A DNA stretch of 64,000 nt from a virus. Lineage: Duplodnaviria; Heunggongvirae; Uroviricota; Caudoviricetes. The stretch lies in IMG/VR virus record IMGVR_UViG_3300035521_000566; one strand, given 5' to 3'. Shown here piece after piece: positions 1 through 64,000 of the stretch. Under the pieces are notes generated by a model, which did no database searches, had not been told where the DNA came from, and saw only the letters and a list, made by a program, of their open reading frames with translations. How positions within the stretch are numbered: position 1 is the first letter of the stretch; every line of letters begins with the position of its first letter. Both the position numbers and the translations under genes were made by a program.

Positions 1-75
1 AAAAGCTGAACAATATTATTGCTGACTTACAGTCACAGTATATCGGTATTTACTTGACAAAAAGAGGAGACTAAT

Positions 76-1128
76 ATGGGTTCAAAATGTAAAGACCATT
101 TAGGAAATGAATTTCCATCTAAAGATGCATTGTACAGACATTATGGTATTAGTCAGACTGCATTTCAATATCGTATTGAAAAGTTAAATATGTCATTAGA
201 AGAAGCATTAACTACGCCTCACAATGAATTGAAAAGCACAGCCATTGAATGTGTTGACCATGAAGGAAATACATTTCCATCTAAAGTCGCAATGTGTGAT
301 TACTGGAGAATCCCAAGAACGACATATTTCAGACGCATCCGTGACGGTTGGACACTTGAAAAAGCATTAACAACGCCTGTCATTTCTCATTGTGCAAAAA
401 AGAAGATATGTGACCACAAAAACAATGAATTTGATTCAATTGACAGTATGTGTGCATATTGGAATATCTCAAAACAACAGTATATAATCAACATTCGTAA
501 TAACTGTTCTATTGAAGATGCTCTGACAACGGCTACAGAATGGACAGAATGCAGAGACCATTTAGGACACAAATATGATTCTATCAATGATATGTGTCGC
601 CATTATGGCATCTCAAAAACAATGCTTAGAAGTCGATTAGAACTTGGTTGGACACTCGAACAAATTCTTGAAAACCCAAACAAGATAGATAACAGCAAGA
701 AAGTGAAAGACCATCTTGGTAATCAATATTCGACACAAAAAGAAATGCTACAGCATTACGGTATTTATGACGCCACATTTAGACACAGACAAAATAGGGG
801 CTGCACATTAGAAGAGTGTCTATCTGATAATATACACAAGGTTCGATGTAAAGACCATCTGGGCAACGAATTTGACACTATACAAGATATGTGCACATAC
901 TGGAACGTGTCAACAACATCATATCACCATAGAGTCAGCATTGGCTGGGACATAAAGAAAATCTTAACTACAGTCTCAAAAGAGAAAGCTAAGTCATTCG
1001 GACCAGACCTTACTGTCATTAAGCAAATAGAATCAGATTACTATGAGGTTGAATTTAAACAGCACAAATACATCTGGTCAGAAGACCAGCTTTGGGGCTA
1101 TTATCATAAACACAACCTGGAGAAATAA
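76..1128 (+). CDS. Tandem-repeat protein (six ~50-aa DHxGxxF/Y...GWTLEEAL repeats), probable HTH-like DNA-binding protein
   Basis: Repeats start KCKDHLGNEF, ECVDHEGNTF, ICDHKNNEF, ECRDHLGHKY, KVKDHLGNQY, RCKDHLGNEF; RBS GAGGAG upstream. Confidence 0.7.
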   Translation: MGSKCKDHLGNEFPSKDALYRHYGISQTAFQYRIEKLNMSLEEALTTPHNELKSTAIECVDHEGNTFPSKVAMCDYWRIPRTTYFRRIRDGWTLEKALTTPVISHCAKKKICDHKNNEFDSIDSMCAYWNISKQQYIINIRNNCSIEDALTTATEWTECRDHLGHKYDSINDMCRHYGISKTMLRSRLELGWTLEQILENPNKIDNSKKVKDHLGNQYSTQKEMLQHYGIYDATFRHRQNRGCTLEECLSDNIHKVRCKDHLGNEFDTIQDMCTYWNVSTTSYHHRVSIGWDIKKILTTVSKEKAKSFGPDLTVIKQIESDYYEVEFKQHKYIWSEDQLWGYYHKHNLEK

Positions 1129-1141
1129 AGGAGGTGCCTAA

Positions 1142-2260
1142 ATGGATAACAACCAACAGATTATACTAAGCGGAAATATGTTGGCAGCTAAAGCTAACCT
1201 ACCAACACCATCGTGGGATAACTTCAGGCAAAGATGGACTCATATTCAGCAAAAATATGCTAATGAGTTATACAACATAAGATTGAAAGACATAAGTGAC
1301 AGTCTTAACAATGAATATAATAAAAAGCTGATTGAAAAAGGGTATTGCTTTTCACGAGATGAACTGAAATCAAAAAATCGAATTGATGTCAGAAAATTAG
1401 CAGATTTAACGGACACCGAACCTACTCATGTGCCTTCGTTTTCTGCAAGTCCAACTCGTGAAGAATTTATCAGCCAAACAGGCTGGCTGTCATGCATTCC
1501 ATGCTTCAATGAAGCCGTATTTCGTGTAAACACATTCAGATATATTTATTATCGAGTAGAAAATATAGATTCTGAGCATAAAAATTACAAAGTATTTTTG
1601 CACGATTATCTTTATAGTCATGGAGAATATACCTGTGGTGCATTTGGCAGAGCGTGTATCCAGTTTTCAGACAATATGCATAAAACTGCTGTAAGTTCAG
1701 CAGATGTAATGCTATTTTCTGAAATATACAGGCTCTTATCTCAAGAAGAATTGGGATGGGGCAATATGCAGATGGATATTTGGAATACTTTAACTGTCCA
1801 ATATGCTGACGAAGTGCAGCAGCAGCTAAAGACGCAGCACAACACAAATCAATTCCAGGAATTAGTGAAAATATTTGTAGCTGTGACTACTATTGTGAAT
1901 GAACAGTTATACCTGCATAAACCCAGTCGTCCAATTAGAAAGAGCAATGCTTTGTCCAAAGACAAGATAAATACAACCAATGCGGCTAACTCATCACAAC
2001 CTGAAAAAGTAGTTCGCAACATCGGTATCATATCTATTACATCAGCAAAACCGCCTAAGATGCCAACAGAACGAAGTATTGTTCGATACAACGTTGCTGA
2101 GTGGGAAACCCGTGGTCACATAAGAACAATGAAATCTGGAAAACAGATTTATATTCAGCCTCATATTAACCACAGACACGCTCTTGAAGATAAAGACATC
2201 GAAAAGAAAACACCACAGCAAATCATCAAGTTTGTAAACAAAGAACAAACTACACAATAA
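1142..2260 (+). CDS. Hypothetical protein with basic C-terminal WETRGHIRTMKSGK motif
   Basis: 372-aa ORF, RBS GGAGGT. Confidence 0.75.
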   Translation: MDNNQQIILSGNMLAAKANLPTPSWDNFRQRWTHIQQKYANELYNIRLKDISDSLNNEYNKKLIEKGYCFSRDELKSKNRIDVRKLADLTDTEPTHVPSFSASPTREEFISQTGWLSCIPCFNEAVFRVNTFRYIYYRVENIDSEHKNYKVFLHDYLYSHGEYTCGAFGRACIQFSDNMHKTAVSSADVMLFSEIYRLLSQEELGWGNMQMDIWNTLTVQYADEVQQQLKTQHNTNQFQELVKIFVAVTTIVNEQLYLHKPSRPIRKSNALSKDKINTTNAANSSQPEKVVRNIGIISITSAKPPKMPTERSIVRYNVAEWETRGHIRTMKSGKQIYIQPHINHRHALEDKDIEKKTPQQIIKFVNKEQTTQ

Positions 2261-2276
2261 GAAAGGATATAAAAAC

Positions 2277-2720
2277 ATGAAAGTAGGAGAAATCATTAAA
2301 AATGACGGTACAACACTGGTTGTACTGGCAATTAAGAAAGACAAAGCTATGCTATTCAGATTATCAGACGGCGAGGTCATCATAGCAACAGAATCTAAGC
2401 TTGAAAAGCAGCCTAAGAACAACGAACCTGCAACATATACATGGTATTCAAGCACCTACAAAGGTAAGAAAATGGAGTTAATGCTCGAAGACGAAGTATC
2501 AGACATAACAGAGCTTGAAAAATTCGCAATTAGTGAAGCTCAGTATCGGGTAGAAAAGGCTCTCAAGAATCGCAAAGATATAACATCAGAACAGGCAAAA
2601 GAAATTTACTTTATTGCCGAACAGAATCTGGTGAATTATCTTATGTATGATGAAAATGCATTGAATTACAATGGTATTGATGAAGAAGTGAACAAAGCTT
2701 TTGACGAAGTAATAGGTTAA
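2277..2720 (+). CDS. Hypothetical protein
   Basis: 147-aa ORF, RBS GAAAGGA. Confidence 0.75.
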   Translation: MKVGEIIKNDGTTLVVLAIKKDKAMLFRLSDGEVIIATESKLEKQPKNNEPATYTWYSSTYKGKKMELMLEDEVSDITELEKFAISEAQYRVEKALKNRKDITSEQAKEIYFIAEQNLVNYLMYDENALNYNGIDEEVNKAFDEVIG

Positions 2721-2745
2721 AATTTGAAATCATAGGAGAAAAACA

Positions 2746-3210
2746 ATGAGCTACATTTATGATACAGAAGAAAATCCAGTGTTAAAGTGGATTGACGCAT
2801 TTTTCACTGTATTTGGCAACTATGCAAACTCTAACCAGACTACAACAGACGAAGACATTATGGAACCATTACGGTTGACATTCAGAGCAGGCTATTGTTG
2901 GCATTTTGCACATATGCTACAATCAACATTTAACCGTGGTCAGGTATGCTGGGCTGCACCGTTCTCACATTTTGTATGGGTAGATGCTGACGGAACAGTC
3001 TATGACTGCGAAGGTATATATGAAGGAGAAGCATTTTATTATATACCTGAAGAATATATGCCGACAGATACTTTGACTGTTGACTTCAAGCATATTCCAG
3101 ATGTTGAAGGTCGAAACGCCACAAAAGAAGATATAATTGATATTATGCATCATTTTTGTGACGAAGAGCATATTCCATACGACAACAGAGTAGAACATTT
3201 GCTTAAGTAA
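2746..3210 (+). CDS. Hypothetical protein
   Basis: 154-aa ORF, RBS AGGAG. Confidence 0.75.
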   Translation: MSYIYDTEENPVLKWIDAFFTVFGNYANSNQTTTDEDIMEPLRLTFRAGYCWHFAHMLQSTFNRGQVCWAAPFSHFVWVDADGTVYDCEGIYEGEAFYYIPEEYMPTDTLTVDFKHIPDVEGRNATKEDIIDIMHHFCDEEHIPYDNRVEHLLK

Positions 3211-3225
3211 GAAGGGAGAACTAAT

Positions 3226-3576
3226 ATGAATTACAATTTTGACTGGACCAATTTTGACGAAAAACAATTCGATGAATGCAACAAAGAAATTGGTTCATAT
3301 GAAGATAAAATCTACGGATTTTTGTATCTTACAATCAATAGTTCATTCGTTGGTCTTAATGATAAATCATTCGTCATTGATATTCATTACGAATATTATA
3401 ATTCAAAGGTTCACGGATTTGACCTTGAAATTTATGAAGAAAATGATGATGGCACTCACGGTCAGTGGATTGACTGTATTAAAACCATTAAGAGTTCCAA
3501 ATCTTACAAAAATTTCTGCAAGCGTGCAGAAAATAAAATTCTTGATTTGCTAAGAATACATGCCTGCATTGTTTGA
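3226..3576 (+). CDS. Hypothetical protein
   Basis: 116-aa ORF, RBS GGGAG. Confidence 0.7.
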   Translation: MNYNFDWTNFDEKQFDECNKEIGSYEDKIYGFLYLTINSSFVGLNDKSFVIDIHYEYYNSKVHGFDLEIYEENDDGTHGQWIDCIKTIKSSKSYKNFCKRAENKILDLLRIHACIV

Positions 3577-3636
3577 AAGAGCAGTACAGGCATAAATTAG
3601 CATCTTTTCGGAAAATCCGTGTTAAACGAAAAGTTG

Positions 3637-3665
3637 TAGACAAGTGAGCCAAAATATGATAAAAT
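3637..3665 (+). promoter_or_regulatory. Sigma-A-type promoter with extended -10
   Basis: TAGACA-17 bp-TAAAAT with TGn immediately upstream of -10. Confidence 0.55.
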
Positions 3666-3709
3666 AGCTTCATAAAAGAGCATTTTCAAACAGAAATGGA
3701 GATATAATT

Positions 3710-4000
3710 ATGAGTAAAATAGATGCTAAGAAATTATGTGACATTTACAACAATAGCGACATTGACGCTATCACATATCTAATCGAAAATCTCGATGACG
3801 AAAACGATGTTGAAATGGCAAAACATTTATATGAAATAAATATGGAAACTGACATCGGCTATGGTCGAGAACCAGCTGATGAAAATGATGAAGAATATTA
3901 TCATAACATATTCTGGAAACTCCTCAATAAATTTGGCATCACACAAATGAATGATGGTCGTGGCTGTATCGAAGGCATACATTATCCATCTGGTATCTAA
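3710..4000 (+). CDS. Hypothetical acidic protein
   Basis: 96-aa ORF, RBS GGAG. Confidence 0.7.
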   Translation: MSKIDAKKLCDIYNNSDIDAITYLIENLDDENDVEMAKHLYEINMETDIGYGREPADENDEEYYHNIFWKLLNKFGITQMNDGRGCIEGIHYPSGI

Positions 4001-4042
4001 ACAATAACTTGAAAATTATAAGGAGAAAAAGACAAAGATATT

Positions 4043-4252
4043 ATGACAGTTGTAGGAATTAAGTCAAAAGAGGAATGTATAAAAGCATTGCGAATCTGTT
4101 CGCTAGGCGATAGAAAACAAGACAACGGAGCATCTTGCGAAGAATGTCCTTATAAAAGTTATGCACATAACGAAGAAAATTACCGTGGAACTAACTGCGA
4201 TGAGGAAATGATGAAAGATGCTCTGGAATATTTATTGCAGCGTCAGATTTAG
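4043..4252 (+). CDS. Small Cys-containing hypothetical protein
   Basis: 69-aa ORF with CEECPY, RBS AAGGAG. Confidence 0.65.
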   Translation: MTVVGIKSKEECIKALRICSLGDRKQDNGASCEECPYKSYAHNEENYRGTNCDEEMMKDALEYLLQRQI

Positions 4253-4295
4253 CATTCAACTAGAATCAGATTTTAATGAAAGTGAGGAATAATTT

Positions 4296-4448
4296 ATGGA
4301 CGAGAACAAATACGAAGAATTATTAGACGCAAGAAACAAACTTTGTGCTTACTGTGAAGTAAATGAGTGCGAAAAATGTATTGTCACTTGTTTAATTGAT
4401 GATGCCACAAATGAAGCTATACATGCAGGCATCATTGAAGATGACTGA
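4296..4448 (+). CDS. Small Cys-rich hypothetical protein (50 aa)
   Basis: Read by hand: MDENKYEELLDARNKLCAYCEVNECEKC..., RBS GTGAGG; below the ORF-track cutoff. Confidence 0.55.
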   Translation: MDENKYEELLDARNKLCAYCEVNECEKCIVTCLIDDATNEAIHAGIIEDD

Positions 4449-4476
4449 TATAATAAGCAGCATAAAGGAGAACAAT

Positions 4477-4701
4477 ATGGAAGCTGAATTTAATGATAAA
4501 ATCAATTATTTTGTAAATCATCCAAAATACGGATGGCTTAGAAAATATGCAGATGATGCACTGACTTGGTATGTGATGTATGGATTTTATCAAATTAAAG
4601 CCGAGGACTTTATGAAACGCATTATAGCAGCTCCTTTAAGCTATATAGAAGCCTGGTTAGATGACAAAAACCAGTTAGAATGGAACGGAATCAACTCATA
4701 A
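4477..4701 (+). CDS. Hypothetical protein
   Basis: Start moved to ATG 4477 behind AAGGAG. Confidence 0.65.
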   Translation: MEAEFNDKINYFVNHPKYGWLRKYADDALTWYVMYGFYQIKAEDFMKRIIAAPLSYIEAWLDDKNQLEWNGINS

Positions 4702-4732
4702 AACCAGAGCTTTATAGTAAGAGAGGTACAAA

Positions 4733-4969
4733 ATGGCTAAATACTATGGAGACATACCTTGTGCAAGATTGAATGGAATTGTTCATATCACAATAAGCAG
4801 CACAGAATGTTTATGTGGTAAAGGATGGCAATACGGCTATATAAACAAAGACAGACCGCAAGAAAAACCAAATATCATCTGGCGGGAATTAGACGCTGTA
4901 ACTTGTGACAAATGCAAAGCAATATTTGCTGCAAACGCTATAAAAGAAGAAAATCATGGTGAAAATTAG
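4733..4969 (+). CDS. Small Cys-containing hypothetical protein
   Basis: 78-aa ORF, RBS GAGAGG, CLCG and CDKC motifs. Confidence 0.65.
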   Translation: MAKYYGDIPCARLNGIVHITISSTECLCGKGWQYGYINKDRPQEKPNIIWRELDAVTCDKCKAIFAANAIKEENHGEN

Positions 4970-5044
4970 GATAAAATAGTTCATTACAAAATACTACTCT
5001 CCTGCTTTTCACAGGTAATTTTAAATAAAAGAAAGGACTTTTAT

Positions 5045-5290
5045 ATGAATAAATTTAAGGTTAAAACACCAATCGGATACCTTATGGTTGAGGCTAAAGG
5101 AACAGAGGATGAATATCCAGGTGTATTTATCAGTTTCTCAAAAGACGGAGAAAACTATGATGTAAACAACATAATCGCTTGTATTGAATACGACAGCTGC
5201 TCAGAAGAAATAAAGACAGAAACTTATCGGAAAGACTTTGAAGAGCCAAACAATATTATTTGCTATGAAGATGGACGAGACATGGCATAA
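5045..5290 (+). CDS. Hypothetical protein
   Basis: 81-aa ORF, RBS GAAAGGA. Confidence 0.7.
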   Translation: MNKFKVKTPIGYLMVEAKGTEDEYPGVFISFSKDGENYDVNNIIACIEYDSCSEEIKTETYRKDFEEPNNIICYEDGRDMA

Positions 5291-5320
5291 AATTTGAAGT
5301 TTTAAGGAGAATATACTGAC

Positions 5321-5617
5321 ATGCTTATTTTAAATTACTATCAAACCTCCACACAGCAGTTAAAAGGATTTGCGTACGACACAAACAATATGACATACAA
5401 GAAGTTCTGTTTAGAGAGTTTTGATTGGCAGAATACAATTCATGCTGGACGCAATGATATTGTATACGAAATAAAATCAGACTTTAAGCTACCGAGTGAT
5501 ATAGACTACTATTTCACTGATGCGAAAGACCTTGATGTTATATTTACAAATATCATACGTGCGGGCTTCACCGAGGACTCAACAATAGTCCTTAATTTTG
5601 GCTGTATTACTGTATGA
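5321..5617 (+). CDS. Hypothetical protein
   Basis: 98-aa ORF, RBS AAGGAG. Confidence 0.65.
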   Translation: MLILNYYQTSTQQLKGFAYDTNNMTYKKFCLESFDWQNTIHAGRNDIVYEIKSDFKLPSDIDYYFTDAKDLDVIFTNIIRAGFTEDSTIVLNFGCITV

Positions 5618-5763
5618 TTAAAAATATTGTAGTAAAAAAAGTCACATTAGAAAATGTCACTATAACAGACATAAGTGACGACGAAGTCACACTTGAAACC
5701 AATAATTATCAAACAATAATAATTGGCGTTAAAGATATTATAGACTGGAAAGGAGTTTTTTAA
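5614..5763 (+). CDS. Small hypothetical protein (49 aa)
   Basis: ATGA start/stop overlap with the previous gene; fills the gap to the next gene. Confidence 0.45.
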   Translation: MIKNIVVKKVTLENVTITDISDDEVTLETNNYQTIIIGVKDIIDWKGVF

Positions 5764-5765
5764 TT

Positions 5766-6098
5766 ATGAACACATATTTATTAAATTTAACATTTCATGC
5801 TGGCTCTGATGACACAGAAGATACAGATAAGAAATTGTACTTGCTGCAGACAAACAGAGAAATCACAAAAGAAACTCTTAAGAAAGATTTCATTCACACT
5901 AACAAGCTGTTAAGCCCATTCACAGATGAAAACGAAAAAGATGTCAACTTATCTGCATCATATGAGAATGGACTGAATATTGATACACTTATTGAAGGAT
6001 ATGCAGAACTGACAAATGACATAATTGAAGAGCTATCTTCAGAAACGGTCTTTCCTGTATTACTCTCCGACTATTTTGCTATTGAGCAATGGCAGTAA
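5766..6098 (+). CDS. Hypothetical protein
   Basis: 110-aa ORF, RBS AAAGGAG. Confidence 0.7.
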   Translation: MNTYLLNLTFHAGSDDTEDTDKKLYLLQTNREITKETLKKDFIHTNKLLSPFTDENEKDVNLSASYENGLNIDTLIEGYAELTNDIIEELSSETVFPVLLSDYFAIEQWQ

Positions 6099-6108
6099 GG
6101 AGATGAAT

Positions 6109-6374
6109 ATGGACGAACGAAAAGAACTATTAGTAGACCTATTTTTGACCATATGCGTCATAACAGTGCGATAATATATCCTTATTGCACTGACCCAGAA
6201 TATGCTCATGCTATTGCAGATGACTATTTAAAAGCTCATCCTGAGTTCAAAATACCTGAGAAAAATGAAAATAATTCATATAAACTTTCTTATGAACTAC
6301 TGGCTGAACTTGATAAATTTTGCGATGAGCGATGCACATATTACGAGTATGACCAAGACTATACAGAAGAATAA
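6109..6374 (+). pseudogene. Hypothetical protein apparently frameshifted in a T5 run (pseudogene or sequencing error)
   Basis: The strong RBS AAGGAG precedes ATG 6109 (MDERKELLVDLF), which joins the 6153-6374 frame if one T is added at the TTTTT run near 6143-6147. Confidence 0.45.
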
Positions 6375-6403
6375 ATCAGTAACTATTAAAAGGAGCAAAT
6401 AAT

Positions 6404-7336
6404 ATGCCTACACCAGTAGAAAAAGTCAACAAAAGAACCAGCATGATTGAGGCTTACAAAATTCACAAAGAAACATTATCAGCTATCACAAATGCTGTTG
6501 ATGAAATCATATCAGGCGTGCCCGAATCAACAGCTTGCCTGCATAATAATCTTAATATAATGGAATTTAGACGCCTATTTAATCGAAACATATTCTTACC
6601 AGCCGATAAACACGCTAATGAAACCGTCAAGTCAAAATACAACGACGGTTACGACTGGCGAGAAACCCTTATGAAAGATATAACAGGCGTTGATACATAT
6701 ATTGCCGATTACTGGGATGAGTCCTATGAGCATATAATGAGCCATTTCACAGTAAATGAACAGACAGTTATGAATCTCAGATATAAAGAGGCTATGACAT
6801 ACGAAGAAATCGGCGAAAAACTGAATATGTCAAAGCAATATATTCAGCAGACACAGGAGAAATGCATAAGAAAATTGAGACACCCACATTGGTGCAGCAT
6901 TTTACTTTATGGCATAGACAATAGTGCTAAAATGAATGAACTTGAAAACAGTATGATTGAGACTGAAACACGACTCAATGAGTATCAGGCTAAATTAAAA
7001 CAAATTTCAATGCAATTAGATGAGCTTAAAACAGTATATAAAAATGACTTAACAAACAACATCAAAGAGCATTGCAGCACTGATACAATACATATTGATT
7101 CAGCATTTCACTACTCTCGTCTTTCTGAAGTTTCGTTATACGATATGTACTTGTCTACTCGTACATACAACGCATTACATAAAATTGGTATCAAAACTGC
7201 AGCCGATTTACTGGATATGTCGTATAACGATTTATTGCAGGTACGCAATATGGGAGTAAAATCAACAGATGAAATCATTGAAAAAATGCAGAGTCTTGGA
7301 GTTAAAGATTTTGCAAGACACGATACATTTAATTAA
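6404..7336 (+). CDS. Sigma70 region-4-like HTH fused to an RNA polymerase alpha-CTD-like domain
   Basis: LRYKEAMTYEEIGEKLNMSKQYIQQTQEKCIRKLRHP (sigma4-like), coiled coil, then LSTRTYNALHKIGIKTAADLL...VRNMGVKSTDEI (alpha-CTD-like). Confidence 0.8.
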   Translation: MPTPVEKVNKRTSMIEAYKIHKETLSAITNAVDEIISGVPESTACLHNNLNIMEFRRLFNRNIFLPADKHANETVKSKYNDGYDWRETLMKDITGVDTYIADYWDESYEHIMSHFTVNEQTVMNLRYKEAMTYEEIGEKLNMSKQYIQQTQEKCIRKLRHPHWCSILLYGIDNSAKMNELENSMIETETRLNEYQAKLKQISMQLDELKTVYKNDLTNNIKEHCSTDTIHIDSAFHYSRLSEVSLYDMYLSTRTYNALHKIGIKTAADLLDMSYNDLLQVRNMGVKSTDEIIEKMQSLGVKDFARHDTFN

Positions 7337-7348
7337 CACGAAACGGAG

Positions 7349-8380
7349 ATGCAACTGATTATGAGTAATCACAAAAACACAGAGCTCATTTATACCGACA
7401 AAGCAAACGCTTTGATTGCTACGATGCCTGATTTTGTCAAAGCTTATATCCGTGCAATTCATAACAGAACTGCACCAAGAACACGGTATGAATACTTGAA
7501 AGATATTCAGAATTTTCTGGATTATGTCAAAGAAACATTTGACTTATCATCCGTAAAAATTGAGAATTTACAGACATTAACTAAAATCGACTTTGAAGAA
7601 TACTTTGAATATCTTGAACACTACGAAAAGGACAATAAAGAGCTAACAAATTCTCGTGAGTCCATTAAGCGTAAAATGTCATCGCTTCGCAAGTTTTTCG
7701 ACTATTTATTCAAATCCGAGTACATCACATCAGATGAAATCCGAAAGGTCGAGCTTCCTAAGTTACATAAAAAAGAGATTGTATACTTAGAAAACAACGA
7801 AACTATAGACTTTCTAAATGCCGTAGAAAATGGTAATAAACTTACCAAGAAACAAATGGACTATCACAAAAAGCAGTCCACCCGTGACCTGGCAATCTGT
7901 TATCTACTGCTTTCTACTGGCATACGAGTATCTGAGTGTGCAGAACTTGACATTGACGACATTGATATGAATAATGCATGCGTACGAATCGTACGTAAAG
8001 GCGGTGATGAGGCTATCGTTTATTTTTCTGATGAAGCCTCTGGCTACATCGAAACTTATTTGGAAGAACGTAAGAATATGAAAGGTCTTGCTGATGGAGA
8101 GAAAGCCCTTTTTATTTCTTCTCAAAAGCGTAGAATGAGCGTACGTTCTATTCAGCTTTTGGTGAAGAAATACGCTGAACGTTCTGTTCCAATGAAAAAG
8201 ATTACGCCTCATAAGCTTCGTTCCACTTATGCTACTACTCTTTATGAACAGACAGGTGACATTTATTTAGTTGCTGAAACACTTGGTCACAAAGATGTAA
8301 CTACTACAAAAGAGCATTATGCAAATCTATCGAATAAGCGGAAAGAAGAAAATCGTAACAAAGTTCAATTTAAGAAATAA
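7349..8380 (+). CDS. Tyrosine recombinase/integrase, XerC/D-like
   Basis: Catalytic set intact: GIRVSE (R), VRKGG (K), HKLR (HxxR), LGH, HYA (Y). Confidence 0.92.
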   Translation: MQLIMSNHKNTELIYTDKANALIATMPDFVKAYIRAIHNRTAPRTRYEYLKDIQNFLDYVKETFDLSSVKIENLQTLTKIDFEEYFEYLEHYEKDNKELTNSRESIKRKMSSLRKFFDYLFKSEYITSDEIRKVELPKLHKKEIVYLENNETIDFLNAVENGNKLTKKQMDYHKKQSTRDLAICYLLLSTGIRVSECAELDIDDIDMNNACVRIVRKGGDEAIVYFSDEASGYIETYLEERKNMKGLADGEKALFISSQKRRMSVRSIQLLVKKYAERSVPMKKITPHKLRSTYATTLYEQTGDIYLVAETLGHKDVTTTKEHYANLSNKRKEENRNKVQFKK

Positions 8381-8390
8381 GGAGACAGTC

Positions 8391-9086
8391 ATGAAAACAT
8401 ATATACATGGTACCTCTTATGAAAGTGGTATGGATATGATTATAAACGGCATTAACCCAGAGCCAGATAGAATCTGGGAATGTTCCAATGCCAACTATAT
8501 GTATTTCAGAGAAAAACCAGACAGTGACGAAGATGAAGACAGCCATGAAGTTGAATATGAATGCCTTTGCAACGGTCAAATTGCTGCAGCTTACACAGAT
8601 TCAAAAGAGACATATATTGCTATGCTTGTACTTGAAATGTCTGATGAGCTTGCTGATGAGATTGTCGAAGAAGATAACAGCTGTGAAAATATGTACAACT
8701 GCTGGCAAATCGACATTTGTGACATCAAAGAAGGCATTGATAACGGCACTATAAAAGCAAAAGTTTGCATGTATGCTAACGCCTATGTACCATATCTTCG
8801 ACCATTCTATCTTAGCAACATTGAAAAACACATGGAAATAAAAGACCGTTTGCTAAACGATGCCATTCGTGTTATTCGTAATAGCGACGCTTTCATTGAT
8901 GAATTATTTGAAAATGACGGTATTAAAGGTGAATTTGTACTAAAGTCAAAACGTCTTCTTCCATGTCATACTACTAAGAAAATATATTGTCTTAAGACAG
9001 ACCATTATCCTTCTGATGATACATTAAACAGCTTAAGACGATTAGGTTACACAATATGCGACAAATGTGTCACCAAACATAATTAA
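8391..9086 (+). CDS. Hypothetical protein
   Basis: Start moved to ATG 8391 behind AAGGAG. Confidence 0.7.
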   Translation: MKTYIHGTSYESGMDMIINGINPEPDRIWECSNANYMYFREKPDSDEDEDSHEVEYECLCNGQIAAAYTDSKETYIAMLVLEMSDELADEIVEEDNSCENMYNCWQIDICDIKEGIDNGTIKAKVCMYANAYVPYLRPFYLSNIEKHMEIKDRLLNDAIRVIRNSDAFIDELFENDGIKGEFVLKSKRLLPCHTTKKIYCLKTDHYPSDDTLNSLRRLGYTICDKCVTKHN

Positions 9087-9107
9087 ACAGAATCGAGGTG
9101 ATTTCAA

Positions 9108-9770
9108 ATGGCTGACTGGACAACTGCTCTTGCATCAGAGCATGAGAAGCCATATTACAAAGCATTATTCGATTTTATTCAAAACGAATATGCTACAAAG
9201 ACGGTCTATCCGCCTAAGAATAAAATCATGAACGCTACTGCTACTACTCCTTTGGAAAATGTAAAGTGTGTTATTCTTGGACAAGACCCTTATCACGAAC
9301 CAAATCAGGCTATGGGCTTATCATTTTCTGTAAACAAAGGTGTGAATATTCCACCTTCCCTGAAGAACATTTACAAAGAGTTGAACGCCGAGTTTGGTTA
9401 TTACATTCCGAATCACGGTGACCTGACCAAGTGGGCTAAACAGGGCGTTTTGCTGTTAAATTCCACTCTCACTGTTGAAGCTGGCAAAGCCAATTTCCAC
9501 AGAGGTCACGGTTGGGAAACATATACAGATGCCATTATTAAAATTGTAAATCAGCAGGAAAGACCTATCGTCTACTTGCTCTGGGGCAAAGCTGCTCAAG
9601 AGAAAGCGTCACTGATTACGAATCCAAGACATCTGATATTAAAGACTTCACACCCATCTCCATACTCCGCAAATGCAGGATTTCTGGGATGTGGTCACTT
9701 CAAACAGTGCAACGACTTTCTAATGAGCTGTGGCATTGCCCCTATTAACTGGCAAATTACAGACATTTGA
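9108..9770 (+). CDS. ung: Uracil-DNA glycosylase, family 1
   Basis: GQDPYH, VLLLN and SHPSP motifs. Confidence 0.97.
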   Translation: MADWTTALASEHEKPYYKALFDFIQNEYATKTVYPPKNKIMNATATTPLENVKCVILGQDPYHEPNQAMGLSFSVNKGVNIPPSLKNIYKELNAEFGYYIPNHGDLTKWAKQGVLLLNSTLTVEAGKANFHRGHGWETYTDAIIKIVNQQERPIVYLLWGKAAQEKASLITNPRHLILKTSHPSPYSANAGFLGCGHFKQCNDFLMSCGIAPINWQITDI

Positions 9771-9803
9771 TTTAAAAAATTCAGAAAGGAATAAAAGTGA
9801 GTT

Positions 9804-10121
9804 ATGGCTAAAATATATCCAATTTTGATGTGTGAGACCTTGAAACAAGATGATAACGGCTTTCCAGACTTCGGTAACACCAGATTAGTAGGCTATTATA
9901 CAAACATCAACGATGCCATCAGAGCTGTTGAGACAAACGCTTGTGACATCAACGAAACTTGTTACGACTATGCTGTTATCGAAGGCGTTGAAGAAGGATT
10001 ATATCAGTGTGCTACATACAATGATAGACTTGTCTTTCAGTATGATTACAACAGTCGTACTTACAAACGCATTGCTAACCCGAAATGCTTGCATCATATT
10101 GCAGGCATTACCATAGGCTAG
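9804..10121 (+). CDS. Hypothetical protein
   Basis: 105-aa ORF in the operon. Confidence 0.7.
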   Translation: MAKIYPILMCETLKQDDNGFPDFGNTRLVGYYTNINDAIRAVETNACDINETCYDYAVIEGVEEGLYQCATYNDRLVFQYDYNSRTYKRIANPKCLHHIAGITIG

Positions 10122-10135
10122 AAAGGAGCATTTAT

Positions 10136-10633
10136 ATGGGATATTTCACATGGACACTCGCAAACCGTAAGCTTGTAAGGACAAAATATGATTATGCCGT
10201 AAATTGTAAGCTAGGATATGGCTCATATGGTGCAGTCGTTTGTCCAGACAATACTGTTATCAAAGAAGATTATTACGAGGGATATGGAATGTTCGGTGAC
10301 CACGATGTCTATGACCTTGTTGCTGACTGGAACAAAGCACATTTGCACGAGATTATGCAGATACCTGAGATTGCCAACGATGCCTTCTTTGACGACAATC
10401 TAAAGGCTATCGCAGCAGCTTATGCTGATGACGATATGGACAAAATTCAGCATATTTTGGATACAGCATATGCTAATGGTCCTAGCTATCTTAAAACAGA
10501 ATGGAAACGCAATATTGGTATTGCAATTGCGTGCAAGTATAATCATTTGATTCCATATCCTATCAAGATAGTGAACACAAAATCACACATCAAGAAATAT
10601 GAAGACCTTGCACCTTCCATTTCTACGCAGTAA
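10136..10633 (+). CDS. Hypothetical protein
   Basis: Start moved to ATG 10136 behind AAAGGAG. Confidence 0.7.
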   Translation: MGYFTWTLANRKLVRTKYDYAVNCKLGYGSYGAVVCPDNTVIKEDYYEGYGMFGDHDVYDLVADWNKAHLHEIMQIPEIANDAFFDDNLKAIAAAYADDDMDKIQHILDTAYANGPSYLKTEWKRNIGIAIACKYNHLIPYPIKIVNTKSHIKKYEDLAPSISTQ

Positions 10634-10645
10634 AGGAGAAAATAT

Positions 10646-11326
10646 ATGTTGATAAAAGATATAAATAACATCTGGTCTGCATATAACAAAGACCAGAATT
10701 TCAGAATGCTTGTTGTTGCTGAAGATGAAAACGAAGCATATGAAATTGCTAAAGAATATGGCAAAGACGCAGGTATTGACGGTGAATTTGAAATTACGAC
10801 TGCTGACATAAATGCACACTACGATTGCGATTATATTCTAACAGCTAATGACAAAACTAAGAGCAATGACCTTCCAATGTTATCTGCTGTTGATGATAAT
10901 AACAAAGCCGAATTTATCGGTCAGATTATCGAAATATTCGAAGATTTCTTGGATTCAAAAGAAATTATACTTGACAATCCAGAACGTGATGAAGATGAAG
11001 ATTTAGACCCTGAAACCGCAGCCAATATATATGGTTCTGATTATGGTGAAATTCAGACCAACTTAGAGAATATGTTCGAGAAATGGAATATGGTCAACAG
11101 AAAACTTGTACCTATTGAAGAAGAATACAAATATGACAAGTTTGGCTTTATTGAAACATTGGCTGTACGTTATCACTGTCCTACCTGCAATAATATATTA
11201 AATGCAGGTCCTAATTACAGACCAACCTGCTGTGACAAATGTGGTCAGCTGATTAACTTTGATAAGATTGTATTTAAGGCTGACAAATTCTTAAAATATA
11301 AGCCAGCAGCTAAACCTAAAAATTAA
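10646..11326 (+). CDS. Hypothetical protein with C-terminal zinc ribbon
   Basis: CPTC...CDKC near the C terminus; RBS AAGGAG. Confidence 0.7.
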   Translation: MLIKDINNIWSAYNKDQNFRMLVVAEDENEAYEIAKEYGKDAGIDGEFEITTADINAHYDCDYILTANDKTKSNDLPMLSAVDDNNKAEFIGQIIEIFEDFLDSKEIILDNPERDEDEDLDPETAANIYGSDYGEIQTNLENMFEKWNMVNRKLVPIEEEYKYDKFGFIETLAVRYHCPTCNNILNAGPNYRPTCCDKCGQLINFDKIVFKADKFLKYKPAAKPKN

Positions 11327-11340
11327 CAGGAGGTGCCAAT

Positions 11341-12618
11341 ATGACACAACCGCTTGCAGTTCGTATGAGACCTGAGACAATTGATGAAATTGTAGGACAA
11401 TCTCACATTTTGAATCAGGACTCATTACTGACTAAAATGATTAAAAATGACCAACTTTCGTCGATTATCTTATATGGTCCACCTGGAACAGGAAAAACCA
11501 CGATTGCCCATGTGATTGCCAACACAACACATGCTGTCTTTGAACAGTTAAATGCTGTTGCTGCTGGCAAAAAGGACATCGAAGTTGTATGTAAAGCTGC
11601 TCAGAAACTGTTATCTGACGAAGGTAAACGAACCATTCTCTTTATTGACGAGATACACAGATTCAATAAAGCCCAGCAGGATTATCTTCTGCCATTTGTA
11701 GAAAATGGAATCATAATCCTGATTGGGGCTACAACTGAAAATCCATTCTTTGAAGTCAACCCTGCACTTGTTTCTCGTTCCATTTTATTTGAACTGAAAC
11801 CTATCAGCACAGGTGATATTCAGAGGCTTATCACAAGAGCCATTAGTGATAAAGAAAAGGGACTTGGCGAGAAAAATCTTAAAATCGAAGTAGAGGCACT
11901 CACACTATTATCCGAACAATCGAATGGTGATGTGCGTCATGCTCTCTCACTACTGGAACTTGCTGCTTTAAGCGTAGACGATGCTGACAAAACTATTACT
12001 GCAGATTGTGTAAAAGCTTTGATTCAAAAGCCACACCTGAAGTATGATAAAGATGGTGACATGCATTATGACACTATTTCAGCCTTTATTAAGTCTATGC
12101 GTGGCTCAGACCCAGACGCTACACTTTATTACCTTGCGAGAATGATTGAAGCAGGCGAAGACCCTAAATTCATTGCAAGAAGAATTATGGTTGCAGCGTC
12201 CGAAGATGTGGGTAACGCTGACCCAATGGCACTCGTTGTTGCTACAAACGCAAGTTTAGCTGTTGAGAGAATTGGTATGCCAGAAGGTCGTATCATACTC
12301 TCTCAAGCTGCACTTTATATTGCAATGGCTCCAAAGAGTAATTCAGCATATATGGGAATAGACAATGCTCTAGCCTATATTAAAGACCATCCGTCAAACG
12401 AAGTACCACCACATTTAGCAGATTGTCATTACAAATCAGCTGTTAAATTAGGGCACGGTGTCGGATATGCATATCCACACGATTTTGCAAACCATTGGGT
12501 TTCACAAAAATATCTGCCAGATTCTGTAGACCAATATTTCTATCAAAATAGCCATATTGGTTACGAACAAGTACAGGCAGATTATCAGAATGGCATTCAC
12601 ACACAGCTATCAGAATAA
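11341..12618 (+). CDS. rarA: Replication-associated recombination protein A (RarA/MgsA AAA+ ATPase)
   Basis: [49 protein letters not shown]. Confidence 0.96.
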
Positions 12619-12663
12619 TAGATTTGTAAATCGAAAACAACGAAAATCAAGGAGGAAATACAC

Positions 12664-13737
12664 ATGGTAAAAGCATCAATACCCTGGAATTGTAAACAGG
12701 TTCACAAAATGGTAGTAAACGACAGTCTCGTATTTGACAATGCGATTCAGAGAGGTTATGTATGGGATAAAAACAGACAGTCTCTCTTAATTGACTCTAT
12801 TCTGAGAGGCTATCCTACTCCACCATTTTATACAGTCAAAGACGGAAGAACTGTTGCCACACCAAAAGGAAATGTAGCAGTCTTTGATGCCTTAGACGGC
12901 AAGCAGAGATGTACAACTATTACAAGATTTAAGAATAACGAGTTCGCCTTATGCGGCTTAGAAAAGCCTATCATTGATGACGAAGGTAATGAAATCGACC
13001 TAAACGGTCTCACATACGACGACTTGCCAGACAGTCTGAGAGACGACTTTGATTCCTATTCTCTCACCGTCTACTACTTCACCGATGCAACTAACGAGGA
13101 GATTGTCGAAATCATGACAAGATTGAACAACGGTAAACCGCTCACCGCAGCCGAGAACACCAGAATTAAAGCTGCAGACCTTATTGGAATTCATAAGTTG
13201 GCGTCTCACAGCTTTTTGATAAACAACTTATCAGACAAAGCTGTTGACGGCTATCAGAATGAGGACATTGTTGTCAAAATATATGCTCTATTAAATGGCA
13301 TAGAGTCACTTGACAACAAGGACATCAGACCAATTTATGAATCACTTGTTGTCACTCCAGAAGTTTCAGACACCATTAACAGTATATTAAGCAAGCTGGA
13401 AGAAATTCACGCTAAGATGATTGAAAATGGAGATAAAAAGCAGGCTCGTAAACTCGTCACACGAACACACCTGATTACAGTGGCACCTACCGTGAGACGT
13501 ATGATTGCAGATAACAAAGACCTTAACAGTATGGTTCGCTTCTTTACTAACTTTTTTGATGGTTCACCATCTTATGATGAAGATTACAATACTGCTTGCA
13601 GCAATGGTAGTAATCATGCAGTTAACGTAAAGATTCGTATTTCTGCATTAGAGAAAGAATACGACTGGTTTTACAATGCAGCAAACTGCAATGACGAAGA
13701 TGAAAACGAAGACGAAGAGACTGATACAAACGACTAG
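12664..13737 (+). CDS. DUF262 (ParB-like, GmrSD N-terminal) domain protein
   Basis: IQRGYVW, LIDSILRGYP, DGKQRCTT, RLNNGKPL. Confidence 0.85.
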   Translation: MVKASIPWNCKQVHKMVVNDSLVFDNAIQRGYVWDKNRQSLLIDSILRGYPTPPFYTVKDGRTVATPKGNVAVFDALDGKQRCTTITRFKNNEFALCGLEKPIIDDEGNEIDLNGLTYDDLPDSLRDDFDSYSLTVYYFTDATNEEIVEIMTRLNNGKPLTAAENTRIKAADLIGIHKLASHSFLINNLSDKAVDGYQNEDIVVKIYALLNGIESLDNKDIRPIYESLVVTPEVSDTINSILSKLEEIHAKMIENGDKKQARKLVTRTHLITVAPTVRRMIADNKDLNSMVRFFTNFFDGSPSYDEDYNTACSNGSNHAVNVKIRISALEKEYDWFYNAANCNDEDENEDEETDTND

Positions 13738-13752
13738 CCTTTAGTTCACAGA

Positions 13753-13841
13753 CATAGTTGGCACGCAGGTAAATAACCTAGCATAAATGAGGATTTTATG
13801 CTATAATATCTATTGACCTATGTGTCAACTATATAATGTGA
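13753..13841 (+). promoter_or_regulatory. Inverted-repeat-rich promoter region upstream of the nrdD operon
   Basis: TGcTATAAT extended -10 at 13799-13807; nested IRs ATAGTTGGCACGCAGGT/ACCTATGTGTCAACTAT and TAGCATAAA/TTTATGCTA. Confidence 0.5.
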
Positions 13842-13857
13842 AAGGAGTGAAAAAGAA

Positions 13858-14160
13858 TTGCGAACTATAGTTACATATGATGAGGACTTGCTATCAGACG
13901 AACACGATACAAGGTCACCAGAAAATGACGAAGTATTCGTCATTCATAGAAAAACTGAGTCTGAAAATAATTTACTATTTCATAAATCATTCGATACATC
14001 AGACGCAGCTGAACACGAATTAGCTTCTATGAATTATGATGAAACTTACCCACTTGTATTTCTTTATCATCTGACAAGGAACAGTCTTACTGAACTCGTC
14101 ATTGAATCATGTAAATATAGTTATGATTTTGTTTACAACATGTATGTAGCATCTTCATAA
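13858..14160 (+). CDS. Hypothetical protein
   Basis: 100-aa ORF, TTG start, RBS AAAGGAG. Confidence 0.65.
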   Translation: MRTIVTYDEDLLSDEHDTRSPENDEVFVIHRKTESENNLLFHKSFDTSDAAEHELASMNYDETYPLVFLYHLTRNSLTELVIESCKYSYDFVYNMYVASS

Positions 14161-14187
14161 GGGGTTTAATTACCAGAAAGGATAACC

Positions 14188-14349
14188 ATGAAGCAAACTA
14201 AGAAACTTACCCGTAGCCAGCGTGAGTTGGTAATGCACAACAGAAAAATCAAAGACACCAGTGACTACAGAGCTGTTAATGAAACAAAAGACATACTGGT
14301 TATCATTGATTCCAAAGGTGAACTAATCACTATCAATAAAAACAGTTAG
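14188..14349 (+). CDS. Small basic hypothetical protein (53 aa)
   Basis: Read by hand: MKQTKKLTRSQRELVMHNRK..., RBS GAAAGGA. Confidence 0.55.
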   Translation: MKQTKKLTRSQRELVMHNRKIKDTSDYRAVNETKDILVIIDSKGELITINKNS

Positions 14350-14367
14350 AAAGGAATTGATTAGATT

Positions 14368-16572
14368 ATGAAAGTAATCAAGAGAAACGGCAAAGAAGTC
14401 GAATTCGATGGTTCAAAGATTATCAACGCTGTACAGCGTGCAAATCTTGAAGCACCAAACGAATGCGACAGACTTACCGACTTACAAATTCAGGTAATTG
14501 AGGAGAAGGTAGAAAACACCCTCAAAAAGCTTAACCATACTCCTACTATTGAGGAGATACAGGACCTTGTAATCTATGCAATTATGAACCAGCAGACTTA
14601 CTTAGTTGCAAAGCTCTATACAGAGTATAGATACAAGCATATGCTTCTTCGTAAGGACAACACAACCGATAATAGTATCCTGACTCTCGTAAACTATGAG
14701 AACGAGGAAATCAATCAGGAGAATTCAAATAAGAATCCGATGATTGCGTCTACTCAGCGTGATTATATTGCAGGTGAAGCGTCTAAAGACCTTACCATGC
14801 GTGTGCTTCTTCCAATGGACATTGTTGAAGCCCACAAGAAAGGCATTATTCACTTTCATGACGCTGATTACTTCCTGCAGAAGATTCATAACTGCGACTT
14901 GATTAACTTGTGGGATATGCTTTGGAATGGTACCGTCATTTCTGGAGTACAGATTACAAGACCACATTCACTCTCTACTGCTGCTAATGTGGCAACACAA
15001 ATAATAGCCCAAGTGGCGAGCAACCAATTTGGGGGACAGACATTTAGTTTAGCCCATTTGGCACCATTTGTTGACATTTCTCGTCAACGCAACATTGAGA
15101 AATTGAGAAAAGATTTTGATGACATTAAAATTGATTATACTGATGAGCAGATTGAACACCTTGCGGAAATGCAGGTAAAGCGTGAAATCGAATCTGCTAT
15201 TCAGACAATCCAATATCAGTTAGTGACTTTAATGACCACAAATGGTCAAACTCCGTTCGTATCTATGTTCATGTGCTTAGAAGAGGCACCTGAAGGTCGA
15301 ACCAGAGACGATATGGCACTTCTCATGGAAGAAGTGTTAAGACAAAGAATCAAAGGTCTTCCTAATGAGAAAGGTCAGTGGGTAGTTGCAGCATTTCCTA
15401 AGCTTTTATATGCTACAAGTGACCTGAACATCAATGCTGACAGTCCATATTTCTATCTGACTGAAATGGCAGCAAAATGTTCCGCTAAGACACTTGTACC
15501 AGACTACATCAGCACTAAGATTATGCAGGAATACAAAGGGGACGTCTATCCATGCATGGGATGTCGTTCATTCCTTACACCCGACCGCTTTACTGATGCT
15601 GGCATTGGCAACATCGCAAACGCAGGTGACTATGAAGAAGGCAAGCATAAGTATTACGGAAGATTCAATCAAGGCGTTGTTACTATCAACTTAGTTGATG
15701 TAGCATGTTCGTCAGAAAAAGATTTCGACAAGTTCTGGAAAATCTTTGACGAGCGTTTGGAACTTTGCCACAGAGCTCTCAGACTTCGTCACGAACGCTT
15801 GCTCGGAACACCATCTGACGCTGCTCCAATTCTTTGGCAGTATGGTGCCCTTGCCAGACTTAAGAAAGGTGAGACAATTGACAAGCTGTTATACAACGGC
15901 TACTCTACTCTCTCACTTGGATATGCAGGTCTTTATGAGATGTGCAAATATATGACTGGTGTATCTCACACTGACCCGAACGGCAAAGATTTTGCTAAAT
16001 CTGTAATGCAACATATGAATGACAAATGTGACGAGTGGAAAAAGGCTGAGAATATTGACTATTCTCTTTATGGAACTCCACTTGAGAGTACGACATACAA
16101 ATTTGCTAAATGCCTTCAGGACAGATTTGGTGTCATTCCAGACGTGACAGAACACAACTATATTACGAACAGCTACCACGTAAATGTTCGTGAAGAGATT
16201 GACGCATTCCACAAGTTGGAATTTGAATCTGAATTTCAGAAGTTATCACCTGGCGGTGCTATCTCGTATGTAGAAGTACCGAATATGCAAAACAACATTC
16301 CAGCTGTTATCTCTCTAATTCAGTATATACACAACAACATTCCATATGCAGAACTGAATACTAAGTCAGATTACTGTCAGGAATGTGGCTACAATGGAGA
16401 AATTCAGATTGTTAACGACATCCACGGAAAGCTCGTATGGGAGTGTCCAAACTGCGGCTGTCGTGACCAGAACAAAATGAATGTAGCAAGACGAACTTGC
16501 GGCTACATTGGTACCCAGTATTGGAACCAGGGTAGAACGCAGGAAATTAAGGACAGAGTATTACATCTGTAG
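14368..16572 (+). CDS. nrdD: Anaerobic (class III) ribonucleoside-triphosphate reductase with ATP cone
   Basis: N-terminal ATP cone (VIKRNGKEVEFD), PCMGCRS, YGTPLES, CQECG/CPNCG zinc site, RRTCGYIG glycyl-radical motif. Confidence 0.97.
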   Translation: MKVIKRNGKEVEFDGSKIINAVQRANLEAPNECDRLTDLQIQVIEEKVENTLKKLNHTPTIEEIQDLVIYAIMNQQTYLVAKLYTEYRYKHMLLRKDNTTDNSILTLVNYENEEINQENSNKNPMIASTQRDYIAGEASKDLTMRVLLPMDIVEAHKKGIIHFHDADYFLQKIHNCDLINLWDMLWNGTVISGVQITRPHSLSTAANVATQIIAQVASNQFGGQTFSLAHLAPFVDISRQRNIEKLRKDFDDIKIDYTDEQIEHLAEMQVKREIESAIQTIQYQLVTLMTTNGQTPFVSMFMCLEEAPEGRTRDDMALLMEEVLRQRIKGLPNEKGQWVVAAFPKLLYATSDLNINADSPYFYLTEMAAKCSAKTLVPDYISTKIMQEYKGDVYPCMGCRSFLTPDRFTDAGIGNIANAGDYEEGKHKYYGRFNQGVVTINLVDVACSSEKDFDKFWKIFDERLELCHRALRLRHERLLGTPSDAAPILWQYGALARLKKGETIDKLLYNGYSTLSLGYAGLYEMCKYMTGVSHTDPNGKDFAKSVMQHMNDKCDEWKKAENIDYSLYGTPLESTTYKFAKCLQDRFGVIPDVTEHNYITNSYHVNVREEIDAFHKLEFESEFQKLSPGGAISYVEVPNMQNNIPAVISLIQYIHNNIPYAELNTKSDYCQECGYNGEIQIVNDIHGKLVWECPNCGCRDQNKMNVARRTCGYIGTQYWNQGRTQEIKDRVLHL

Positions 16573-16584
16573 AAAGGATAACCT

Positions 16585-16770
16585 ATGCACAGTATCACAT
16601 TTTGGATAAAAGACGGTGTTATCATTCTTTTTGCTATAATGATTGTTGCAATGATTTGTATCGCAATAGGTGCAGGAGAAGCAAACAAAAAGATTGATAT
16701 ACTGCAGGACGAGGATGATGCAGCACAGGAACAATGGCTTGCAGAAAACTATGGCAAAACAAAGAACTAA
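16585..16770 (+). CDS. Small membrane protein
   Basis: N-terminal hydrophobic helix, RBS GAAAGGA. Confidence 0.6.
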   Translation: MHSITFWIKDGVIILFAIMIVAMICIAIGAGEANKKIDILQDEDDAAQEQWLAENYGKTKN

Positions 16771-16794
16771 CAAAGAAAGAAAGGAGCGATTGCT

Positions 16795-17049
16795 ATGAAG
16801 AAAACAGACTTTTCATATGCAGAATTAGTAGAAGCCTGCACAGACAAGGATAACAAAGGCAAAGACAACGCAATTACTATTGTTGATATTCATGGCGATG
16901 AATGTAGATACAAGTTTGTTGGTACCACTGACATCAGACACGGCAATGTTGTCAACTTAGTAAACGGTGCTGTTCATGAAGCAGGTATTATCACTAATCC
17001 TGATGCGTTAAAGAGCTGGGACGGTTTTTCGCCTGTTGACTCCTACTAA
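16795..17049 (+). CDS. Hypothetical protein
   Basis: 84-aa ORF, RBS AAGGAG. Confidence 0.65.
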   Translation: MKKTDFSYAELVEACTDKDNKGKDNAITIVDIHGDECRYKFVGTTDIRHGNVVNLVNGAVHEAGIITNPDALKSWDGFSPVDSY

Positions 17050-17071
17050 ACATAAATCAGAACAAAAGTTA

Positions 17072-17098
17072 TGGGGAGTGCTTGCACTCCCTATTTTT
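17072..17098 (+). terminator. Rho-independent terminator
   Basis: GGGAGTG-cttg-CACTCCC followed by a T tract. Confidence 0.8.
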
Positions 17099-17246
17099 GT
17101 GACTTTTTTGATTCATGTATCCTATGGTTTTAGTTAAATCTACCATGTAGCACTTTTCCAAAGTGCTAAAAGCCATATTGCAGTATATTATGAGATGAGA
17201 CTGTACGAATATATATAACAAAACCATTTTTTAGGAGGTAAACACC

Positions 17247-17552
17247 ATGGAAAATTTAATCAATTTAAGAAACGAAATTACTGACGCAGCTGAGAACTCT
17301 AGCAATAAGTTATCAAGTATTGCTGAAATTATTGCCAGAACTGATGACAAGGAATTTGATGATGCAGATTGGAACGATACCATTATGTTTGCTGCAAAAT
17401 CAGCTGATGTATCTGTAGATGAACTTCTCGCTGAGGTTGTTAGTGTTATAGGCTTCGATGAATTCTTGGCTGAAGAGGCGGAAAATCAGTATCAGGCTAT
17501 GATGCGTGCTGAGGACCCTGTGTACGGTTGTGACCCATATTCCGAATATTAG
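17247..17552 (+). CDS. Acidic hypothetical protein
   Basis: 101-aa ORF, RBS AGGAGG. Confidence 0.75.
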   Translation: MENLINLRNEITDAAENSSNKLSSIAEIIARTDDKEFDDADWNDTIMFAAKSADVSVDELLAEVVSVIGFDEFLAEEAENQYQAMMRAEDPVYGCDPYSEY

Positions 17553-17563
17553 GAGGTGTATAT

Positions 17564-17947
17564 ATGCAAACAAATGAGAAGTCACTTACCGAAAAACAGC
17601 GTGAAGCACTTGCCATCAGACTGATTAAATATTTAGTAAGAAAAAACTTATTTTACGATGTCATAATTTACATCAATAATCAGCGTTGGTTCAGTGATGA
17701 ATACAAAAATGCTACACCAAAGCAGATAACTGATAAGATTACAGTGTATGTACAGGATAATATTGATGTAAAAGAATATATTGAATATAGTAATCCAGAC
17801 ACTATCACTGTCACATACGAAGGACCACTCTACGATGTGCTCACTTATGGTTCAAATAAAACAGAAAAAGAAATCAATGCAATTTTAGATAAATATGGAC
17901 TATATTTAGAATATGGTTATGCATGGTCGTTTTCTGCATACTTTTAA
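17564..17947 (+). CDS. Hypothetical protein
   Basis: 127-aa ORF, RBS AGGAGG. Confidence 0.75.
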   Translation: MQTNEKSLTEKQREALAIRLIKYLVRKNLFYDVIIYINNQRWFSDEYKNATPKQITDKITVYVQDNIDVKEYIEYSNPDTITVTYEGPLYDVLTYGSNKTEKEINAILDKYGLYLEYGYAWSFSAYF

Positions 17948-17962
17948 GAAATGAGGTGAAAT

Positions 17963-18340
17963 ATGTATATCATATGTTTAACAGATGATACCTATATCAT
18001 AACAGACAAAACGCCTGATAAATGGATTACAGATAATCCTGACAAAGATGTTCAGTACATTTTTGACAAAAATGCTGATATGAAATCAAGACAGGATTAT
18101 ATTGAGTCCGTATTTGATGAATGCTGTTATCGCTACGGTTTTGCACCATCCGACTTACACCGCAAATTTGTATCCCAATATGGTCATACAAACGGTCATA
18201 TATGTGAGTTTATCGGAATCAAAACCCGAAATCCGAAATATCCTTGCCAGATTAGAGACACTGTTACTGGCAAGACCTACAAAGTAACCCCAAGTTTTAT
18301 CAGAAATGGTCTTAACGACCACAGTGTAAAGGAGAACTAA
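17963..18340 (+). CDS. Hypothetical protein
   Basis: 125-aa ORF, RBS GAGGTG. Confidence 0.7.
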   Translation: MYIICLTDDTYIITDKTPDKWITDNPDKDVQYIFDKNADMKSRQDYIESVFDECCYRYGFAPSDLHRKFVSQYGHTNGHICEFIGIKTRNPKYPCQIRDTVTGKTYKVTPSFIRNGLNDHSVKEN

Positions 18341-18341
18341 C

Positions 18342-18815
18342 ATGTCAAAAGATAGTATTAGATTATCGCCAAAGCATGGACTCAATCCATCTATTGCAGT
18401 TTGTTTCTGGTGCCACCAGCCGATAGGCGTTGCCCTTGCTGGTAAAATAGACAGAGAAGACTCTGAAGCACCACATTATACAATCACTGATTATGAGCCA
18501 TGTGATGAATGCAAAGCCAAGATGAATACAGGCATTTCTTTCATTGGCGTTATGACTGAGCAGCCAGAAGACAACAGACCGCCAATCATGAAAAACTACC
18601 CAAATCCTGATACAAACGAGCCGTGTGACATCTATCCAACAGGTTCGCTTGCTGTTTTACGGGAAGAAGCAGTTGACCATATTATCGCATCACCAGAAGT
18701 TGCTGATAATCTCAAGAGAACCCGTAAATGCTTCTGCCCTGACAAGGTCGTAAGAAATATCTTAGCAGCGTGCTATGGAAAGGAAGACGGTGACGACAAT
18801 GAAAATATTGATTGA
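18342..18815 (+). CDS. Hypothetical protein with CxxC pairs (possible zinc binding)
   Basis: CFWC and CDEC motifs; RBS AAGGAG. Confidence 0.7.
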   Translation: MSKDSIRLSPKHGLNPSIAVCFWCHQPIGVALAGKIDREDSEAPHYTITDYEPCDECKAKMNTGISFIGVMTEQPEDNRPPIMKNYPNPDTNEPCDIYPTGSLAVLREEAVDHIIASPEVADNLKRTRKCFCPDKVVRNILAACYGKEDGDDNENID

Positions 18816-19071
18816 TGTAAATCACGATATAAAAGGCAATGTCGTCAGCACATTAACCACATTTGGCGACAAAATTCATATTATCGGTTCCTATGATGAT
18901 AATGAAAAATGTGACCGTAATAAGATTGCGTGCATTGCCAGTATCATCAACGATGTATTAGACAAATCAGAGCCTTCAGATGAAGAACTTGATTACGATG
19001 ATGACGCAATTGCACTTTACGATGAGTTGCACAACACAAAGCAGGCACTTGAACAGTGCGGCTATTTATAA
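18799..19071 (+). CDS. Hypothetical protein
   Basis: Start moved to ATG 18799, overlapping the upstream gene end. Confidence 0.65.
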   Translation: MKILIDVNHDIKGNVVSTLTTFGDKIHIIGSYDDNEKCDRNKIACIASIINDVLDKSEPSDEELDYDDDAIALYDELHNTKQALEQCGYL

Positions 19072-19089
19072 TTTAAGGAGGACATACCT

Positions 19090-19674
19090 ATGGCACTTAT
19101 GCCTTATGTTGTAGAACGCACATCTGACGGCGAGCGTTCTTATGATTTACTGAGCCGTTTAATGAAAGAAAGAATCATCAAGCTTGACGGAGAAGTGAAT
19201 GACGCTACTGCTGCTGTCATCACTGCTCAGCTTTTATACTTAGAATCTGTCGACCCTGATGCTGACATCCAGTTGTACATCAATTCTCCAGGTGGTAGTG
19301 TATCGGCTGGTTTAGCCATCTATGACACAATGCAGCTTGTAAAGTGTGATGTAGCAACAACCTGTATGGGACTTGCAGCAAGCATGGGTGCATTTCTACT
19401 TGCGGCTGGCACAAAGGGGAAGAGAACTGTACTTCCAAACGCAGAAGTAATGATACACCAGCCCCTTGGCGGTACGCAGGGACAGGCAACTGAAATAGAG
19501 ATTGCTTGCAAGCATATCTTGAGAACTAAGAAGCGATTGAATACAATCTTAGCTGAAAGAACTGGCAAAGATTATACCCAGGTTTGCGAAGATACTGAAC
19601 GTGATAACTGGCTTGATGCTGAAGAAGCTGTTGCATACGGTCTTGTCGACCAGATTGCAGAACCACATAAGTAA
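19090..19674 (+). CDS. clpP: ATP-dependent Clp protease proteolytic subunit
   Basis: [16 protein letters not shown] (catalytic Ser), MIHQP (His), ERDNW (Asp). Confidence 0.97.
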
Positions 19675-19684
19675 GCACATTACG

Positions 19685-19722
19685 AGTGGTAGTCGCAATA
19701 TTTGCGATTGCCACTTTGTTTT
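19685..19722 (+). terminator. Terminator-like hairpin after clpP
   Basis: AGTGGTAGTCGCA-atatt-TGCGATTGCCACT followed by TTGTTTTT. Confidence 0.7.
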
Positions 19723-19751
19723 TATGTATTAAGACAGAAAGGAGTACGCTT

Positions 19752-20033
19752 ATGTCTACATTCATAATAAAGAAAGAAACATCTATACCCGATGTGGACG
19801 GCGAAGCTGTTATCAAAACAGAGTTTGATGACACTTATTACGATAATTACAATCTTGCACTGGATTGCTGCCGTCAATGGGCTCTTGATGACTGTCCACC
19901 ACTGAAAGACGGTTATCATTGCGACCTTACACAGACAAGCACGCACGACGCTATCGTAACCGACATTACGGGTTGTATTGTTTATAAGTATACAATTCTA
20001 AAGCTTGTCAGAGCTTCAGTTCCAGATAGATGA
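19752..20033 (+). CDS. Hypothetical protein
   Basis: Start moved to ATG 19752 behind AAAGGAG. Confidence 0.65.
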   Translation: MSTFIIKKETSIPDVDGEAVIKTEFDDTYYDNYNLALDCCRQWALDDCPPLKDGYHCDLTQTSTHDAIVTDITGCIVYKYTILKLVRASVPDR

Positions 20034-20046
20034 AAGGAAAAACAGC

Positions 20047-20319
20047 ATGAAAAATGAAGCAGGAAAGATTCAACTTGAAAAAGGCGATTTCATCAAAAGT
20101 GAAAACAGAGAATATGAAATAGAGCGTATCTTAAGTCAGGATATGAGCTATGCATACAAGCCATTTTCAAATAAACCTGACATCAATAAACCTTATTGGG
20201 ATATTGAGTTCCAAAGTATCAATCGCACTTATCATCATTGGAAATCATATCTGAACGGAGGCGAAATCACAGATGCCAGAACTGGCAAAATTATAATTGC
20301 CAAAAAGTTAGACATTTAA
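20047..20319 (+). CDS. Hypothetical protein
   Basis: Start moved to ATG 20047 behind GAAAGGA. Confidence 0.65.
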   Translation: MKNEAGKIQLEKGDFIKSENREYEIERILSQDMSYAYKPFSNKPDINKPYWDIEFQSINRTYHHWKSYLNGGEITDARTGKIIIAKKLDI

Positions 20320-20336
20320 TCAAAAGGAGTGAGACT

Positions 20337-21095
20337 ATGATAAGAAAATTTAGAAAAGCAATTATGCTAATTGCTGTAACCATCATGGTCAGCGGTTCTC
20401 TCACTGGTTGTCTGGAATATGAATCTGAACAACTTTCAGAAGATACAACCACGGATAGAATTGCTGTCGACGAAGAAACAGGTAAGCTAGAAACTAAGCA
20501 AGAACTTGATGTAGAAGGTGAACCATTCAAGCTTGTATGCGAATACGATACAGGCAAGTATGACATCAATAACTGGCATGTCACAGACGACAAATCCGTA
20601 AATATGCGAGTAACTACAAAAGGTCTCCCCGAAGGATATGAAGTCTACATAGAACATATGCATGCTGATATTATACTGAAATCTACATCACTACAGATTA
20701 ACGGCATAACACAAGACTCTATGGATGATTATAGTCACGCCGAACCAAGCAACGGATTTTATATTGACGATGAAATACCGTATTATAACATATTCAGTAT
20801 CGACGGTTACACATCAGAGTTCTATCAGCTATGGGGCTACTGCTTTGGAAACTACGGTTCTATATCGAGCTCGTATCAAAGACTGACAGAAACAAATATC
20901 ATAAAAGTTGGAACCTACGCAGAAAAACTGCATATCGTATACGATTTAAGTATCAAACGACCTGATTCCGAACACTTTTACAATGTCTCTGTCGAAAGCG
21001 AAATCTTAATTCCAGTAAGTCAAGACCCTGGAACTGAAAAAGTGACTGTTTCACTGACAGAAAACGATATATCAGAGGACAATGCAAATGAATAA
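20337..21095 (+). CDS. Lipoprotein
   Basis: MIRKFRKAIMLIAVTIMVSGSLTGC: signal peptide with lipobox LTGC; RBS AAGGAG. Confidence 0.8.
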   Translation: MIRKFRKAIMLIAVTIMVSGSLTGCLEYESEQLSEDTTTDRIAVDEETGKLETKQELDVEGEPFKLVCEYDTGKYDINNWHVTDDKSVNMRVTTKGLPEGYEVYIEHMHADIILKSTSLQINGITQDSMDDYSHAEPSNGFYIDDEIPYYNIFSIDGYTSEFYQLWGYCFGNYGSISSSYQRLTETNIIKVGTYAEKLHIVYDLSIKRPDSEHFYNVSVESEILIPVSQDPGTEKVTVSLTENDISEDNANE

Positions 21096-21426
21096 AGTAA
21101 CACTTTATCGTGGTGTTAGGGCTTCGTCTCTGAAAGAAGCCGAACGATTTATCAAGTCCACCAAATCGTATGATGAAAAAGCATTCGGAGTTGGTATGTA
21201 CTTGAGCCGAGACATTGAAACAGCCAAACGCTATGGCAACTATGTATTTATGTTTCAGATAGATGAATCTGACATATACAAAGAACCAACGCCTTTTGTT
21301 ACAATGCTTCGTAAAACAATATATAAACAGTATGTTTCCACATTAGTTGCCAAACTAGAAGAAACAAACTATTATAGTTTCGATGGTCTTCGAAGCTGGC
21401 GAAAATACGAACAGAAAGGAATATGA
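21088..21426 (+). CDS. Small protein with ADP-ribosyltransferase-like motif pattern
   Basis: LYRG...FGVGMYLSRDIETAKRYG resembles the ART/PARP-like core. Confidence 0.5.
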   Translation: MNKVTLYRGVRASSLKEAERFIKSTKSYDEKAFGVGMYLSRDIETAKRYGNYVFMFQIDESDIYKEPTPFVTMLRKTIYKQYVSTLVAKLEETNYYSFDGLRSWRKYEQKGI

Positions 21427-21429
21427 TAC

Positions 21430-22521
21430 ATGAAAATTATCAATGCAAATGCACAGTTAATGGACATGGAACGGTTAGGCTTAACACCGTATCAGTTCAT
21501 GGAACGCATCGGACGAATCTGCTATAAATCCGAAGATAAGATTACATCAGAAAGTGCTGCTAAATTTATAAGTGCTCTTGCTAAAAATCAGCATACAGCA
21601 ATGTTTGAGCACGCACACTTATTTGTAATATTATCTACGGTTGAGAGTGTTGCTATCAAAGCAGCATTAAATCTCGAAGCCGAATCTGTAAAACAGGCTA
21701 ATGTTATGCCTATGCGTAGTTTCTTTAATATAACAGACACAAGCTTTGACTCAGACAATAACTCAGATTTTATCATATCAGGTAGCTTCAGAGTTTGGAG
21801 CCAGTTTATCCACTGGATTGCCAATTCCACAAAATTCAAGGCTTTGTGGGGCTTACAAAGAGCTCTGAATTCATTATACCCTGAGCTTTTCCCACCATGC
21901 GACAATCCTGACACTAATGATGAGTGTAATGGTTTTATAATATACGACAAAGCTGAAGATTTTAAGAACTATGTCAGAACACACAGACTCTGTCCTTATG
22001 TTAAAACAAACAAACTCTGTCATAAAGAAATAGACGCAATTCTGAGAAAGCACATTCCTCATACTGTAATCTTTACATGTGATAGAGGTGTTTCTCACGA
22101 GTTTGTAAGACACAGACCTGCCAGCTTTGCTCAGGAGTCAACCAGATACTGCAATTACGGAGCTGACAAATTTGGCAAAGAAATTACTGTTATTCATCCT
22201 TGTTTCTGGGGCAACAAAGAAGACATTGAAAAAGATGATAAAGCAACCATGCTGTACTTAATATGGAGACGCAGTTGTCAGAACGCCGAAGCTGCATACT
22301 TTGAACTCCTTGACAATGGAGCTACTCCGCAGCAAGCAAGAGATGTTCTGCCAAATTCGGTCAAGACAGAGATTGCCATTACAGCAACAGAAAACGAATG
22401 GTCTCATATCATCAATCTTAGAAAGATTGGTACTACTGGTGCTCCTCATCCTCAGATGAAAGAAGTAATGGATATTGCATATCCACAATTGATTGACATC
22501 TCCGAAGGCAGACTAAAATAA
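21430..22521 (+). CDS. thyX: FAD-dependent thymidylate synthase (long Clostridia-type form)
   Basis: RHRPASFAQESTRY signature, ARDVLP, HPQM. Confidence 0.95.
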   Translation: MKIINANAQLMDMERLGLTPYQFMERIGRICYKSEDKITSESAAKFISALAKNQHTAMFEHAHLFVILSTVESVAIKAALNLEAESVKQANVMPMRSFFNITDTSFDSDNNSDFIISGSFRVWSQFIHWIANSTKFKALWGLQRALNSLYPELFPPCDNPDTNDECNGFIIYDKAEDFKNYVRTHRLCPYVKTNKLCHKEIDAILRKHIPHTVIFTCDRGVSHEFVRHRPASFAQESTRYCNYGADKFGKEITVIHPCFWGNKEDIEKDDKATMLYLIWRRSCQNAEAAYFELLDNGATPQQARDVLPNSVKTEIAITATENEWSHIINLRKIGTTGAPHPQMKEVMDIAYPQLIDISEGRLK

Positions 22522-22577
22522 TATATGATGGAGCGAACCAGTTCTGGTTCGCTCTGTCAACGATTAGAGGTGAATTT

Positions 22578-22937
22578 ATGAATGCTGAAATGTTTCGTAT
22601 TCATGAGAGAACAATCAAATTAAAAGTACCATGCCAAAAATGCAACACTGCTGGCATTATCATTCAAAATTGTCACGCATGTAACGGCAAAGGCTGGCAC
22701 AATAAGACATTTCCTTACTGGTGTGTTGCAAAACAGACTGTCACTATCGAAAGAATTGACCGTGAAAAGTATGACGGACCGTATCGTTTCTGGACAGGTC
22801 CGAGCGAATACTTTCAAGAGAAATCCAATCTTGTTCACTTCTCTTCTGCTGATGCTCAGCACGAATGTGATAAACGCAACATCGACGTAAACAACCTTAT
22901 TAAACTCAGCTGTTCTGGCAACAGATACGCAAAATAA
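22578..22937 (+). CDS. Hypothetical protein with DnaJ-like CxxCxGxG zinc finger
   Basis: PCQKCNTAG and CHACNGKG. Confidence 0.7.
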   Translation: MNAEMFRIHERTIKLKVPCQKCNTAGIIIQNCHACNGKGWHNKTFPYWCVAKQTVTIERIDREKYDGPYRFWTGPSEYFQEKSNLVHFSSADAQHECDKRNIDVNNLIKLSCSGNRYAK

Positions 22938-22968
22938 AACACATAATTAAGGAGGAATATATATAATT

Positions 22969-23496
22969 ATGAACATTAAAATGAAAAGACTTACTGACAC
23001 TGCTATTCTGCCTACAAGAGGTTCGGACGGAGCTGCAGGCTTTGACCTTTATGCTGATTCCGTTCAGGGTGAGTACACAATCACAAACAATAAGACAGTA
23101 ATTGTTGCAGGCGGAAGTAATGTCATTGTTCACACAGGTATTGCAATGGAAATTCCAAAGGGCTATGTTGGGCTTCTGTTTGCACGCTCAGGGCTTTCTT
23201 GCAAGAAGGGATTACGCCCTGCTAACTGCGTAGGAGTTATTGACGAAGATTTCAGAGGCGAAATCATTGTAAACTTTCATAATGACATTAACTTTTCTAC
23301 ATGGTACAATGCTCAGAATAGTGACGATACCGTAAAAGCAAATGATTTTGTTGAATCATTCACAGAATTTGACTTGCACGACAGAGTTGCTCAGATGGTA
23401 TTTGTAAAATACGAAGCATTTAACCCAGTAGAAGTCGATTCACTTGAAGACACAGCTCGTGGCAAAGGCGGATTTGGCTCAACAGGCAGCAAGTAA
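22969..23496 (+). CDS. dut: Trimeric dUTPase
   Basis: AAGFDL, ARSGLS, GVIDEDFRGE, RVAQMV, RGKGGFGSTG. Confidence 0.97.
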   Translation: MNIKMKRLTDTAILPTRGSDGAAGFDLYADSVQGEYTITNNKTVIVAGGSNVIVHTGIAMEIPKGYVGLLFARSGLSCKKGLRPANCVGVIDEDFRGEIIVNFHNDINFSTWYNAQNSDDTVKANDFVESFTEFDLHDRVAQMVFVKYEAFNPVEVDSLEDTARGKGGFGSTGSK

Positions 23497-23504
23497 ATGA
23501 AATC

Positions 23505-23526
23505 GGGAGTCTTAGGACTCCCTTTT
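23505..23526 (+). terminator. Rho-independent terminator
   Basis: GGGAGTC-ttag-GACTCCC-TTTT. Confidence 0.8.
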
Positions 23527-23552
23527 ACTAATATAACTAAGGAGATGATATT

Positions 23553-24305
23553 ATTTTAAAGGCTAAAACAATAGTCACAGTATGTTTATGTCTATGTGGA
23601 ACACTATCCCATAATACAGAAATCTATGCTCAGAACACTGAGCCAAATATCAGCATAGAACAAGCACCAGTGCTTATATATGATGATATAATTAGTGATA
23701 GGTATGCAACTGAAGTTGACACTGAAAATATTAAAGACGAATATTCGTACAAAGTCTTAAACGAAGTAGATATTCCGTCTTACTCAGGTTTCAAAAGCTA
23801 CATGGGATACAAATCATTCAACACATCCAGCAATCAGTATAGATTACAGCAGGAAGCGACAACTGACACAGAAACAGGATTAAGAATGATTAACGACAGA
23901 TATATTGTTGCTGTTGGCTCTGGAGTAGGTACATATATTGGTCAATACTTTGACCTTGTATTGGAGAACGGCACTGTAATACCGTGTGTCATGGGTGACC
24001 AGAAAGCAGACTGCCATACAGATGGCTCGAACTTGATTACAGTACATAGTAATTGCTGCAGTGAATTTATTGTAGATACATCTATGCTAAATGAAACAGC
24101 AAAGCAGATGGGCGACATTTCTTATATTTATAATGAATGGCAATCTCCTGTAGACACAATCATTGTTTATGATATGGACTACGAAACAGATGCAGAAATG
24201 AAAGAAAATGAAGAACTGAATGAAGAAGAGGACGACAACAATAACGGCAGCCAATCAGCTGTCTATTACGTCCATAGCACTACAAATAACATCAATACAA
24301 TATAA
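23553..24305 (+). CDS. Secreted protein, possible cell-wall hydrolase (3D/RlpA-like); probable ATT start
   Basis: Frame is open from the AAGGAG RBS (23539) and encodes a signal-peptide-like LKAKTIVTVCLCLCGTLSHNTEIYAQ before the track's GTG start at 23670; FKSYMGY...YIVAVGS...MGDQKAD core. Confidence 0.55.
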   Translation: MLKAKTIVTVCLCLCGTLSHNTEIYAQNTEPNISIEQAPVLIYDDIISDRYATEVDTENIKDEYSYKVLNEVDIPSYSGFKSYMGYKSFNTSSNQYRLQQEATTDTETGLRMINDRYIVAVGSGVGTYIGQYFDLVLENGTVIPCVMGDQKADCHTDGSNLITVHSNCCSEFIVDTSMLNETAKQMGDISYIYNEWQSPVDTIIVYDMDYETDAEMKENEELNEEEDDNNNGSQSAVYYVHSTTNNINTI

Positions 24306-24316
24306 GGAGAAGGTTT

Positions 24317-24757
24317 ATGAAAATACTAATTGATGGGGACGCATGTAGTGTCATTAAAAAGACAGAAAGTATTGCAAAATCTAATAATATTGAGGTGCAC
24401 ATATTCTGCGATACATCAAGAATAATCAATTCTGAATACTCTGATGTACATATTGTTGACCGTGGTCACGACGCTGCCGACTTTGCTATTGTCAATCACT
24501 GTAATCCTGACGACATTGTTATTACAAGTGATAGTGGTCTGGCAGCAATGGTACTTGCCAAGTGTGCCTTTGTATTAAACAGCAGAGGCGTTAGGTATAC
24601 GAACAGCAATATTATGACTGAACTAACAAGACGACACTTAAGAAGTGCAGAACATCGCAGAACAAATCGTAATCAGTGCAAAGGCTTAACATACGAGAAC
24701 ATTCAGCATAATGACTTCGGTAAAGCCTTGCAAAAACTCATTGATGAAATACAATGA
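24317..24757 (+). CDS. YaiI/YqxD (UPF0178, PIN-like) family protein
   Basis: ILIDGDACSV, DAADFAIVN, DIVITSDSGLAAMVLAK. Confidence 0.88.
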   Translation: MKILIDGDACSVIKKTESIAKSNNIEVHIFCDTSRIINSEYSDVHIVDRGHDAADFAIVNHCNPDDIVITSDSGLAAMVLAKCAFVLNSRGVRYTNSNIMTELTRRHLRSAEHRRTNRNQCKGLTYENIQHNDFGKALQKLIDEIQ

Positions 24758-24760
24758 AAA

Positions 24761-24810
24761 AAAATAAAGTCGTGAACGCATCACCCAAATACGCTCACAA
24801 CTTTATTTTA
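24761..24810. terminator. Hairpin/terminator after the YaiI-like gene
   Basis: AAAATAAAGT...ACTTTATTTT closing a GTGA/TCAC stem. Confidence 0.55.
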
Positions 24811-24962
24811 CTTCTGCCTACGAAAGGAACTTATAAACAACACCTTGAAGTTACTTTACTTACCATTTGACACACATATAATACCTCATTTTTCAACAAA
24901 TGTCAATATTTTAGGTATTAAAACTTCATTTTTCTTATGATTAAAAACTATTTATTAAAGAG

Positions 24963-25478
24963 GTGAAAATTATGACAAGTGAAAAGATAGACGAATTAGC
25001 TGAAGCTGCTTTCGATAAGACAAAAAACGAAATTGCAGTATGCTATGTTGGTGATAACGACGATTATTTTTATCTTGAAGATGTGTTCAAGCCATTGCTA
25101 CAAAGCACAGCTCGCTTTGTTGAGTCATACACATATGACCTTATAATAACATGGCAATCCATCGTAAAGGCAATCGAACAATTTCACAAAAGTAAAAGCA
25201 AAACTTGTGAGCGTGAAATTTTTCTTCTTGGAATGTATAAAAACGGTTGTCACTCAACTGGCTTTATAATGTCCAACTTAGAAGAACATGACCACAACAT
25301 CTACTCTTTTGCCGATAGCTACTATCGTCGCATTTATGCTGTTGAAGTAAGACGTGACAAAAATACACGCTACGGTGATGAGCCAGATAATTATATCACC
25401 AGTGTTACGTTAAAAGATGTTCAATCGAGCATTGCTTCTGTCGTAAAGACTTATATACAGGAGACACGAGGTTGGTAA
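24963..25478 (+). CDS. Hypothetical protein
   Basis: 171-aa ORF. Confidence 0.7.
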   Translation: MKIMTSEKIDELAEAAFDKTKNEIAVCYVGDNDDYFYLEDVFKPLLQSTARFVESYTYDLIITWQSIVKAIEQFHKSKSKTCEREIFLLGMYKNGCHSTGFIMSNLEEHDHNIYSFADSYYRRIYAVEVRRDKNTRYGDEPDNYITSVTLKDVQSSIASVVKTYIQETRGW

Positions 25479-25951
25479 TGTCTGCTGAAAAGCAAAGACA
25501 GCATTTATACCGTGAATACGTTGACGAGCTTGAGAATATGCGTGGTCTCCCCGCCAGCGAACGGACAACATCTTCAGAGATAAAGGAATGGTGTAAAGAT
25601 TACTATGAAAATCCGCATTATACCTGGATTGACATCTATCACGAAAATCAAATTGTGGGTTTCTTGATTATTGCTGATAAAGAAAACTGTCATCCCGATT
25701 GCGACTATTTCATAGTACAATCTTATGTGGAACCAAAATTCAGAAAGAAACACTTAATGACGAATGCTGTACATTCGTTTGTGTCAACTCATAAGGCAAA
25801 CTACTGTCTCGTTATTGTTAATAACAATAAATTCGCCTATGACTTTTGGTTTCACTTATTTAGGGATTTATGCTATAAGCCAAAAGTCTTGTGTGAAACA
25901 CCGAATACATTCGATGAAGATGTGACTATTTATGGTTTTGAGCCTATTTAA
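25472..25951 (+). CDS. GNAT-family acetyltransferase
   Basis: IVGFLII, YVEPKFRKKHL acetyl-CoA-binding-like motif, NKFAYDFW. Confidence 0.75.
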   Translation: MVMSAEKQRQHLYREYVDELENMRGLPASERTTSSEIKEWCKDYYENPHYTWIDIYHENQIVGFLIIADKENCHPDCDYFIVQSYVEPKFRKKHLMTNAVHSFVSTHKANYCLVIVNNNKFAYDFWFHLFRDLCYKPKVLCETPNTFDEDVTIYGFEPI

Positions 25952-26085
25952 TTTTGGGCTGGAAAGAAAGAGAAAAAGTGCTCAATAACTAACTTGTATA
26001 ACACTTACACACTGTCTGGAACAAAGGTGCCTTGCACCATAATTCCCATCGTGTGATATTGAATATCATTGGAAAGGAGAAACTT

Positions 26086-27522
26086 ATGGATACAGAAGAA
26101 TTTCATATTCCATTGTTGCCACATCAAGAACAGGGAAAACAATTCATTCTTACTCATCCTTTTTGCGGTTTGTTTTTGGACATGGGTTTAGGAAAAACAC
26201 TCACAACGCTTGCAGCATTGTATGATATTAACCCTACAGGACATGTACTTGTAATTGCACCTAAAAACATTGCAAGGTCAACATGGATTGATGAAATTGA
26301 GAAATGGAAAATTCCAATCCGTTGGAAATCATTCATTGTAAATGAAAAAGGCAAAGATTTACCGAAAGCTAAACGCTTAGAACTGTATGATTCTATAGCT
26401 AATTCGCCGCCTACCGTATGGTTCATCAATCGAGAACTTTTATGTGACCTGATTGACCACATGCCGAAAGTGAAAAATGAAAGTGGCAAATCTGTACCAC
26501 TCTGGCGATTTCCGTATGTTGTAATTGATGAATTTCAATCGTTCAAATCATACGATAGCAAGAGATTTAAGGCTTTGAAGTCTGTAAGACCTCAGATACA
26601 GCGTTTAATCGGTCTGACAGGTACACCTGCTCCGAACGGAATCGAAGATTTATGGTCAGAAATTTATCTGCTTGATATGGGGCAAAGACTTGGACCAAAT
26701 ATTACATCCTTTAGGAATGAATATATGTATTCTACCTTTGTTGTAAACGGACATGCTGTTGGCTGGCAGCCAAAAGCTGGTGCTGAAGAGATTGTTTACA
26801 ATAAAATTAAAGATGTTGCTATGTCTTTGCAGAATACAACAATGCAAATTCCTGATATGACATTCAACTACGTTAATGTCTATATGAACGATAAAGAGCG
26901 TAAAACATATCAGAAACTTGCTAAGACTTCTGTTCTTAATGTTAATGGTGAAGATGTAATGGCTTCTAATGCTGCCGTGCTTGTTGGAAAACTGTCGCAA
27001 ATGGCATCAGGAGCTCTTTACACAGATGATAAGCACAATTACGTAAGAATCCACGAACATAAGCTGGAACATTGCGAGTATATCATCAATAATACAAGCG
27101 ATAATGTTCTGATTGCATACCATTTTCAATCAGACAAAGAAATGCTAATGGAGTATTTCAGTCGAAAAAGTGTAGGCATTCAAGCTGAAGTTTTTGACGG
27201 TACAAAAGACATGATTGACCGTTGGAATAATCGCCAGATTCCTGTTATGTTGGTACAACCTGCCAGTGCAGGACACGGACTAAATATCCAATTCGGTGGT
27301 CATACGCTAATTTGGTACACACTTCCGTGGTCATTGGAAGAATATTTGCAGTGTAATGCAAGACTACACAGGCAAGGACAGAAAGACCCTGTCATTATTC
27401 ATCATCTTGTATGCAGTGGAACTGTTGACGAGCATATTTTAAAAGCGTTGGAGCATAAAGATGTGTCTCAGCAAGCTTTGATAAGTGCAGTCGATATGAC
27501 AGTTCGAGATTTAGACACATAA
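26086..27522 (+). CDS. SNF2-family (SF2) helicase, phage/MGE type
   Basis: LFLDMGLGKT, VIDEFQS, LTGTP, GHGLNIQ, QCNARLHRQGQ; start moved to ATG 26086 behind AAGGAG. Confidence 0.92.
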   Translation: MDTEEFHIPLLPHQEQGKQFILTHPFCGLFLDMGLGKTLTTLAALYDINPTGHVLVIAPKNIARSTWIDEIEKWKIPIRWKSFIVNEKGKDLPKAKRLELYDSIANSPPTVWFINRELLCDLIDHMPKVKNESGKSVPLWRFPYVVIDEFQSFKSYDSKRFKALKSVRPQIQRLIGLTGTPAPNGIEDLWSEIYLLDMGQRLGPNITSFRNEYMYSTFVVNGHAVGWQPKAGAEEIVYNKIKDVAMSLQNTTMQIPDMTFNYVNVYMNDKERKTYQKLAKTSVLNVNGEDVMASNAAVLVGKLSQMASGALYTDDKHNYVRIHEHKLEHCEYIINNTSDNVLIAYHFQSDKEMLMEYFSRKSVGIQAEVFDGTKDMIDRWNNRQIPVMLVQPASAGHGLNIQFGGHTLIWYTLPWSLEEYLQCNARLHRQGQKDPVIIHHLVCSGTVDEHILKALEHKDVSQQALISAVDMTVRDLDT

Positions 27523-27560
27523 AAAAAAGAGCTACTACTCATTCTGGGTAGTAGCTTTTA
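27521..27560. terminator. Bidirectional terminator between convergent genes
   Basis: A-tract-GAGCTACTAC...GTAGTAGCT-T-tract. Confidence 0.8.
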
Positions 27561-27566
27561 TAAAGC

Positions 27567-28256
27567 TTACTCTTCTGATTCTGTAGTCTCTGTTGTCTCA
27601 ACAGTATCAGATTCTATATGGTCCCAATTTGGGACACGCATGGTTGAATTTGAATAAATCATATTCACATTATCCACATGGTTGAACTCTGCTATCTCGT
27701 CAACCGAGAAACCAAATAATCTTGAGATATAACAAAGTGTATCGCCTGGCTGGATTAGATATGCCATTGTGCCGTCTTCCTGCTTTGTAAGTACATCACT
27801 CAAGTATATCTCCTGTCCGTCAACCATGACTGGAACTTCTTCCTCAGGATTCGTAACATCAACTGTAACATCGTCATTCTCGTTAACAGATATGTTTACG
27901 TTCACCGAGTCGTCAGTATATAAATCCTGAGAATCAACTGTTTCGCCATTATGCGTAATAGTAACATTTGTGGAATCGTCTGAGCCTACATTTACATTGA
28001 TTGTAGTGCCATCAGTTTGTATGGACTGCGTTTCACTACTTGATGATGATGTATTTGCACTCAAGTATCTGGCTGATAAGTGCCGATTATAATTAGTTGT
28101 ATAAGCACTCATATTCTTTGCCACTTCGGAGACATATACATCATTCATACTGTTTATCTTTGACGATGAAATACCCAATACACCTGCTATCGTGGCAACG
28201 GTAAGTAGGCTTCCAACGACGATAATACCTAAATCAATTTTATGCATAATCGTCAT
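27567..28256 (-). CDS. Membrane-anchored LysM-domain protein
   Basis: N-terminal TM helix; YLIQPGDTLCYISRLFGFSVDEIAEFNHVDNVNMIYSNSTMRVP is LysM-like. Confidence 0.85.
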   Translation of the reverse strand: MTIMHKIDLGIIVVGSLLTVATIAGVLGISSSKINSMNDVYVSEVAKNMSAYTTNYNRHLSARYLSANTSSSSSETQSIQTDGTTINVNVGSDDSTNVTITHNGETVDSQDLYTDDSVNVNISVNENDDVTVDVTNPEEEVPVMVDGQEIYLSDVLTKQEDGTMAYLIQPGDTLCYISRLFGFSVDEIAEFNHVDNVNMIYSNSTMRVPNWDHIESDTVETTETTESEE

Positions 28257-28452
28257 TCCTTTCGTAATAAATTTAGATTATTTTGCCAAATCACTTGATA
28301 AATCAATGGATTTGTGCTAAAATAAATATATCACAAAGGCTTCGAAAAAGCAAGTCTTTTATGGTTAAAATCAATCTTGAAAGAAGGTGAGTCCAATGGG
28401 CTGATTAACTTCCACTCCAGTTATTAAATATTGAATATGACGAGTGGACATA

Positions 28453-28550
28453 TTCGCAACCAAATTTCGCAACAACATTAACTACACACGATATAAATAT
28501 TTTGCAAAATACTTATTGGCGTTAAGTGCGAATCTTTATAAAGTGCGAAT
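28453..28550. repeat. Operator/iteron-like repeat cluster in the divergent promoter region
   Basis: TTCGCAAC x2 (28453, 28466), 14-bp palindrome TATTTTGCAAAATA (28498-28511), AAGTGCGAAT x2 (28524, 28541). Confidence 0.5.
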
Positions 28551-28575
28551 AAATTATTTCAAGGAGATTTTAATT

Positions 28576-29424
28576 ATGGCAAATCATTCAATTTCAAACA
28601 ATCAGTTAAGACCAGACGCAACTATCTGGGTAAGAGGTCATTTGACTTATTCAAGAGTAACAAAGCAGATTGCAGGTGCAGAGCTTCAGGCAGATATTCA
28701 GCGTAAGAGACAGAACAATCGTATTCCGATTGAGAAGCCTTATACTACTGCTACTATCTGCGACGCACAGGTTCTTTTCCAGAACCCACAGGCACCTACC
28801 ATTGAGGAGAAGTTTATCGAGGAGCGTCTGTACACAAGTACAAAGAACCCTGGATATAACTATACTGCTGTTAACAAGGGTAACAAGCTTCCTTATATCG
28901 GTTATCTTGAGGGCAACCAATTCAGACAGATTGCACCAGAAGGAGAACTTGATAACGGACTTGATGTAACTCTTATTATCAGAGTATTTAAGGGTAATCC
29001 TCAGAATGGTACGACTCTTGACGCTATCATCCTTAACGAGCCAGTTAGATACTACAGCTCATCAGGACTTGGTCTTGCAGAAAGAGGCATCGTATTAGTA
29101 AGCGTTCCTGGATATGATAATTCAGCAGCAGCTCACGCAGGTGACAACACTGTTGCTGCTCCTGAGGCAGATACTTTGGGTACACCAGCTCAGACACCAA
29201 TCGCTCAGACTCCAGTGAACTCTAACCCATACTCTTCTGCTCCACAGGCAAGTGCTCCTGTCGGTAGTTACAATCCTGCAGCAGCTCAGGCTCCACAGCC
29301 AGTAGCTCAGCCACAGGCAAATATGTACAATCCAGCTCAGGCGACACCAGCTCCGACACCAACTAATATTCCAGCAGGACAGTCAGGCGGTATCAGATAC
29401 AATCCAGCTGACAGACAGTATTAG
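28576..29424 (+). CDS. Putative single-stranded DNA-binding protein (OB-like N terminus, Pro/Gln/Ala-rich tail)
   Basis: Beta-rich N-terminal domain plus long disordered PAQ tail, next to primase-like and helicase genes; start ATG 28576 behind AAGGAG. Confidence 0.5.
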   Translation: MANHSISNNQLRPDATIWVRGHLTYSRVTKQIAGAELQADIQRKRQNNRIPIEKPYTTATICDAQVLFQNPQAPTIEEKFIEERLYTSTKNPGYNYTAVNKGNKLPYIGYLEGNQFRQIAPEGELDNGLDVTLIIRVFKGNPQNGTTLDAIILNEPVRYYSSSGLGLAERGIVLVSVPGYDNSAAAHAGDNTVAAPEADTLGTPAQTPIAQTPVNSNPYSSAPQASAPVGSYNPAAAQAPQPVAQPQANMYNPAQATPAPTPTNIPAGQSGGIRYNPADRQY

Positions 29425-29515
29425 AATTAAGGAGTAGCTCAGTAACTGAATAAACAAGAATAGCCTACAGCTTAAATCTTTTGAGTTGTAGGCTGTTTTA
29501 TGCTATGATATGTGA

Positions 29516-29640
29516 GACGCCATAATCACAAATAACAATCTCCAAATCAAGAACGCAAAAATGACACTGTCACTAAACTTCCTCCAGTGATATGCGTTCA
29601 TTAGGGGCTGTGGTTACGCCAAACTACAGCCCCACTTTTT
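29516..29640 (+). ncRNA. Candidate ~125-nt small RNA with an anti-Shine-Dalgarno loop
   Basis: Promoter TTGAGT-17-TATGAT with TGn (29481-29509); stem GAACGCA/TGCGTTC plus TGTCACT/AGTGATA with loop AAACTTCCTCC; terminator GGGGCTGTGG/CTACAGCCCC followed by a T tract. Confidence 0.55.
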
Positions 29641-29679
29641 TACTAGAACTTAATAAGAAACCAGAAAGGAGTTGAAAGT

Positions 29680-30609
29680 ATGTTTGACCCTTACGAACAC
29701 TTTTCGGCTTTTTACACAAACCCGTTAATTCAATCAATTAAAGACAGAGCAAAATGGACTATATCGGATAAAGATAAAATGCCTATCGACATGTATGCCC
29801 TAATGGTCGAACACCGTATCAGCGGTGCACTGTCTACCGATGAAAACAGTCTGGTGTCACTGGATAAATTATGCCAGTATATGCCTACTGCTGCCAACAA
29901 CGCATACTATCTTGATGCATTGATTGACGGATTTGTTGTATTGGACATTGAGCCAAAATGTCCAGACGATATTAAGTCCGAACTATTGAGACTACCATAT
30001 GAATATGGTGAAGTATCAATGTCTGGAAAAGGCTATCATCTGTTGTTTAAAATGCCAGATTGCATTTCTGAATATCCTGCAGCACAGAAAAAGATTGTGC
30101 TAAAAGAAGAACATGGATATTATGAAATTCTTATGAACCATTATGTCACATTCACACGTAATGCTATTCCGCTAAGTGAGAATGCTGATGCAAAAGGCTT
30201 TGAGAAAATTTTCAGAGAACTGGCTTCTGTACAGACAGAATCGGCAAAAGGCGAGGCGTTTGATGTCACGGTCGAACCACCTGACGATATTCCGTTCGAA
30301 GACTTAATAGTATCAACACTTATGAAGCAAAATTACCGTAAAACCATTGAGGATTTTGATAACGATAACTCACTCTATGAGTACGCATTTATCGGATTTT
30401 TGCACTATAAATTAAAGCTAATTCTCAATGTTTCCCGTATTAAGGCTACAGGACACGAGTATACCGACAATGAAAAAGCATGGATAATTTACAAGGTAGC
30501 TCAGGAAGTAATCCCATATCGAAGCAAGCACGAAGAAACACGCTGCCAGCTTCCGTGGTTACTATTCCTTGCAAAATCATCCATCGAAAAAGATATTTAC
30601 AAGTCTTAA
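29680..30609 (+). CDS. Primase-polymerase-like (AEP/Prim-Pol) protein
   Basis: hhhDhE motif (FVVLDIE) followed by EVSMSGKGYH (SxSGxGxH). Confidence 0.7.
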   Translation: MFDPYEHFSAFYTNPLIQSIKDRAKWTISDKDKMPIDMYALMVEHRISGALSTDENSLVSLDKLCQYMPTAANNAYYLDALIDGFVVLDIEPKCPDDIKSELLRLPYEYGEVSMSGKGYHLLFKMPDCISEYPAAQKKIVLKEEHGYYEILMNHYVTFTRNAIPLSENADAKGFEKIFRELASVQTESAKGEAFDVTVEPPDDIPFEDLIVSTLMKQNYRKTIEDFDNDNSLYEYAFIGFLHYKLKLILNVSRIKATGHEYTDNEKAWIIYKVAQEVIPYRSKHEETRCQLPWLLFLAKSSIEKDIYKS

Positions 30610-30653
30610 TACATGTTTAGTCACTACCAATGGACTAGAAAGGACCAAATATT

Positions 30654-31301
30654 ATGAACAAGCTATTTGGAGAAATGAATGTACACAGTATTATGCACAA
30701 TGGAGCCATTATTGCTGTAGCACTTATTGTGGCTATTATTATAATTACTGTTGTAGCAACCATCTTGGTCAAGAAAGGTATGATGCCCAACAAGCTTAAA
30801 ATTGCAGCAAAGATTGTAATGATTATATGTGCAATCGTTGCAATCACAACCTGCATTGTGACAGGCATTACCATCATAAAATATAATGAAGCAGTAAAGC
30901 ACGGAGCCTACACCGACGATATGACTGTCTCAGCTATGTATGAAGGAATACGCTACTCTCCTATTGAGGATGAACTGCCCGAAAACTTGACTGGATATAT
31001 TGTAATTTATTACCGATTTGACTGTCCTGACTGTCATGCCGTCTACGACGAATTGTCAGAGCAGGTAAAAGACAATGATAAAGTGTGCTGGATTTCCAGC
31101 CGTTCAACACAGGGAAAAGCACTGTTAGCCAGTTATCCTGTTGATGAAGTTCCTTCAGGTATTTATTTCAGAGAATATACGTACGGCGGTGCTCTGACAT
31201 ATACCAAAAAGAGACTATATACAACTGATGATGACGGCAATACAATATTGTCTAGCAACGGTATTAACAGATTGTTAGAGCTGCAGAGCTCTGCAAAGTA
31301 A
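30654..31301 (+). CDS. Membrane-anchored thioredoxin-fold protein
   Basis: Two N-terminal TM helices; YYRFDCPDCH CxxC. Confidence 0.75.
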   Translation: MNKLFGEMNVHSIMHNGAIIAVALIVAIIIITVVATILVKKGMMPNKLKIAAKIVMIICAIVAITTCIVTGITIIKYNEAVKHGAYTDDMTVSAMYEGIRYSPIEDELPENLTGYIVIYYRFDCPDCHAVYDELSEQVKDNDKVCWISSRSTQGKALLASYPVDEVPSGIYFREYTYGGALTYTKKRLYTTDDDGNTILSSNGINRLLELQSSAK

Positions 31302-31318
31302 CAAAGGAGTTCTATTAC

Positions 31319-31603
31319 ATGAAAAATGTAAATCACCATTCGATAAGACAGTGCATTGTAAAATCAAATGAAGAATTTGAACGTGACGTTAAAGCCGCAT
31401 TTGGTGACAATGCATATGTTATCTATGCTGACGCTGGTATTATGATTTATCGTGCAAACGACACAGAGACTACAGAAGATGATGAATGCCTTATGTTTGA
31501 TTATATAAGAGACATTCTCAGCGTTTACTACGATTGCTACATTACAAGCATTCACATGGATTTAACGAACTGTATTACTGTATGGTTAGCGTACCATCGT
31601 TAA
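31319..31603 (+). CDS. Hypothetical protein
   Basis: 94-aa ORF, RBS AAGGAG. Confidence 0.65.
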   Translation: MKNVNHHSIRQCIVKSNEEFERDVKAAFGDNAYVIYADAGIMIYRANDTETTEDDECLMFDYIRDILSVYYDCYITSIHMDLTNCITVWLAYHR

Positions 31604-31626
31604 TAACTTGAAAGGACAAAATAACT

Positions 31627-32448
31627 ATGAAATACTTAATCATTGGACGTTCAGGCACTGGTAAGGACACTCTTGCCAGAATGCTTGCCGACCGTGGTCT
31701 CAAGATTTTGAAATCATATTCAACAAGAGAACCACGATACAAAGGCGAAGATACTCACATCTTCATAAGCAAGGAAGACGCTGCAAAAATTACTGATAAG
31801 ATAGCTACCACTACTATCAATAACAACGAGTATTTTGCAACCAGAAAGCAGCTTGATGAGTGTGACGTGTATATCATCGACCCTAACGGATTTGACGAAT
31901 TAACAGCAAACTGTCCAGATATTAGCTTCCATGCTATTTATATGGCAACAAATAAAGACATTGCTAAAGAACGTGCCGCACATCGCAGCAAAGACGCTGA
32001 AAAAGAATCTGCTATTTATGATTCACGATATGAATCAGAGAATGAGCAGTTTACCAACTTCGAAGAGCGTCTTAAAGACAAAACAAAGCCCCTTGCTGAA
32101 AACTGTTGTGCAGTGCACTACTACACTAACGAAGGCAGCAAAGAGCAGATTGATAACTTTGCTGGATATTTGTTCGGTTTACTTCAGGAGTTCAAGAATC
32201 TGCTCTACATCACAGAACAGAGCGTAAATCTCGGCATCTTGAACCAATCTGAAATCGGACATGTTGATGTGTCCTACATCGCAGAAGATAACAATGTAGA
32301 AACAAAAAGCAAACCTTACGAGCTTTTCGTAGATTTGCTTCTTGCTGAAAATGAAGGGTATCAGCGTTTAATTCACTCTTACCTCGCTTCAGTTCCTATT
32401 TATGATGATATTGAGCCTATAAACTCAGGAGCCATAAATAATGTGTAA
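31627..32448 (+). CDS. Guanylate kinase-like P-loop kinase with C-terminal extension
   Basis: GRSGTGKD, SYSTREPR, HIFIS, NEYFAT, VYIIDPNG. Confidence 0.8.
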   Translation: MKYLIIGRSGTGKDTLARMLADRGLKILKSYSTREPRYKGEDTHIFISKEDAAKITDKIATTTINNNEYFATRKQLDECDVYIIDPNGFDELTANCPDISFHAIYMATNKDIAKERAAHRSKDAEKESAIYDSRYESENEQFTNFEERLKDKTKPLAENCCAVHYYTNEGSKEQIDNFAGYLFGLLQEFKNLLYITEQSVNLGILNQSEIGHVDVSYIAEDNNVETKSKPYELFVDLLLAENEGYQRLIHSYLASVPIYDDIEPINSGAINNV

Positions 32449-33048
32449 TGCATTGGTATAAATATTATTCAATGCAAACCAAATACACATTGCAACAGTT
32501 AGTGTTATGATTATACCTAATAGCACATACTCTCCTGCTTTACCTGTATGGTATAGTTTGAGTATGTGCTTTTCTTTAACCTTTGCATTTGAACCAAATG
32601 ATTTATATTTCTCAAATGGATAAAACCAACAGCATCCTGCTGCTGAGAGACTATCCCAGAATAGATGTAGTGTATATCCAAAGCCGAGAAACATTAAAGG
32701 TCGAAAGAAAATCGAACCTACTGCTATTGCTATCACAACCCATATTGTATGTGTCCACGTTCGATGCTCAATAGGTAAGTGAAAATGCAACAATTTACTG
32801 ATAATAGACTTCGGTGAGTCTATATCAGGTAACAATGTACCGATTAAAAATAGAATAACGGCTGCTGCCAACCATAAGACACCATTCATATTTGAGTGGT
32901 TGCCAACACATTCATTTAATGCATATCGTGCTTCACTATTGATAGACGATGCATGCCAACCGCTGTATGTATATCCAGCATATACGAGAACATTTGTAAT
33001 AACGACTGCACAACTAATGTTTGTTGCCAAATGACTCTTTCCTGTCAT
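32425..33048 (-). CDS. Membrane metal-dependent hydrolase (YdjM-like)
   Basis: MTGKSH, GTLLPDID, HRTWTH, HLFWD. Confidence 0.85.
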   Translation of the reverse strand: MTGKSHLATNISCAVVITNVLVYAGYTYSGWHASSINSEARYALNECVGNHSNMNGVLWLAAAVILFLIGTLLPDIDSPKSIISKLLHFHLPIEHRTWTHTIWVVIAIAVGSIFFRPLMFLGFGYTLHLFWDSLSAAGCCWFYPFEKYKSFGSNAKVKEKHILKLYHTGKAGEYVLLGIIITLTVAMCIWFALNNIYTNALHIIYGS

Positions 33049-33252
33049 ACTTTTTCATTCCTTTCTTATTAAATTTTTTTTTGGTTGAGTTTTATAGTGA
33101 TTTAATACTAAGATTATATCATACAAATACTGATATATCAATAGATTCAACATTTGTTCTCTTGCTCTATGTTGCCATTGTTTCCAACAATGTAAAACAC
33201 TTTTTGCGACAAATAGTCAAGAATGGTAATCTTTGAGAAAGGAGATAATGTC

Positions 33253-33459
33253 ATGTTTATAAATGTTAATGCATTCTTTGAAGAGTCGCCATCTGCAATG
33301 GCAAATGAAATGCTTTCAGGTGATGAAGCTGAAGAAATTATATCACCATCAAATAACAAATTTACAAATATTAAAGGTTCCAAAAATATAAAAAGCGAAG
33401 AGCTGGAGCCTGTTATAATTCAACAGAAAAGGAGTAAAACACATGGTATTCAAATTTAA
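33253..33459 (+). CDS. Small hypothetical protein
   Basis: ATG 33253 behind AAGGAG; overlaps the next start. Confidence 0.4.
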   Translation: MFINVNAFFEESPSAMANEMLSGDEAEEIISPSNNKFTNIKGSKNIKSEELEPVIIQQKRSKTHGIQI

Positions 33460-34663
33460 CGACATATTAGATAAGACTGTTAGAAAGGACATTGCTATCG
33501 GTAAAATTCCGATGTTAAACGGAGAAGTTGGTATTGGTAAGTCATCATGGATTGAAGCACTTGCAACACAGCTTCACACACAGTCATTTACGCTTCCATG
33601 TAACCAGTTAGCTGATAAGTCTGACCTTACAGGTGGTAGACTTGTTCCTGACGGAAACAACGGTTACAAGATGGTATTTTATCCTCATCAGGTGATTATG
33701 GATGCTATCCAGTATGCTATTGACCACCCAAGAGAAACTCCGCTCTTATTCTTAGATGAGTTAAACAGAACAACTGCCGATGTTACATCTGCGTGCCTGT
33801 CACTTGCTACTGCAAGAACAATCGGTTCCATCAAGCTGCCTGACAATCTGAAGATTATCTGTGCAGGAAATGATAAAGGTAACATTGTTGCTCTTGATGA
33901 GGCATCTCTTACAAGATTTGCTATTTATTCCGTAACTCCAGATACACAGACATATCTGAATCTTGACCCAGAGCTTAATGTCTTTGTTCGTAACGTACTT
34001 ACAGCTCATCCAGAGACCATTTTCTGTAAGAAGATTCATCTTTCTGCTACAGGCAATGATGTAGATGATGACTCTGACGAGGGCTATGAGGTAGATATGG
34101 ATATGCTCTTGGAGGAAACTGAGATGGCTCAGCTTTCTACTCCTAGAACAATTACAGGTATTTCAAACTGGTTGAATACTTGCACCAATCAGGAGCTCTT
34201 AGAGTTCATCTCTATGGTTACTGTTGAAAACGGCGAAGAGACAAATGCCCTTGCAGGTATTGTTGAAGCTCATTGTGGTAAGACTACATTCTCTGCTCTC
34301 TTAATGCAGGAAATTGCAAATGGTATCGCAAATACAAACAATCAGGCAAATGTTGTTACTGTTCCAAAGCCAAACTGCTATGATGATTTCAAAGCGTGCA
34401 GCACTGTAGCTGACCTAGAAGATTTCGTAACAGATATGAATGATACCGATAAGTCAGGCTGCTTACTTTATGCATTGTTTGAGACCGTAGACAACAGCAT
34501 TTACATTCAGGCTCTTGCACCTAAGATGACAAAGCTTGAAGCTGGCGATATGAAGACCCTTATGGGACTCTATTCTAACGACAAGTTAGATTCAGAGAAT
34601 CTTCACAGCTTGCTTAACGGCACATCAAGCATTGCAACTACTCTGAACATGGTAATGGGCTAA
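33443..34663 (+). CDS. MoxR/dynein-related AAA+ ATPase
   Basis: GEVGIGKSS Walker A, LFLDELNR Walker B, ICAGN sensor. Confidence 0.88.
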   Translation: MVFKFNDILDKTVRKDIAIGKIPMLNGEVGIGKSSWIEALATQLHTQSFTLPCNQLADKSDLTGGRLVPDGNNGYKMVFYPHQVIMDAIQYAIDHPRETPLLFLDELNRTTADVTSACLSLATARTIGSIKLPDNLKIICAGNDKGNIVALDEASLTRFAIYSVTPDTQTYLNLDPELNVFVRNVLTAHPETIFCKKIHLSATGNDVDDDSDEGYEVDMDMLLEETEMAQLSTPRTITGISNWLNTCTNQELLEFISMVTVENGEETNALAGIVEAHCGKTTFSALLMQEIANGIANTNNQANVVTVPKPNCYDDFKACSTVADLEDFVTDMNDTDKSGCLLYALFETVDNSIYIQALAPKMTKLEAGDMKTLMGLYSNDKLDSENLHSLLNGTSSIATTLNMVMG

Positions 34664-34705
34664 GGCTCATTGCCGTGTCCATAACACCATGAAAGGAGAC
34701 AAAGT

Positions 34706-36367
34706 ATGGCTATTACTGCTACAAACAATAAACCAGCGGTCTTATCGCCAGTGTACTCAGCAAAGCTGACAGGCAACTACGACCCTACTGAATTTATAAA
34801 AGAAACTATCGTTGACCCTTTGTATGCTCCACTCGTGGCAAATACGCAGGTAAGCATTCAGGCTAACGGTAAGAAAGTAACACAAAATGACATCATAGAC
34901 ATGATACTCAACGCATGTGGTGATACAATTAACCTCACAGCTGAAGATGCTCTGAAAGAATTGTATCATTCTACGCTTGTCTATTATGATAAAGCAAAGC
35001 AGATGGGCGTAAATGACCTGTTTGCAGTACAGGCAGGTGCATCACAGAAGTTGCCTATGCCATCTCCTACTGTCATTTATACGCCAGCTGCTGATGTTAT
35101 TCCAACAGCAAGAGAATTGCTTGGTGGTCAGTGTGACCCAGAAAAGTTCTTTGCTTCATTAGCATTCTTTGCAAGACCTAATATGTTAGGTTTCTACTTT
35201 GCAAATGAAGCTGCATTTGACGCATTTAAGACCTGGTTCGACACTATGTGCCAGCCTTTACAGTCAGCAGGCTTAACAACTGGTGACACAAATCAGATAC
35301 TTGCTGATTTCCAGAATGTTAAGCTCAACAACCTGACCGAGTCATTTGCACTTCGTACAGACGACGGTGACAATAATGAAGAATACAGTTTCGCTCGTAT
35401 CTTTGTTGCTATGCTGATGGAATATACAAAGCAGGTGTCAAACGCCGAATTTGGCTGCTTGCCATTTACTCTTATGGAGCTTTACTGTCCAAGAAATATT
35501 GTCCTTGTAAATGTGGAAAGACACTCTCGTGCTTCGGCAAAAATGGTTCGTGATGAGTGGGAAATGATTAGCAATTCAATGAATATGAAAATTAACATGA
35601 TAAGCACAAACAGACTTTCACGTCTCACCGCTGTCCCAAGAGCGTTAAAGAAAATCGCAGGTACCGCTGTTACAGCAGGTGCTATCAGTTCAGGAACTCA
35701 GAGAGCACAGAGAATGAAGTTCTCTAAGACACGTCCTAAGACAGTTGACCTTACCAGAGTTATCAAGAAAGTCATTGATAAGATGGCGTGGGTTGCTAAG
35801 TCAGAGAATGTATACCGTTCCACTAAGAACACATTCCAGAAAGCAAATCGTCGTGACCCTGACGATTATAATAAAATGGGCAGAATCACGAAGGTTCAGT
35901 ACAAGCCAGACATTCATCTCTATATAGATACATCAGGTTCTGTATCAGAGGAGAATTATCAGGACGCAGTAAAGGCTTGTATTAACATGGCTAAGAAGTT
36001 AAATGTAAATTTATACTTCAACTCATTCAGTAATGTGTTGTCTAGCTGCACAAAGCTCAACTGTAAGGATAAGTCAGTAAAAGAGATTTATGTTGAGTTT
36101 CAGAAAGTACCTAAGGTTACAGGTGGTACCGACTATACGAATGTTTGGAACTATATCAATGCATCTAAGAAGCGTAAGAAAGAAATTTCTGTTCTTATGA
36201 CTGACTTTGAGTTCTGGGCACCTAGTCGTTACATCAAACATCCACGTAACCTGTACTACATTCCTCTTTCAGGCATGGACTGGAATTGTATGGTTCGTTC
36301 TGCAGAAAGCTTTTGTGACAGTATGATGCATAATGACCCAGATATAAGAAAGCACTTATTATTTTAA
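34706..36367 (+). CDS. VWA-domain protein (partner of the MoxR-type ATPase)
   Basis: C-terminal YIDTSGS MIDAS, GGTD and LMTDFE. Confidence 0.85.
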   Translation: MAITATNNKPAVLSPVYSAKLTGNYDPTEFIKETIVDPLYAPLVANTQVSIQANGKKVTQNDIIDMILNACGDTINLTAEDALKELYHSTLVYYDKAKQMGVNDLFAVQAGASQKLPMPSPTVIYTPAADVIPTARELLGGQCDPEKFFASLAFFARPNMLGFYFANEAAFDAFKTWFDTMCQPLQSAGLTTGDTNQILADFQNVKLNNLTESFALRTDDGDNNEEYSFARIFVAMLMEYTKQVSNAEFGCLPFTLMELYCPRNIVLVNVERHSRASAKMVRDEWEMISNSMNMKINMISTNRLSRLTAVPRALKKIAGTAVTAGAISSGTQRAQRMKFSKTRPKTVDLTRVIKKVIDKMAWVAKSENVYRSTKNTFQKANRRDPDDYNKMGRITKVQYKPDIHLYIDTSGSVSEENYQDAVKACINMAKKLNVNLYFNSFSNVLSSCTKLNCKDKSVKEIYVEFQKVPKVTGGTDYTNVWNYINASKKRKKEISVLMTDFEFWAPSRYIKHPRNLYYIPLSGMDWNCMVRSAESFCDSMMHNDPDIRKHLLF

Positions 36368-36373
36368 AAGTGC

Positions 36374-36470
36374 TTGTACAAAGTGGAGCCCACTGCTGTG
36401 GGCTAATTTCCACTTTGATGTTACAATAAGCCATATGTCCTTTAGGGTAAAATGCGTTGTATGGCTGATT
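36374..36470 (+). other. Two intergenic hairpins before the Clp ATPase gene
   Basis: CAAAGTGGA-GCCCAC-tgct-GTGGGC-TCCACTTTG and AGCCATAT...GTATGGCT. Confidence 0.5.
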
Positions 36471-36496
36471 AAACTTACAAAATAAGGAGATTTAAT

Positions 36497-38323
36497 ATGG
36501 GATTGAATAATTTTACAAATCCTAACAGCACCAACAACGGAGGAAACAACAAGAATCCTTTAAACGGTGTAAGCAGTCATGCAGGTAACGGTGCTAATAA
36601 TAATGCATCGGATTATGACGCAATGGACTTTCTGATTGATTACAACAAAAAGTTTCAGACTGCAGGTAAGACAATGTTCAGAGATGAAATTGTAGAACAA
36701 ACTTTAGCTGTCCTAATTGGAAAAAATAAGCCGAATGCTTTGCTTATCGGTTCAGCTGGAGTTGGTAAGACCAAAATTGTTGAAGACCTTGCTTTTCGTT
36801 TAGCAACAAACGATGGTATTGTGCCTGACACATTAAAAGGCTTCACAATTTATGAGCTTCCATTGTCTAACATCGTATCAGGTAGTTCCTTTGTTGGTCA
36901 GTTAGAAGAAAAGCTAAAATCAGTAATTGATTTTGCAGAGGATAAGAAGAACAAAGCTATTTTGTTCATTGATGAAATCCATATGATTGTATCTGACAAT
37001 CAGATTTACAGCAAGATGGCAGAAATCTTAAAGCCTGCTCTTGCCAGAGGAGAGATGCGTGTAATCGGAGCCACTACTTTGCAGGAAAGTCAGGACTTAA
37101 TCGACAATCCAGCTTTCAACCGAAGATTTTCAAGATTGATTGTGGATGAGCTGTCTCGTGAGCAGACTGTTGAAATTCTGAAAAGTATGAAAGGCTCATT
37201 CTTTACACATTACGGCAATAAGATTACAATTGATGATGCAATGCTTGAGACTGTTGCTGTCCTAGCAGATGAGTTTCACGCAGCAGGCAACCACAGACCT
37301 GATACAGCCATCACATTGCTAGACCGTACTATCGGTGACGCTATTGTTGCTCGTAAAGTAATGGAAGAATCTGCAAAGAATGACCCTGCTTTACTCGCAG
37401 CCATTCAGTCAGTTACACTAATTCCGATTACCGAAAAGCAGTTAAGAACTACTGCTGTTAAGCTGGCTACAGGTAACAACAAAAAGGCAGACCTTGATGT
37501 TGACGCTTTAAAAGCAGACCTTAGCGTAATTAAGGGACAGGACGAGATTATCGACACTCTGGTAGAGCGTATCAGACGTAACGATATGAACTTATTCCCT
37601 AAAGTTAAGCCGCTTACAATACTATTTGCAGGTACTTCAGGTGTTGGCAAGACAGAGGTCACAAAGATAATTGCAAAAGAAATCACAGGTGTTAAGCCTA
37701 TTACCCTTAATATGACAGAGTTCCACTCTCCTGCTTCTATCAATCGAATTATCGGTGCTCCAGCTGGCTATGTAGGTAGTGACAGCAAGGCTGAACTTCC
37801 ATTTGATTGTCTGGAGTCCAATCCTTATCAGGTAATTCTGCTTGATGAGTTTGAGAAGTGTGATAAGTCAGTGCAGAGACTATTTATGTCCGCATTTGAC
37901 GAGGGCTATATTAAGACCAACAAGGGCAAGATTGTAGACTTCTCAAAGGCAATTATTATTGCAACTACTAATGCAGCTCATAAAGACCACAAGAACTCAC
38001 TTGGCTTTACTCAGGGCGAAACCAAATCGTCCAATAAATCCGAAATTAAAGATTTGAGCCAGTGGTTTGATACGGAGCTGTTAAACAGGTTCGACACCAT
38101 CGTAACCTTTAACGAGTTGTCAAAAGACATTTATCGTGAAATCATAGCTGACACATATCATCGTGAAGCTGAACGTATTCTCTCAGAGAATAAGAAAATA
38201 AAGCTTGCACCTGATATGCCAGACGCTGACCTCGATAAAATCGTTGAAGATACTTACATCCCATCCTTTGGTGCAAGACCTGCTGGTAAGGCTGTTCGGC
38301 AGTATATTGAAGACCATGCATAA
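36497..38323 (+). CDS. ClpA/B/C-like Hsp100 ATPase with two AAA modules, lacking N- and M-domains
   Basis: GSAGVGKT, FIDEIH, GATT; GTSGVGKT, IIGAPAGYVG, LLDEFEK; SLGF loop; FGARP. Confidence 0.92.
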   Translation: MGLNNFTNPNSTNNGGNNKNPLNGVSSHAGNGANNNASDYDAMDFLIDYNKKFQTAGKTMFRDEIVEQTLAVLIGKNKPNALLIGSAGVGKTKIVEDLAFRLATNDGIVPDTLKGFTIYELPLSNIVSGSSFVGQLEEKLKSVIDFAEDKKNKAILFIDEIHMIVSDNQIYSKMAEILKPALARGEMRVIGATTLQESQDLIDNPAFNRRFSRLIVDELSREQTVEILKSMKGSFFTHYGNKITIDDAMLETVAVLADEFHAAGNHRPDTAITLLDRTIGDAIVARKVMEESAKNDPALLAAIQSVTLIPITEKQLRTTAVKLATGNNKKADLDVDALKADLSVIKGQDEIIDTLVERIRRNDMNLFPKVKPLTILFAGTSGVGKTEVTKIIAKEITGVKPITLNMTEFHSPASINRIIGAPAGYVGSDSKAELPFDCLESNPYQVILLDEFEKCDKSVQRLFMSAFDEGYIKTNKGKIVDFSKAIIIATTNAAHKDHKNSLGFTQGETKSSNKSEIKDLSQWFDTELLNRFDTIVTFNELSKDIYREIIADTYHREAERILSENKKIKLAPDMPDADLDKIVEDTYIPSFGARPAGKAVRQYIEDHA

Positions 38324-38431
38324 ATATGTTATAGGTGTGCATTGAAAAAAAATGCACGCCTATAGCCTGATACAAATAAATAAATATGCAGACAGTATAT
38401 GCTGTCTACAAATACAAATAAGGAGATAAAT

Positions 38432-41266
38432 ATGCCAGTAATTTTAGACGACGTTCAAAAGAATATTGCGGCTACCACTAAGAAAAATGCTGTCAAATCA
38501 TATAAGGCTAAGTTCTTTAGCGATGTATTGACAGGTTCAGGAAAGAAAACTGGACTCCTAAGTGAAGCTGCAAATCCATCAGCATTGGCTGCGACCAAAA
38601 ACGGCACTGTTACTTCAGCCAACATTCAGACATTAAAGAAAAGAACCGTGTCTGGAAATGTTACTACTAACTATATACCTCTTAATCCGTTGGATGCAGA
38701 CGCCTGGGAACAGATGAAGATTCATAAAAGACCAGAGCTTGCAGATATGGTATGCATCGCAAAGCATCCGACTACGAATGAAAGCGTATATCTTGATATG
38801 CCAGTTCATTCTATTATTGCTCAGGAGACTGAGACTAAAACAGGCAGCAAGATTCGTAAAATTAACCCTTGCTATCAGTTATTCCTGTACACAATTCGTG
38901 ACATAAACGATGTAAATCACGAAATGGTAAGAACAGCTGTAAGCAAAGCAAACGGCAATTCATATTTCTTTGATTTCACTGTAAGTCCTCTTCGTTTTCT
39001 TCAGTCAATTGCAAATGATTTGACAAATGCAGGTTACAGCGTTGACGCACAGACAATGAACGACTACATCACCAACTATGTTTTGTACAATGCTGTTGCA
39101 AAGCGTAGTGAGGAATGGCAGACAAAGATTGATACCATTATTGACGAGTATCTTGACAACATGGTGAAGTCAACAGTTTATGGTGCAAATAGTAAAATAA
39201 AAAATACCATTAAGAGACTTGAGACATACAATGTTCCACTTGATTTGTACCGTAACATCTATAGCAGCTTACAGAAGCACTTTAAGCCAGATGATGTTGC
39301 CTCTTTATGTAAGCATAACCTGAATCTGTTGTTATCGGATACATTAAACAGTCTGAATAACAATAAGCCTCAGTTGCAGCACATTCCAACTCCAAACCCA
39401 TCTGTTGCACTTCCAAGCAATGTTGCTAAGTGGTCCAGTGAGCAGAAAATTGCTGTAACAACCCCAGAGCCGTTAGTATTGGTCCAGGCAGGTGCTGGTA
39501 CTGGAAAGAGTACAGTAATTTTAGGCAGACTGAGTTACATGCAGGCTTGCGGTGTTGACCCTGACGATATTACTATCTTAAGCTTCACCAACGCTGCCGC
39601 TGACCATATCACTGAACTGGATGCTAACGTACACAGTATGACCATTGCTAAAATGGTTCATAGCATTTACTCAGAGAATTATCCTACGCACGAGCTTTCA
39701 TCAGAAAAGACACTGATGAACTGTATTGATATTTACTTTGCAAATAACAACACAGCTTCTCGGTTCAAGTACCTGTTGGGCGATGTAGAGCGTAATGAGG
39801 CAAATGCGTATACCGATTTGAATAACTTCGTTGAAGATAACTTCGATGAGGTCATAAACATTTTGAATGTTACACGCCAGACAACTCTTACACTTGAGAT
39901 TATCATCTGTTATCAGAAGATTGATATACTTACAGAACCAGCTGAAATCAAGAGTAAGTATCTTATCGTTGATGAAGTACAGGATAACTCTATCTTTGAG
40001 TTCATCTATACTCTGAAATATGTCGATAAGCATAACGAGAGTCTTTTCATCGTAGGTGACTGCTCTCAGACTCTTTACGAGTTCCGTGGTTCTAATCCTA
40101 GAGGATTGAATGTACTTGAGAGCTCAGGCGTATTCGCTACTTATCAGCTTCAGACCAACTATCGTTCCAATCAGGAGATTTTGGACTTTGCTAATAAGCA
40201 CTTGCTTAACATCGAAGCCAATCAGCAGGCTAATCTGCAGTTAAAGGCTAACTCACTTGCAAAGGTAACCGAAAAGACATTCAGACAGAAAGTAAATCTG
40301 TCATATCACTGTCTCCAGAAGGTCGGTGATTTCAGTATCAACATTGGTCCTAACTTTGCTGTTTACTGTAAGAATTATATTGATAGCTGCCTTGCCAGAG
40401 GTGAACAGATTGCAGTTCTTGCGTACAAGCGTAAGGACATTTATTGTATCGAAGAAGCTATCAAGAAGTTATATCCTACTGCCACTATCAACAATCTGAT
40501 TCCAAAGCGTCAGTATGACAGTGCTATCTTTTCAGCGTTCATTAAAAACTACTGGAATGAGGTACAGTTCATTCCGACAAAATCAATTGAGATTGTAATT
40601 TGTCAGGCTATTATCGGAAAGGTTGATTTCTTAATGAGAGGCGACCATAACAAGAACTTAGCAATAATTCAGAAGTCAGTTGGCGGTTGGCGTACTCAGA
40701 ATGCAGGTATTATTCAGTCGTGGCAGACACAGTATACTCACGGCTTGATGAACCAGGACGAGTTTTTCGAGAATTTAAAGCAGAGTCTGCTTGATTATGA
40801 GATTCGTACGAACTCTATCAGACAGTCATTGCTTGCTGCTCAGAATGAAGAAGCCAAGAAGAATGCGGACCCTAATGCTAACTTTGTGCTCAGTACAATT
40901 CATTCTGCAAAAGGTCTTGAGTTTGATAACTGTATTGTTATTCATCGTAATGATAATAACATGGATGAAGACCAGAAGCGTATGTACTATGTGGCGTTCA
41001 CCAGAGCAAAGAACACAGAGCTTATCCTGTCATATGATACTGTTAAAAGCCCACAGATTGAGACGAACTACAAGCTTATCTGTCAGCAGTTACACGAACA
41101 GGATATAACACTTGCAAAGACAATGGGAAAGACACATAACATCATTGCAAACAATGTCAGCACAGAAGTGATTGACGATGATTTCTACAATGCCGATGGC
41201 ACATACGCTACTATTGTAGCTAATACAAATGCTACACCTTTAGCACCGACAGGCACTGAAGACTAA
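38432..41266 (+). CDS. UvrD/PcrA-like SF1 helicase with long N-terminal extension
   Basis: QAGAGTGKS, LSFTNAAA, VDEVQD, VGDCSQTLYEFRG, NYRS, STIHSAKGLEF, YVAFTRAK. Confidence 0.93.
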   Translation: MPVILDDVQKNIAATTKKNAVKSYKAKFFSDVLTGSGKKTGLLSEAANPSALAATKNGTVTSANIQTLKKRTVSGNVTTNYIPLNPLDADAWEQMKIHKRPELADMVCIAKHPTTNESVYLDMPVHSIIAQETETKTGSKIRKINPCYQLFLYTIRDINDVNHEMVRTAVSKANGNSYFFDFTVSPLRFLQSIANDLTNAGYSVDAQTMNDYITNYVLYNAVAKRSEEWQTKIDTIIDEYLDNMVKSTVYGANSKIKNTIKRLETYNVPLDLYRNIYSSLQKHFKPDDVASLCKHNLNLLLSDTLNSLNNNKPQLQHIPTPNPSVALPSNVAKWSSEQKIAVTTPEPLVLVQAGAGTGKSTVILGRLSYMQACGVDPDDITILSFTNAAADHITELDANVHSMTIAKMVHSIYSENYPTHELSSEKTLMNCIDIYFANNNTASRFKYLLGDVERNEANAYTDLNNFVEDNFDEVINILNVTRQTTLTLEIIICYQKIDILTEPAEIKSKYLIVDEVQDNSIFEFIYTLKYVDKHNESLFIVGDCSQTLYEFRGSNPRGLNVLESSGVFATYQLQTNYRSNQEILDFANKHLLNIEANQQANLQLKANSLAKVTEKTFRQKVNLSYHCLQKVGDFSINIGPNFAVYCKNYIDSCLARGEQIAVLAYKRKDIYCIEEAIKKLYPTATINNLIPKRQYDSAIFSAFIKNYWNEVQFIPTKSIEIVICQAIIGKVDFLMRGDHNKNLAIIQKSVGGWRTQNAGIIQSWQTQYTHGLMNQDEFFENLKQSLLDYEIRTNSIRQSLLAAQNEEAKKNADPNANFVLSTIHSAKGLEFDNCIVIHRNDNNMDEDQKRMYYVAFTRAKNTELILSYDTVKSPQIETNYKLICQQLHEQDITLAKTMGKTHNIIANNVSTEVIDDDFYNADGTYATIVANTNATPLAPTGTED

Positions 41267-41276
41267 TCAATTATTC

Positions 41277-41320
41277 ACATAGCTATCGTAAGGTCTTTAC
41301 CTTACGGTAATTATGTGTGA
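41277..41320 (+). terminator. Hairpin after the helicase gene
   Basis: CACATAG..ATCGTAAGG-tcttta-CCTTACGGT..TTATGTG. Confidence 0.5.
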
Positions 41321-41350
41321 CTACTAAAACAATATAATGAAAGGAATTAT

Positions 41351-41959
41351 ATGAATAATACGAATAATAAGGTTGCCTATAACAAAGGCGACATATACCA
41401 TGTTCGTAGCGGTGCCATCAATTCAGTAGGCGATGAAATCTGGTCTGACAGACCTGCTGTTATCATATCCAACGATACAAGCAACAAATATTCAGGTGTT
41501 GTAACTATTGTATACCTGACTACAAGTAAAAAGAAAAGAATGAGACCAACTCATGTGCCTATTCTATCAGGAACAACTCAGGCACTTGCTATGTGTGAAC
41601 AGATATTTTCTGTTGACAAAACAAGACTTGACGATTACATCGGCAAAATTACAGACGAAGAAATTGCAAACATTGATTCTGCACTGATGTTCCAACTGGA
41701 AATCAATCCTGCTGCTCGTCCAACTTCTATTTTTAAGAAATGGGAGAATTATATCAATCGGAATAATATGAACATTGATAAATACAATGTTCCTGATTTC
41801 GACCAACCTTTAGACGCAGAAATTGCTCTGCCGTATAATACACTTGTTCATCCAGATGATTATACGAAAATACTGGAAGGTGAGATTGAAACATTAAAAG
41901 ACGAGGTAGAAAAATATAAACAGCTGTATGATACCTGCAAAGGATATTTAGTAAGCTAG
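41351..41959 (+). CDS. PemK/MazF-family endoribonuclease domain with C-terminal coiled coil; no adjacent antitoxin
   Basis: GDIY, RPAVIISND, VYLTT, AMCEQIFSVDKTRL. Confidence 0.88.
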   Translation: MNNTNNKVAYNKGDIYHVRSGAINSVGDEIWSDRPAVIISNDTSNKYSGVVTIVYLTTSKKKRMRPTHVPILSGTTQALAMCEQIFSVDKTRLDDYIGKITDEEIANIDSALMFQLEINPAARPTSIFKKWENYINRNNMNIDKYNVPDFDQPLDAEIALPYNTLVHPDDYTKILEGEIETLKDEVEKYKQLYDTCKGYLVS

Positions 41960-41963
41960 ACAA

Positions 41964-41998
41964 GATGCCTATGACAATTGTCGTAGGCATCATTTTTA
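41964..41998 (+). terminator. Terminator-like hairpin directly upstream of the RT RBS
   Basis: GATGCCTATGAC-aatt-GTCGTAGGCATC-ATTTTT. Confidence 0.7.
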
Positions 41999-42016
41999 TA
42001 GAAAGGCAAACGATAT

Positions 42017-43276
42017 ATGACAGGCTACTTAGACGAAGTATTCTTTGAACCAAGTCGCTGGCAAACGGCTATTGACATTGCTGTTGACAAAGGAATTGAT
42101 AAACGATTACTTCAAAAATTATGTTGTCCAAACGAACGAATCAAACTCTATTATAGCCTGCGTGAACATAACTATACGATTGCTCCGCCTCACGAAGCCT
42201 TAATTCCTAAGGATGACGGCACATTTCGTACAGTCTATGTAAATGAAGGTATAGACAGGGTTATTCTTTCTATTGTGAATGATATGCTGTTTGAGCTATG
42301 TCCCGAACTGATACACAAATCATGCAAATCCTATCAAAAAGGTATAGGATGTGGCAAAGTTGTGCAGGAAATCAGTCAGACAATAAATAAGCTCAATGGT
42401 CCAAAAATAGGTGTGAAAGTTGATTTATCCAAATATTTTGATTCTGTTGAACTGCCATATATTGACGAGGTGTTCGACTATATTGATGAGAAATACGGAA
42501 AGTCAGACATCATGGATGCAGTAAGGACTTATTATCACACCAACACAGTTTTAGACATCAACAAAAACACCATCGAAAAATACTCGTCATTAAGACAAGG
42601 CTGTGCCGTAGCAGCATTCCTGGCAGATGCCGTGCTACTGGACATCGACAGTGTTTTATCTGATATGAACGTAATTTATGTAAGATACTCTGATGATATT
42701 CTTATATTAGGCAGAGAATGGGAAAAGGCTTTTAACATAATGAAAGTCATGCTCGAAGAAAAAGGTCTTACACTGAATCCGAAAAAAGTTGAACAACTAT
42801 ATAAAGACAAGTGGTTCAAATTTTTAGGCTTTACGTTAAAGAACGACAAAATCAGTCTTTCTAAAACTCGCATTGATAACTTTCAGGAAGAAATCATAAA
42901 ACGCACTATTAAGAACCCTAACAAAGATATAAATTGCATCATTCACGATGTTCATGCATATTTGTATAAGGGCTACAACGAATTTAGCTGGGCTACCAGC
43001 GTACTTCCGATTATCAATGTGGATGAAGATATATTAAAACTAAATAGCTTTGTAATGGACGCCATTCGTGCATCTATTACAGGCAAGCACAAAATCGGTG
43101 GACTTGGATGTATAACAAACATGCCAGATTCCACCATCATGCGTGGCAAGGGTAACAACGTGAAATCGAATCGTACTACTCTCCCACATTTAAACGGTTA
43201 CTACACCATCAATTGTATGCGTAACGACTTACTCACATCTCGTGAAGTTTACAATACAATTACATCACAAATGTAA
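42017..43276 (+). CDS. Reverse transcriptase, unclassified group (UG27-like by recollection)
   Basis: IPKDDGTFRTVY, SYQKG, VDLSKYFDSV, LRQG, YSDD (42686-42697), FKFLGF; no En domain, Cas1, retron VTG/NAxxH or DGR context. Confidence 0.92.
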   Translation: MTGYLDEVFFEPSRWQTAIDIAVDKGIDKRLLQKLCCPNERIKLYYSLREHNYTIAPPHEALIPKDDGTFRTVYVNEGIDRVILSIVNDMLFELCPELIHKSCKSYQKGIGCGKVVQEISQTINKLNGPKIGVKVDLSKYFDSVELPYIDEVFDYIDEKYGKSDIMDAVRTYYHTNTVLDINKNTIEKYSSLRQGCAVAAFLADAVLLDIDSVLSDMNVIYVRYSDDILILGREWEKAFNIMKVMLEEKGLTLNPKKVEQLYKDKWFKFLGFTLKNDKISLSKTRIDNFQEEIIKRTIKNPNKDINCIIHDVHAYLYKGYNEFSWATSVLPIINVDEDILKLNSFVMDAIRASITGKHKIGGLGCITNMPDSTIMRGKGNNVKSNRTTLPHLNGYYTINCMRNDLLTSREVYNTITSQM

Positions 43277-43284
43277 TATATTAA

Positions 43285-44060
43285 ACGACACAATTTGGCA
43301 GTACAGCCTAGAATTATAAGAGTGATATGACCATATTATAGCCTCATAACAATTAGAATGTATACCATTCATTGTTATATGCCTTTCGGCTATAATATGG
43401 TCTCTTCTAGTTGAGGTAAATCCAGAAGACGGTGATGACATGTGAACGTTCGTCCTTATAAGCTTGAGATGAAGTGCATTGCAGCTGGAGATGCTGTTGG
43501 ACAGATACTCATGTAAATAAGAATTTAAGGATGATAAGGTTCCAAGGTCCCATAAAACTTGAGCGGTCGTAACTTCGAATCCTGTTAAATAGTATATAAG
43601 TCAACAGTTAAAAAAAGATATGAAGTAGACTCATCGTTTAGTTCCTTCTTAAGGAATTTGGTCAACGCCTCCTAAGGATTCTTTCTTAAGAATTCAGAAT
43701 CTGAGATTAGTATCCAGTAATGGTCACCTGCGGAATTTACGTAATCTAACGTTTAGTCCGCCAGTGAGATGGAAGCTAGAAACGGGCACAGCCGTGCTGA
43801 GCTGATTCATGATTCCTGGATTGAATTCCTGAAGAGTAGGTGATTAAATAAATAATCTCTATGCCTGATTATTGTCTGTCACGAAATCAGGAATGCCAAT
43901 AAGGTTCGTACGAAATAGACGTCTGAGCCCACTGATACAAATGGATGTAACGCTCCCAGAGTTCATTGCGTATTCAACTAGAATGTTATGAATATATATT
44001 TGATGTATAATGTATTTTCATATAATTTAACAATTATAGAGATGTGCCACATCACTTGAG
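43285..44060 (+). ncRNA. Candidate RT-associated structured ncRNA (template)
   Basis: No ORF of 60 aa or more in the track between 43277 and 44098; ~100-nt hairpin 43308-43410 with a perfect 15-bp stem; 10-bp long-range pair 43405-43414/43974-43983; 3' hairpins. Confidence 0.7.
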
Positions 44061-44098
44061 TAATTCACTTTATAAAATGACTTAAGAGGAGTCATAAT

Positions 44099-44497
44099 AT
44101 GAACACAGTAAATTTCAAAACACGCACAGCCAGAATGGGTAAACACCTAATTATTAAAGACGGTCAACCCATAAAAGGCTATGAAATTCGCAACGATACT
44201 TCTGTCGAAGAATTGGACGAATTATACAAAGCTTACAAGCACTCTGTTCCAAACGGAATACACTATTATAAACCATACTTTAAAGCCCTTGACGCTGATG
44301 AATTATCAGATGCAGACATGATTACAGGAGCTAATCGAGAACAGGCTAAATTTGATTTAGAGCTTGCTGTCTTAGAGGGCATTTTGAATGGTTCATTATT
44401 AAGTTTATTCACTGACCCAAAACAATGGTTCTGGCAATCGCAATCAGATAAAGAATTTATCATATTAAGAGAATGGATAGAACCTAAAGGAGCCTAA
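44099..44497 (+). CDS. RT partner protein A (unknown function)
   Basis: 132-aa ORF right after the ncRNA; YKHSVP, YFKAL and WFWQS...IILREWI motifs. Confidence 0.75.
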   Translation: MNTVNFKTRTARMGKHLIIKDGQPIKGYEIRNDTSVEELDELYKAYKHSVPNGIHYYKPYFKALDADELSDADMITGANREQAKFDLELAVLEGILNGSLLSLFTDPKQWFWQSQSDKEFIILREWIEPKGA

Positions 44498-44498
44498 T

Positions 44499-45167
44499 AT
44501 GGACAATATAGAACAAAAAATCTTAGACGCAGGCTACATCAACAATAATCGTCTCCATAGGCGATACGTCATGACACAAATGCTTCGCCATCTCGACAAC
44601 TTTGATGATTATTTTATAACCAGAAAGCCATATGAATATATATGGAACTCTGCACTGAACGAATTTTCAATGCAATGTGAATGCGATAATGAAGAACGTA
44701 AACTCAGATTTTTACTGTTTGGCGGCTCCGTTATATCTGAGATGTTAAAAGACTTTAAAGTTCAGATAATCAAGAGCTATATAACGCCTGCAACTTTAGA
44801 TTATCTTGACACTTTAATTTCATCGGCTAAAACGGCTAGAAATAGCTGGCAAGTGAAGCAAATTATAGAACATTTCATACGCTCATATGATATAAAACAA
44901 AACTACACAAAGCCAGATATTTGGATAACATCATTCAAAGCTATCGGTGCTTACTACACGATGGATAGTTTGATTAAACTTTATGATTGCAGAACAATAC
45001 GTCAAGGTGATGTATTCGTCACTTTGTCAACAGAAGATGCTCTCTCATGTTTAGACAAATGGAAATCAACACCTGAATTGCTATTTGACATTATGCTGGA
45101 TTTCATCAAAGCCAATCAGAAACAGATTGACGAGCTAACGCAAAAAGAAAAATTACAAGAACCATAA
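44499..45167 (+). CDS. RT partner protein B (unknown function)
   Basis: 222-aa ORF starting 1 nt after the partner A stop, RBS AAAGGAG inside A; NRLHRRYVMTQM and FKAIGAYYTM..LI motifs. Confidence 0.75.
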   Translation: MDNIEQKILDAGYINNNRLHRRYVMTQMLRHLDNFDDYFITRKPYEYIWNSALNEFSMQCECDNEERKLRFLLFGGSVISEMLKDFKVQIIKSYITPATLDYLDTLISSAKTARNSWQVKQIIEHFIRSYDIKQNYTKPDIWITSFKAIGAYYTMDSLIKLYDCRTIRQGDVFVTLSTEDALSCLDKWKSTPELLFDIMLDFIKANQKQIDELTQKEKLQEP

Positions 45168-45170
45168 TTT

Positions 45171-45209
45171 AAGGCTACGACTGTTTCTAACAGTTAGGAG
45201 CCTTTTTTT
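45171..45209 (+). terminator. Terminator closing the RT unit
   Basis: AAGGCT..ACTGTT/AACAGT..AGCCTT followed by a T tract. Confidence 0.75.
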
Positions 45210-45248
45210 ATTAAACATTACAAAGGAACAAACTGACACGATTTGATA

Positions 45249-45278
45249 TTGCAAATTCAGTGTACATTGTGATACAAT
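45249..45278 (+). promoter_or_regulatory. Promoter for the large ncRNA/tRNA
   Basis: TTGCAA, 18-bp spacer, TGaTACAAT extended -10. Confidence 0.6.
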
Positions 45279-45283
45279 AACTG

Positions 45284-45993
45284 ATGCGGGCGTAACGCTG
45301 TTACGCTAAAGCATTTTATGGAAACTTTGGTTGCATTTGCAATCGGTTTCGACATTTTATCAACTATGTATCTCGGTGCATAAGGGGTCTAATCAACCCT
45401 TCCGAGAAACTTCCGTAACTTAGGTAATAAGCGAAGGCTAAAATTGAGGGATACCTCAATCAGGGCTAATTCAGATGATTGTGAATGATTCTGAGAGATA
45501 TAACAATATCTTGCTTCGGAAGTTGTGCAACTCTATATGGTCATAGTGTAGGGTGTAAATGGTGAACGAAATAGACGCTGACTCGAAAGGTCAGAAGAAT
45601 CCTATATACTGCAAGGCTGGTAACCGTGTACGTCAATGTAGGAAATACCAAACAAGTTCATTTGCCGTGAAGCCACAGAAATGTGGTGTATAACATTTGC
45701 ACGACCTGCTTAGCTCAAGGCAAGAAGAAAATATTTTCTAATCAAATGCTTATGATTATGCATTTTTTTTAAGAAAACAATTCTGAAAGATATGGGTGAA
45801 AGCTACGGGTACCATTCCCGTGTAGGCTCTGGCGTTTTACGTTGCATAAGAAGCACGGACTTGCAAACCGTTGCTCAGACTTATGTACCTACTAGCACGA
45901 TAATGAGTAGTATAGACATTGTAAGCCGAATAAAAAGCTACATATATTGATAATAATGTTTGAACCTAATGCAAATTGCAATCATATGTTTTC
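45284..45993 (+). ncRNA. Large ornate structured ncRNA, ROOL-like
   Basis: No ORF; long terminal helix 45321-45370/45939-45993; many hairpins; segments CCTTCCGA..CCGTAAC, TATATGGTCATAGTG, AACGAAATAGACGCTGAC, CTGAAAGAT and TTGCTCAG resemble ROOL as I recall it; tRNA immediately downstream. Confidence 0.7.
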
Positions 45994-46008
45994 ATTTTTT
46001 TTTTATAA

Positions 46009-46079
46009 CGCAGGTTAGAGGAGTGGTTCCTTGCGGGGGTCATAGCCCTGAGACACCAGTTCGAATCTGGTACCTGCTA
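46009..46079 (+). tRNA. tRNA-Met (CAT), initiator type
   Basis: Cloverleaf: CGCAGGT/ACCTGCT with unpaired C1:U72, three consecutive G-C pairs in the anticodon stem, TTCGAAT T-loop; CCA not encoded. Confidence 0.92.
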
Positions 46080-46124
46080 CTCTTACGTTTTTGAACTATT
46101 TAGCAAGAAGCCTCCTAAAGTAAG

Positions 46125-46180
46125 AAAAAGGGAACCTGCGTCGCTCATCATATGAGTTACGTGGGCTCCCTTTTTTTTTT
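46125..46180. terminator. Bidirectional terminator at the convergence of the two gene arms
   Basis: AAAAAGGGA...TCCC-T10 with internal CTCAT/ATGAG stem. Confidence 0.75.
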
Positions 46181-46546
46181 AATTTAATCACGCTTACGAA
46201 GACGTCTTTCTATATACTCACTTGCCCATCTCATCTTAACCCGATAAATATAATTCAAAAATCTCATCATATGTACCACCCCTTTCTGTTACAATGCCCC
46301 TCTGACGCTCTCAGACGCCTCAGAATTGATTTTAAAGTATTTAAACGAACAAGTTTACACCTGAATAATTAAAATGCCTTAAATCGCCTTCTACGGCTCT
46401 TTTAATTTTAATAAAAAGCACCTATTAAAGAAAATGCTTTAACAGGTGCTTTCACAAACACATATACGGTACTATGGACACGCCAGTACCGTTTTGGCTA
46501 CATCGTACGCATATAATTTGTTGCATACATTTGAAGACCTTCGGTC

Positions 46547-46852
46547 TTACTCTGCTGGCTCAAATAAATCATACACAATAATTGGAGCTCTATCACCCAT
46601 ATCGTCCATTGACGGAATTGTATTCGTATTCAAATACTCAATTGCGTCTTCTTCTGACATGTTGTTGTCATTCATCAGCTGATTTACCATCAAACTGAAA
46701 TTGTATACTATTCTATCCTTCTCATCTACACCGATAATTGCATCAGCAAACTCAGGCTCACTGAAAAGAATAATAGACTCCAGCTTCTCTGGTGTATTCT
46801 CATACACCTCCACTAATACATCAACAACATCTGCATTTGTTAATTCTGCCAT
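46547..46852 (-). CDS. Acidic hypothetical protein
   Basis: Start moved to MAELTN (46852) behind GAAAGGAAG. Confidence 0.7.
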   Translation of the reverse strand: MAELTNADVVDVLVEVYENTPEKLESIILFSEPEFADAIIGVDEKDRIVYNFSLMVNQLMNDNNMSEEDAIEYLNTNTIPSMDDMGDRAPIIVYDLFEPAE

Positions 46853-46895
46853 AACCTTTACTTCCTTTCTTTTTACTAAAATTTTTTTTTTAATT

Positions 46896-47255
46896 TTAAT
46901 TAAGCACAATTGTATAATAATCATCTGGCTTTAGTTCAAAACGAATCTCGTTATCATCTGCTGTGAACAAAGCTACTGATTTCGATTGTACCACCACACC
47001 CTTACTGTACTCAGAACCATCTCTCGTATACTCAAGTGGTACAAGTCCGATGTTCTTACCAGGTGTAATATACTGATTCCCATGATTGTCCTTGCAACAA
47101 TCCGAAATTTTATCAGAAAAACAAACAGCAAATAAAGGGATTGAGCCACATTTTAAAGCGTCTGTAATTCTTGTCACTTCACCAGGCGTAAATACATGGG
47201 TTATATCACCAAAGTAAAAACCTAATATTGAGGCTAACATATTTCGTTGTATCAT
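46896..47255 (-). CDS. Hypothetical protein
   Basis: 119-aa ORF, co-linear with neighbours. Confidence 0.6.
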   Translation of the reverse strand: MIQRNMLASILGFYFGDITHVFTPGEVTRITDALKCGSIPLFAVCFSDKISDCCKDNHGNQYITPGKNIGLVPLEYTRDGSEYSKGVVVQSKSVALFTADDNEIRFELKPDDYYTIVLN

Positions 47256-47272
47256 ACTTCCTACTACCTCAC

Positions 47273-48400
47273 TTACTCCTTATGCAATTTATCAAAAGCA
47301 GCCTGCATTGTTGGATTATCATTGCAAAGCCGTTTAATATCAAGATTTGACGCTCTATCTCCTGCCAGACGCATCTGCCGCTCTGCTGCCAGAATAGAAT
47401 CTCTTGTCTTTTGCAAACTTACGATTGCCTTATCAATCGTCTCAATTGATTCATTCAAACGCTTACTTGTCTGTTCAGAATTATAGGAAAACTTTGATTT
47501 AAACTCGTCTAAAGACTGTTCAAACTGATGCACATCTAAATCCTGATTCTGCAACACTGCAAGCTGTTTCTTAGACTCTAAAGAGTTTAATGCTGCATTA
47601 CGCAACACAGTAATAATCGGTATGAAAAACTGCGGTCTTACAACATACATCTTAGGATATAGATGCGAAACATCTACAATTCCCTGATTATATAAATCAT
47701 TATCAGACTCAAGCATCGAAACCAAAACTGCATATTCACAACCCTTTTCCCTACGGTCTTTATCAAGCTCCTTGAAAAAGTCACTGTTCTTATGCTTCTT
47801 CTCTGTTGATTCCATTTCGTTTTTCATCTCAAACATAATAGAAACAAACTCAACATCATCTTCATAGTCACGATATATAAAGTCGCCCTTTGAGCCAGTC
47901 TTTGATATTGCATTGTCTTTGTCAAAATAAGCATTTCGAAAAGCTGTCGGTCTGAGCTTATCAAACTCATTCATACAATGCTGTTCCAAAGTCTCGCCTA
48001 CCATTTTGGTACTCATACGAGCTTTCAAATCTTTATAATATTCAACTTCGTTTGTTTTTGCCTGTACTTGCAGCTGTAATTCTGTACATTTTGCATCATA
48101 TTCAGCACGAAGCTCCATTGATAGCTTTTGCATATCAAGCTTATGCTCTTTCTCAACTGTTCTTGCTTCTATTCTGAGTGCGTCAAGTTCAGCAGACACT
48201 TTATGCAATTTTTCCTGTTCTTCAGAAACAGCCTTATTCATTTTTAACTTTGTCTCAGTTTCAGCTAACGCTTTTACTTCATGCAGACGCTTCTCCAGCT
48301 CTCTGTCAAACTCGTTAGTACGAACCTGTGCTAATATTCGAGCACTTTCATCTTCGGACAAATTAAAAATCTGATTACAATGAGGGCACTTAATTTCCAT
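47273..48400 (-). CDS. DUF2130-family coiled-coil protein
   Basis: MEIKCPHC, KMVGETLEQHC, KGDFIYRD, SIMFEMKNE, KDRREKGCEYAVLVSMLE. Confidence 0.85.
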   Translation of the reverse strand: MEIKCPHCNQIFNLSEDESARILAQVRTNEFDRELEKRLHEVKALAETETKLKMNKAVSEEQEKLHKVSAELDALRIEARTVEKEHKLDMQKLSMELRAEYDAKCTELQLQVQAKTNEVEYYKDLKARMSTKMVGETLEQHCMNEFDKLRPTAFRNAYFDKDNAISKTGSKGDFIYRDYEDDVEFVSIMFEMKNEMESTEKKHKNSDFFKELDKDRREKGCEYAVLVSMLESDNDLYNQGIVDVSHLYPKMYVVRPQFFIPIITVLRNAALNSLESKKQLAVLQNQDLDVHQFEQSLDEFKSKFSYNSEQTSKRLNESIETIDKAIVSLQKTRDSILAAERQMRLAGDRASNLDIKRLCNDNPTMQAAFDKLHKE

Positions 48401-48550
48401 AATCGTCACTCTCCTCATCTATATAGTTATTAGCAATGCGTGCAATTAACAAATCGCCAACAATGCATGTTAATTTATAAGACGCTATAAATGATGAGCA
48501 AAATACGAGGAAAGGTATCACAAATTTTGACATATTATTTCACTCCACAA

Positions 48551-48596
48551 AAAATACTCATTTATAAGGAAATAATACCATACAAATGAGTATTTT
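48551..48596. promoter_or_regulatory. 13-bp inverted repeat, putative operator
   Basis: AAAATACTCATTT (48551-48563) / AAATGAGTATTTT (48584-48596); same half-site recurs at 53321, 55474, 61349. Confidence 0.55.
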
Positions 48597-48631
48597 GCAA
48601 GACCTTATTAACTTAAAAGAACCAAAACTGC

Positions 48632-49459
48632 TTAATAATCGTAATTATCACTGCTTTGATACCCGTTATTTGATGTAACAGGAGCAATCGACTGAGCTCT
48701 TGAAACTCTCTGGTCATACGACGCATTATTTTGAGAAGTCTGTCTTACCTGACTCGCAGTTCCCATTATAGGCATTCCCATTTGTGGCATCGCAGCCATA
48801 GCAGGCATCCTGCTTGTGTAGGACTGTTGCTGACACATCGCATTCTGGTAACACATAGCCTGCTGCTTTTCCTGATGAGTTCTTATACGCTGTTGCTGAT
48901 TTCTGTCAGCAAGCTCAGGACTTGTTTTCAAATCCAGCATATAATTAACAGCGTGGTCATACACATCAGCTTCCTCTGGCGTAAAACTAATCTTCTGGTC
49001 TTCGTTCGTACCTTGTCGCTCCATAGCCAGACTTTCTACTGTACGAACAAACCCACGCATATCGTAGTCAGGCGTAAATTTAGGTAATGCACCACTACGA
49101 ATGCATTTTTCAGCGTCAAGTCTTAACTCTGTTTTATGCCGTGGATTATCATACATATTCATAGTCTGAGAAGGAACTGGTCTTATTGGCAGCGTTGATG
49201 ATGTTAATGGTGTTGACGCAGAATAATTATGCACAACACCTGTCTTATCAACCAAGGTGGAACCTTGCATAGCTCCGCTATAATATGCATTTGCTGAATA
49301 CTGAGGTGTTAAACGTGCCATCTGACTTGTATAATAAATCTGACTTGCAGTTGTCCATGTCACAGTATTAGCACTTTGAGTTTCACGCTTCTGCTGAATT
49401 CTCTCAGCTTTCTTCGTGAAGTAATTTGCTAATCTCTCTGTTAAAGTAATCTTGCCCAT
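48632..49459 (-). CDS. Gln-rich hypothetical protein
   Basis: 275-aa ORF, RBS GGAGAGG. Confidence 0.75.
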   Translation of the reverse strand: MGKITLTERLANYFTKKAERIQQKRETQSANTVTWTTASQIYYTSQMARLTPQYSANAYYSGAMQGSTLVDKTGVVHNYSASTPLTSSTLPIRPVPSQTMNMYDNPRHKTELRLDAEKCIRSGALPKFTPDYDMRGFVRTVESLAMERQGTNEDQKISFTPEEADVYDHAVNYMLDLKTSPELADRNQQQRIRTHQEKQQAMCYQNAMCQQQSYTSRMPAMAAMPQMGMPIMGTASQVRQTSQNNASYDQRVSRAQSIAPVTSNNGYQSSDNYDY

Positions 49460-49484
49460 AATTGTAGTACCTCTCCTATCTGAC

Positions 49485-50099
49485 TTATTCTGTAATATCT
49501 AAAGACATATCGTCACTCTTAACATCAAGACTTTCTAACATCTTGTTTGCCTGGCTTGCACGACTCTCGTAATTATCATTTGGAACTTCCACGAAGTCTG
49601 CATCAATAACTACTTCGCTATTTTTAGCAGCCTTAGCGTTTTCAGCAATTGCCATATTATTCTGTATATCGTCAAGTGTTTCTTTCAACATGTCTTTATT
49701 CAGGTCTTTTCTCGCAGCAGCTATTTCGGACGCCGTTACTGCAGTATGCTGAGCATACGCTTTCGCCACTATACCCTTATTAGCCAGCGACTTGCCTTTC
49801 ATATCAGCTGCAACTGCTTTACTGTATTCCATCTTCGCTTTACTTGCAGTTACTTTTGTAGACAAAAACTCTGGCATTGTTCCCACAGCTTTTATGCCAC
49901 TGTTTACAAGATTAGCATAATCTTCGCTTGAATAGTCAGCATAGGCTTTTGCTCCAGCTGCTCCAGTCTTTGCTGTTGCAAGTGCTTCATCAACGCTTGT
50001 ATTTAACATACGTGCTGTCGCTTCTTTACCACGGTCTGAAATCTCAAAATCTGTCATAAGAGTCTGTTTCTCTTTCTTTGGCTTCAATTCTTTTGACAT
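49485..50099 (-). CDS. Ala/Lys-rich hypothetical protein
   Basis: 204-aa ORF. Confidence 0.75.
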   Translation of the reverse strand: MSKELKPKKEKQTLMTDFEISDRGKEATARMLNTSVDEALATAKTGAAGAKAYADYSSEDYANLVNSGIKAVGTMPEFLSTKVTASKAKMEYSKAVAADMKGKSLANKGIVAKAYAQHTAVTASEIAAARKDLNKDMLKETLDDIQNNMAIAENAKAAKNSEVVIDADFVEVPNDNYESRASQANKMLESLDVKSDDMSLDITE

Positions 50100-50119
50100 A
50101 ATAACATACCCCTTTCTGA

Positions 50120-50596
50120 CTATAATTGATAATAGTCGATTTCAACCTTGCCCGTATCTGGTACCAAACTACGCTGCAATGCCATACCGTAACGCAATGA
50201 TTCAACCTCTAACTGCTTGTCGTATTTCATAGAATACTTTGCATATCCGCCTGGGTCTAACTTTTTAAGCATCTGCTCATTGAACTCATATAACGGATAC
50301 CAGTTATCATTCACATTTCTCACAACCTCAGAGCCATCAATCTCATAAGGCTTTGCAAGTCCTGTTCCCTGCAGAAATTCCTCTAAGCCTTCATATCGGT
50401 TAACATCAACAAAACTGCAATTCTTAGGCATCTGTAAATTGAACTTTGCCCAGTTGCCCTGATTATATGTGATTCGCTTCGTAGACTTCATTCCACCTTT
50501 TACCGTACGAGTTTCAATCCGAAGTGCCATCGGGCTCTTCATAAAACTATCCATACGAACTTGATAATCTTCTCCATGATACGCAATTGTCGCCAT
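50120..50596 (-). CDS. DUF4313-like protein
   Basis: CSFVDVN..LEEFL..GLAKP and YPLYEFN...LDP.GY.KY pattern. Confidence 0.6.
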   Translation of the reverse strand: MATIAYHGEDYQVRMDSFMKSPMALRIETRTVKGGMKSTKRITYNQGNWAKFNLQMPKNCSFVDVNRYEGLEEFLQGTGLAKPYEIDGSEVVRNVNDNWYPLYEFNEQMLKKLDPGGYAKYSMKYDKQLEVESLRYGMALQRSLVPDTGKVEIDYYQL

Positions 50597-50626
50597 TCTA
50601 CATAACCCCTTTCTATATCATCATAT

Positions 50627-50995
50627 TTACATTTCAGCTTGATTGTCCAATTCTGGACTATTAACTACATTTTGCATAGATGAAGGTACCCGACGTTCCA
50701 ATTGCAAATCTACTCTTTCAAACCCTACATAATCACGTCCCATATATTGCTTTGGTGATAGTTTTCCAGTTATGTCAGATACCTCACCAGATTTTGATTT
50801 AAAATCTTTAATCGTAACAGGCTCGTCATTTAATAACGCTTTAATCTCATCATCTGTGAAGACATGGTCACCATGATTTGCAGCAACGGTAACCTGTTGT
50901 TCCGTACCATCTGCTTTATACCATGTTCCAGCAAATTTCTTCCTGCCGTGCTTATCTTTTAATCTGTCAAACTTAATTTCATCTTTATTTGCCAT
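50627..50995 (-). CDS. Small protein with a topoisomerase C-terminal-repeat-like segment
   Basis: FTDDEIKALLNDEPVTIKDFKSKSGEVSDITGKL. Confidence 0.55.
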   Translation of the reverse strand: MANKDEIKFDRLKDKHGRKKFAGTWYKADGTEQQVTVAANHGDHVFTDDEIKALLNDEPVTIKDFKSKSGEVSDITGKLSPKQYMGRDYVGFERVDLQLERRVPSSMQNVVNSPELDNQAEM

Positions 50996-51036
50996 ATCAA
51001 CTCACCTCTTTTATTACACTTTCTACACTACTTTAT

Positions 51037-51067
51037 TTATTATATATCCATATATGGAGATTGTCAA
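51037..51067 (-). promoter_or_regulatory. Consensus sigma-A promoter with palindromic operator (copy 1)
   Basis: TTGACA-ATCTCCATATATGGATA-TATAAT; identical 31 bp at 61237-61267. Confidence 0.88.
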
Positions 51068-51128
51068 TATGAGAAAAAGCACTCATTAAATTCAAGATTT
51101 AACAAATGCTTTGTGCATAAGTAATAAA

Positions 51129-51524
51129 TTATCGCTCTAAACGGTTATACATATCCTCTGCATAATAGTCATACATAAATGTTGTACGGCTACAATATCC
51201 CAGATACCTGACTTTATTTAAGTCTATATTAACACCGAGTTCTTTATAAAATGTCTCAACCAGTTCCTTTTCTGAATCGTTTAAGACTCGTATTTTATGA
51301 TAAACCGTTGCAGATGAAGTATGCTGCTCTGCTATCACTATGTCCAAATAAAACCGACTACCGATAATATCCATATCGAATCCAATTTTATTTCTATTCA
51401 ATAAAAAGCATTTGTGCATATATTTAGCAGTCAACCTATTATAAAATTCCCAAGGCTCCATATTACCTATAAGTTCTTCAGTCATCGGAACTCTATATAA
51501 TTCTCGTTCAATGTATTTATCCAT
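51129..51524 (-). CDS. Hypothetical protein
   Basis: 131-aa ORF. Confidence 0.65.
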   Translation of the reverse strand: MDKYIERELYRVPMTEELIGNMEPWEFYNRLTAKYMHKCFLLNRNKIGFDMDIIGSRFYLDIVIAEQHTSSATVYHKIRVLNDSEKELVETFYKELGVNIDLNKVRYLGYCSRTTFMYDYYAEDMYNRLER

Positions 51525-51641
51525 GTCTCGTAACTTCTGTCCTTTCTCTCGTTTTATATAGTGTTTCGTCGGTGATTAACATAAAACAAGTCTGCCTTAC
51601 GACAGACTTGAGGTCACTTAATACCGTTTTATGCTATCAGC

Positions 51642-51980
51642 CTATTTAATCTTTAATGTTGATATAAGCTTAGACTTTTCGATATTTACGCAAATGATTG
51701 CGTTATCAATCTGTGCACTGCAAAGATTTGACTTCGTCTTAAGACCAGAAGCCGTAAGATTGTCAAAGCTGTCTGCAATTGTATCTGAAATCTGAGCAAA
51801 CACATCATCTGTATTAAATGCGTGTGGAACTGTCTGTACTTCGATTCCATAGAGCATCTGACCTGTAATATAAAGAATCACATCCTTTATATCCTGACGA
51901 CTTTGAGTCATATCAATTTCTCTCTCTACCCCAATCTTCGTACCACTAATGTTGTCACACCAAGTAACTGTTAATACCAT
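51642..51980 (-). CDS. Hypothetical protein
   Basis: 112-aa ORF, RBS AAAGGAG. Confidence 0.7.
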   Translation of the reverse strand: MVLTVTWCDNISGTKIGVEREIDMTQSRQDIKDVILYITGQMLYGIEVQTVPHAFNTDDVFAQISDTIADSFDNLTASGLKTKSNLCSAQIDNAIICVNIEKSKLISTLKIK

Positions 51981-52030
51981 GGCAATTCTCCTTTCTCACT
52001 TAAATTATATTGACATTAGCTATTAGCTAA

Positions 52031-52459
52031 TTATGTCCAATCGTCACCATCGTTAATTCTGACATTAGGTCTGTTAATATCATACGGTTCTACCGAGCAT
52101 ATATGTATAAGCTGAAATCCATTCAATCGGTCATTTGCACATGCAGTCACTGACCGCTGACTATCATTAAATTCAAGTTCAAGCGTAGACTCCATATCAC
52201 CTGCTCGTCTCAATGCCTGCTCCTGTCTTGCCTTCAGTTGATGCTCAACTTTCTTGAGCTTAGCATAACATTCATCAGGCGTACGAAATCCGTCTAAACC
52301 TTCTATCAAAGCTACTTTTAATGTTCCTTCATTCATCATACTGGTAACAACCCTGTAACAAATTGTATCTCCAGACGTTTGTACCTTATTTGTACCCATT
52401 TGTGTTCCTGTCCTTTCCGAAACGCAGTCTATTATATATGATACACAGCAACATATCAA
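52031..52459 (-). CDS. Hypothetical protein
   Basis: 142-aa ORF; true start may be internal (MGTNK, behind GAAAGGA). Confidence 0.55.
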   Translation of the reverse strand: MICCCVSYIIDCVSERTGTQMGTNKVQTSGDTICYRVVTSMMNEGTLKVALIEGLDGFRTPDECYAKLKKVEHQLKARQEQALRRAGDMESTLELEFNDSQRSVTACANDRLNGFQLIHICSVEPYDINRPNVRINDGDDWT

Positions 52460-52469
52460 TAGATATTTA

Positions 52470-52694
52470 TTAAAAACGGTGATACCGTTTTCTGCCAGGA
52501 ACCTTTACAGGTTTATCAGACTCACGCTGTGCATCACGCATCTTCTTTTCTAACCGTTCTGCATCTGCTACACGCTCTTTATAAACTTTATCTTTTTCAC
52601 GCTTCTCAGCTGCCTTTAATCTCCCTTCTTGCATTGCTGCAAGATGCTCAGGCGTAATAGTTCGTTTTGTCTTAGACTTTCGTCTCTTTGCCAT
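52470..52694 (-). CDS. Small, highly basic protein
   Basis: MAKRRKSKTKR...; RBS GAGGTG. Confidence 0.7.
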   Translation of the reverse strand: MAKRRKSKTKRTITPEHLAAMQEGRLKAAEKREKDKVYKERVADAERLEKKMRDAQRESDKPVKVPGRKRYHRF

Positions 52695-52933
52695 ACTACT
52701 CACCTCTTCTTATATAAACCGAATGTAATAAAAAAGAGCATGACAGGTAAATACTTCGTCTTAAACCAGTGCCACATTTTCTTACGAAGGGCGATACTCT
52801 TTTCGGTCGTACGGTTTATTTTATCTGTAATACTCATAATTACTCCTTCTCAATTAGCGGACGTACAAAAATTGTGCCCACCTGCAAGTTATACTTACAG
52901 ACGGGCTACAATCTATTGCACCAAAGTAAAACT

Positions 52934-53218
52934 CTACTTATTAACTGCATCCTTAAATGACTTGCCTGGAACGAACTTAGGAACGGTCTTAGCTGGAATA
53001 TCAATTGCCTCGCCTGTAGCTACATTTCTACCCTTACGAGCTTCCTTATGAACTGGCTTGAATGTGCCGAATCCTACGATTGCTACTTCGTTGCCGCCTG
53101 CTACTTCGTCCTTGATTATGTCTAAGACATTACCTAAAAGTCTTGTAGCCTGTGCCTTTGTTACAATGTCACTTCCTGACTTCTCAATCAATGCGTTTAC
53201 TAATTCTGCTTTGTTCAT
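52934..53218 (-). CDS. hup: HU family DNA-binding protein
   Basis: MNKAELV, GFGTF, ARKGRN..TGE.IDIPA..VPKF.PGK.FKDAV. Confidence 0.95.
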   Translation of the reverse strand: MNKAELVNALIEKSGSDIVTKAQATRLLGNVLDIIKDEVAGGNEVAIVGFGTFKPVHKEARKGRNVATGEAIDIPAKTVPKFVPGKSFKDAVNK

Positions 53219-53372
53219 CTTTTTTTTTCTTCTCCTTTGAACATACTGTATTTAAGGCGTTTCAACTCTGCCCCATAAGAGTATTATATACCAATGCTTT
53301 CAGAAATGCAACCCCTTTTTGCTCATTTATGAGATTTTTTTTTTTAAATTCTTATTCTGAAAACAAATTCGG

Positions 53373-53888
53373 TCAATCTAAATCATTGCCATAAAATATA
53401 TCATATATATTTTCTACTTTAATTGACATAAATATAATCGTTGCTACGTGTCCAAATGCAAATATCATTAAATCAAGTATTGGGTCAAAACCCAAATATC
53501 GGAATCCTCTAAACCAAAAAGAGTTTAACAGCTGGCATAAACTGAATCCACAACATAGAAGTGATATTCCAGAAGATACGCCAGTTATAATAAAATTCGA
53601 TGTCAGTCCACCAGCCAACACTCCAACATAACTCAGCCAATCAATAATAAAAAATGCAAATATGAAATCTGTGTATTTACAGGTTTCCCAATACGAATCC
53701 AGCAACGGAAACTTATAATCTACATTAGAAAAGATATGTAAACATTGAGTTTCAAAGTAACCTTCAAAACACCAACGGTCAAGTTTCAACCCTATCACTA
53801 ACAAGCAAAAAATAACTATCCATATCTGCACTATTACAATTATTATATTTTCTGCTTTTGACAACTGTTTCAACTTCATCCTTTTCAT
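53373..53888 (-). CDS. Multi-pass membrane protein
   Basis: About four hydrophobic segments. Confidence 0.7.
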   Translation of the reverse strand: MKRMKLKQLSKAENIIIVIVQIWIVIFCLLVIGLKLDRWCFEGYFETQCLHIFSNVDYKFPLLDSYWETCKYTDFIFAFFIIDWLSYVGVLAGGLTSNFIITGVSSGISLLCCGFSLCQLLNSFWFRGFRYLGFDPILDLMIFAFGHVATIIFMSIKVENIYDIFYGNDLD

Positions 53889-53913
53889 TACTTATAATCC
53901 TCATTCGCTAGTG

Positions 53914-54486
53914 TTACATTTCATTTTCATCAAATCTATAATCAGTTTGTTTGTTAAGAATATCTTCAAGTGCCATCAGTTTTACGATTGACGGACATTT
54001 GAATTTATACTCACGACCATTGTTCATTCCAATAAAAAAATCGTCGTCAGTTTCTTTATAGATGTCATCTACATCATCATACAGCAACATCTTATTTCTG
54101 TCCTGACCGACCTGTATGTAAACTCCGATTTCATCATATAATTTTATCACAGCATCTTGTGGCTTCGATGTTATCTCACCGTTTCTATAAGTCTGAACCG
54201 TACACTTCATCGTCATAAGCAATACTGCATCTGCAGGAATACAGCTTTGCTTTGCTTTCGCTTTTGCCACTTTTTTATCATCCTTGCTGATTGCTCCGCT
54301 CAGTGCTACAACTACAGATATGACTAACACAACAACAGCACTACCAATAATTATAATACCTTCAGGCTTCCTGTCATAATGAATACATAAGCTGCCAAGA
54401 GCACCAGCTACGCCAAATAATAGCAGAATGACTAAAATATAAACCACTCGTAAAGCTTTGCTCATTTTATTCGTCCTCACTTTCAA
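53914..54486 (-). CDS. Membrane protein
   Basis: Two N-terminal TM helices plus a soluble domain. Confidence 0.75.
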   Translation of the reverse strand: MKVRTNKMSKALRVVYILVILLLFGVAGALGSLCIHYDRKPEGIIIIGSAVVVLVISVVVALSGAISKDDKKVAKAKAKQSCIPADAVLLMTMKCTVQTYRNGEITSKPQDAVIKLYDEIGVYIQVGQDRNKMLLYDDVDDIYKETDDDFFIGMNNGREYKFKCPSIVKLMALEDILNKQTDYRFDENEM

Positions 54487-54487
54487 A

Positions 54488-55390
54488 TTATTCGGCTTCT
54501 GTAGTTGTGTCTGTCTTGTCTACACTATTATCAGCTTCTGTAGTATCTTCAGACTCTTCACTTGTTGATTCGGTATCTGTTTCAGAATAACCGCCATCAA
54601 CATTGATATAGCCTGAACTGTCTCCATCTGGTGTCTGCCAAATAACCGTATAACCACCGTCAATCTTATCTGTATACGCTAAAACCTGAATAGCGTCGCC
54701 AACATGAATCTCAGTATTGGCTAAAGTATCAAGCCATTCATCATCACCAGAGTTTGTAAGCTTATACTTGTAGTCAAAAGTTGTGAAACTGCCATCAGCA
54801 AGATAAACCTGAGGCATATCTGACCAGTCTAGCAGTTTGCTTGTAACTTCAAACTCAGTCAAAATATAGCTCTTATTTTTTCCAATAGCATAGTCATAAT
54901 TATCATTATTGCCTATGTAATAGACAGAGCCAGTAGAAAAATTATCTTCAAACGCCTGGTTAACCTCTGCATTGCTCTTTGCGTCAATATAAAATAGAAT
55001 ATTGACAGCATCAGTGGTATTACCTTTGTCTACAATATTTTTAGCAGCTTCTTTGTATTCATCTGGAATACTCACTGCTTCTTCTTCTTCTTTCTCAGCA
55101 AGAGCAATTCTGTCTTCGATAGCATTTTCTTCAGAAATAAGTTTGATTGCTGCATACCCGACAGACGCTACAGCTAAGATTCCAACTGTTAATGCAGCAT
55201 AAATGCTGACCTTCTTAAGCTTCGCTCTCTTTGGGGATATAGGCTTTTTGATTTTATCAAATGCACCATCATCTGTCTTTTCTTTTGATTTATCCGTCTC
55301 AGTAACCTTAACTCCATCATTTGTTTCTGATAATACGGTGTTATTTGTCGTCTCATTATCAAGTTCTTTGCCAAATACCTTTTTACTCAT
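54488..55390 (-). CDS. Single-pass membrane protein with acidic Thr/Glu tail
   Basis: TM helix after a basic stretch; DTESTSEESEDTTE tail. Confidence 0.75.
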   Translation of the reverse strand: MSKKVFGKELDNETTNNTVLSETNDGVKVTETDKSKEKTDDGAFDKIKKPISPKRAKLKKVSIYAALTVGILAVASVGYAAIKLISEENAIEDRIALAEKEEEEAVSIPDEYKEAAKNIVDKGNTTDAVNILFYIDAKSNAEVNQAFEDNFSTGSVYYIGNNDNYDYAIGKNKSYILTEFEVTSKLLDWSDMPQVYLADGSFTTFDYKYKLTNSGDDEWLDTLANTEIHVGDAIQVLAYTDKIDGGYTVIWQTPDGDSSGYINVDGGYSETDTESTSEESEDTTEADNSVDKTDTTTEAE

Positions 55391-55509
55391 AATTTTTATT
55401 CATCCTTTCAAAAGCATTGATATTGTTGCTTCTCAGCACATTCATATTATATCACGGCATAAAATAAAAATCAACTCATTTATGAGTATTTTTATTTTTT
55501 TTTCTTGAG

Positions 55510-55566
55510 AAAAAATTAGTGCTACCTCTGAAAACACCGAATATCAGGGTTTTTCAGAGGTAGCAC
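55510..55566 (-). terminator. Long 16-bp perfect inverted repeat, terminator-like on the - strand
   Basis: GTGCTACCTCTGAAAA (55519-55534) / TTTTCAGAGGTAGCAC (55551-55566), followed by AATTTTTT on - strand. Confidence 0.6.
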
Positions 55567-55629
55567 ACAGCAAAATGGATATTCAGACGTGTGTCCGAAT
55601 GTCCTTCATAGTCTTATGCAGCTAAATTT

Positions 55630-55968
55630 CTATTCCTCATCTTCAACTACAGCTTCTGTCTTCACATCCACTGGAATGTCGTCACGCAATCTACGATTTA
55701 AAGCATCAGACGCAGAGAATTTGAGTAACTTATAATCATGAACAGCCGAATCTGATGATTCAAACTGTACAGGATGACCTTTATGATGTTGAAGATAAAA
55801 ATTGCCAAAGCCTGTCAGACTAATATAATGTTCTGTCTGAACTGACTCCACAATAGCATCAACGATTGCACCATACACCTTGCTAACAGTATTTATGTCA
55901 TATCCACTTCTGTTTGCTACCTGTTGCAATAGCATCTTTCTTGTTATCTTATTTTGTTGTTTAATCAT
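55630..55968 (-). CDS. Second, divergent HU/IHF-like protein
   Basis: TRKMLLQQVA, ISLTGFGNF, KFSASDALNRRL. Confidence 0.8.
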   Translation of the reverse strand: MIKQQNKITRKMLLQQVANRSGYDINTVSKVYGAIVDAIVESVQTEHYISLTGFGNFYLQHHKGHPVQFESSDSAVHDYKLLKFSASDALNRRLRDDIPVDVKTEAVVEDEE

Positions 55969-56031
55969 AATATTACCTTCCTTTATACATTTGCCCCTTG
56001 TATAAAATCTTGTAAAATCTACTCATATATA

Positions 56032-56060
56032 AGTATATAATAATTTTCACTATATGTCAA
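56032..56060 (-). promoter_or_regulatory. Sigma-A promoter for the HU-like operon
   Basis: TTGACA-17 bp-TATACT on the - strand. Confidence 0.55.
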
Positions 56061-56267
56061 ATGGTTTATTCTGGAAACCCTGATTTATCTGACTTTTCTA
56101 CAGATTTAATAAAAATAAGCAAAGAAAAAGAGCAATTATAATAAATTGCTCTATTCCTACCCTAATTAAATAAAACGAAAGGGTTCAAAGTATATAAATA
56201 GTTTTTGCCCCAACTGCATTATATAATAAATATTACCAAAATACAAATGATTATAGCTTTAAATTAT

Positions 56268-58319
56268 TTATGATTCATACTGTTCTCCATCATTTTCAGC
56301 TTCAGCTGCATCCAAAATACTCTGCATTGAGGATGTCAAGCGACCATTATTCTTAGGTGCTGAACTTACAGGAGTTTCAACTATCTTGCCCTCAGATGTA
56401 ATAGCAACAGGTGCGTGTTCTACTGCTGCCTCAATCTTAATAGGTTCTGTACGCTTCTCAATAGCCTTCTCCTGCTTTTCTGTTTCTAACTTAACAATAG
56501 CATCATCTTCATTTCTGCCCGCAATAGGTTCTCCAAAATCAGAAACATCCTGTTGAATTTCAACTGCAGTCAATTTTGATTCAAGAGCACGACTTGTATC
56601 GTCTAACTTTGGAACATCAGAAACCTTAGACTCTACATAAACTGCATTCTGCTGATGTAGTTTACTAGGTCTGCTCATATACTGTTGAACTACTGAAGCT
56701 GCAGCCTGAACAAACATACCCTGCATTTGCTTCTTATTATCTCTTCTCACACGCTCCATATCCGCATTATGACGCTTCTGAGCATATGTGGCTGTAACAT
56801 AATCATTAACAGGTTGATGCTGAAATGGGTCGCCAGATGACTTTTCATGCTCACTACCTGAAGGTAACATAGCTGTCTCTGGCTCACCTTTGCTCAAGGA
56901 CTTATCAGATTCTGACTTGCCTTTATCAAGAGCAGCTTTTGCTGCCTGGCGACTAGCCATAATTTGCTTCTTCATATCATCCTTTGAAGCTATAGCCTGT
57001 TCTGTCTGCTTAATTCCTATGACAGGTACTTCGCTCTGAGCTTGAGTCTCAGTCTGCACATCAAGAGAAGCCATATATTCGTTAATACGGTCTCCGTAGA
57101 GTGGCATAATACCCTTCTCTTCTAATTCAGCCCAAGCCTGCTCATAATTGTTCTGACATTCCTGAAGTTCATCCATTGTAGTGATTTCACCACTCTCAAT
57201 TCCCTTCATCAGTTTATCCATACTACCGTAATCGTGCAATGTCTGAATATCTGAGCAAAGTGTCTTGTCATCACAATCAGACCATCTGTCACGAGAATGC
57301 TCATATGCTGACTGAAAATCTGGAAGTCCTGCCTGCATATTAGCCTGTAACTGCTCTCTTGCATATGCAATATCTGGGTCAATATAATGAGCAGAACTTA
57401 CATCATCATTGTATGGAAGTGGAAGTGCTTCGCCTGCGTCTCCGCCTGAAGGTGTATCTGGTCCGATAGGTCTTGGACCACCATTACCAATACCTGTTGA
57501 ATCATCTGGATTATCATAATAACTATTTCCCGATGCAGTATTAGTCTGTTCATCATATGCTGACGATGAATTAGATGCATTGGCTCCATAAGGTCTTGCA
57601 CCGCCACCATTCATATAAAAATCATCAACACTATTATGTTCTGGCTGACTTTCCTGACGCTGACGTGTAATATATTCACGAAATGCAGGGTCACGCATCA
57701 TCTGAGAAAGAGCTGTTGACATTACCATAGGCAAGAACATTTCCTTACGACGTTGTTCCTCGAACTTACGACGTTCTTCTTCTCTCTCTTTCTCCATTTC
57801 AGCATTCAGGCTTGCTGAATCCTTCTGAGCATCCTGAGCAATAAAATCAGTAGGCTGGTATTCCTGGTCAATACCAAACCAAGACAGCATTGTGTCTCTT
57901 GAATTACGGTCCAAATGCTGGAACTTTACATTAGAATAATACTGATAACGGGACTGGACAAGACCATTATCGTGGTCTTGAAAACCTGAAAGTCCAACAT
58001 ACTTTACATAATTTTTAGCATGGTCTTTTGCTGAAAGACCATCATATGTATTTTTAAAACCTTTCTTAGTACCGTGATAAATTACTCCTGTTCCTACAGC
58101 TCCAACGCCTAATGTTGCAGCACCCATAACAAGAGGAACTCTCACTGCGTCACTTACAAATGTCTTAGCTGGATGAGCCGCCATCTTTTTTCTATGCTGT
58201 TCAGCATATTTATATGCTTTCTCAGCACGCTTCTGTGCCTTATTTGTATCGACTTCGCTTTTGTAATATTCTTTAGAACGACTAAACTGTTCTGTACCAA
58301 GCGGTGTTGAATTTGCCAT
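56268..58319 (-). CDS. Large low-complexity hypothetical protein with one hydrophobic segment
   Basis: 683-aa ORF; C-terminal PKNNGRL motif. Confidence 0.8.
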   Translation of the reverse strand: MANSTPLGTEQFSRSKEYYKSEVDTNKAQKRAEKAYKYAEQHRKKMAAHPAKTFVSDAVRVPLVMGAATLGVGAVGTGVIYHGTKKGFKNTYDGLSAKDHAKNYVKYVGLSGFQDHDNGLVQSRYQYYSNVKFQHLDRNSRDTMLSWFGIDQEYQPTDFIAQDAQKDSASLNAEMEKEREEERRKFEEQRRKEMFLPMVMSTALSQMMRDPAFREYITRQRQESQPEHNSVDDFYMNGGGARPYGANASNSSSAYDEQTNTASGNSYYDNPDDSTGIGNGGPRPIGPDTPSGGDAGEALPLPYNDDVSSAHYIDPDIAYAREQLQANMQAGLPDFQSAYEHSRDRWSDCDDKTLCSDIQTLHDYGSMDKLMKGIESGEITTMDELQECQNNYEQAWAELEEKGIMPLYGDRINEYMASLDVQTETQAQSEVPVIGIKQTEQAIASKDDMKKQIMASRQAAKAALDKGKSESDKSLSKGEPETAMLPSGSEHEKSSGDPFQHQPVNDYVTATYAQKRHNADMERVRRDNKKQMQGMFVQAAASVVQQYMSRPSKLHQQNAVYVESKVSDVPKLDDTSRALESKLTAVEIQQDVSDFGEPIAGRNEDDAIVKLETEKQEKAIEKRTEPIKIEAAVEHAPVAITSEGKIVETPVSSAPKNNGRLTSSMQSILDAAEAENDGEQYES

Positions 58320-58334
58320 AACACTATGCCTCCC

Positions 58335-58925
58335 TTACATATATTTACGAGCAGCCTTAGAAGTTGCTTTTAAATAATCATCTTCTGTCACACCGTCATC
58401 ATATTTAATGGTTTCAAGCGTTTTTGGCATACGACGATTCATTCTCTTATCATCGGCTTTCGTCTCTGTCTCAGCAGCCATATCGAGTGCCGTCTGCATT
58501 GCGTCGTCCTCTAAATCTTCTTTCTTGATATGAGTGTATGCTTTACGCTGATTCACCTTATCACGCTGCTGCTTCTGACTCTGTTGATTACGTGTCTTCA
58601 TTTCCTGCGTAATTTTCATATTATCATCACGCTCAGCTTTCGAATAAGTCTTCTCTTTGGCTTTATTATTCTTATCCTGCACATAACGCTTCTGCGTCTT
58701 CTCTAACTGGGCGTCACTCACCTGACTGAAATCAGTATTGGAATTCATCTGACTATCATGAACATACTCTTTATAAGTACGAGACCCTATCTCAAGAGAA
58801 GTCTGCGTACGGGCATCATTTTCTCCGTTTCCTGATTCTTCTGCGTTTTCCTGTGCTGCCATACGGAGCCTACGACGTCTTGCTTCTTCAGCGTCTTTTT
58901 GTTTTGACTGTTTTGCATTCATCAT
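58335..58925 (-). CDS. Charged hypothetical protein
   Basis: 196-aa ORF, RBS GGAGG. Confidence 0.7.
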   Translation of the reverse strand: MMNAKQSKQKDAEEARRRRLRMAAQENAEESGNGENDARTQTSLEIGSRTYKEYVHDSQMNSNTDFSQVSDAQLEKTQKRYVQDKNNKAKEKTYSKAERDDNMKITQEMKTRNQQSQKQQRDKVNQRKAYTHIKKEDLEDDAMQTALDMAAETETKADDKRMNRRMPKTLETIKYDDGVTEDDYLKATSKAARKYM

Positions 58926-60631
58926 TAGAAACCACCTCCTGGTGAAGGTTCTGGACCATTACCACCGTTAAAATAGAAATCATAATCATCTGAACCGTTA
59001 GGCATATGACCATCATTCTTCTTGCCAGCACTCTGCTTTCCTGCCTTACGGTCGTCCTCGCCATAAGCAGCTGAACCATCTTCATGCTGAACATTACCAT
59101 ATTTATCAGAAGTATAAGCCTTATCCTCAAACTGAACACTCTGTTCATAGACTGTTTCTGCACTGGCATGACTGAACCACTGTTCAGGGATGTACTCAGA
59201 TAACTGCTTACAATACTCATATGCAATAGCAAATGTTTCATCAGGCACATCATATGTACCATCTTCATTTGCCTTGATATTCGTAAGAACTGATGGGTCC
59301 ACGCCCTTATCAGCACATTTACTCATAAAGTCCTGATGAGCATTTAAGATAGATTCTGGTACATCATAATTATCTTTCTGAGACGCCATCGAAGTGATGC
59401 CACCATAAGTTTCAATGATAACTCTACGTGCATCGTCTGCCAATGCAACATTACATGAATCAATTGCTCTATCATACGTATCTACAGCAAGACCTGCGTG
59501 TGTTGCTACTGCAAATTCTGATGTCATATTGCTTAAATTAGCGTATGCTTCATCCGCATTACTATCAGGATAAATGAAATTGTGGTCATCCATAAACATA
59601 TCTGCCTGCTGACTTTGCTGAAAATTAAATACCATATCAGACAACTGCTCGCCATACTCGCTAGGCTTATTATCAAAGTGACCAGCATAGTCTTTGCAAT
59701 ACTGATAAGACATTTTTGCATAATCAGCTTCTGAATTTGGAAAACGTGGTGAGAAGCCACCTGAGTATGGATTGCCGTCTCTATCCATAGCGTATATAAG
59801 CTTTCCATTTCTCATCTGTGGTTGACTCTGAGCATACATAACCGTATTTCCATTTTCATCTTTACCTGTCTGTACAGTGTAAAGCATATTTGCTTCACCG
59901 TTATTAAACTCGGCAAAATATTTATAATAATTCGGATTACGGTCTGAACGAATAGCAATCATGCCGCTCATCAGACGATTCACTTCATCATAATCAACAC
60001 CATCACGTTCACAAAGTTCATTCAATAAGTCAACAGACTTATTATAACCTTCGATGATTTCAGTTGCATTTTCTGGATGTGCACGCATATCATCATATGC
60101 TTTTTCAATCCATCCAATCTTATTCATTGCCGCTGTCTCAGCTGTGAGTGGCAAACGTCCGTTATTCGTTTCGATTGCCATCTTCATTCTCATCTTATCA
60201 CGCTTTTGAACAAAATTTGAGTTTGGAAACTTCTCAGCCATCTTATCCAAATACGGATACAATACTTTATTAGCTAAATGTTCTGGACCAAGCTCCTTAC
60301 GAAATCCCTTGTTGAACATACACATAGCTGTGTACATTCCAAGAGATGTAGCAACACTTCTGGTATTCACACCATCACGAAACGGTATTGCACAAAGTCC
60401 TACCATAGCAATATAGAACTTTCGATTCTGCATACGAAGAAGATTGGCTTGCTCATCGTTGTTTGCCTTCCAATCAGTAGCCTTCTTAGCAAAATCTATA
60501 TAATCCATCTTAAGATTCTCTTCCTGTTCAATCATGTCACGAAGAGCCTTAGTCTGAGACGCTGACATATGATAGCCATACATATTAGACTTATCTTTGT
60601 CAGCAAATATAGCATGTCTTTGTTCCGACAT
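58925..60631 (-). CDS. Hypothetical protein
   Basis: 568-aa ORF; C-terminal KNDGHMP motif. Confidence 0.8.
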   Translation of the reverse strand: MSEQRHAIFADKDKSNMYGYHMSASQTKALRDMIEQEENLKMDYIDFAKKATDWKANNDEQANLLRMQNRKFYIAMVGLCAIPFRDGVNTRSVATSLGMYTAMCMFNKGFRKELGPEHLANKVLYPYLDKMAEKFPNSNFVQKRDKMRMKMAIETNNGRLPLTAETAAMNKIGWIEKAYDDMRAHPENATEIIEGYNKSVDLLNELCERDGVDYDEVNRLMSGMIAIRSDRNPNYYKYFAEFNNGEANMLYTVQTGKDENGNTVMYAQSQPQMRNGKLIYAMDRDGNPYSGGFSPRFPNSEADYAKMSYQYCKDYAGHFDNKPSEYGEQLSDMVFNFQQSQQADMFMDDHNFIYPDSNADEAYANLSNMTSEFAVATHAGLAVDTYDRAIDSCNVALADDARRVIIETYGGITSMASQKDNYDVPESILNAHQDFMSKCADKGVDPSVLTNIKANEDGTYDVPDETFAIAYEYCKQLSEYIPEQWFSHASAETVYEQSVQFEDKAYTSDKYGNVQHEDGSAAYGEDDRKAGKQSAGKKNDGHMPNGSDDYDFYFNGGNGPEPSPGGGF

Positions 60632-60672
60632 AACACTTACTTCCTTTCGTTTTATTTTGTAACAATCAAGTG

Positions 60673-61170
60673 TTATTCCTTCTCATCGAATGAATAACCA
60701 TCATCATACATATTTCCCTTTTCATCCGTAGGGAATGTATTTGTATAACCTGCTGGCATATGACCATCATTCTTAGGCTTCGGAGCACCATCAAGCTTAG
60801 AATAATCAACTTTTGATTCTGCTTTCTTTGGTTCTGCCTTTTTTTCTGCTTTCTTTGCAGCTCTTTCTTCAGCCCACTGCTCACGAAGGTCTTCCATATC
60901 TTCGCTCTCATGCAGTATCATATCAGACAATTCTTCATCAGAGACCAAATCTCTATTATCAGCATTTAACTCGTGATATGAAGTAGGCTTTGTCGGTTTT
61001 ACAGGATGCTTTGCCTGATACACGGCTGCTTCAAACTCATAATCTGCATGACTCTTAACTGGTGCCTTAGCCTGTTTTGAATCATTATTTGGAACTACAT
61101 CTTTAGAAAAATCGAACTTCAATTGCTCAAACTGCTCATCCTCGTTCTTATTCTTGTCATTCATACTCAT
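60673..61170 (-). CDS. Acidic/charged hypothetical protein
   Basis: Start moved to 61170 behind AAAGGAG; C-terminal KNDGHMP motif. Confidence 0.75.
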   Translation of the reverse strand: MSMNDKNKNEDEQFEQLKFDFSKDVVPNNDSKQAKAPVKSHADYEFEAAVYQAKHPVKPTKPTSYHELNADNRDLVSDEELSDMILHESEDMEDLREQWAEERAAKKAEKKAEPKKAESKVDYSKLDGAPKPKNDGHMPAGYTNTFPTDEKGNMYDDGYSFDEKE

Positions 61171-61236
61171 AATTATATCTCCTTTACAATAAATAGATTT
61201 GATTACTGCATTAGGCATAGAATACCTACGTTAAAA

Positions 61237-61267
61237 TTATTATATATCCATATATGGAGATTGTCAA
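61237..61267 (-). promoter_or_regulatory. Consensus sigma-A promoter with palindromic operator (copy 2)
   Basis: Identical to 51037-51067. Confidence 0.88.
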
Positions 61268-61423
61268 CTGACTTTTAATTTCATTTTATGCATTTGCATA
61301 TTTGGCAACAGATAAATCACTGTAAAATATCAAAAACTATTATAATACAAAAATACTCATAAATCAAGGCAAAGAGAAAGACTGACTATATTGCATAGCC
61401 AGCCCTTCACTCACACTCACAAT

Positions 61424-64000
61424 TTAGTCTTCACCCATACTACCTCTTCCATCAGTGACTGATGAACTTGGCATATCTGGCATACGACCATTGTTATTCG
61501 ATTTTGCAGCCTTTGCAGACGGATTGTAAGTAGCCTTCTTAGGCTTTGTTTCAGTCTGCTTTACTACAGTTGCTTTCTTAGCCACTTTTGCAGCCTCAAC
61601 CTGTTCCTTTGAACTTACAGGTATTACATCCTTTCCTGGGATGTAATGTGGATGTTCTACAATATCAGGTGTAATATCAAGCCTTACGCTAACTGACTTT
61701 CCGTCTGGCGTCACAGCCTTGATAGCAGCCTTCTCCAGTATGCTCTCTACAGCTTCTGTAGGAGCAACGGCTTCTACATCTGCATTATCCTCAAGATAAT
61801 CCATAGGATTTACAGATGTTTCCTGTATATGAACAGCATCTCCAGCCTGCTCGATTGCCTGCTGACGCTCTGACTCATACTTGAAGTAATCGTGTGTAGA
61901 CATTACTTTGACTGGCTTTGTGTCTCTTGACTTCGTATCGGACTTAGCCATTGCACGAACCTTATCTTCTTTTCCAACTGAAAGAGCTCTCACATTATGT
62001 TCAACGCCCTTCGGCATAAATCTGCTTGCACACTTGCCGTCATAAATGCTTTCACCGTTCTTAGCTGCGTCTCTCAAGATACTAATAGCTGAATCGCCAG
62101 CATTCTTATATGCCAATCTATCAAGAAGACATCCTGCGTCTGTCTCCTCTACGCTTCGTACAAATCCATCTTTATCAGTAAGTGCTTTTGCAATATCTTC
62201 TGCATAATCAGGATTGATTGGCACATTCAGACCGTCCTTTGCAGTACAGATTTCAACAACCTGTTTCTTCCAAACATCGGTTGTAGCTCTCTTATATACT
62301 AGCTTGCCGTTCTGATATATCTGATTACCACTATCGTCAACTGCAGGCTGTTTTGTCCACACACGGCACTGCTTGCCTGTTGGCTGACCATACTGGTCAA
62401 GCTCATCAGCATATTGTGGTGTCATCTCATATCCTCTCCAACAATCACGAAGTGATGTCATAAGCAACTCATACTTCTGTCTTGCATCAATAGGGTCATG
62501 CTTTGCCTGAAGTAATCCCTGAGTTGCAGGATATGTCATCTCAAGCACTGCCTTCGCACAAGAGTCTCTGCAGTTCTTCATACCTCTCTGAGAATACTTA
62601 CCTGCAATACCAACTGACGCTTTTACTGCAGTTGCATATTCAACATTCAGAGAATCAGTACGACCAGCAAGTGGCTTATTATCTGGTTCTGAAACCATAT
62701 GCTCTATATCAAGAACAGCAGGCTTATCATCTGTTGGTTCAGTAAGACCAACCTTCATTCCACCGTAACGACCATAATCAACCAGCTTTGAAAAGCTTCC
62801 CTTTGCACCCGATTCTACAATTGCACTAAGAGATGCCATATGTGCCTTGTCGCTCTCATAGCTTACAACTGCTTCGCATGTATTATGGTCAAACGCTTCG
62901 TGAACATAATCGTTAATACTAGCAACAGCTGCCTTACGTCTCTTAGCTACTTCTTCATAAGAGATTTCTCCACGATTATACTGTCCTTCAAACTCGTTTA
63001 TATCAGCCGTAATACCTTCAAATCGGTCTTTTAACTCTGGTCTCTTGTATTCAGACATCTTAAGGTCAAGACCGTGGTTCATCATAATGTCAAACGAACC
63101 ATCTTCATTTTTAACACCATAGTCAAGCAAGTTTGACTCTACAGAGAATAAACGTTCTGCCTCATCCTTGATTTCACGCTGAGCTAAAATCTTAGAATCA
63201 CGCTTTGCGTCCCTTAAGTGACGATGTTCAAATGCGTCCTGAATCTGATTCTGAATATCAGGTGAATCGAACTTATCAGCCCAATCAGCTTCAAATTCTT
63301 CAACCGTCTTGCCGTTTCTGATTGCCTTATGCATCATACGGTCTTTAACATACTGAGCAGAGGCGTCTCTGTCGTACGCATCCATATGAGCCTTGAAACG
63401 CTCATCACGAACAGTCTTTTTAAGCTCGGCTTTATCTGTCTCAGCCCATGCAGCTCTAAGTTCCTTCTCACTTGCATTCGGATTTGATTCCAGATAATCA
63501 GCACGAACAGCCTGTTCAGCGTCTAACATAAACTGACTTGTATGAACTTCTCTCCACTCGTTTGAGAATGAAGTTAATAACTCATTACGCTGTTCTTTAG
63601 AAAGAGGTCTGCCTGCGTTCTCAGTATCACGATACTCGTCAAGATAACGGTCGCCTGCAGCCATTCTTGCGTGATTACGTAAATCGTTCATTTCGTTACG
63701 ATACCAGCTTCTCTCGAAGTCAGTCACCGACTTGCCTTCAGAGAGAGCCTGTATCCTCGCTGTTTCACGACGCTCATCCATCATAGCATTAAACTCTTCA
63801 GGTTCTAATGTACGTCTACCATTATATCCTTCTGAAGTATTAAGCTTTGCCAATGCCTCGTTACGACGGGCAATACGTTCATCTGATAAGAGCTGTCCTC
63901 TGTCCAAATGTACGAAATTAGTTCTATATTCGTCTAATGTAAGTCCCTCAGCTTCAGCTCTCTGCCAGCCCTTTGCGAATATATCCTTCATTGCTGGAGA
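61424..64000 (-). CDS. C-terminal part of a large protein with RNA polymerase beta-prime-like motifs; 5' end lies beyond the window
   Basis: Frame is open to the window edge; IVESGAKGS (62795-62812), ATAVKAS (62615-62635), PATQGLLQAKH (62498-62530); C-terminal NNNGRMP motif. Confidence 0.6.
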   Translation of the reverse strand, partial: SPAMKDIFAKGWQRAEAEGLTLDEYRTNFVHLDRGQLLSDERIARRNEALAKLNTSEGYNGRRTLEPEEFNAMMDERRETARIQALSEGKSVTDFERSWYRNEMNDLRNHARMAAGDRYLDEYRDTENAGRPLSKEQRNELLTSFSNEWREVHTSQFMLDAEQAVRADYLESNPNASEKELRAAWAETDKAELKKTVRDERFKAHMDAYDRDASAQYVKDRMMHKAIRNGKTVEEFEADWADKFDSPDIQNQIQDAFEHRHLRDAKRDSKILAQREIKDEAERLFSVESNLLDYGVKNEDGSFDIMMNHGLDLKMSEYKRPELKDRFEGITADINEFEGQYNRGEISYEEVAKRRKAAVASINDYVHEAFDHNTCEAVVSYESDKAHMASLSAIVESGAKGSFSKLVDYGRYGGMKVGLTEPTDDKPAVLDIEHMVSEPDNKPLAGRTDSLNVEYATAVKASVGIAGKYSQRGMKNCRDSCAKAVLEMTYPATQGLLQAKHDPIDARQKYELLMTSLRDCWRGYEMTPQYADELDQYGQPTGKQCRVWTKQPAVDDSGNQIYQNGKLVYKRATTDVWKKQVVEICTAKDGLNVPINPDYAEDIAKALTDKDGFVRSVEETDAGCLLDRLAYKNAGDSAISILRDAAKNGESIYDGKCASRFMPKGVEHNVRALSVGKEDKVRAMAKSDTKSRDTKPVKVMSTHDYFKYESERQQAIEQAGDAVHIQETSVNPMDYLEDNADVEAVAPTEAVESILEKAAIKAVTPDGKSVSVRLDITPDIVEHPHYIPGKDVIPVSSKEQVEAAKVAKKATVVKQTETKPKKATYNPSAKAAKSNNNGRMPDMPSSSVTDGRGSMGED

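Follow-up and report, generated by a model that had tools for sequence, protein, structure and literature searches.

The locus at positions 42017–45209 of the window, i.e., the whole 64-kb stretch of viral DNA that was analyzed, is very likely a UG27 system: a class 2 UG/Abi reverse transcriptase (RT) module in which an array of RNA units in the spacer behind the RT gene is copied into single-stranded DNA (ssDNA) hairpins. The evidence obtained here comprises the family membership of three proteins, their gene order, a covarying RNA structure, one motif-bearing RNA unit and the modularity of the array in a relative. UG27 was catalogued by Mestre et al. in 2022 (PMC9226505). [quoted passage not shown] An initial annotation made from the sequence had proposed a four-part, retron-like ribonucleoprotein, with part of the intervening RNA copied by the RT and the partner proteins acting as cofactors. 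That mechanism is the one demonstrated in the five homologous systems (10.64898/2026.09.22.753630), and the novelty of such a four-part system is lost to the publications of 2022 (PMC9226505) and 2026 (10.64898/2026.09.22.753630). Because this kind of module has already been described, the locus is not a new system but a further, somewhat divergent example of UG27.

Reverse transcriptase and accessory proteins

The RT (42017..43276, + strand, 419 aa) matched Pfam RVT_1 and, over its full length, the PADLOC profile RT_UG27 (597.3 bits, E 3.8e-180, positions 6–419 of 420). The runner-up PADLOC profiles, RT_UG26 and UG17, were far behind at 129.6 and 100.2 bits, and the lead of the UG27 profile over all others exceeded 450 bits. 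The initial annotation had suggested the name UG27 and pointed to RT class profiles as a check; the profile HMMs bear the name out for the RT and for both partners (RTas346 and RTas337). The RT had also been described as intact, and all four motifs cited for this were located in the gene, DLSKYFD at residue 136, LRQG at 192, YSDD at 224 (catalytic, residues 224–227) and FLGF at 269, with the catalytic and fingers motifs intact. Homologues of the RT numbered 4390 at E ≤ 1e-40; Y224, D226 and D227 never vary across 38 RT homologues, and S225 is conserved in at least 90% of them.

The first accessory gene, sORF (protein A; cluster 346/RTas346), lies at 44099..44497 on the + strand and encodes 132 aa (PADLOC RTas346, E 7.4e-33). 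An alignment of 24 sORF homologues showed conservation of the motifs YKHSVP, YFKAL and WFWQS..DKDF, and in seven related loci the RT and sORF form a single fused ORF. The second gene, bORF (protein B; cluster 337/RTas337; 44499..45167, + strand, 222 aa), matched PADLOC RTas337 in two stretches (E 4.1e-23). It is a short, minimal form in which the conserved core motifs are present, but neither the N-terminal CxxC extension nor the ~60-aa insert that relatives have; a bORF profile search retrieved 737 representatives (E ≤ 1e-3), including several with a length of 214–237 aa. The sORF stop codon TAA (44495–44497) is followed by the bORF ATG at 44499, with an AAAGGAG located 6 nt 5′ of the ATG inside sORF. 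This arrangement makes the translational coupling of the two genes, as originally suggested, plausible. An intrinsic terminator at 45171..45209 (+ strand), read from the sequence as AAGGCT..ACTGTT..AACAGT..AGCCTT followed by T7, closes the operon; its stem has interior loops. Thus the RT, the spacer, the 132- and 222-aa ORFs and the terminator all lie on one strand, as had been claimed.

The same arrangement recurs among relatives. Of the related loci, 33 had 1.9 kb or more of sequence after the RT; among these, sORF was found in 27 and both partners on the same strand in 25, in keeping with synteny of A and B with homologous RTs. The six loci without sORF belong to a clade in which the partners are encoded more than 3 kb downstream, outside the flanking sequence that was retrieved. 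A blastn search of the locus against a phage collection gave no match.

Structure-based comparison provided little on the function of the accessory proteins. A Pfam search of sORF and bORF matched no family. The AF2 models were confident (pLDDT 91.1 for sORF and 91.3 for bORF), and a Foldseek search of both against the PDB returned nothing at E ≤ 0.001. The wide VIA-align search gave best Z scores of 3.0 for sORF and 7.0 for bORF, the latter to generic helical bundles, with no functional lead, and ESM Atlas look-alikes of bORF were uninformative. In complex prediction of RT, sORF and bORF, bORF as partner scored 0.61, compared to 0.50 in the control with the RT replaced, and the result was weighed neither for nor against a complex.

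The spacer RNA

The spacer between the RT and sORF (43277..44098, + strand, 822 nt) has stops in all frames. Its longest within-gap + strand stop-to-stop frame is 50 aa, and on the – strand a 58-aa ATG ORF (43265–43441) lies inside a 111-aa stop-to-stop frame, in agreement with the earlier statement that these ~820 nt hold no ORF of 60 aa or more. Folding confirmed the clear secondary structure noted before: relative to shuffles, z was –4.37 on the + strand and –3.39 on the – strand, with 0 of 20 shuffles as good. An Rfam search of 40000–48000 at E ≤ 1 gave no match to an intron RNA or any other family, the gap likewise matched no retron RNA family, and no part of the spacer has a second copy within the window. 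All close relatives carry a spacer of 480–1510 nt at the same place. The initial annotation had read this region as an ncRNA of ~800 nt. A structured non-coding spacer is upheld, but since the spacers of homologues are arrays of ~135–167-nt units, the most likely reading is a series of such units rather than one RNA of that length, with about five of them by analogy.

The 5′ end of the putative array starts with a leader (43297..43330, + strand), made up of a small hairpin GGC-AGUACA-GCC (43297–43308) and then UUAUAAG..GAUAUGA. In an alignment of eight loci, the leader hairpin and a (U)AUGAGUA/UAUAAG motif are kept directly 3′ of the RT stop. The first long hairpin, H1 (43329..43402, + strand), follows with a perfect 15-bp basal stem formed by an inverted repeat (I2; 15 nt, 100% complementary). 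Covariation, which had been proposed as a check on the intergenic RNA, supports this hairpin, as 12 of the 15 stem pairs stay paired through two-sided changes across eight loci. H1 is likely the first template hairpin or the array leader.

The 3′ end holds a canonical UG27 unit at 43931..44068 (+ strand), identified with an nhmmer profile, the covariance model R2 and the published motifs. Its parts are UUCA (43973–43976), the central hairpin (43981–44028), the motif AUUUAACAAUUAUAG (AUU-N7-UAUAG; 44025–44039, + strand), a small hairpin (44041–44053) and UUGAGUAAU (44056–44064). A 3′-block profile from 12 units found its sole match in the 64-kb window at 44019–44066 (E 1.3e-7), and R2 scored the unit at 21 bits (E 0.013 in 6 kb). 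The motifs fit the published UUYA and AUCN7UANAG with one mismatch, U for C. By itself the latter motif is not diagnostic, because ATCN7TANAG with one mismatch occurs 228 times in the window, no more often than the 251 times expected from shuffles.

Next to related RTs, the models R1 and R2, built from relatives of ~55% identity, detect tandem arrays of 3–5 units with a period of 145–195 nt; in the window they found the last unit only, weakly, and left the ~600 nt between H1 and that unit unrecognized. Since covariance models from such relatives miss the middle units, the count of about five is one that we infer. It could be argued that only the spacer ends, H1 with the leader and the last unit, are functional, and that the ~530 nt between them are a fast-drifting linker or a regulatory 5′ UTR of the accessory genes. 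The match of R2 and the sequence profile to the last unit alone agrees with this, as does the model R3 of the leader and H1, which gave one match per locus and did not recur inside arrays; the middle units are thus not copies of H1, a candidate origin that we rejected. The spacers of the window and of one relative, L015, can likewise be aligned only over ~150 nt at the 5′ end and ~170 nt at the 3′ end. However, the middle contains several stable hairpins, as well as boundary motifs of the form GA[GT]ATG[AG] (GAKATGR) at 43466..43472, 43617 and 43766, which with the copy at 43324 are spaced at the unit-like intervals of 142, 151 and 149 nt (all + strand). For this motif, which was picked after inspection of the sequence, the gap has four copies against 0.46 expected from the window density, and four were reached in 1 of 5000 shuffles. 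Furthermore, a purine-rich GAUGRAR is repeated in the central part of the spacer in seven of the eight clade members, often at intervals of ~150–160 or 300–320 nt, and the arrays of L015 and L014 differ by a clean 285-nt indel that falls in the middle, with just one other mismatch. We therefore regard function confined to the spacer ends as improbable and favor the array of about five units.

The eight clade members (the window, L015, L017, L018, L021, L047, L050 and L051) may share an architecture of their own, namely a unique covarying leader-H1, middle units of a third type and a single canonical unit abutting sORF, in which the leader could be a signal for array assembly, processing or priming instead of a template. 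We put this forward tentatively, as a possibility with the balance against it. The published description of UG27 does not mention such a fixed clade architecture.

Neighboring genes and other classes of RT

In retron and DRT systems, the RT is often paired with a toxic effector. Directly upstream of the RT, on the same strand, is a MazF/PemK toxin domain with no evident antitoxin, so that the locus might be conceived as a retron-like toxin-antitoxin or abortive-infection unit whose MazF effector is restrained by an RT-cDNA complex. This is very improbable. MazF adjoins the RT only in one family of syntenic elements (L010–L016), and seven other loci of the RT clade lack it; upstream of the RT in L017–L021, L047, L050 and L051 are other genes, UDG among them. 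A terminator-like hairpin (41964–41991) 18 nt 5′ of the RT start, which was also counted against the UG27 explanation because it bears on where transcription of the operon comes from, separates the two genes, the RT has neither of the retron motifs NAxxH and VTG in its sequence, and UG27 shows no enrichment in defense islands (Mestre et al.; PMC9226505). The functional link to an 'orphan MazF' drawn in the initial annotation is thus unsupported.

Just downstream of the system are a ROOL RNA and a tRNA-Met, which are neighbors only in this element family. ROOL lies behind the system in the window, L014 and L015 alone, and is absent from L001–L009, L017, L018, L019 and L021. With ROOL restricted in this way, we rejected it as a part of the system. 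By these comparisons of loci, MazF, ROOL and tRNA-Met do not belong to the UG27 system.

A group II intron, DGR or CRISPR-associated RT with overlooked partners can be dismissed in spite of weak RT-domain matches to these classes: the TIGR04416 score of 99.9 bits is below the family cutoff of 300 bits, which excludes a group II intron RT, the Rfam search of 40000–48000 found no intron RNA, no TR/VR repeat exists in the 64-kb window, where the spacer is unrepeated, the accessory proteins match no Pfam family, and the UG27 profile leads by its wide margin. The earlier exclusions of a group II intron and a DGR are in line with these results, and so is that of a retron, given the missing motifs and retron RNA family.

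Proposed cDNA synthesis and its meaning

For this locus, the synthesis of cDNA, the points where it starts and stops and the need for three proteins would follow the literature on homologues. The UG27 module, which resides on a large mobile element (about 210 kb), would consist of an operon for the RT, the ncRNA unit array and the small and large accessory proteins, and the three proteins would jointly act on the array transcript. For each central hairpin, the RT would start at the AUC-like triplet on the 3′ side, copy the hairpin and halt just past the UUYA on the 5′ side, so as to release a short single-stranded DNA hairpin. The predicted cDNA of the unit at 43931–44068 is ~52–56 nt, complementary to roughly 43973–44027, that of H1 would be ~75–80 nt, and the middle of the spacer would provide three further units. 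This copy of UG27 is presumably active. The cDNA hairpins may serve the element, not the host, perhaps as protein- or nucleic-acid-binding decoys in defense or counter-defense. Counted against this explanation are AUU in place of the published AUC, the minimal 222-aa bORF and the lack of a unit after bORF, where five relatives within this RT clade have a further canonical one.

The locus shares with known UG27 systems the RT profile, both accessory families, the order RT-spacer-sORF-bORF, the mobile-element location, a structured spacer, a unit with UUYA and AUN-N7-UANAG, and an array length that is modular in relatives. It differs in that bORF is minimal, no unit follows it, and most of the spacer escapes models from other UG27 clades. 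As in retrons, an adjacent ncRNA hairpin would be copied by the RT into short ssDNA with accessory proteins alongside. However, a retron has one msd where UG27 has many template units, UG27 homologues need two accessory proteins for synthesis itself, 2′-5′ branched msDNA is not reported for UG27, and the RT, devoid of the retron motifs, scored low with retron profiles (best 41.5 bits). DRT2 and DRT9 (UG2 and UG28) also have a class 2 UG/Abi RT with an ncRNA template next to it, but they make long concatemeric or homopolymeric cDNA for host defense, whereas UG27 homologues make short discrete hairpins and are not enriched in defense islands; the Drt9 and Drt2 profiles scored low here (PADLOC; 83 and 43.5 bits).

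Among prokaryotic RT systems, UG27 belongs to the few whose product, short cDNA hairpins from an RNA array, has been established ahead of a biological role, and on that role the locus adds nothing decisive. What it does document is a clade whose middle units escape models from other clades, and a compact natural variant with a 222-aa bORF and about five units, none of them after bORF. Once the published covariance models and an assay are brought to bear on it, such a variant could assist in working out the smallest set of protein and RNA parts that UG27 requires.

Assignment of the operon to UG27

The RT gene (42017-43276, + strand) encodes a protein of 419 aa in which all four motifs recorded in the initial annotation were located: DLSKYFD (136), LRQG (192), YSDD (224) and FLGF (269). 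It is followed on the same strand by a spacer (43277-44098), by ORF A (the small accessory protein, sORF; 132 aa, 44099-44497), by ORF B (the large accessory protein, bORF; 222 aa, 44499-45167) and by a closing terminator (45171-45209) in which the stem AAGGCT...AGCCTT precedes seven T. As had been proposed, the two ORFs are plausibly coupled: the TAA stop of ORF A occupies 44495-44497, ORF B starts at 44499, and an AAAGGAG box lies within the end of A.

In searches with the PADLOC profiles, the RT matched RT_UG27 over its full length (597 bits, E 3.8e-180; second-best RT class UG26, 130 bits), and ORF A and ORF B matched RTas346 (E 7.4e-33) and RTas337 (E 4.1e-23). Pfam returned RVT_1 only for the RT and no match for ORF A or ORF B. 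A group II intron RT was rejected, the maturase model scoring 99.9 bits (cutoff 300), and a DGR-type TR/VR pair was rejected because comparison of the spacer with the rest of the window found no part of it repeated elsewhere. Rfam gave no family within the spacer at E<=1, only the downstream ROOL RNA and tRNA, and a motif check of the RT protein found the retron NAxxH and VTG motifs absent. The profile scores, the low group II score, and the lack of an Rfam family or TR/VR pair in the spacer thus identify the locus as a UG27 system, the membership suggested initially; the exclusion of retrons, group II introns and DGRs likewise stands.

This kind of system is not new, having been published in 2022 and in September 2026. 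UG27 was defined as a class 2 UG/Abi RT tied to protein clusters 346 and 337, mainly on predicted gut phages, with a structured ncRNA predicted in the intergenic region; defence-island enrichment was not found (Mestre et al. 2022, PMC9226505). The intergenic region has since been described as a variable array whose units are diverse in sequence and conserved in structure, with length peaks at 149 and 167 nt and a ~135-nt class without pseudoknot, and some clades have units missed by that study's models (Li et al., preprint 24 September 2026, 10.64898/2026.09.22.753630). [quoted passage not shown] The retron-like RNP mechanism suggested initially is essentially the one shown there for UG27 homologues.

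AF2 models of both accessory proteins were confident (pLDDT 91) and predict a small alpha/beta fold for sORF and a mostly helical fold for bORF. Comparison of these models with solved structures gave no informative match for either, consistent with the literature's 'no known domain'. Compared with its relatives, the window bORF is missing a ~60-aa insert and an N-terminal extension that contains CxxC. Its conserved core, D.IE...GY..N..L.RR..M.QM.R and K..W...K..G.YYT...K...C, is retained, and short bORFs (214-237 aa) are found repeatedly among the 737 representatives of the family.

Organization of the spacer RNA

The spacer, first described as a structured gap of ~820 nt without a long ORF, is 822 nt long with stops in all six frames; within-gap stop-to-stop frames on the + strand reach at most 50 aa. 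The + strand folds at -218.5 kcal/mol versus -186.4 +/- 7.4 for shuffles (z -4.37), and the - strand gives z -3.39.

We built covariance model R1 (alignment A5) from the clear units of ~55%-identity relatives, and the broader R2 (A7) from R1 matches. In related loci, these models resolved tandem arrays of 3-5 units that repeat every 145-195 nt (L002, L004, L005, L008, L023, L024, L028, L029 and L040). The canonical unit runs in the order basal stem AUAUAC...GUAUAU, UUCA, long central hairpin, AUAUGAAAC-N4-UAUAG, small hairpin and UUGAGUA. Exactly one such unit is present in the window, adjoining sORF on the + strand, with UUCA (43973-43976), central hairpin (43981-44028), AUU-N7-UAUAG (44025-44039), small hairpin (44041-44053) and UUGAGUAAU (44056-44064). 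It is the single match of a 3'-block sequence profile in the 64-kb window (E 1.3e-7), and R2 scored it at 21 bits (E 0.013, 6 kb searched).

Three elements at the 5' end of the spacer are conserved in eight loci: the leader hairpin at 43297-43308, a motif of the UAUAAG/GAGUA type, and a hairpin of 74 nt (43329-43402) in whose stem 12 of 15 pairs stay paired despite two-sided changes. R3, a model of this leader and first hairpin, matched once per locus, always directly 3' of the RT stop. The middle (~43435-43930) consists of stable hairpins; it did not align with relatives, and R1 and R2 found nothing there. GA[GT]ATG[AG] occurs at 43324, 43466, 43617 and 43766 (spacing 142, 151 and 149 nt), four copies against 0.46 expected, a count equalled by 1 of 5000 shuffles for a motif picked post hoc. 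In seven of the eight clade members the middle holds a related purine-rich motif, its copies frequently about 150-160 or 300-320 nt apart. Given the secure ends, the middle hairpins and these spaced motifs, we infer about five units, the two outermost being secure and the three between them putative; the intervening RNA of the initial annotation is thus upheld as structured, with a covarying first hairpin, but is read as an array. An A-tract between two putative units (43603-43609) is A7 in the window and 3 and 5 bases longer in L010 and L011, near-identical copies of the element, and is the sole difference across about 2.8 kb.

Relatives and neighbours of the system

Homologues of the window RT number 4390 at E<=1e-40; the window's own RT protein occurs on contigs up to 210 kb, and other relatives on IMG/VR contigs of 115-177 kb. 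Of the 33 fetched loci whose sequence extends 1.9 kb or more beyond the RT, 27 have the sORF and 25 both partners, which favours an association of A and B with the RT. The six loci without sORF belong to a clade with partners >3 kb downstream. RT and sORF are fused in one ORF of about 540-555 aa in seven loci (L006, 3980-5647; L032-L037), which supports the two acting together; this clade shows ~48% identity, and several of its records come from rumen-type JGI metagenomes. The order RT-spacer-sORF-bORF is also kept in seven further loci (62-68% RT identity), whose surroundings are very different and whose spacers measure 480-1510 nt. Five loci of the window's RT clade carry an additional canonical unit directly 3' of bORF (25-87 bits with R2; L017 8200-8369, L018 9002-9167, L021 9351-9511, L047 7573-7739, L050 7258-7418); R2 found none there in the window, where the terminator and then ROOL follow, or in L014/L015.

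The closest relatives, L014-L016 (66% RT identity), share with the window a ClpB-like ATPase, UvrD-like helicase, PemK/MazF, RT, spacer, sORF, 222-aa bORF, ROOL, tRNA and DUF2130. L014 and L015 encode identical RT proteins, and the L015 spacer carries a clean 285-nt insertion (6555-6839), flanked by the direct repeat AGAAAGAA and holding a (GATTAGTAA)n microsatellite; the alignment of the two shows a single further mismatch. The insertion appears to be a unit gain or loss as in the Li et al. preprint. A 60-aa ORF was called between array and sORF in L014 (6872-7054), L015 and L016, with no window counterpart.

The window covers the DNA-metabolism section of a large mobile element, with integrase, sigma-like factor, clamp loader, NrdD, thymidylate synthase, helicase and guanylate kinase genes. 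Upstream of the RT lies a PemK/MazF-like protein (202 aa, no visible antitoxin; 41351-41999 including its downstream hairpin). This 12-bp terminator-like hairpin with T-run (41964-41999) stops 18 nt short of the RT start codon, leaving no room for an RT promoter, and the MazF-hairpin-RT arrangement is kept only in L010-L016. Downstream, a full-length ROOL RNA (45348-45959; Rfam RF03087, 249.9 bits) starts 140 nt past the UG27 terminator, with a promoter-like TTGCAA-18-TACAAT at 45249-45278, and precedes tRNA-Met(CAT) (46009-46080). A tRNA neighbour is the usual setting of ROOL (Weinberg et al. 2017, PMC5737381); the pair also lies 3' of the system in L014/L015 and was found in none of the other UG27 loci searched. 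Since it is only within this element family that the RT has MazF and ROOL with tRNA-Met beside it, they are neighbours and not components of the UG27 system.

The region 36497-41266 is a possible cluster of defence or counter-defence genes within the element. It holds, upstream of MazF, a ClpB-like double AAA+ ATPase (PADLOC PDC-M37B / DolB-like) and a 955-aa UvrD-like helicase with matches to the profiles GajB and RTasHel at about E 1e-30, both conserved alongside the RT only in L010-L016.

Significance of the window copy

What the window copy adds to the family is a compact, divergent UG27 variant, together with a hint of a fixed leader, middle and terminal-unit layout in its RT clade. As a candidate role, we favour cDNA hairpins that serve the element.

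Follow-up and report, generated by a model that had tools for sequence, protein, structure and literature searches.

The spacer between a UG27 reverse transcriptase (RT) gene and its accessory genes in a large phage or conjugative element appears to contain, at positions 43297 to 44066, a single giant UG27 ncRNA unit, in which a frame surrounds a first hairpin (H1), a cargo closed by a long-range helix (LR) and a last hairpin (H_last), and which would template a long cDNA. We give this reading a probability of roughly 0.7. Covariation among eight loci demonstrates the architecture of the giant unit and its conservation. All positions refer to the window, the whole 64,000-nucleotide stretch of viral DNA that was analysed (IMG/VR record IMGVR_UViG_3300035521_000566). 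The UG27 system and the frame of its unit were already known; the giant single unit, a pseudoknot spanning 0.5 to 1.3 kb, the junction of H1, LR and H_last and the palindrome-rich cargo are new relative to the main texts on UG27. Few RT systems are as abundant as UG27 in gut phages and other large mobile elements, and thousands of UG27 RTs exist. To our knowledge, a 2026 preprint is the sole experimental study of this system.

UG27 belongs to class 2 of the UG/Abi RTs, occurs mostly in gut phages and has been linked to protein clusters 346 and 337 and to a putative structured ncRNA predicted to be needed for function (Mestre et al. 2022, PMC9226505). CMfinder was used to predict the structure of this ncRNA, which was described as 'three long stem-loops' located past the RT and ahead of the accessory cluster, a description that did not contain units (PMC9226505). 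The Minerva preprint of September 2026 (bioRxiv 10.64898/2026.09.22.753630) described the spacer as an array of units of ~135 to 167 nt, each of which has a pseudoknot, a basal hairpin and a main hairpin whose internal loop is asymmetric. The RT and two accessory proteins, sORF and bORF, were reported in the same study to yield jointly cDNAs of 50 to 100 nt from each central hairpin, with the canonical cDNA starting at the AUC of AUCN7UANAG and ending past a UUYA motif; the published covariance model of the unit places a AUCNNNNNNNUANAG motif 3′ of the templated element and UUYA 5′ of the central hairpin (bioRxiv 10.64898/2026.09.22.753630). This canonical anatomy was re-derived in relatives of the window locus: L006 has six tandem units and L008 has five units with AUG-N7-UAAAG, and in the canonical units of both loci the loop of the basal hairpin pairs with the 5 nt that follow the motif.

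The RT, the two accessory proteins and a long structured non-coding spacer that make up a UG27 (class-2 UG/Abi) system were all present in the window (Table 1). The PADLOC RT_UG27 match is full length (6 to 419 of 420). The RNA had been described as RT linked in the first-pass annotation, and this assignment was upheld by the strength of the PADLOC match (E = 3.8e-180) and by the accessory genes downstream. The genes are in the order RT, spacer, sORF, bORF, with the latter two adjoining each other directly downstream of the RT-spacer block. The spacer (43277 to 44098) is 822 nt in length, contains no ORF and has a minimum free energy (MFE) of −218.5 kcal/mol (z = −4.37). No intrinsic terminator was found within it, no phage GenBank record was matched by it in a blastn search, and an Rfam search of positions 40000 to 48000 (E ≤ 1) detected only a ROOL RNA and one tRNA, with no match to the spacer. 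A retron identity was considered and rejected, as the best retron model scored only E = 1.2e-14 (54 bits, against a cutoff of 235), the ncRNA follows the RT gene and no Rfam retron family was matched.

The neighbourhood of the operon was also surveyed. The ROOL RNA (Rfam RF03087, 249.9 bits) is full length and is located directly downstream of the UG27 operon at 45348 to 45959; two large structured RNAs are, therefore, positioned side by side. The tRNA, with a CAU anticodon, is also downstream of the operon (46009 to 46079). Upstream of the RT, the region from 36497 to 41959 encodes a ClpB-like double AAA ATPase, a UvrD-like helicase, also matched by 'RTasHel' of PADLOC, and a MazF/PemK-like protein carrying a C-terminal extension. 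The genes for the UvrD-like helicase and the MazF protein are common to the window and L015 to L018 and are probably outside the core of the system because a UDG gene takes their place in other clade members. NrdD, ThyX and helicases are also encoded by the window, and metagenomic contigs, the longest of 210 kb, encoded an RT identical to that of the window.

Table 1. Features of the UG27 locus in the window
Feature	Position	Strand	Details
UG27 reverse transcriptase	42017-43276	+	419 aa; PADLOC RT_UG27 E=3.8e-180; Pfam RVT_1; YSDD at residues 224-227
Basal hairpin BH1 (GGC-AGUACA-GCC)	43297-43308	+	Stem paired in 24/24 cells (8 loci); also in MFE structure
P1 5′ strand GAAUUA (43311-16) and P2 5′ strand AGUGAU (43321-26)	43311-43326	+	
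H1 hairpin	43329-43402	+	15-bp perfect outer stem, asymmetric internal loop, apical stems
LR 5′ strand UUCUAGUUGA	43405-43414	+	Position conserved, sequence not (8 loci)
Cargo closed by LR	43415-43973	+	Variable length, rich in 6-bp palindromes
LR 3′ strand UCAACUAGAA	43974-43983	+	Read at the locus; pairing conserved (8 loci)
H_last, short hairpin between LR and start motif	43987-44022	+	−8.8 kcal/mol in the window
3′ motif AUU-N7-UAUAG (44025-39), then AGA and pseudoknot partner UGUGC (44043-47)	44025-44047	+	
P2 3′ strand AUCACU (44051-56) and P1 3′ strand UAAUUC (44061-66)	44051-44066	+	
sORF, small accessory protein, Mestre cluster 346	44099-44497	+	PADLOC RTas346 E=7.4e-33
bORF, large accessory protein, Mestre cluster 337	44499-45167	+	PADLOC RTas337 E=4.1e-23

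The giant unit was compared between the window and seven loci (L015/L016, L019, L020, L022, L023, L025 and L026), the RTs of which are 61 to 68% identical and form one clade with the window RT (support, 100/100). Frame elements were located by regular-expression and pairing scans, and pair counts were taken from anchored tables; a MAFFT alignment of the 5′ parts was out of register at H1 and was set aside. For P1/P2 and for LR, the duplex energies of cognate and non-cognate strands were tested against 7309 derangements. Scans of genome contigs and viral contigs detected only RTs of 46 to 55% identity, associated with canonical or distant arrays, and a metagenome scan detected no further members of the giant-unit clade. 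For distant loci, k-mer enrichment across their long 'spacers' was also calculated but was discarded because coding sequence confounded it. The RT of one additional locus, L024, nests in the giant-unit clade, and its 477-nt spacer (L024:4261-4737) has no recognisable basal hairpin, motif or P1/P2 frame, indicative of either loss of the frame or a different RNA.

In all eight loci, a basal hairpin whose loop has 6 nt was located 10 to 25 nt past the RT stop codon, and its stem exhibited changes on both sides at all three positions. Two outer helices, P1 and P2, flank a conserved internal loop, which is U(A/G)AG versus (U)GAG across the clade and consists in the window of UAAG between the 5′ strands and UGAG between the 3′ strands. 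P1 was paired in 47/48 cells of the anchored tables and P2 in 48/48 cells, with changes on both sides at 5/6 positions in each helix (eight loci). The mean energy of the cognate P1/P2 duplexes was −15.1 kcal/mol, as compared to −6.7 kcal/mol for non-cognate duplexes, and none of the 7309 derangements was as good. The loop of BH1 (43301 to 43305) pairs with 44043 to 44047 in a 5-bp pseudoknot that spans 742 nt in the window. This pseudoknot was paired in 40/40 cells and was changed on both sides at 5/5 positions in the eight loci, while the separation of its strands ranged from 503 to 1269 nt; the pairs include GUACA/UGUGC in the window, AUACA/UGUAU in L015, ACGUA/UACGU in L019, ACGCA/UGCGU in L020 and UUACG/CGUAA in L025.

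The 3′ side of the frame has the motif AU(G/U)-N7-UA(U/A)A(G/A), followed at equal spacing by the partner of the loop, in 8/8 loci. The start triplet is AUU in the window and AUG or AUU in the relatives, as opposed to the published AUC. The exact published motif pattern was absent from the spacers of the window and the clade, and ATCN7TANAG with up to one mismatch was not enriched in the window (228 found and 251 expected). No UUYA motif 5′ of H1 was shared by the eight giant loci; the window has only AU between P2 and H1.

H1 is a long perfect hairpin of 73 to 99 nt, located ~20 nt past the basal hairpin in 8/8 loci. In the window, its outer stem is formed by GACCATATTATAGCC (43329 to 43343) and GGCTATAATATGGTC (43388 to 43402), and its apical stems by ATAACAAT (43346 to 43353) with ATTGTTAT (43371 to 43378) and GAATG (43356 to 43360) with CATTC (43366 to 43370). 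Base-by-base reading located every stem quoted in the first-pass annotation, as well as the CTAGAA at 43308 to 43313, exactly where it had been placed. The 5′ part of the spacer (43295 to 43416) had an MFE of −36 kcal/mol (z = −3.83), a value not reached by any of 200 shuffles. The outer 12 bp of H1 were paired in 96/96 cells and changed on both sides at 12/12 positions, with sequences that differed between the eight loci; a compensatory change from U-A to A-U distinguishes the window from L015. Between the outer strands of H1 (43344 to 43387 in the window), an asymmetric internal loop has a conserved UGC(Y) on its 3′ side, occurring as CUGCGC...UGCUCG in five relatives and as UGCC...UUC in the window and L015. 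This conservation suggests that H1 is not free cargo but has a specific role, for example in binding a protein or in signalling a stop.

The long-range helix is a perfect 10-bp pairing of TTCTAGTTGA (43405 to 43414) with TCAACTAGAA (43974 to 43983). In all eight loci, LR starts 0 to 5 nt past H1, its 3′ strand is just upstream of a hairpin at the position of H_last and this hairpin abuts the start motif. The sequences of LR are unrelated between loci, with pairs of UUCAUCAGC/GCUGAUGAA in L019, GAAAUAUAGA/UCUAUAUUUC in L023, AUAGUUAA/UUAACUAU in L025 and UUAAGUAGAUU/AAUCUGCUUAA in L026; two alternative registers are possible in L015. Cognate LR duplexes had a mean energy of −12.5 kcal/mol and non-cognate duplexes one of −6.95 kcal/mol, with 0/7309 derangements as good, and this far greater stability indicated that the 10-bp helix is real. 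The domain closed by LR had, on its own, a z-score of −2.93. The unconstrained MFE structure of the spacer holds BH1, P1, P2, H1 and LR together. Hence, the two helices of the first-pass annotation, for which folding and a comparison of homologues had been suggested as checks, were both conserved structures that occurred in the same fold together with two outer helices.

The first-pass annotation had also proposed that H1, when extended by pairing of CTAGAA with UUCUAG, and LR are mutually exclusive folds and form a switch that gates or positions reverse transcription. Pairing of the 24 nt before H1 with the 18 nt after it yielded −9.7 kcal/mol in the window, which was better than every non-cognate pair, and the CTAGAA closure appeared when the 5′ part was folded in isolation. 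This closure would form first during transcription, such that its displacement would be needed for formation of LR and P1. Across the eight loci, cognate closures were slightly better than non-cognate ones (means of −4.7 and −3.5 kcal/mol; 50/7391 derangements). The seven other loci, however, exhibited only −1.5 to −6.8 kcal/mol, mostly from extensions of H1 by 1 to 3 bp, so a strong closure is confined to the window and is not conserved. CTAGAA also shares bases with the 5′ strand of P1, a strand that covaries strongly with 44061 to 44066, and the full-length MFE structure picks P1/P2 and LR. As CTAGAA recurs at 43978 to 43983, UUCUAG can pair with either copy, and this repeated hexamer (43308 and 43978) is sufficient to explain the coincidence. 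A switch is, on this evidence, very unlikely, while the CTAGAA closure may be a transient co-transcriptional intermediate of the window locus only. The accompanying analogy to the a1/a2 arms of retrons was apt in spirit; the part that was not supported was the use of H1 and LR as the marks for the RT, since elements further out are likelier candidates. The start and stop of the RT are most likely marked by P1/P2, the 742-nt-range pseudoknot and the AUU-N7-UAUAG motif, all of which the first-pass annotation had missed.

Tandem arrays are the published rule for UG27, L008 has five tandem units and 822 nt is about five times 160. The window spacer could, hence, be read as an ordinary array of four or five ~150-nt units, with H1 as the central hairpin of unit one and LR as a chance match. 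Three of the loci do carry one canonical unit of ~160 nt, with its own basal hairpin and pseudoknot, after the giant unit (L020 IG 781-950, L022 IG ~905-1075 and L023 IG ~1320-1480); no such unit was found after the giant unit of the window. This reading is extremely improbable, however, as the window spacer contains one basal hairpin and one 3′ motif that are 742 nt apart and pair with each other, has no internal repeat and has an LR that is conserved in eight loci. Searches within the cargo similarly found no canonical unit and no internal pair of a basal hairpin and a motif. AUC-N6-8-UAGU triplets in the cargo (at about 43586, 43699 and 43745) were considered as candidates and rejected, being without partner hairpins.

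The cargo of the giant unit is highly variable. The prediction that LR encloses a discrete domain of ~560 nt held for the window (544 to 559 nt) and extended to the clade, as a closed cargo of 304 to 1073 nt was present in 8/8 loci. No similarity between the cargos of different loci was detected by blastn, and the longest stop-free stretch in the cargo was 62 codons. Cargo length shifts by indels flanked by microhomology: L016 is equivalent to L015 plus 285 nt. This insertion (L016:5064-5348), relative to an L015 locus with an identical RT, is flanked by microhomology of GAAAGAAAGA and includes about five copies of a 9-nt unit, AGTAAGATT. Four contigs with an identical RT differed solely in an A-run at 43610 to 43616, which had 7 A in the window and 10, 11 and 12 A in the others, a difference due either to hypervariability of the homopolymer or to an artefact of assembly. 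These contigs, the only near-identical copies, thus showed no covariation within the cargo.

The lack of sequence conservation between loci and the indels at microhomology could also fit a separate element lodged in the ncRNA, consisting of DNA-level sites for an origin, packaging or protein binding or of an unrelated RNA, that is bridged by the helices and is not a template; the richness of the cargo in palindromes (see below) is typical of DNA-level protein-binding sites. An LR-closed cargo was, however, found at the same structural position in 8/8 loci despite RT identities of 61 to 68%, the cargo has neither an Rfam match nor an open frame, and the published mechanism copies everything from the start motif to the 5′ side of the frame. 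We, therefore, consider a lodged element that is not copied to be unlikely.

Relative to dinucleotide shuffles, palindromic hexamers were enriched 1.5- to 3.4-fold in the cargos of 8/8 loci, and in five of these the observed count was reached by 0 of 200 to 300 shuffles. The excess was modest for the window cargo alone (1.8-fold; 3 to 5 of 200 to 300 shuffles reached it). When the eight cargos were pooled, 198 palindromic hexamers were detected, compared to about 84 expected, and these represented 48 of the 64 types, with 14 to 28 different 6-bp palindromes per locus. Palindromic hexamers of intermediate GC content were enriched 3.5-fold in the eight cargos; palindromes of 8 and 10 bp were also enriched and those of 4 bp were not. 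The density of palindromes was 25 to 53 per kb in the cargos versus 10 to 11 per kb in the remaining 63 kb of the window. Outside 43277 to 44098, 6-bp palindromes were present in the window at about 0.6 times the dinucleotide-shuffle expectation, indicative of strong avoidance, and GAATTC, TTCGAA and AACGTT were at 0.37 to 0.49 of the Markov expectation outside the spacer. The other non-coding gaps of the window, when pooled, had 14.6 palindromes per kb as compared to 28.6 per kb in the cargo. No enrichment was observed for the RT and coding genes, the ROOL RNA or the canonical arrays of L006 and L008. The cargo palindromes were not in excess at the apices of predicted hairpins (14/198, about 13 expected) and were not the most avoided sites of the element (observed/expected of 0.87 versus 0.75).

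The excess of palindromes within the cargo, against their avoidance in the surrounding sequence, is the first sequence property that hints at a function, and an anti-restriction decoy is the obvious candidate. The cargo might be a fast-evolving 'polylinker', copied by the UG27 machinery into abundant cDNA that would titrate, as a decoy or sponge, restriction endonucleases of the host or other defence nucleases that recognise palindromes. This proposal, which draws on the palindrome counts of eight cargos, is a doubtful one. A decoy role is disfavoured by the fact that restriction enzymes act poorly on single-stranded cDNA that is neither annealed nor made double-stranded. If the proposal were true, large mobile elements would have in giant UG27 units an RT-based means of countering restriction.

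Returning to the giant unit as the preferred reading, a mechanism can be proposed by analogy with canonical units. The frame is that of the published ~150-nt unit, with a pseudoknot, a basal hairpin and two outer helices that surround a purine-rich internal loop. In place of the single central template hairpin, it encloses about 700 nt, in which H1, the LR-closed cargo and H_last form a three-way junction. The RT, sORF and bORF would begin the cDNA at AUU (44025 to 44027) and copying would run leftwards through H_last and the cargo and then through H1, towards about 43327. The predicted product is a single-stranded cDNA of up to ~700 nt, in place of the usual 50- to 100-nt hairpins; alternatively, the RT might stop at LR or H1, and an early stop might yield only a copy of H_last. 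H1 and LR would have an architectural role in organising the template and insulating the cargo rather than acting as a switch. As the frame closes over 500 to 1270 nt within the clade, it can be viewed as a portable 'cassette holder', and a long cargo can make up what is templated. Giant units provide a clean test system for what sets the start and stop of the RT, and the giant frame may serve as a natural scaffold for producing long single-stranded DNA in cells.

The giant unit can be compared with other systems in which an RT is associated with a structured RNA. DRT2 (UG2) likewise has a class-2 UG/Abi RT and a structured, pseudoknotted ncRNA that is both scaffold and template. No rolling-circle junction was evident in the giant UG27 locus, and the concatemeric cDNA of DRT2 encodes an ORF whereas the cargo has no open frame. 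Terminal complementary arms that enclose a templated region and position the RT are shared with the msr-msd of retrons, and the product would in both cases be a structured single-stranded cDNA. The UG27 RT, in contrast, is of another lineage (class-2 UG/Abi), is not associated with a demonstrated branching-G context, has its ncRNA downstream of the RT and adds a pseudoknot and two accessory proteins, and the giant template is an order of magnitude longer. The ncRNA of Mestre et al. (2022, PMC9226505) has the same location and belongs to the same system, but was described without the frame, the pseudoknot or the cargo. The closest likeness in parts is to the published UG27 units, with which the window shares the three proteins, the gene order, a YSDD RT, a basal hairpin with a 6-nt loop, a loop pseudoknot after UANAG, a two-part outer stem and AUN-N7-UANAG. 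The giant units differ from these in having AUU or AUG instead of AUC, in being without the UUYA motif and in a palindrome enrichment of the cargo that is not seen in the canonical arrays of L006 and L008. Moreover, a three-way junction stands where the central hairpin would be, the pseudoknot spans 503 to 1269 nt in the giant clade (742 nt in the window) rather than ~130 nt, and the window has one unit of ~770 nt where five or six units of 135 to 167 nt were published.
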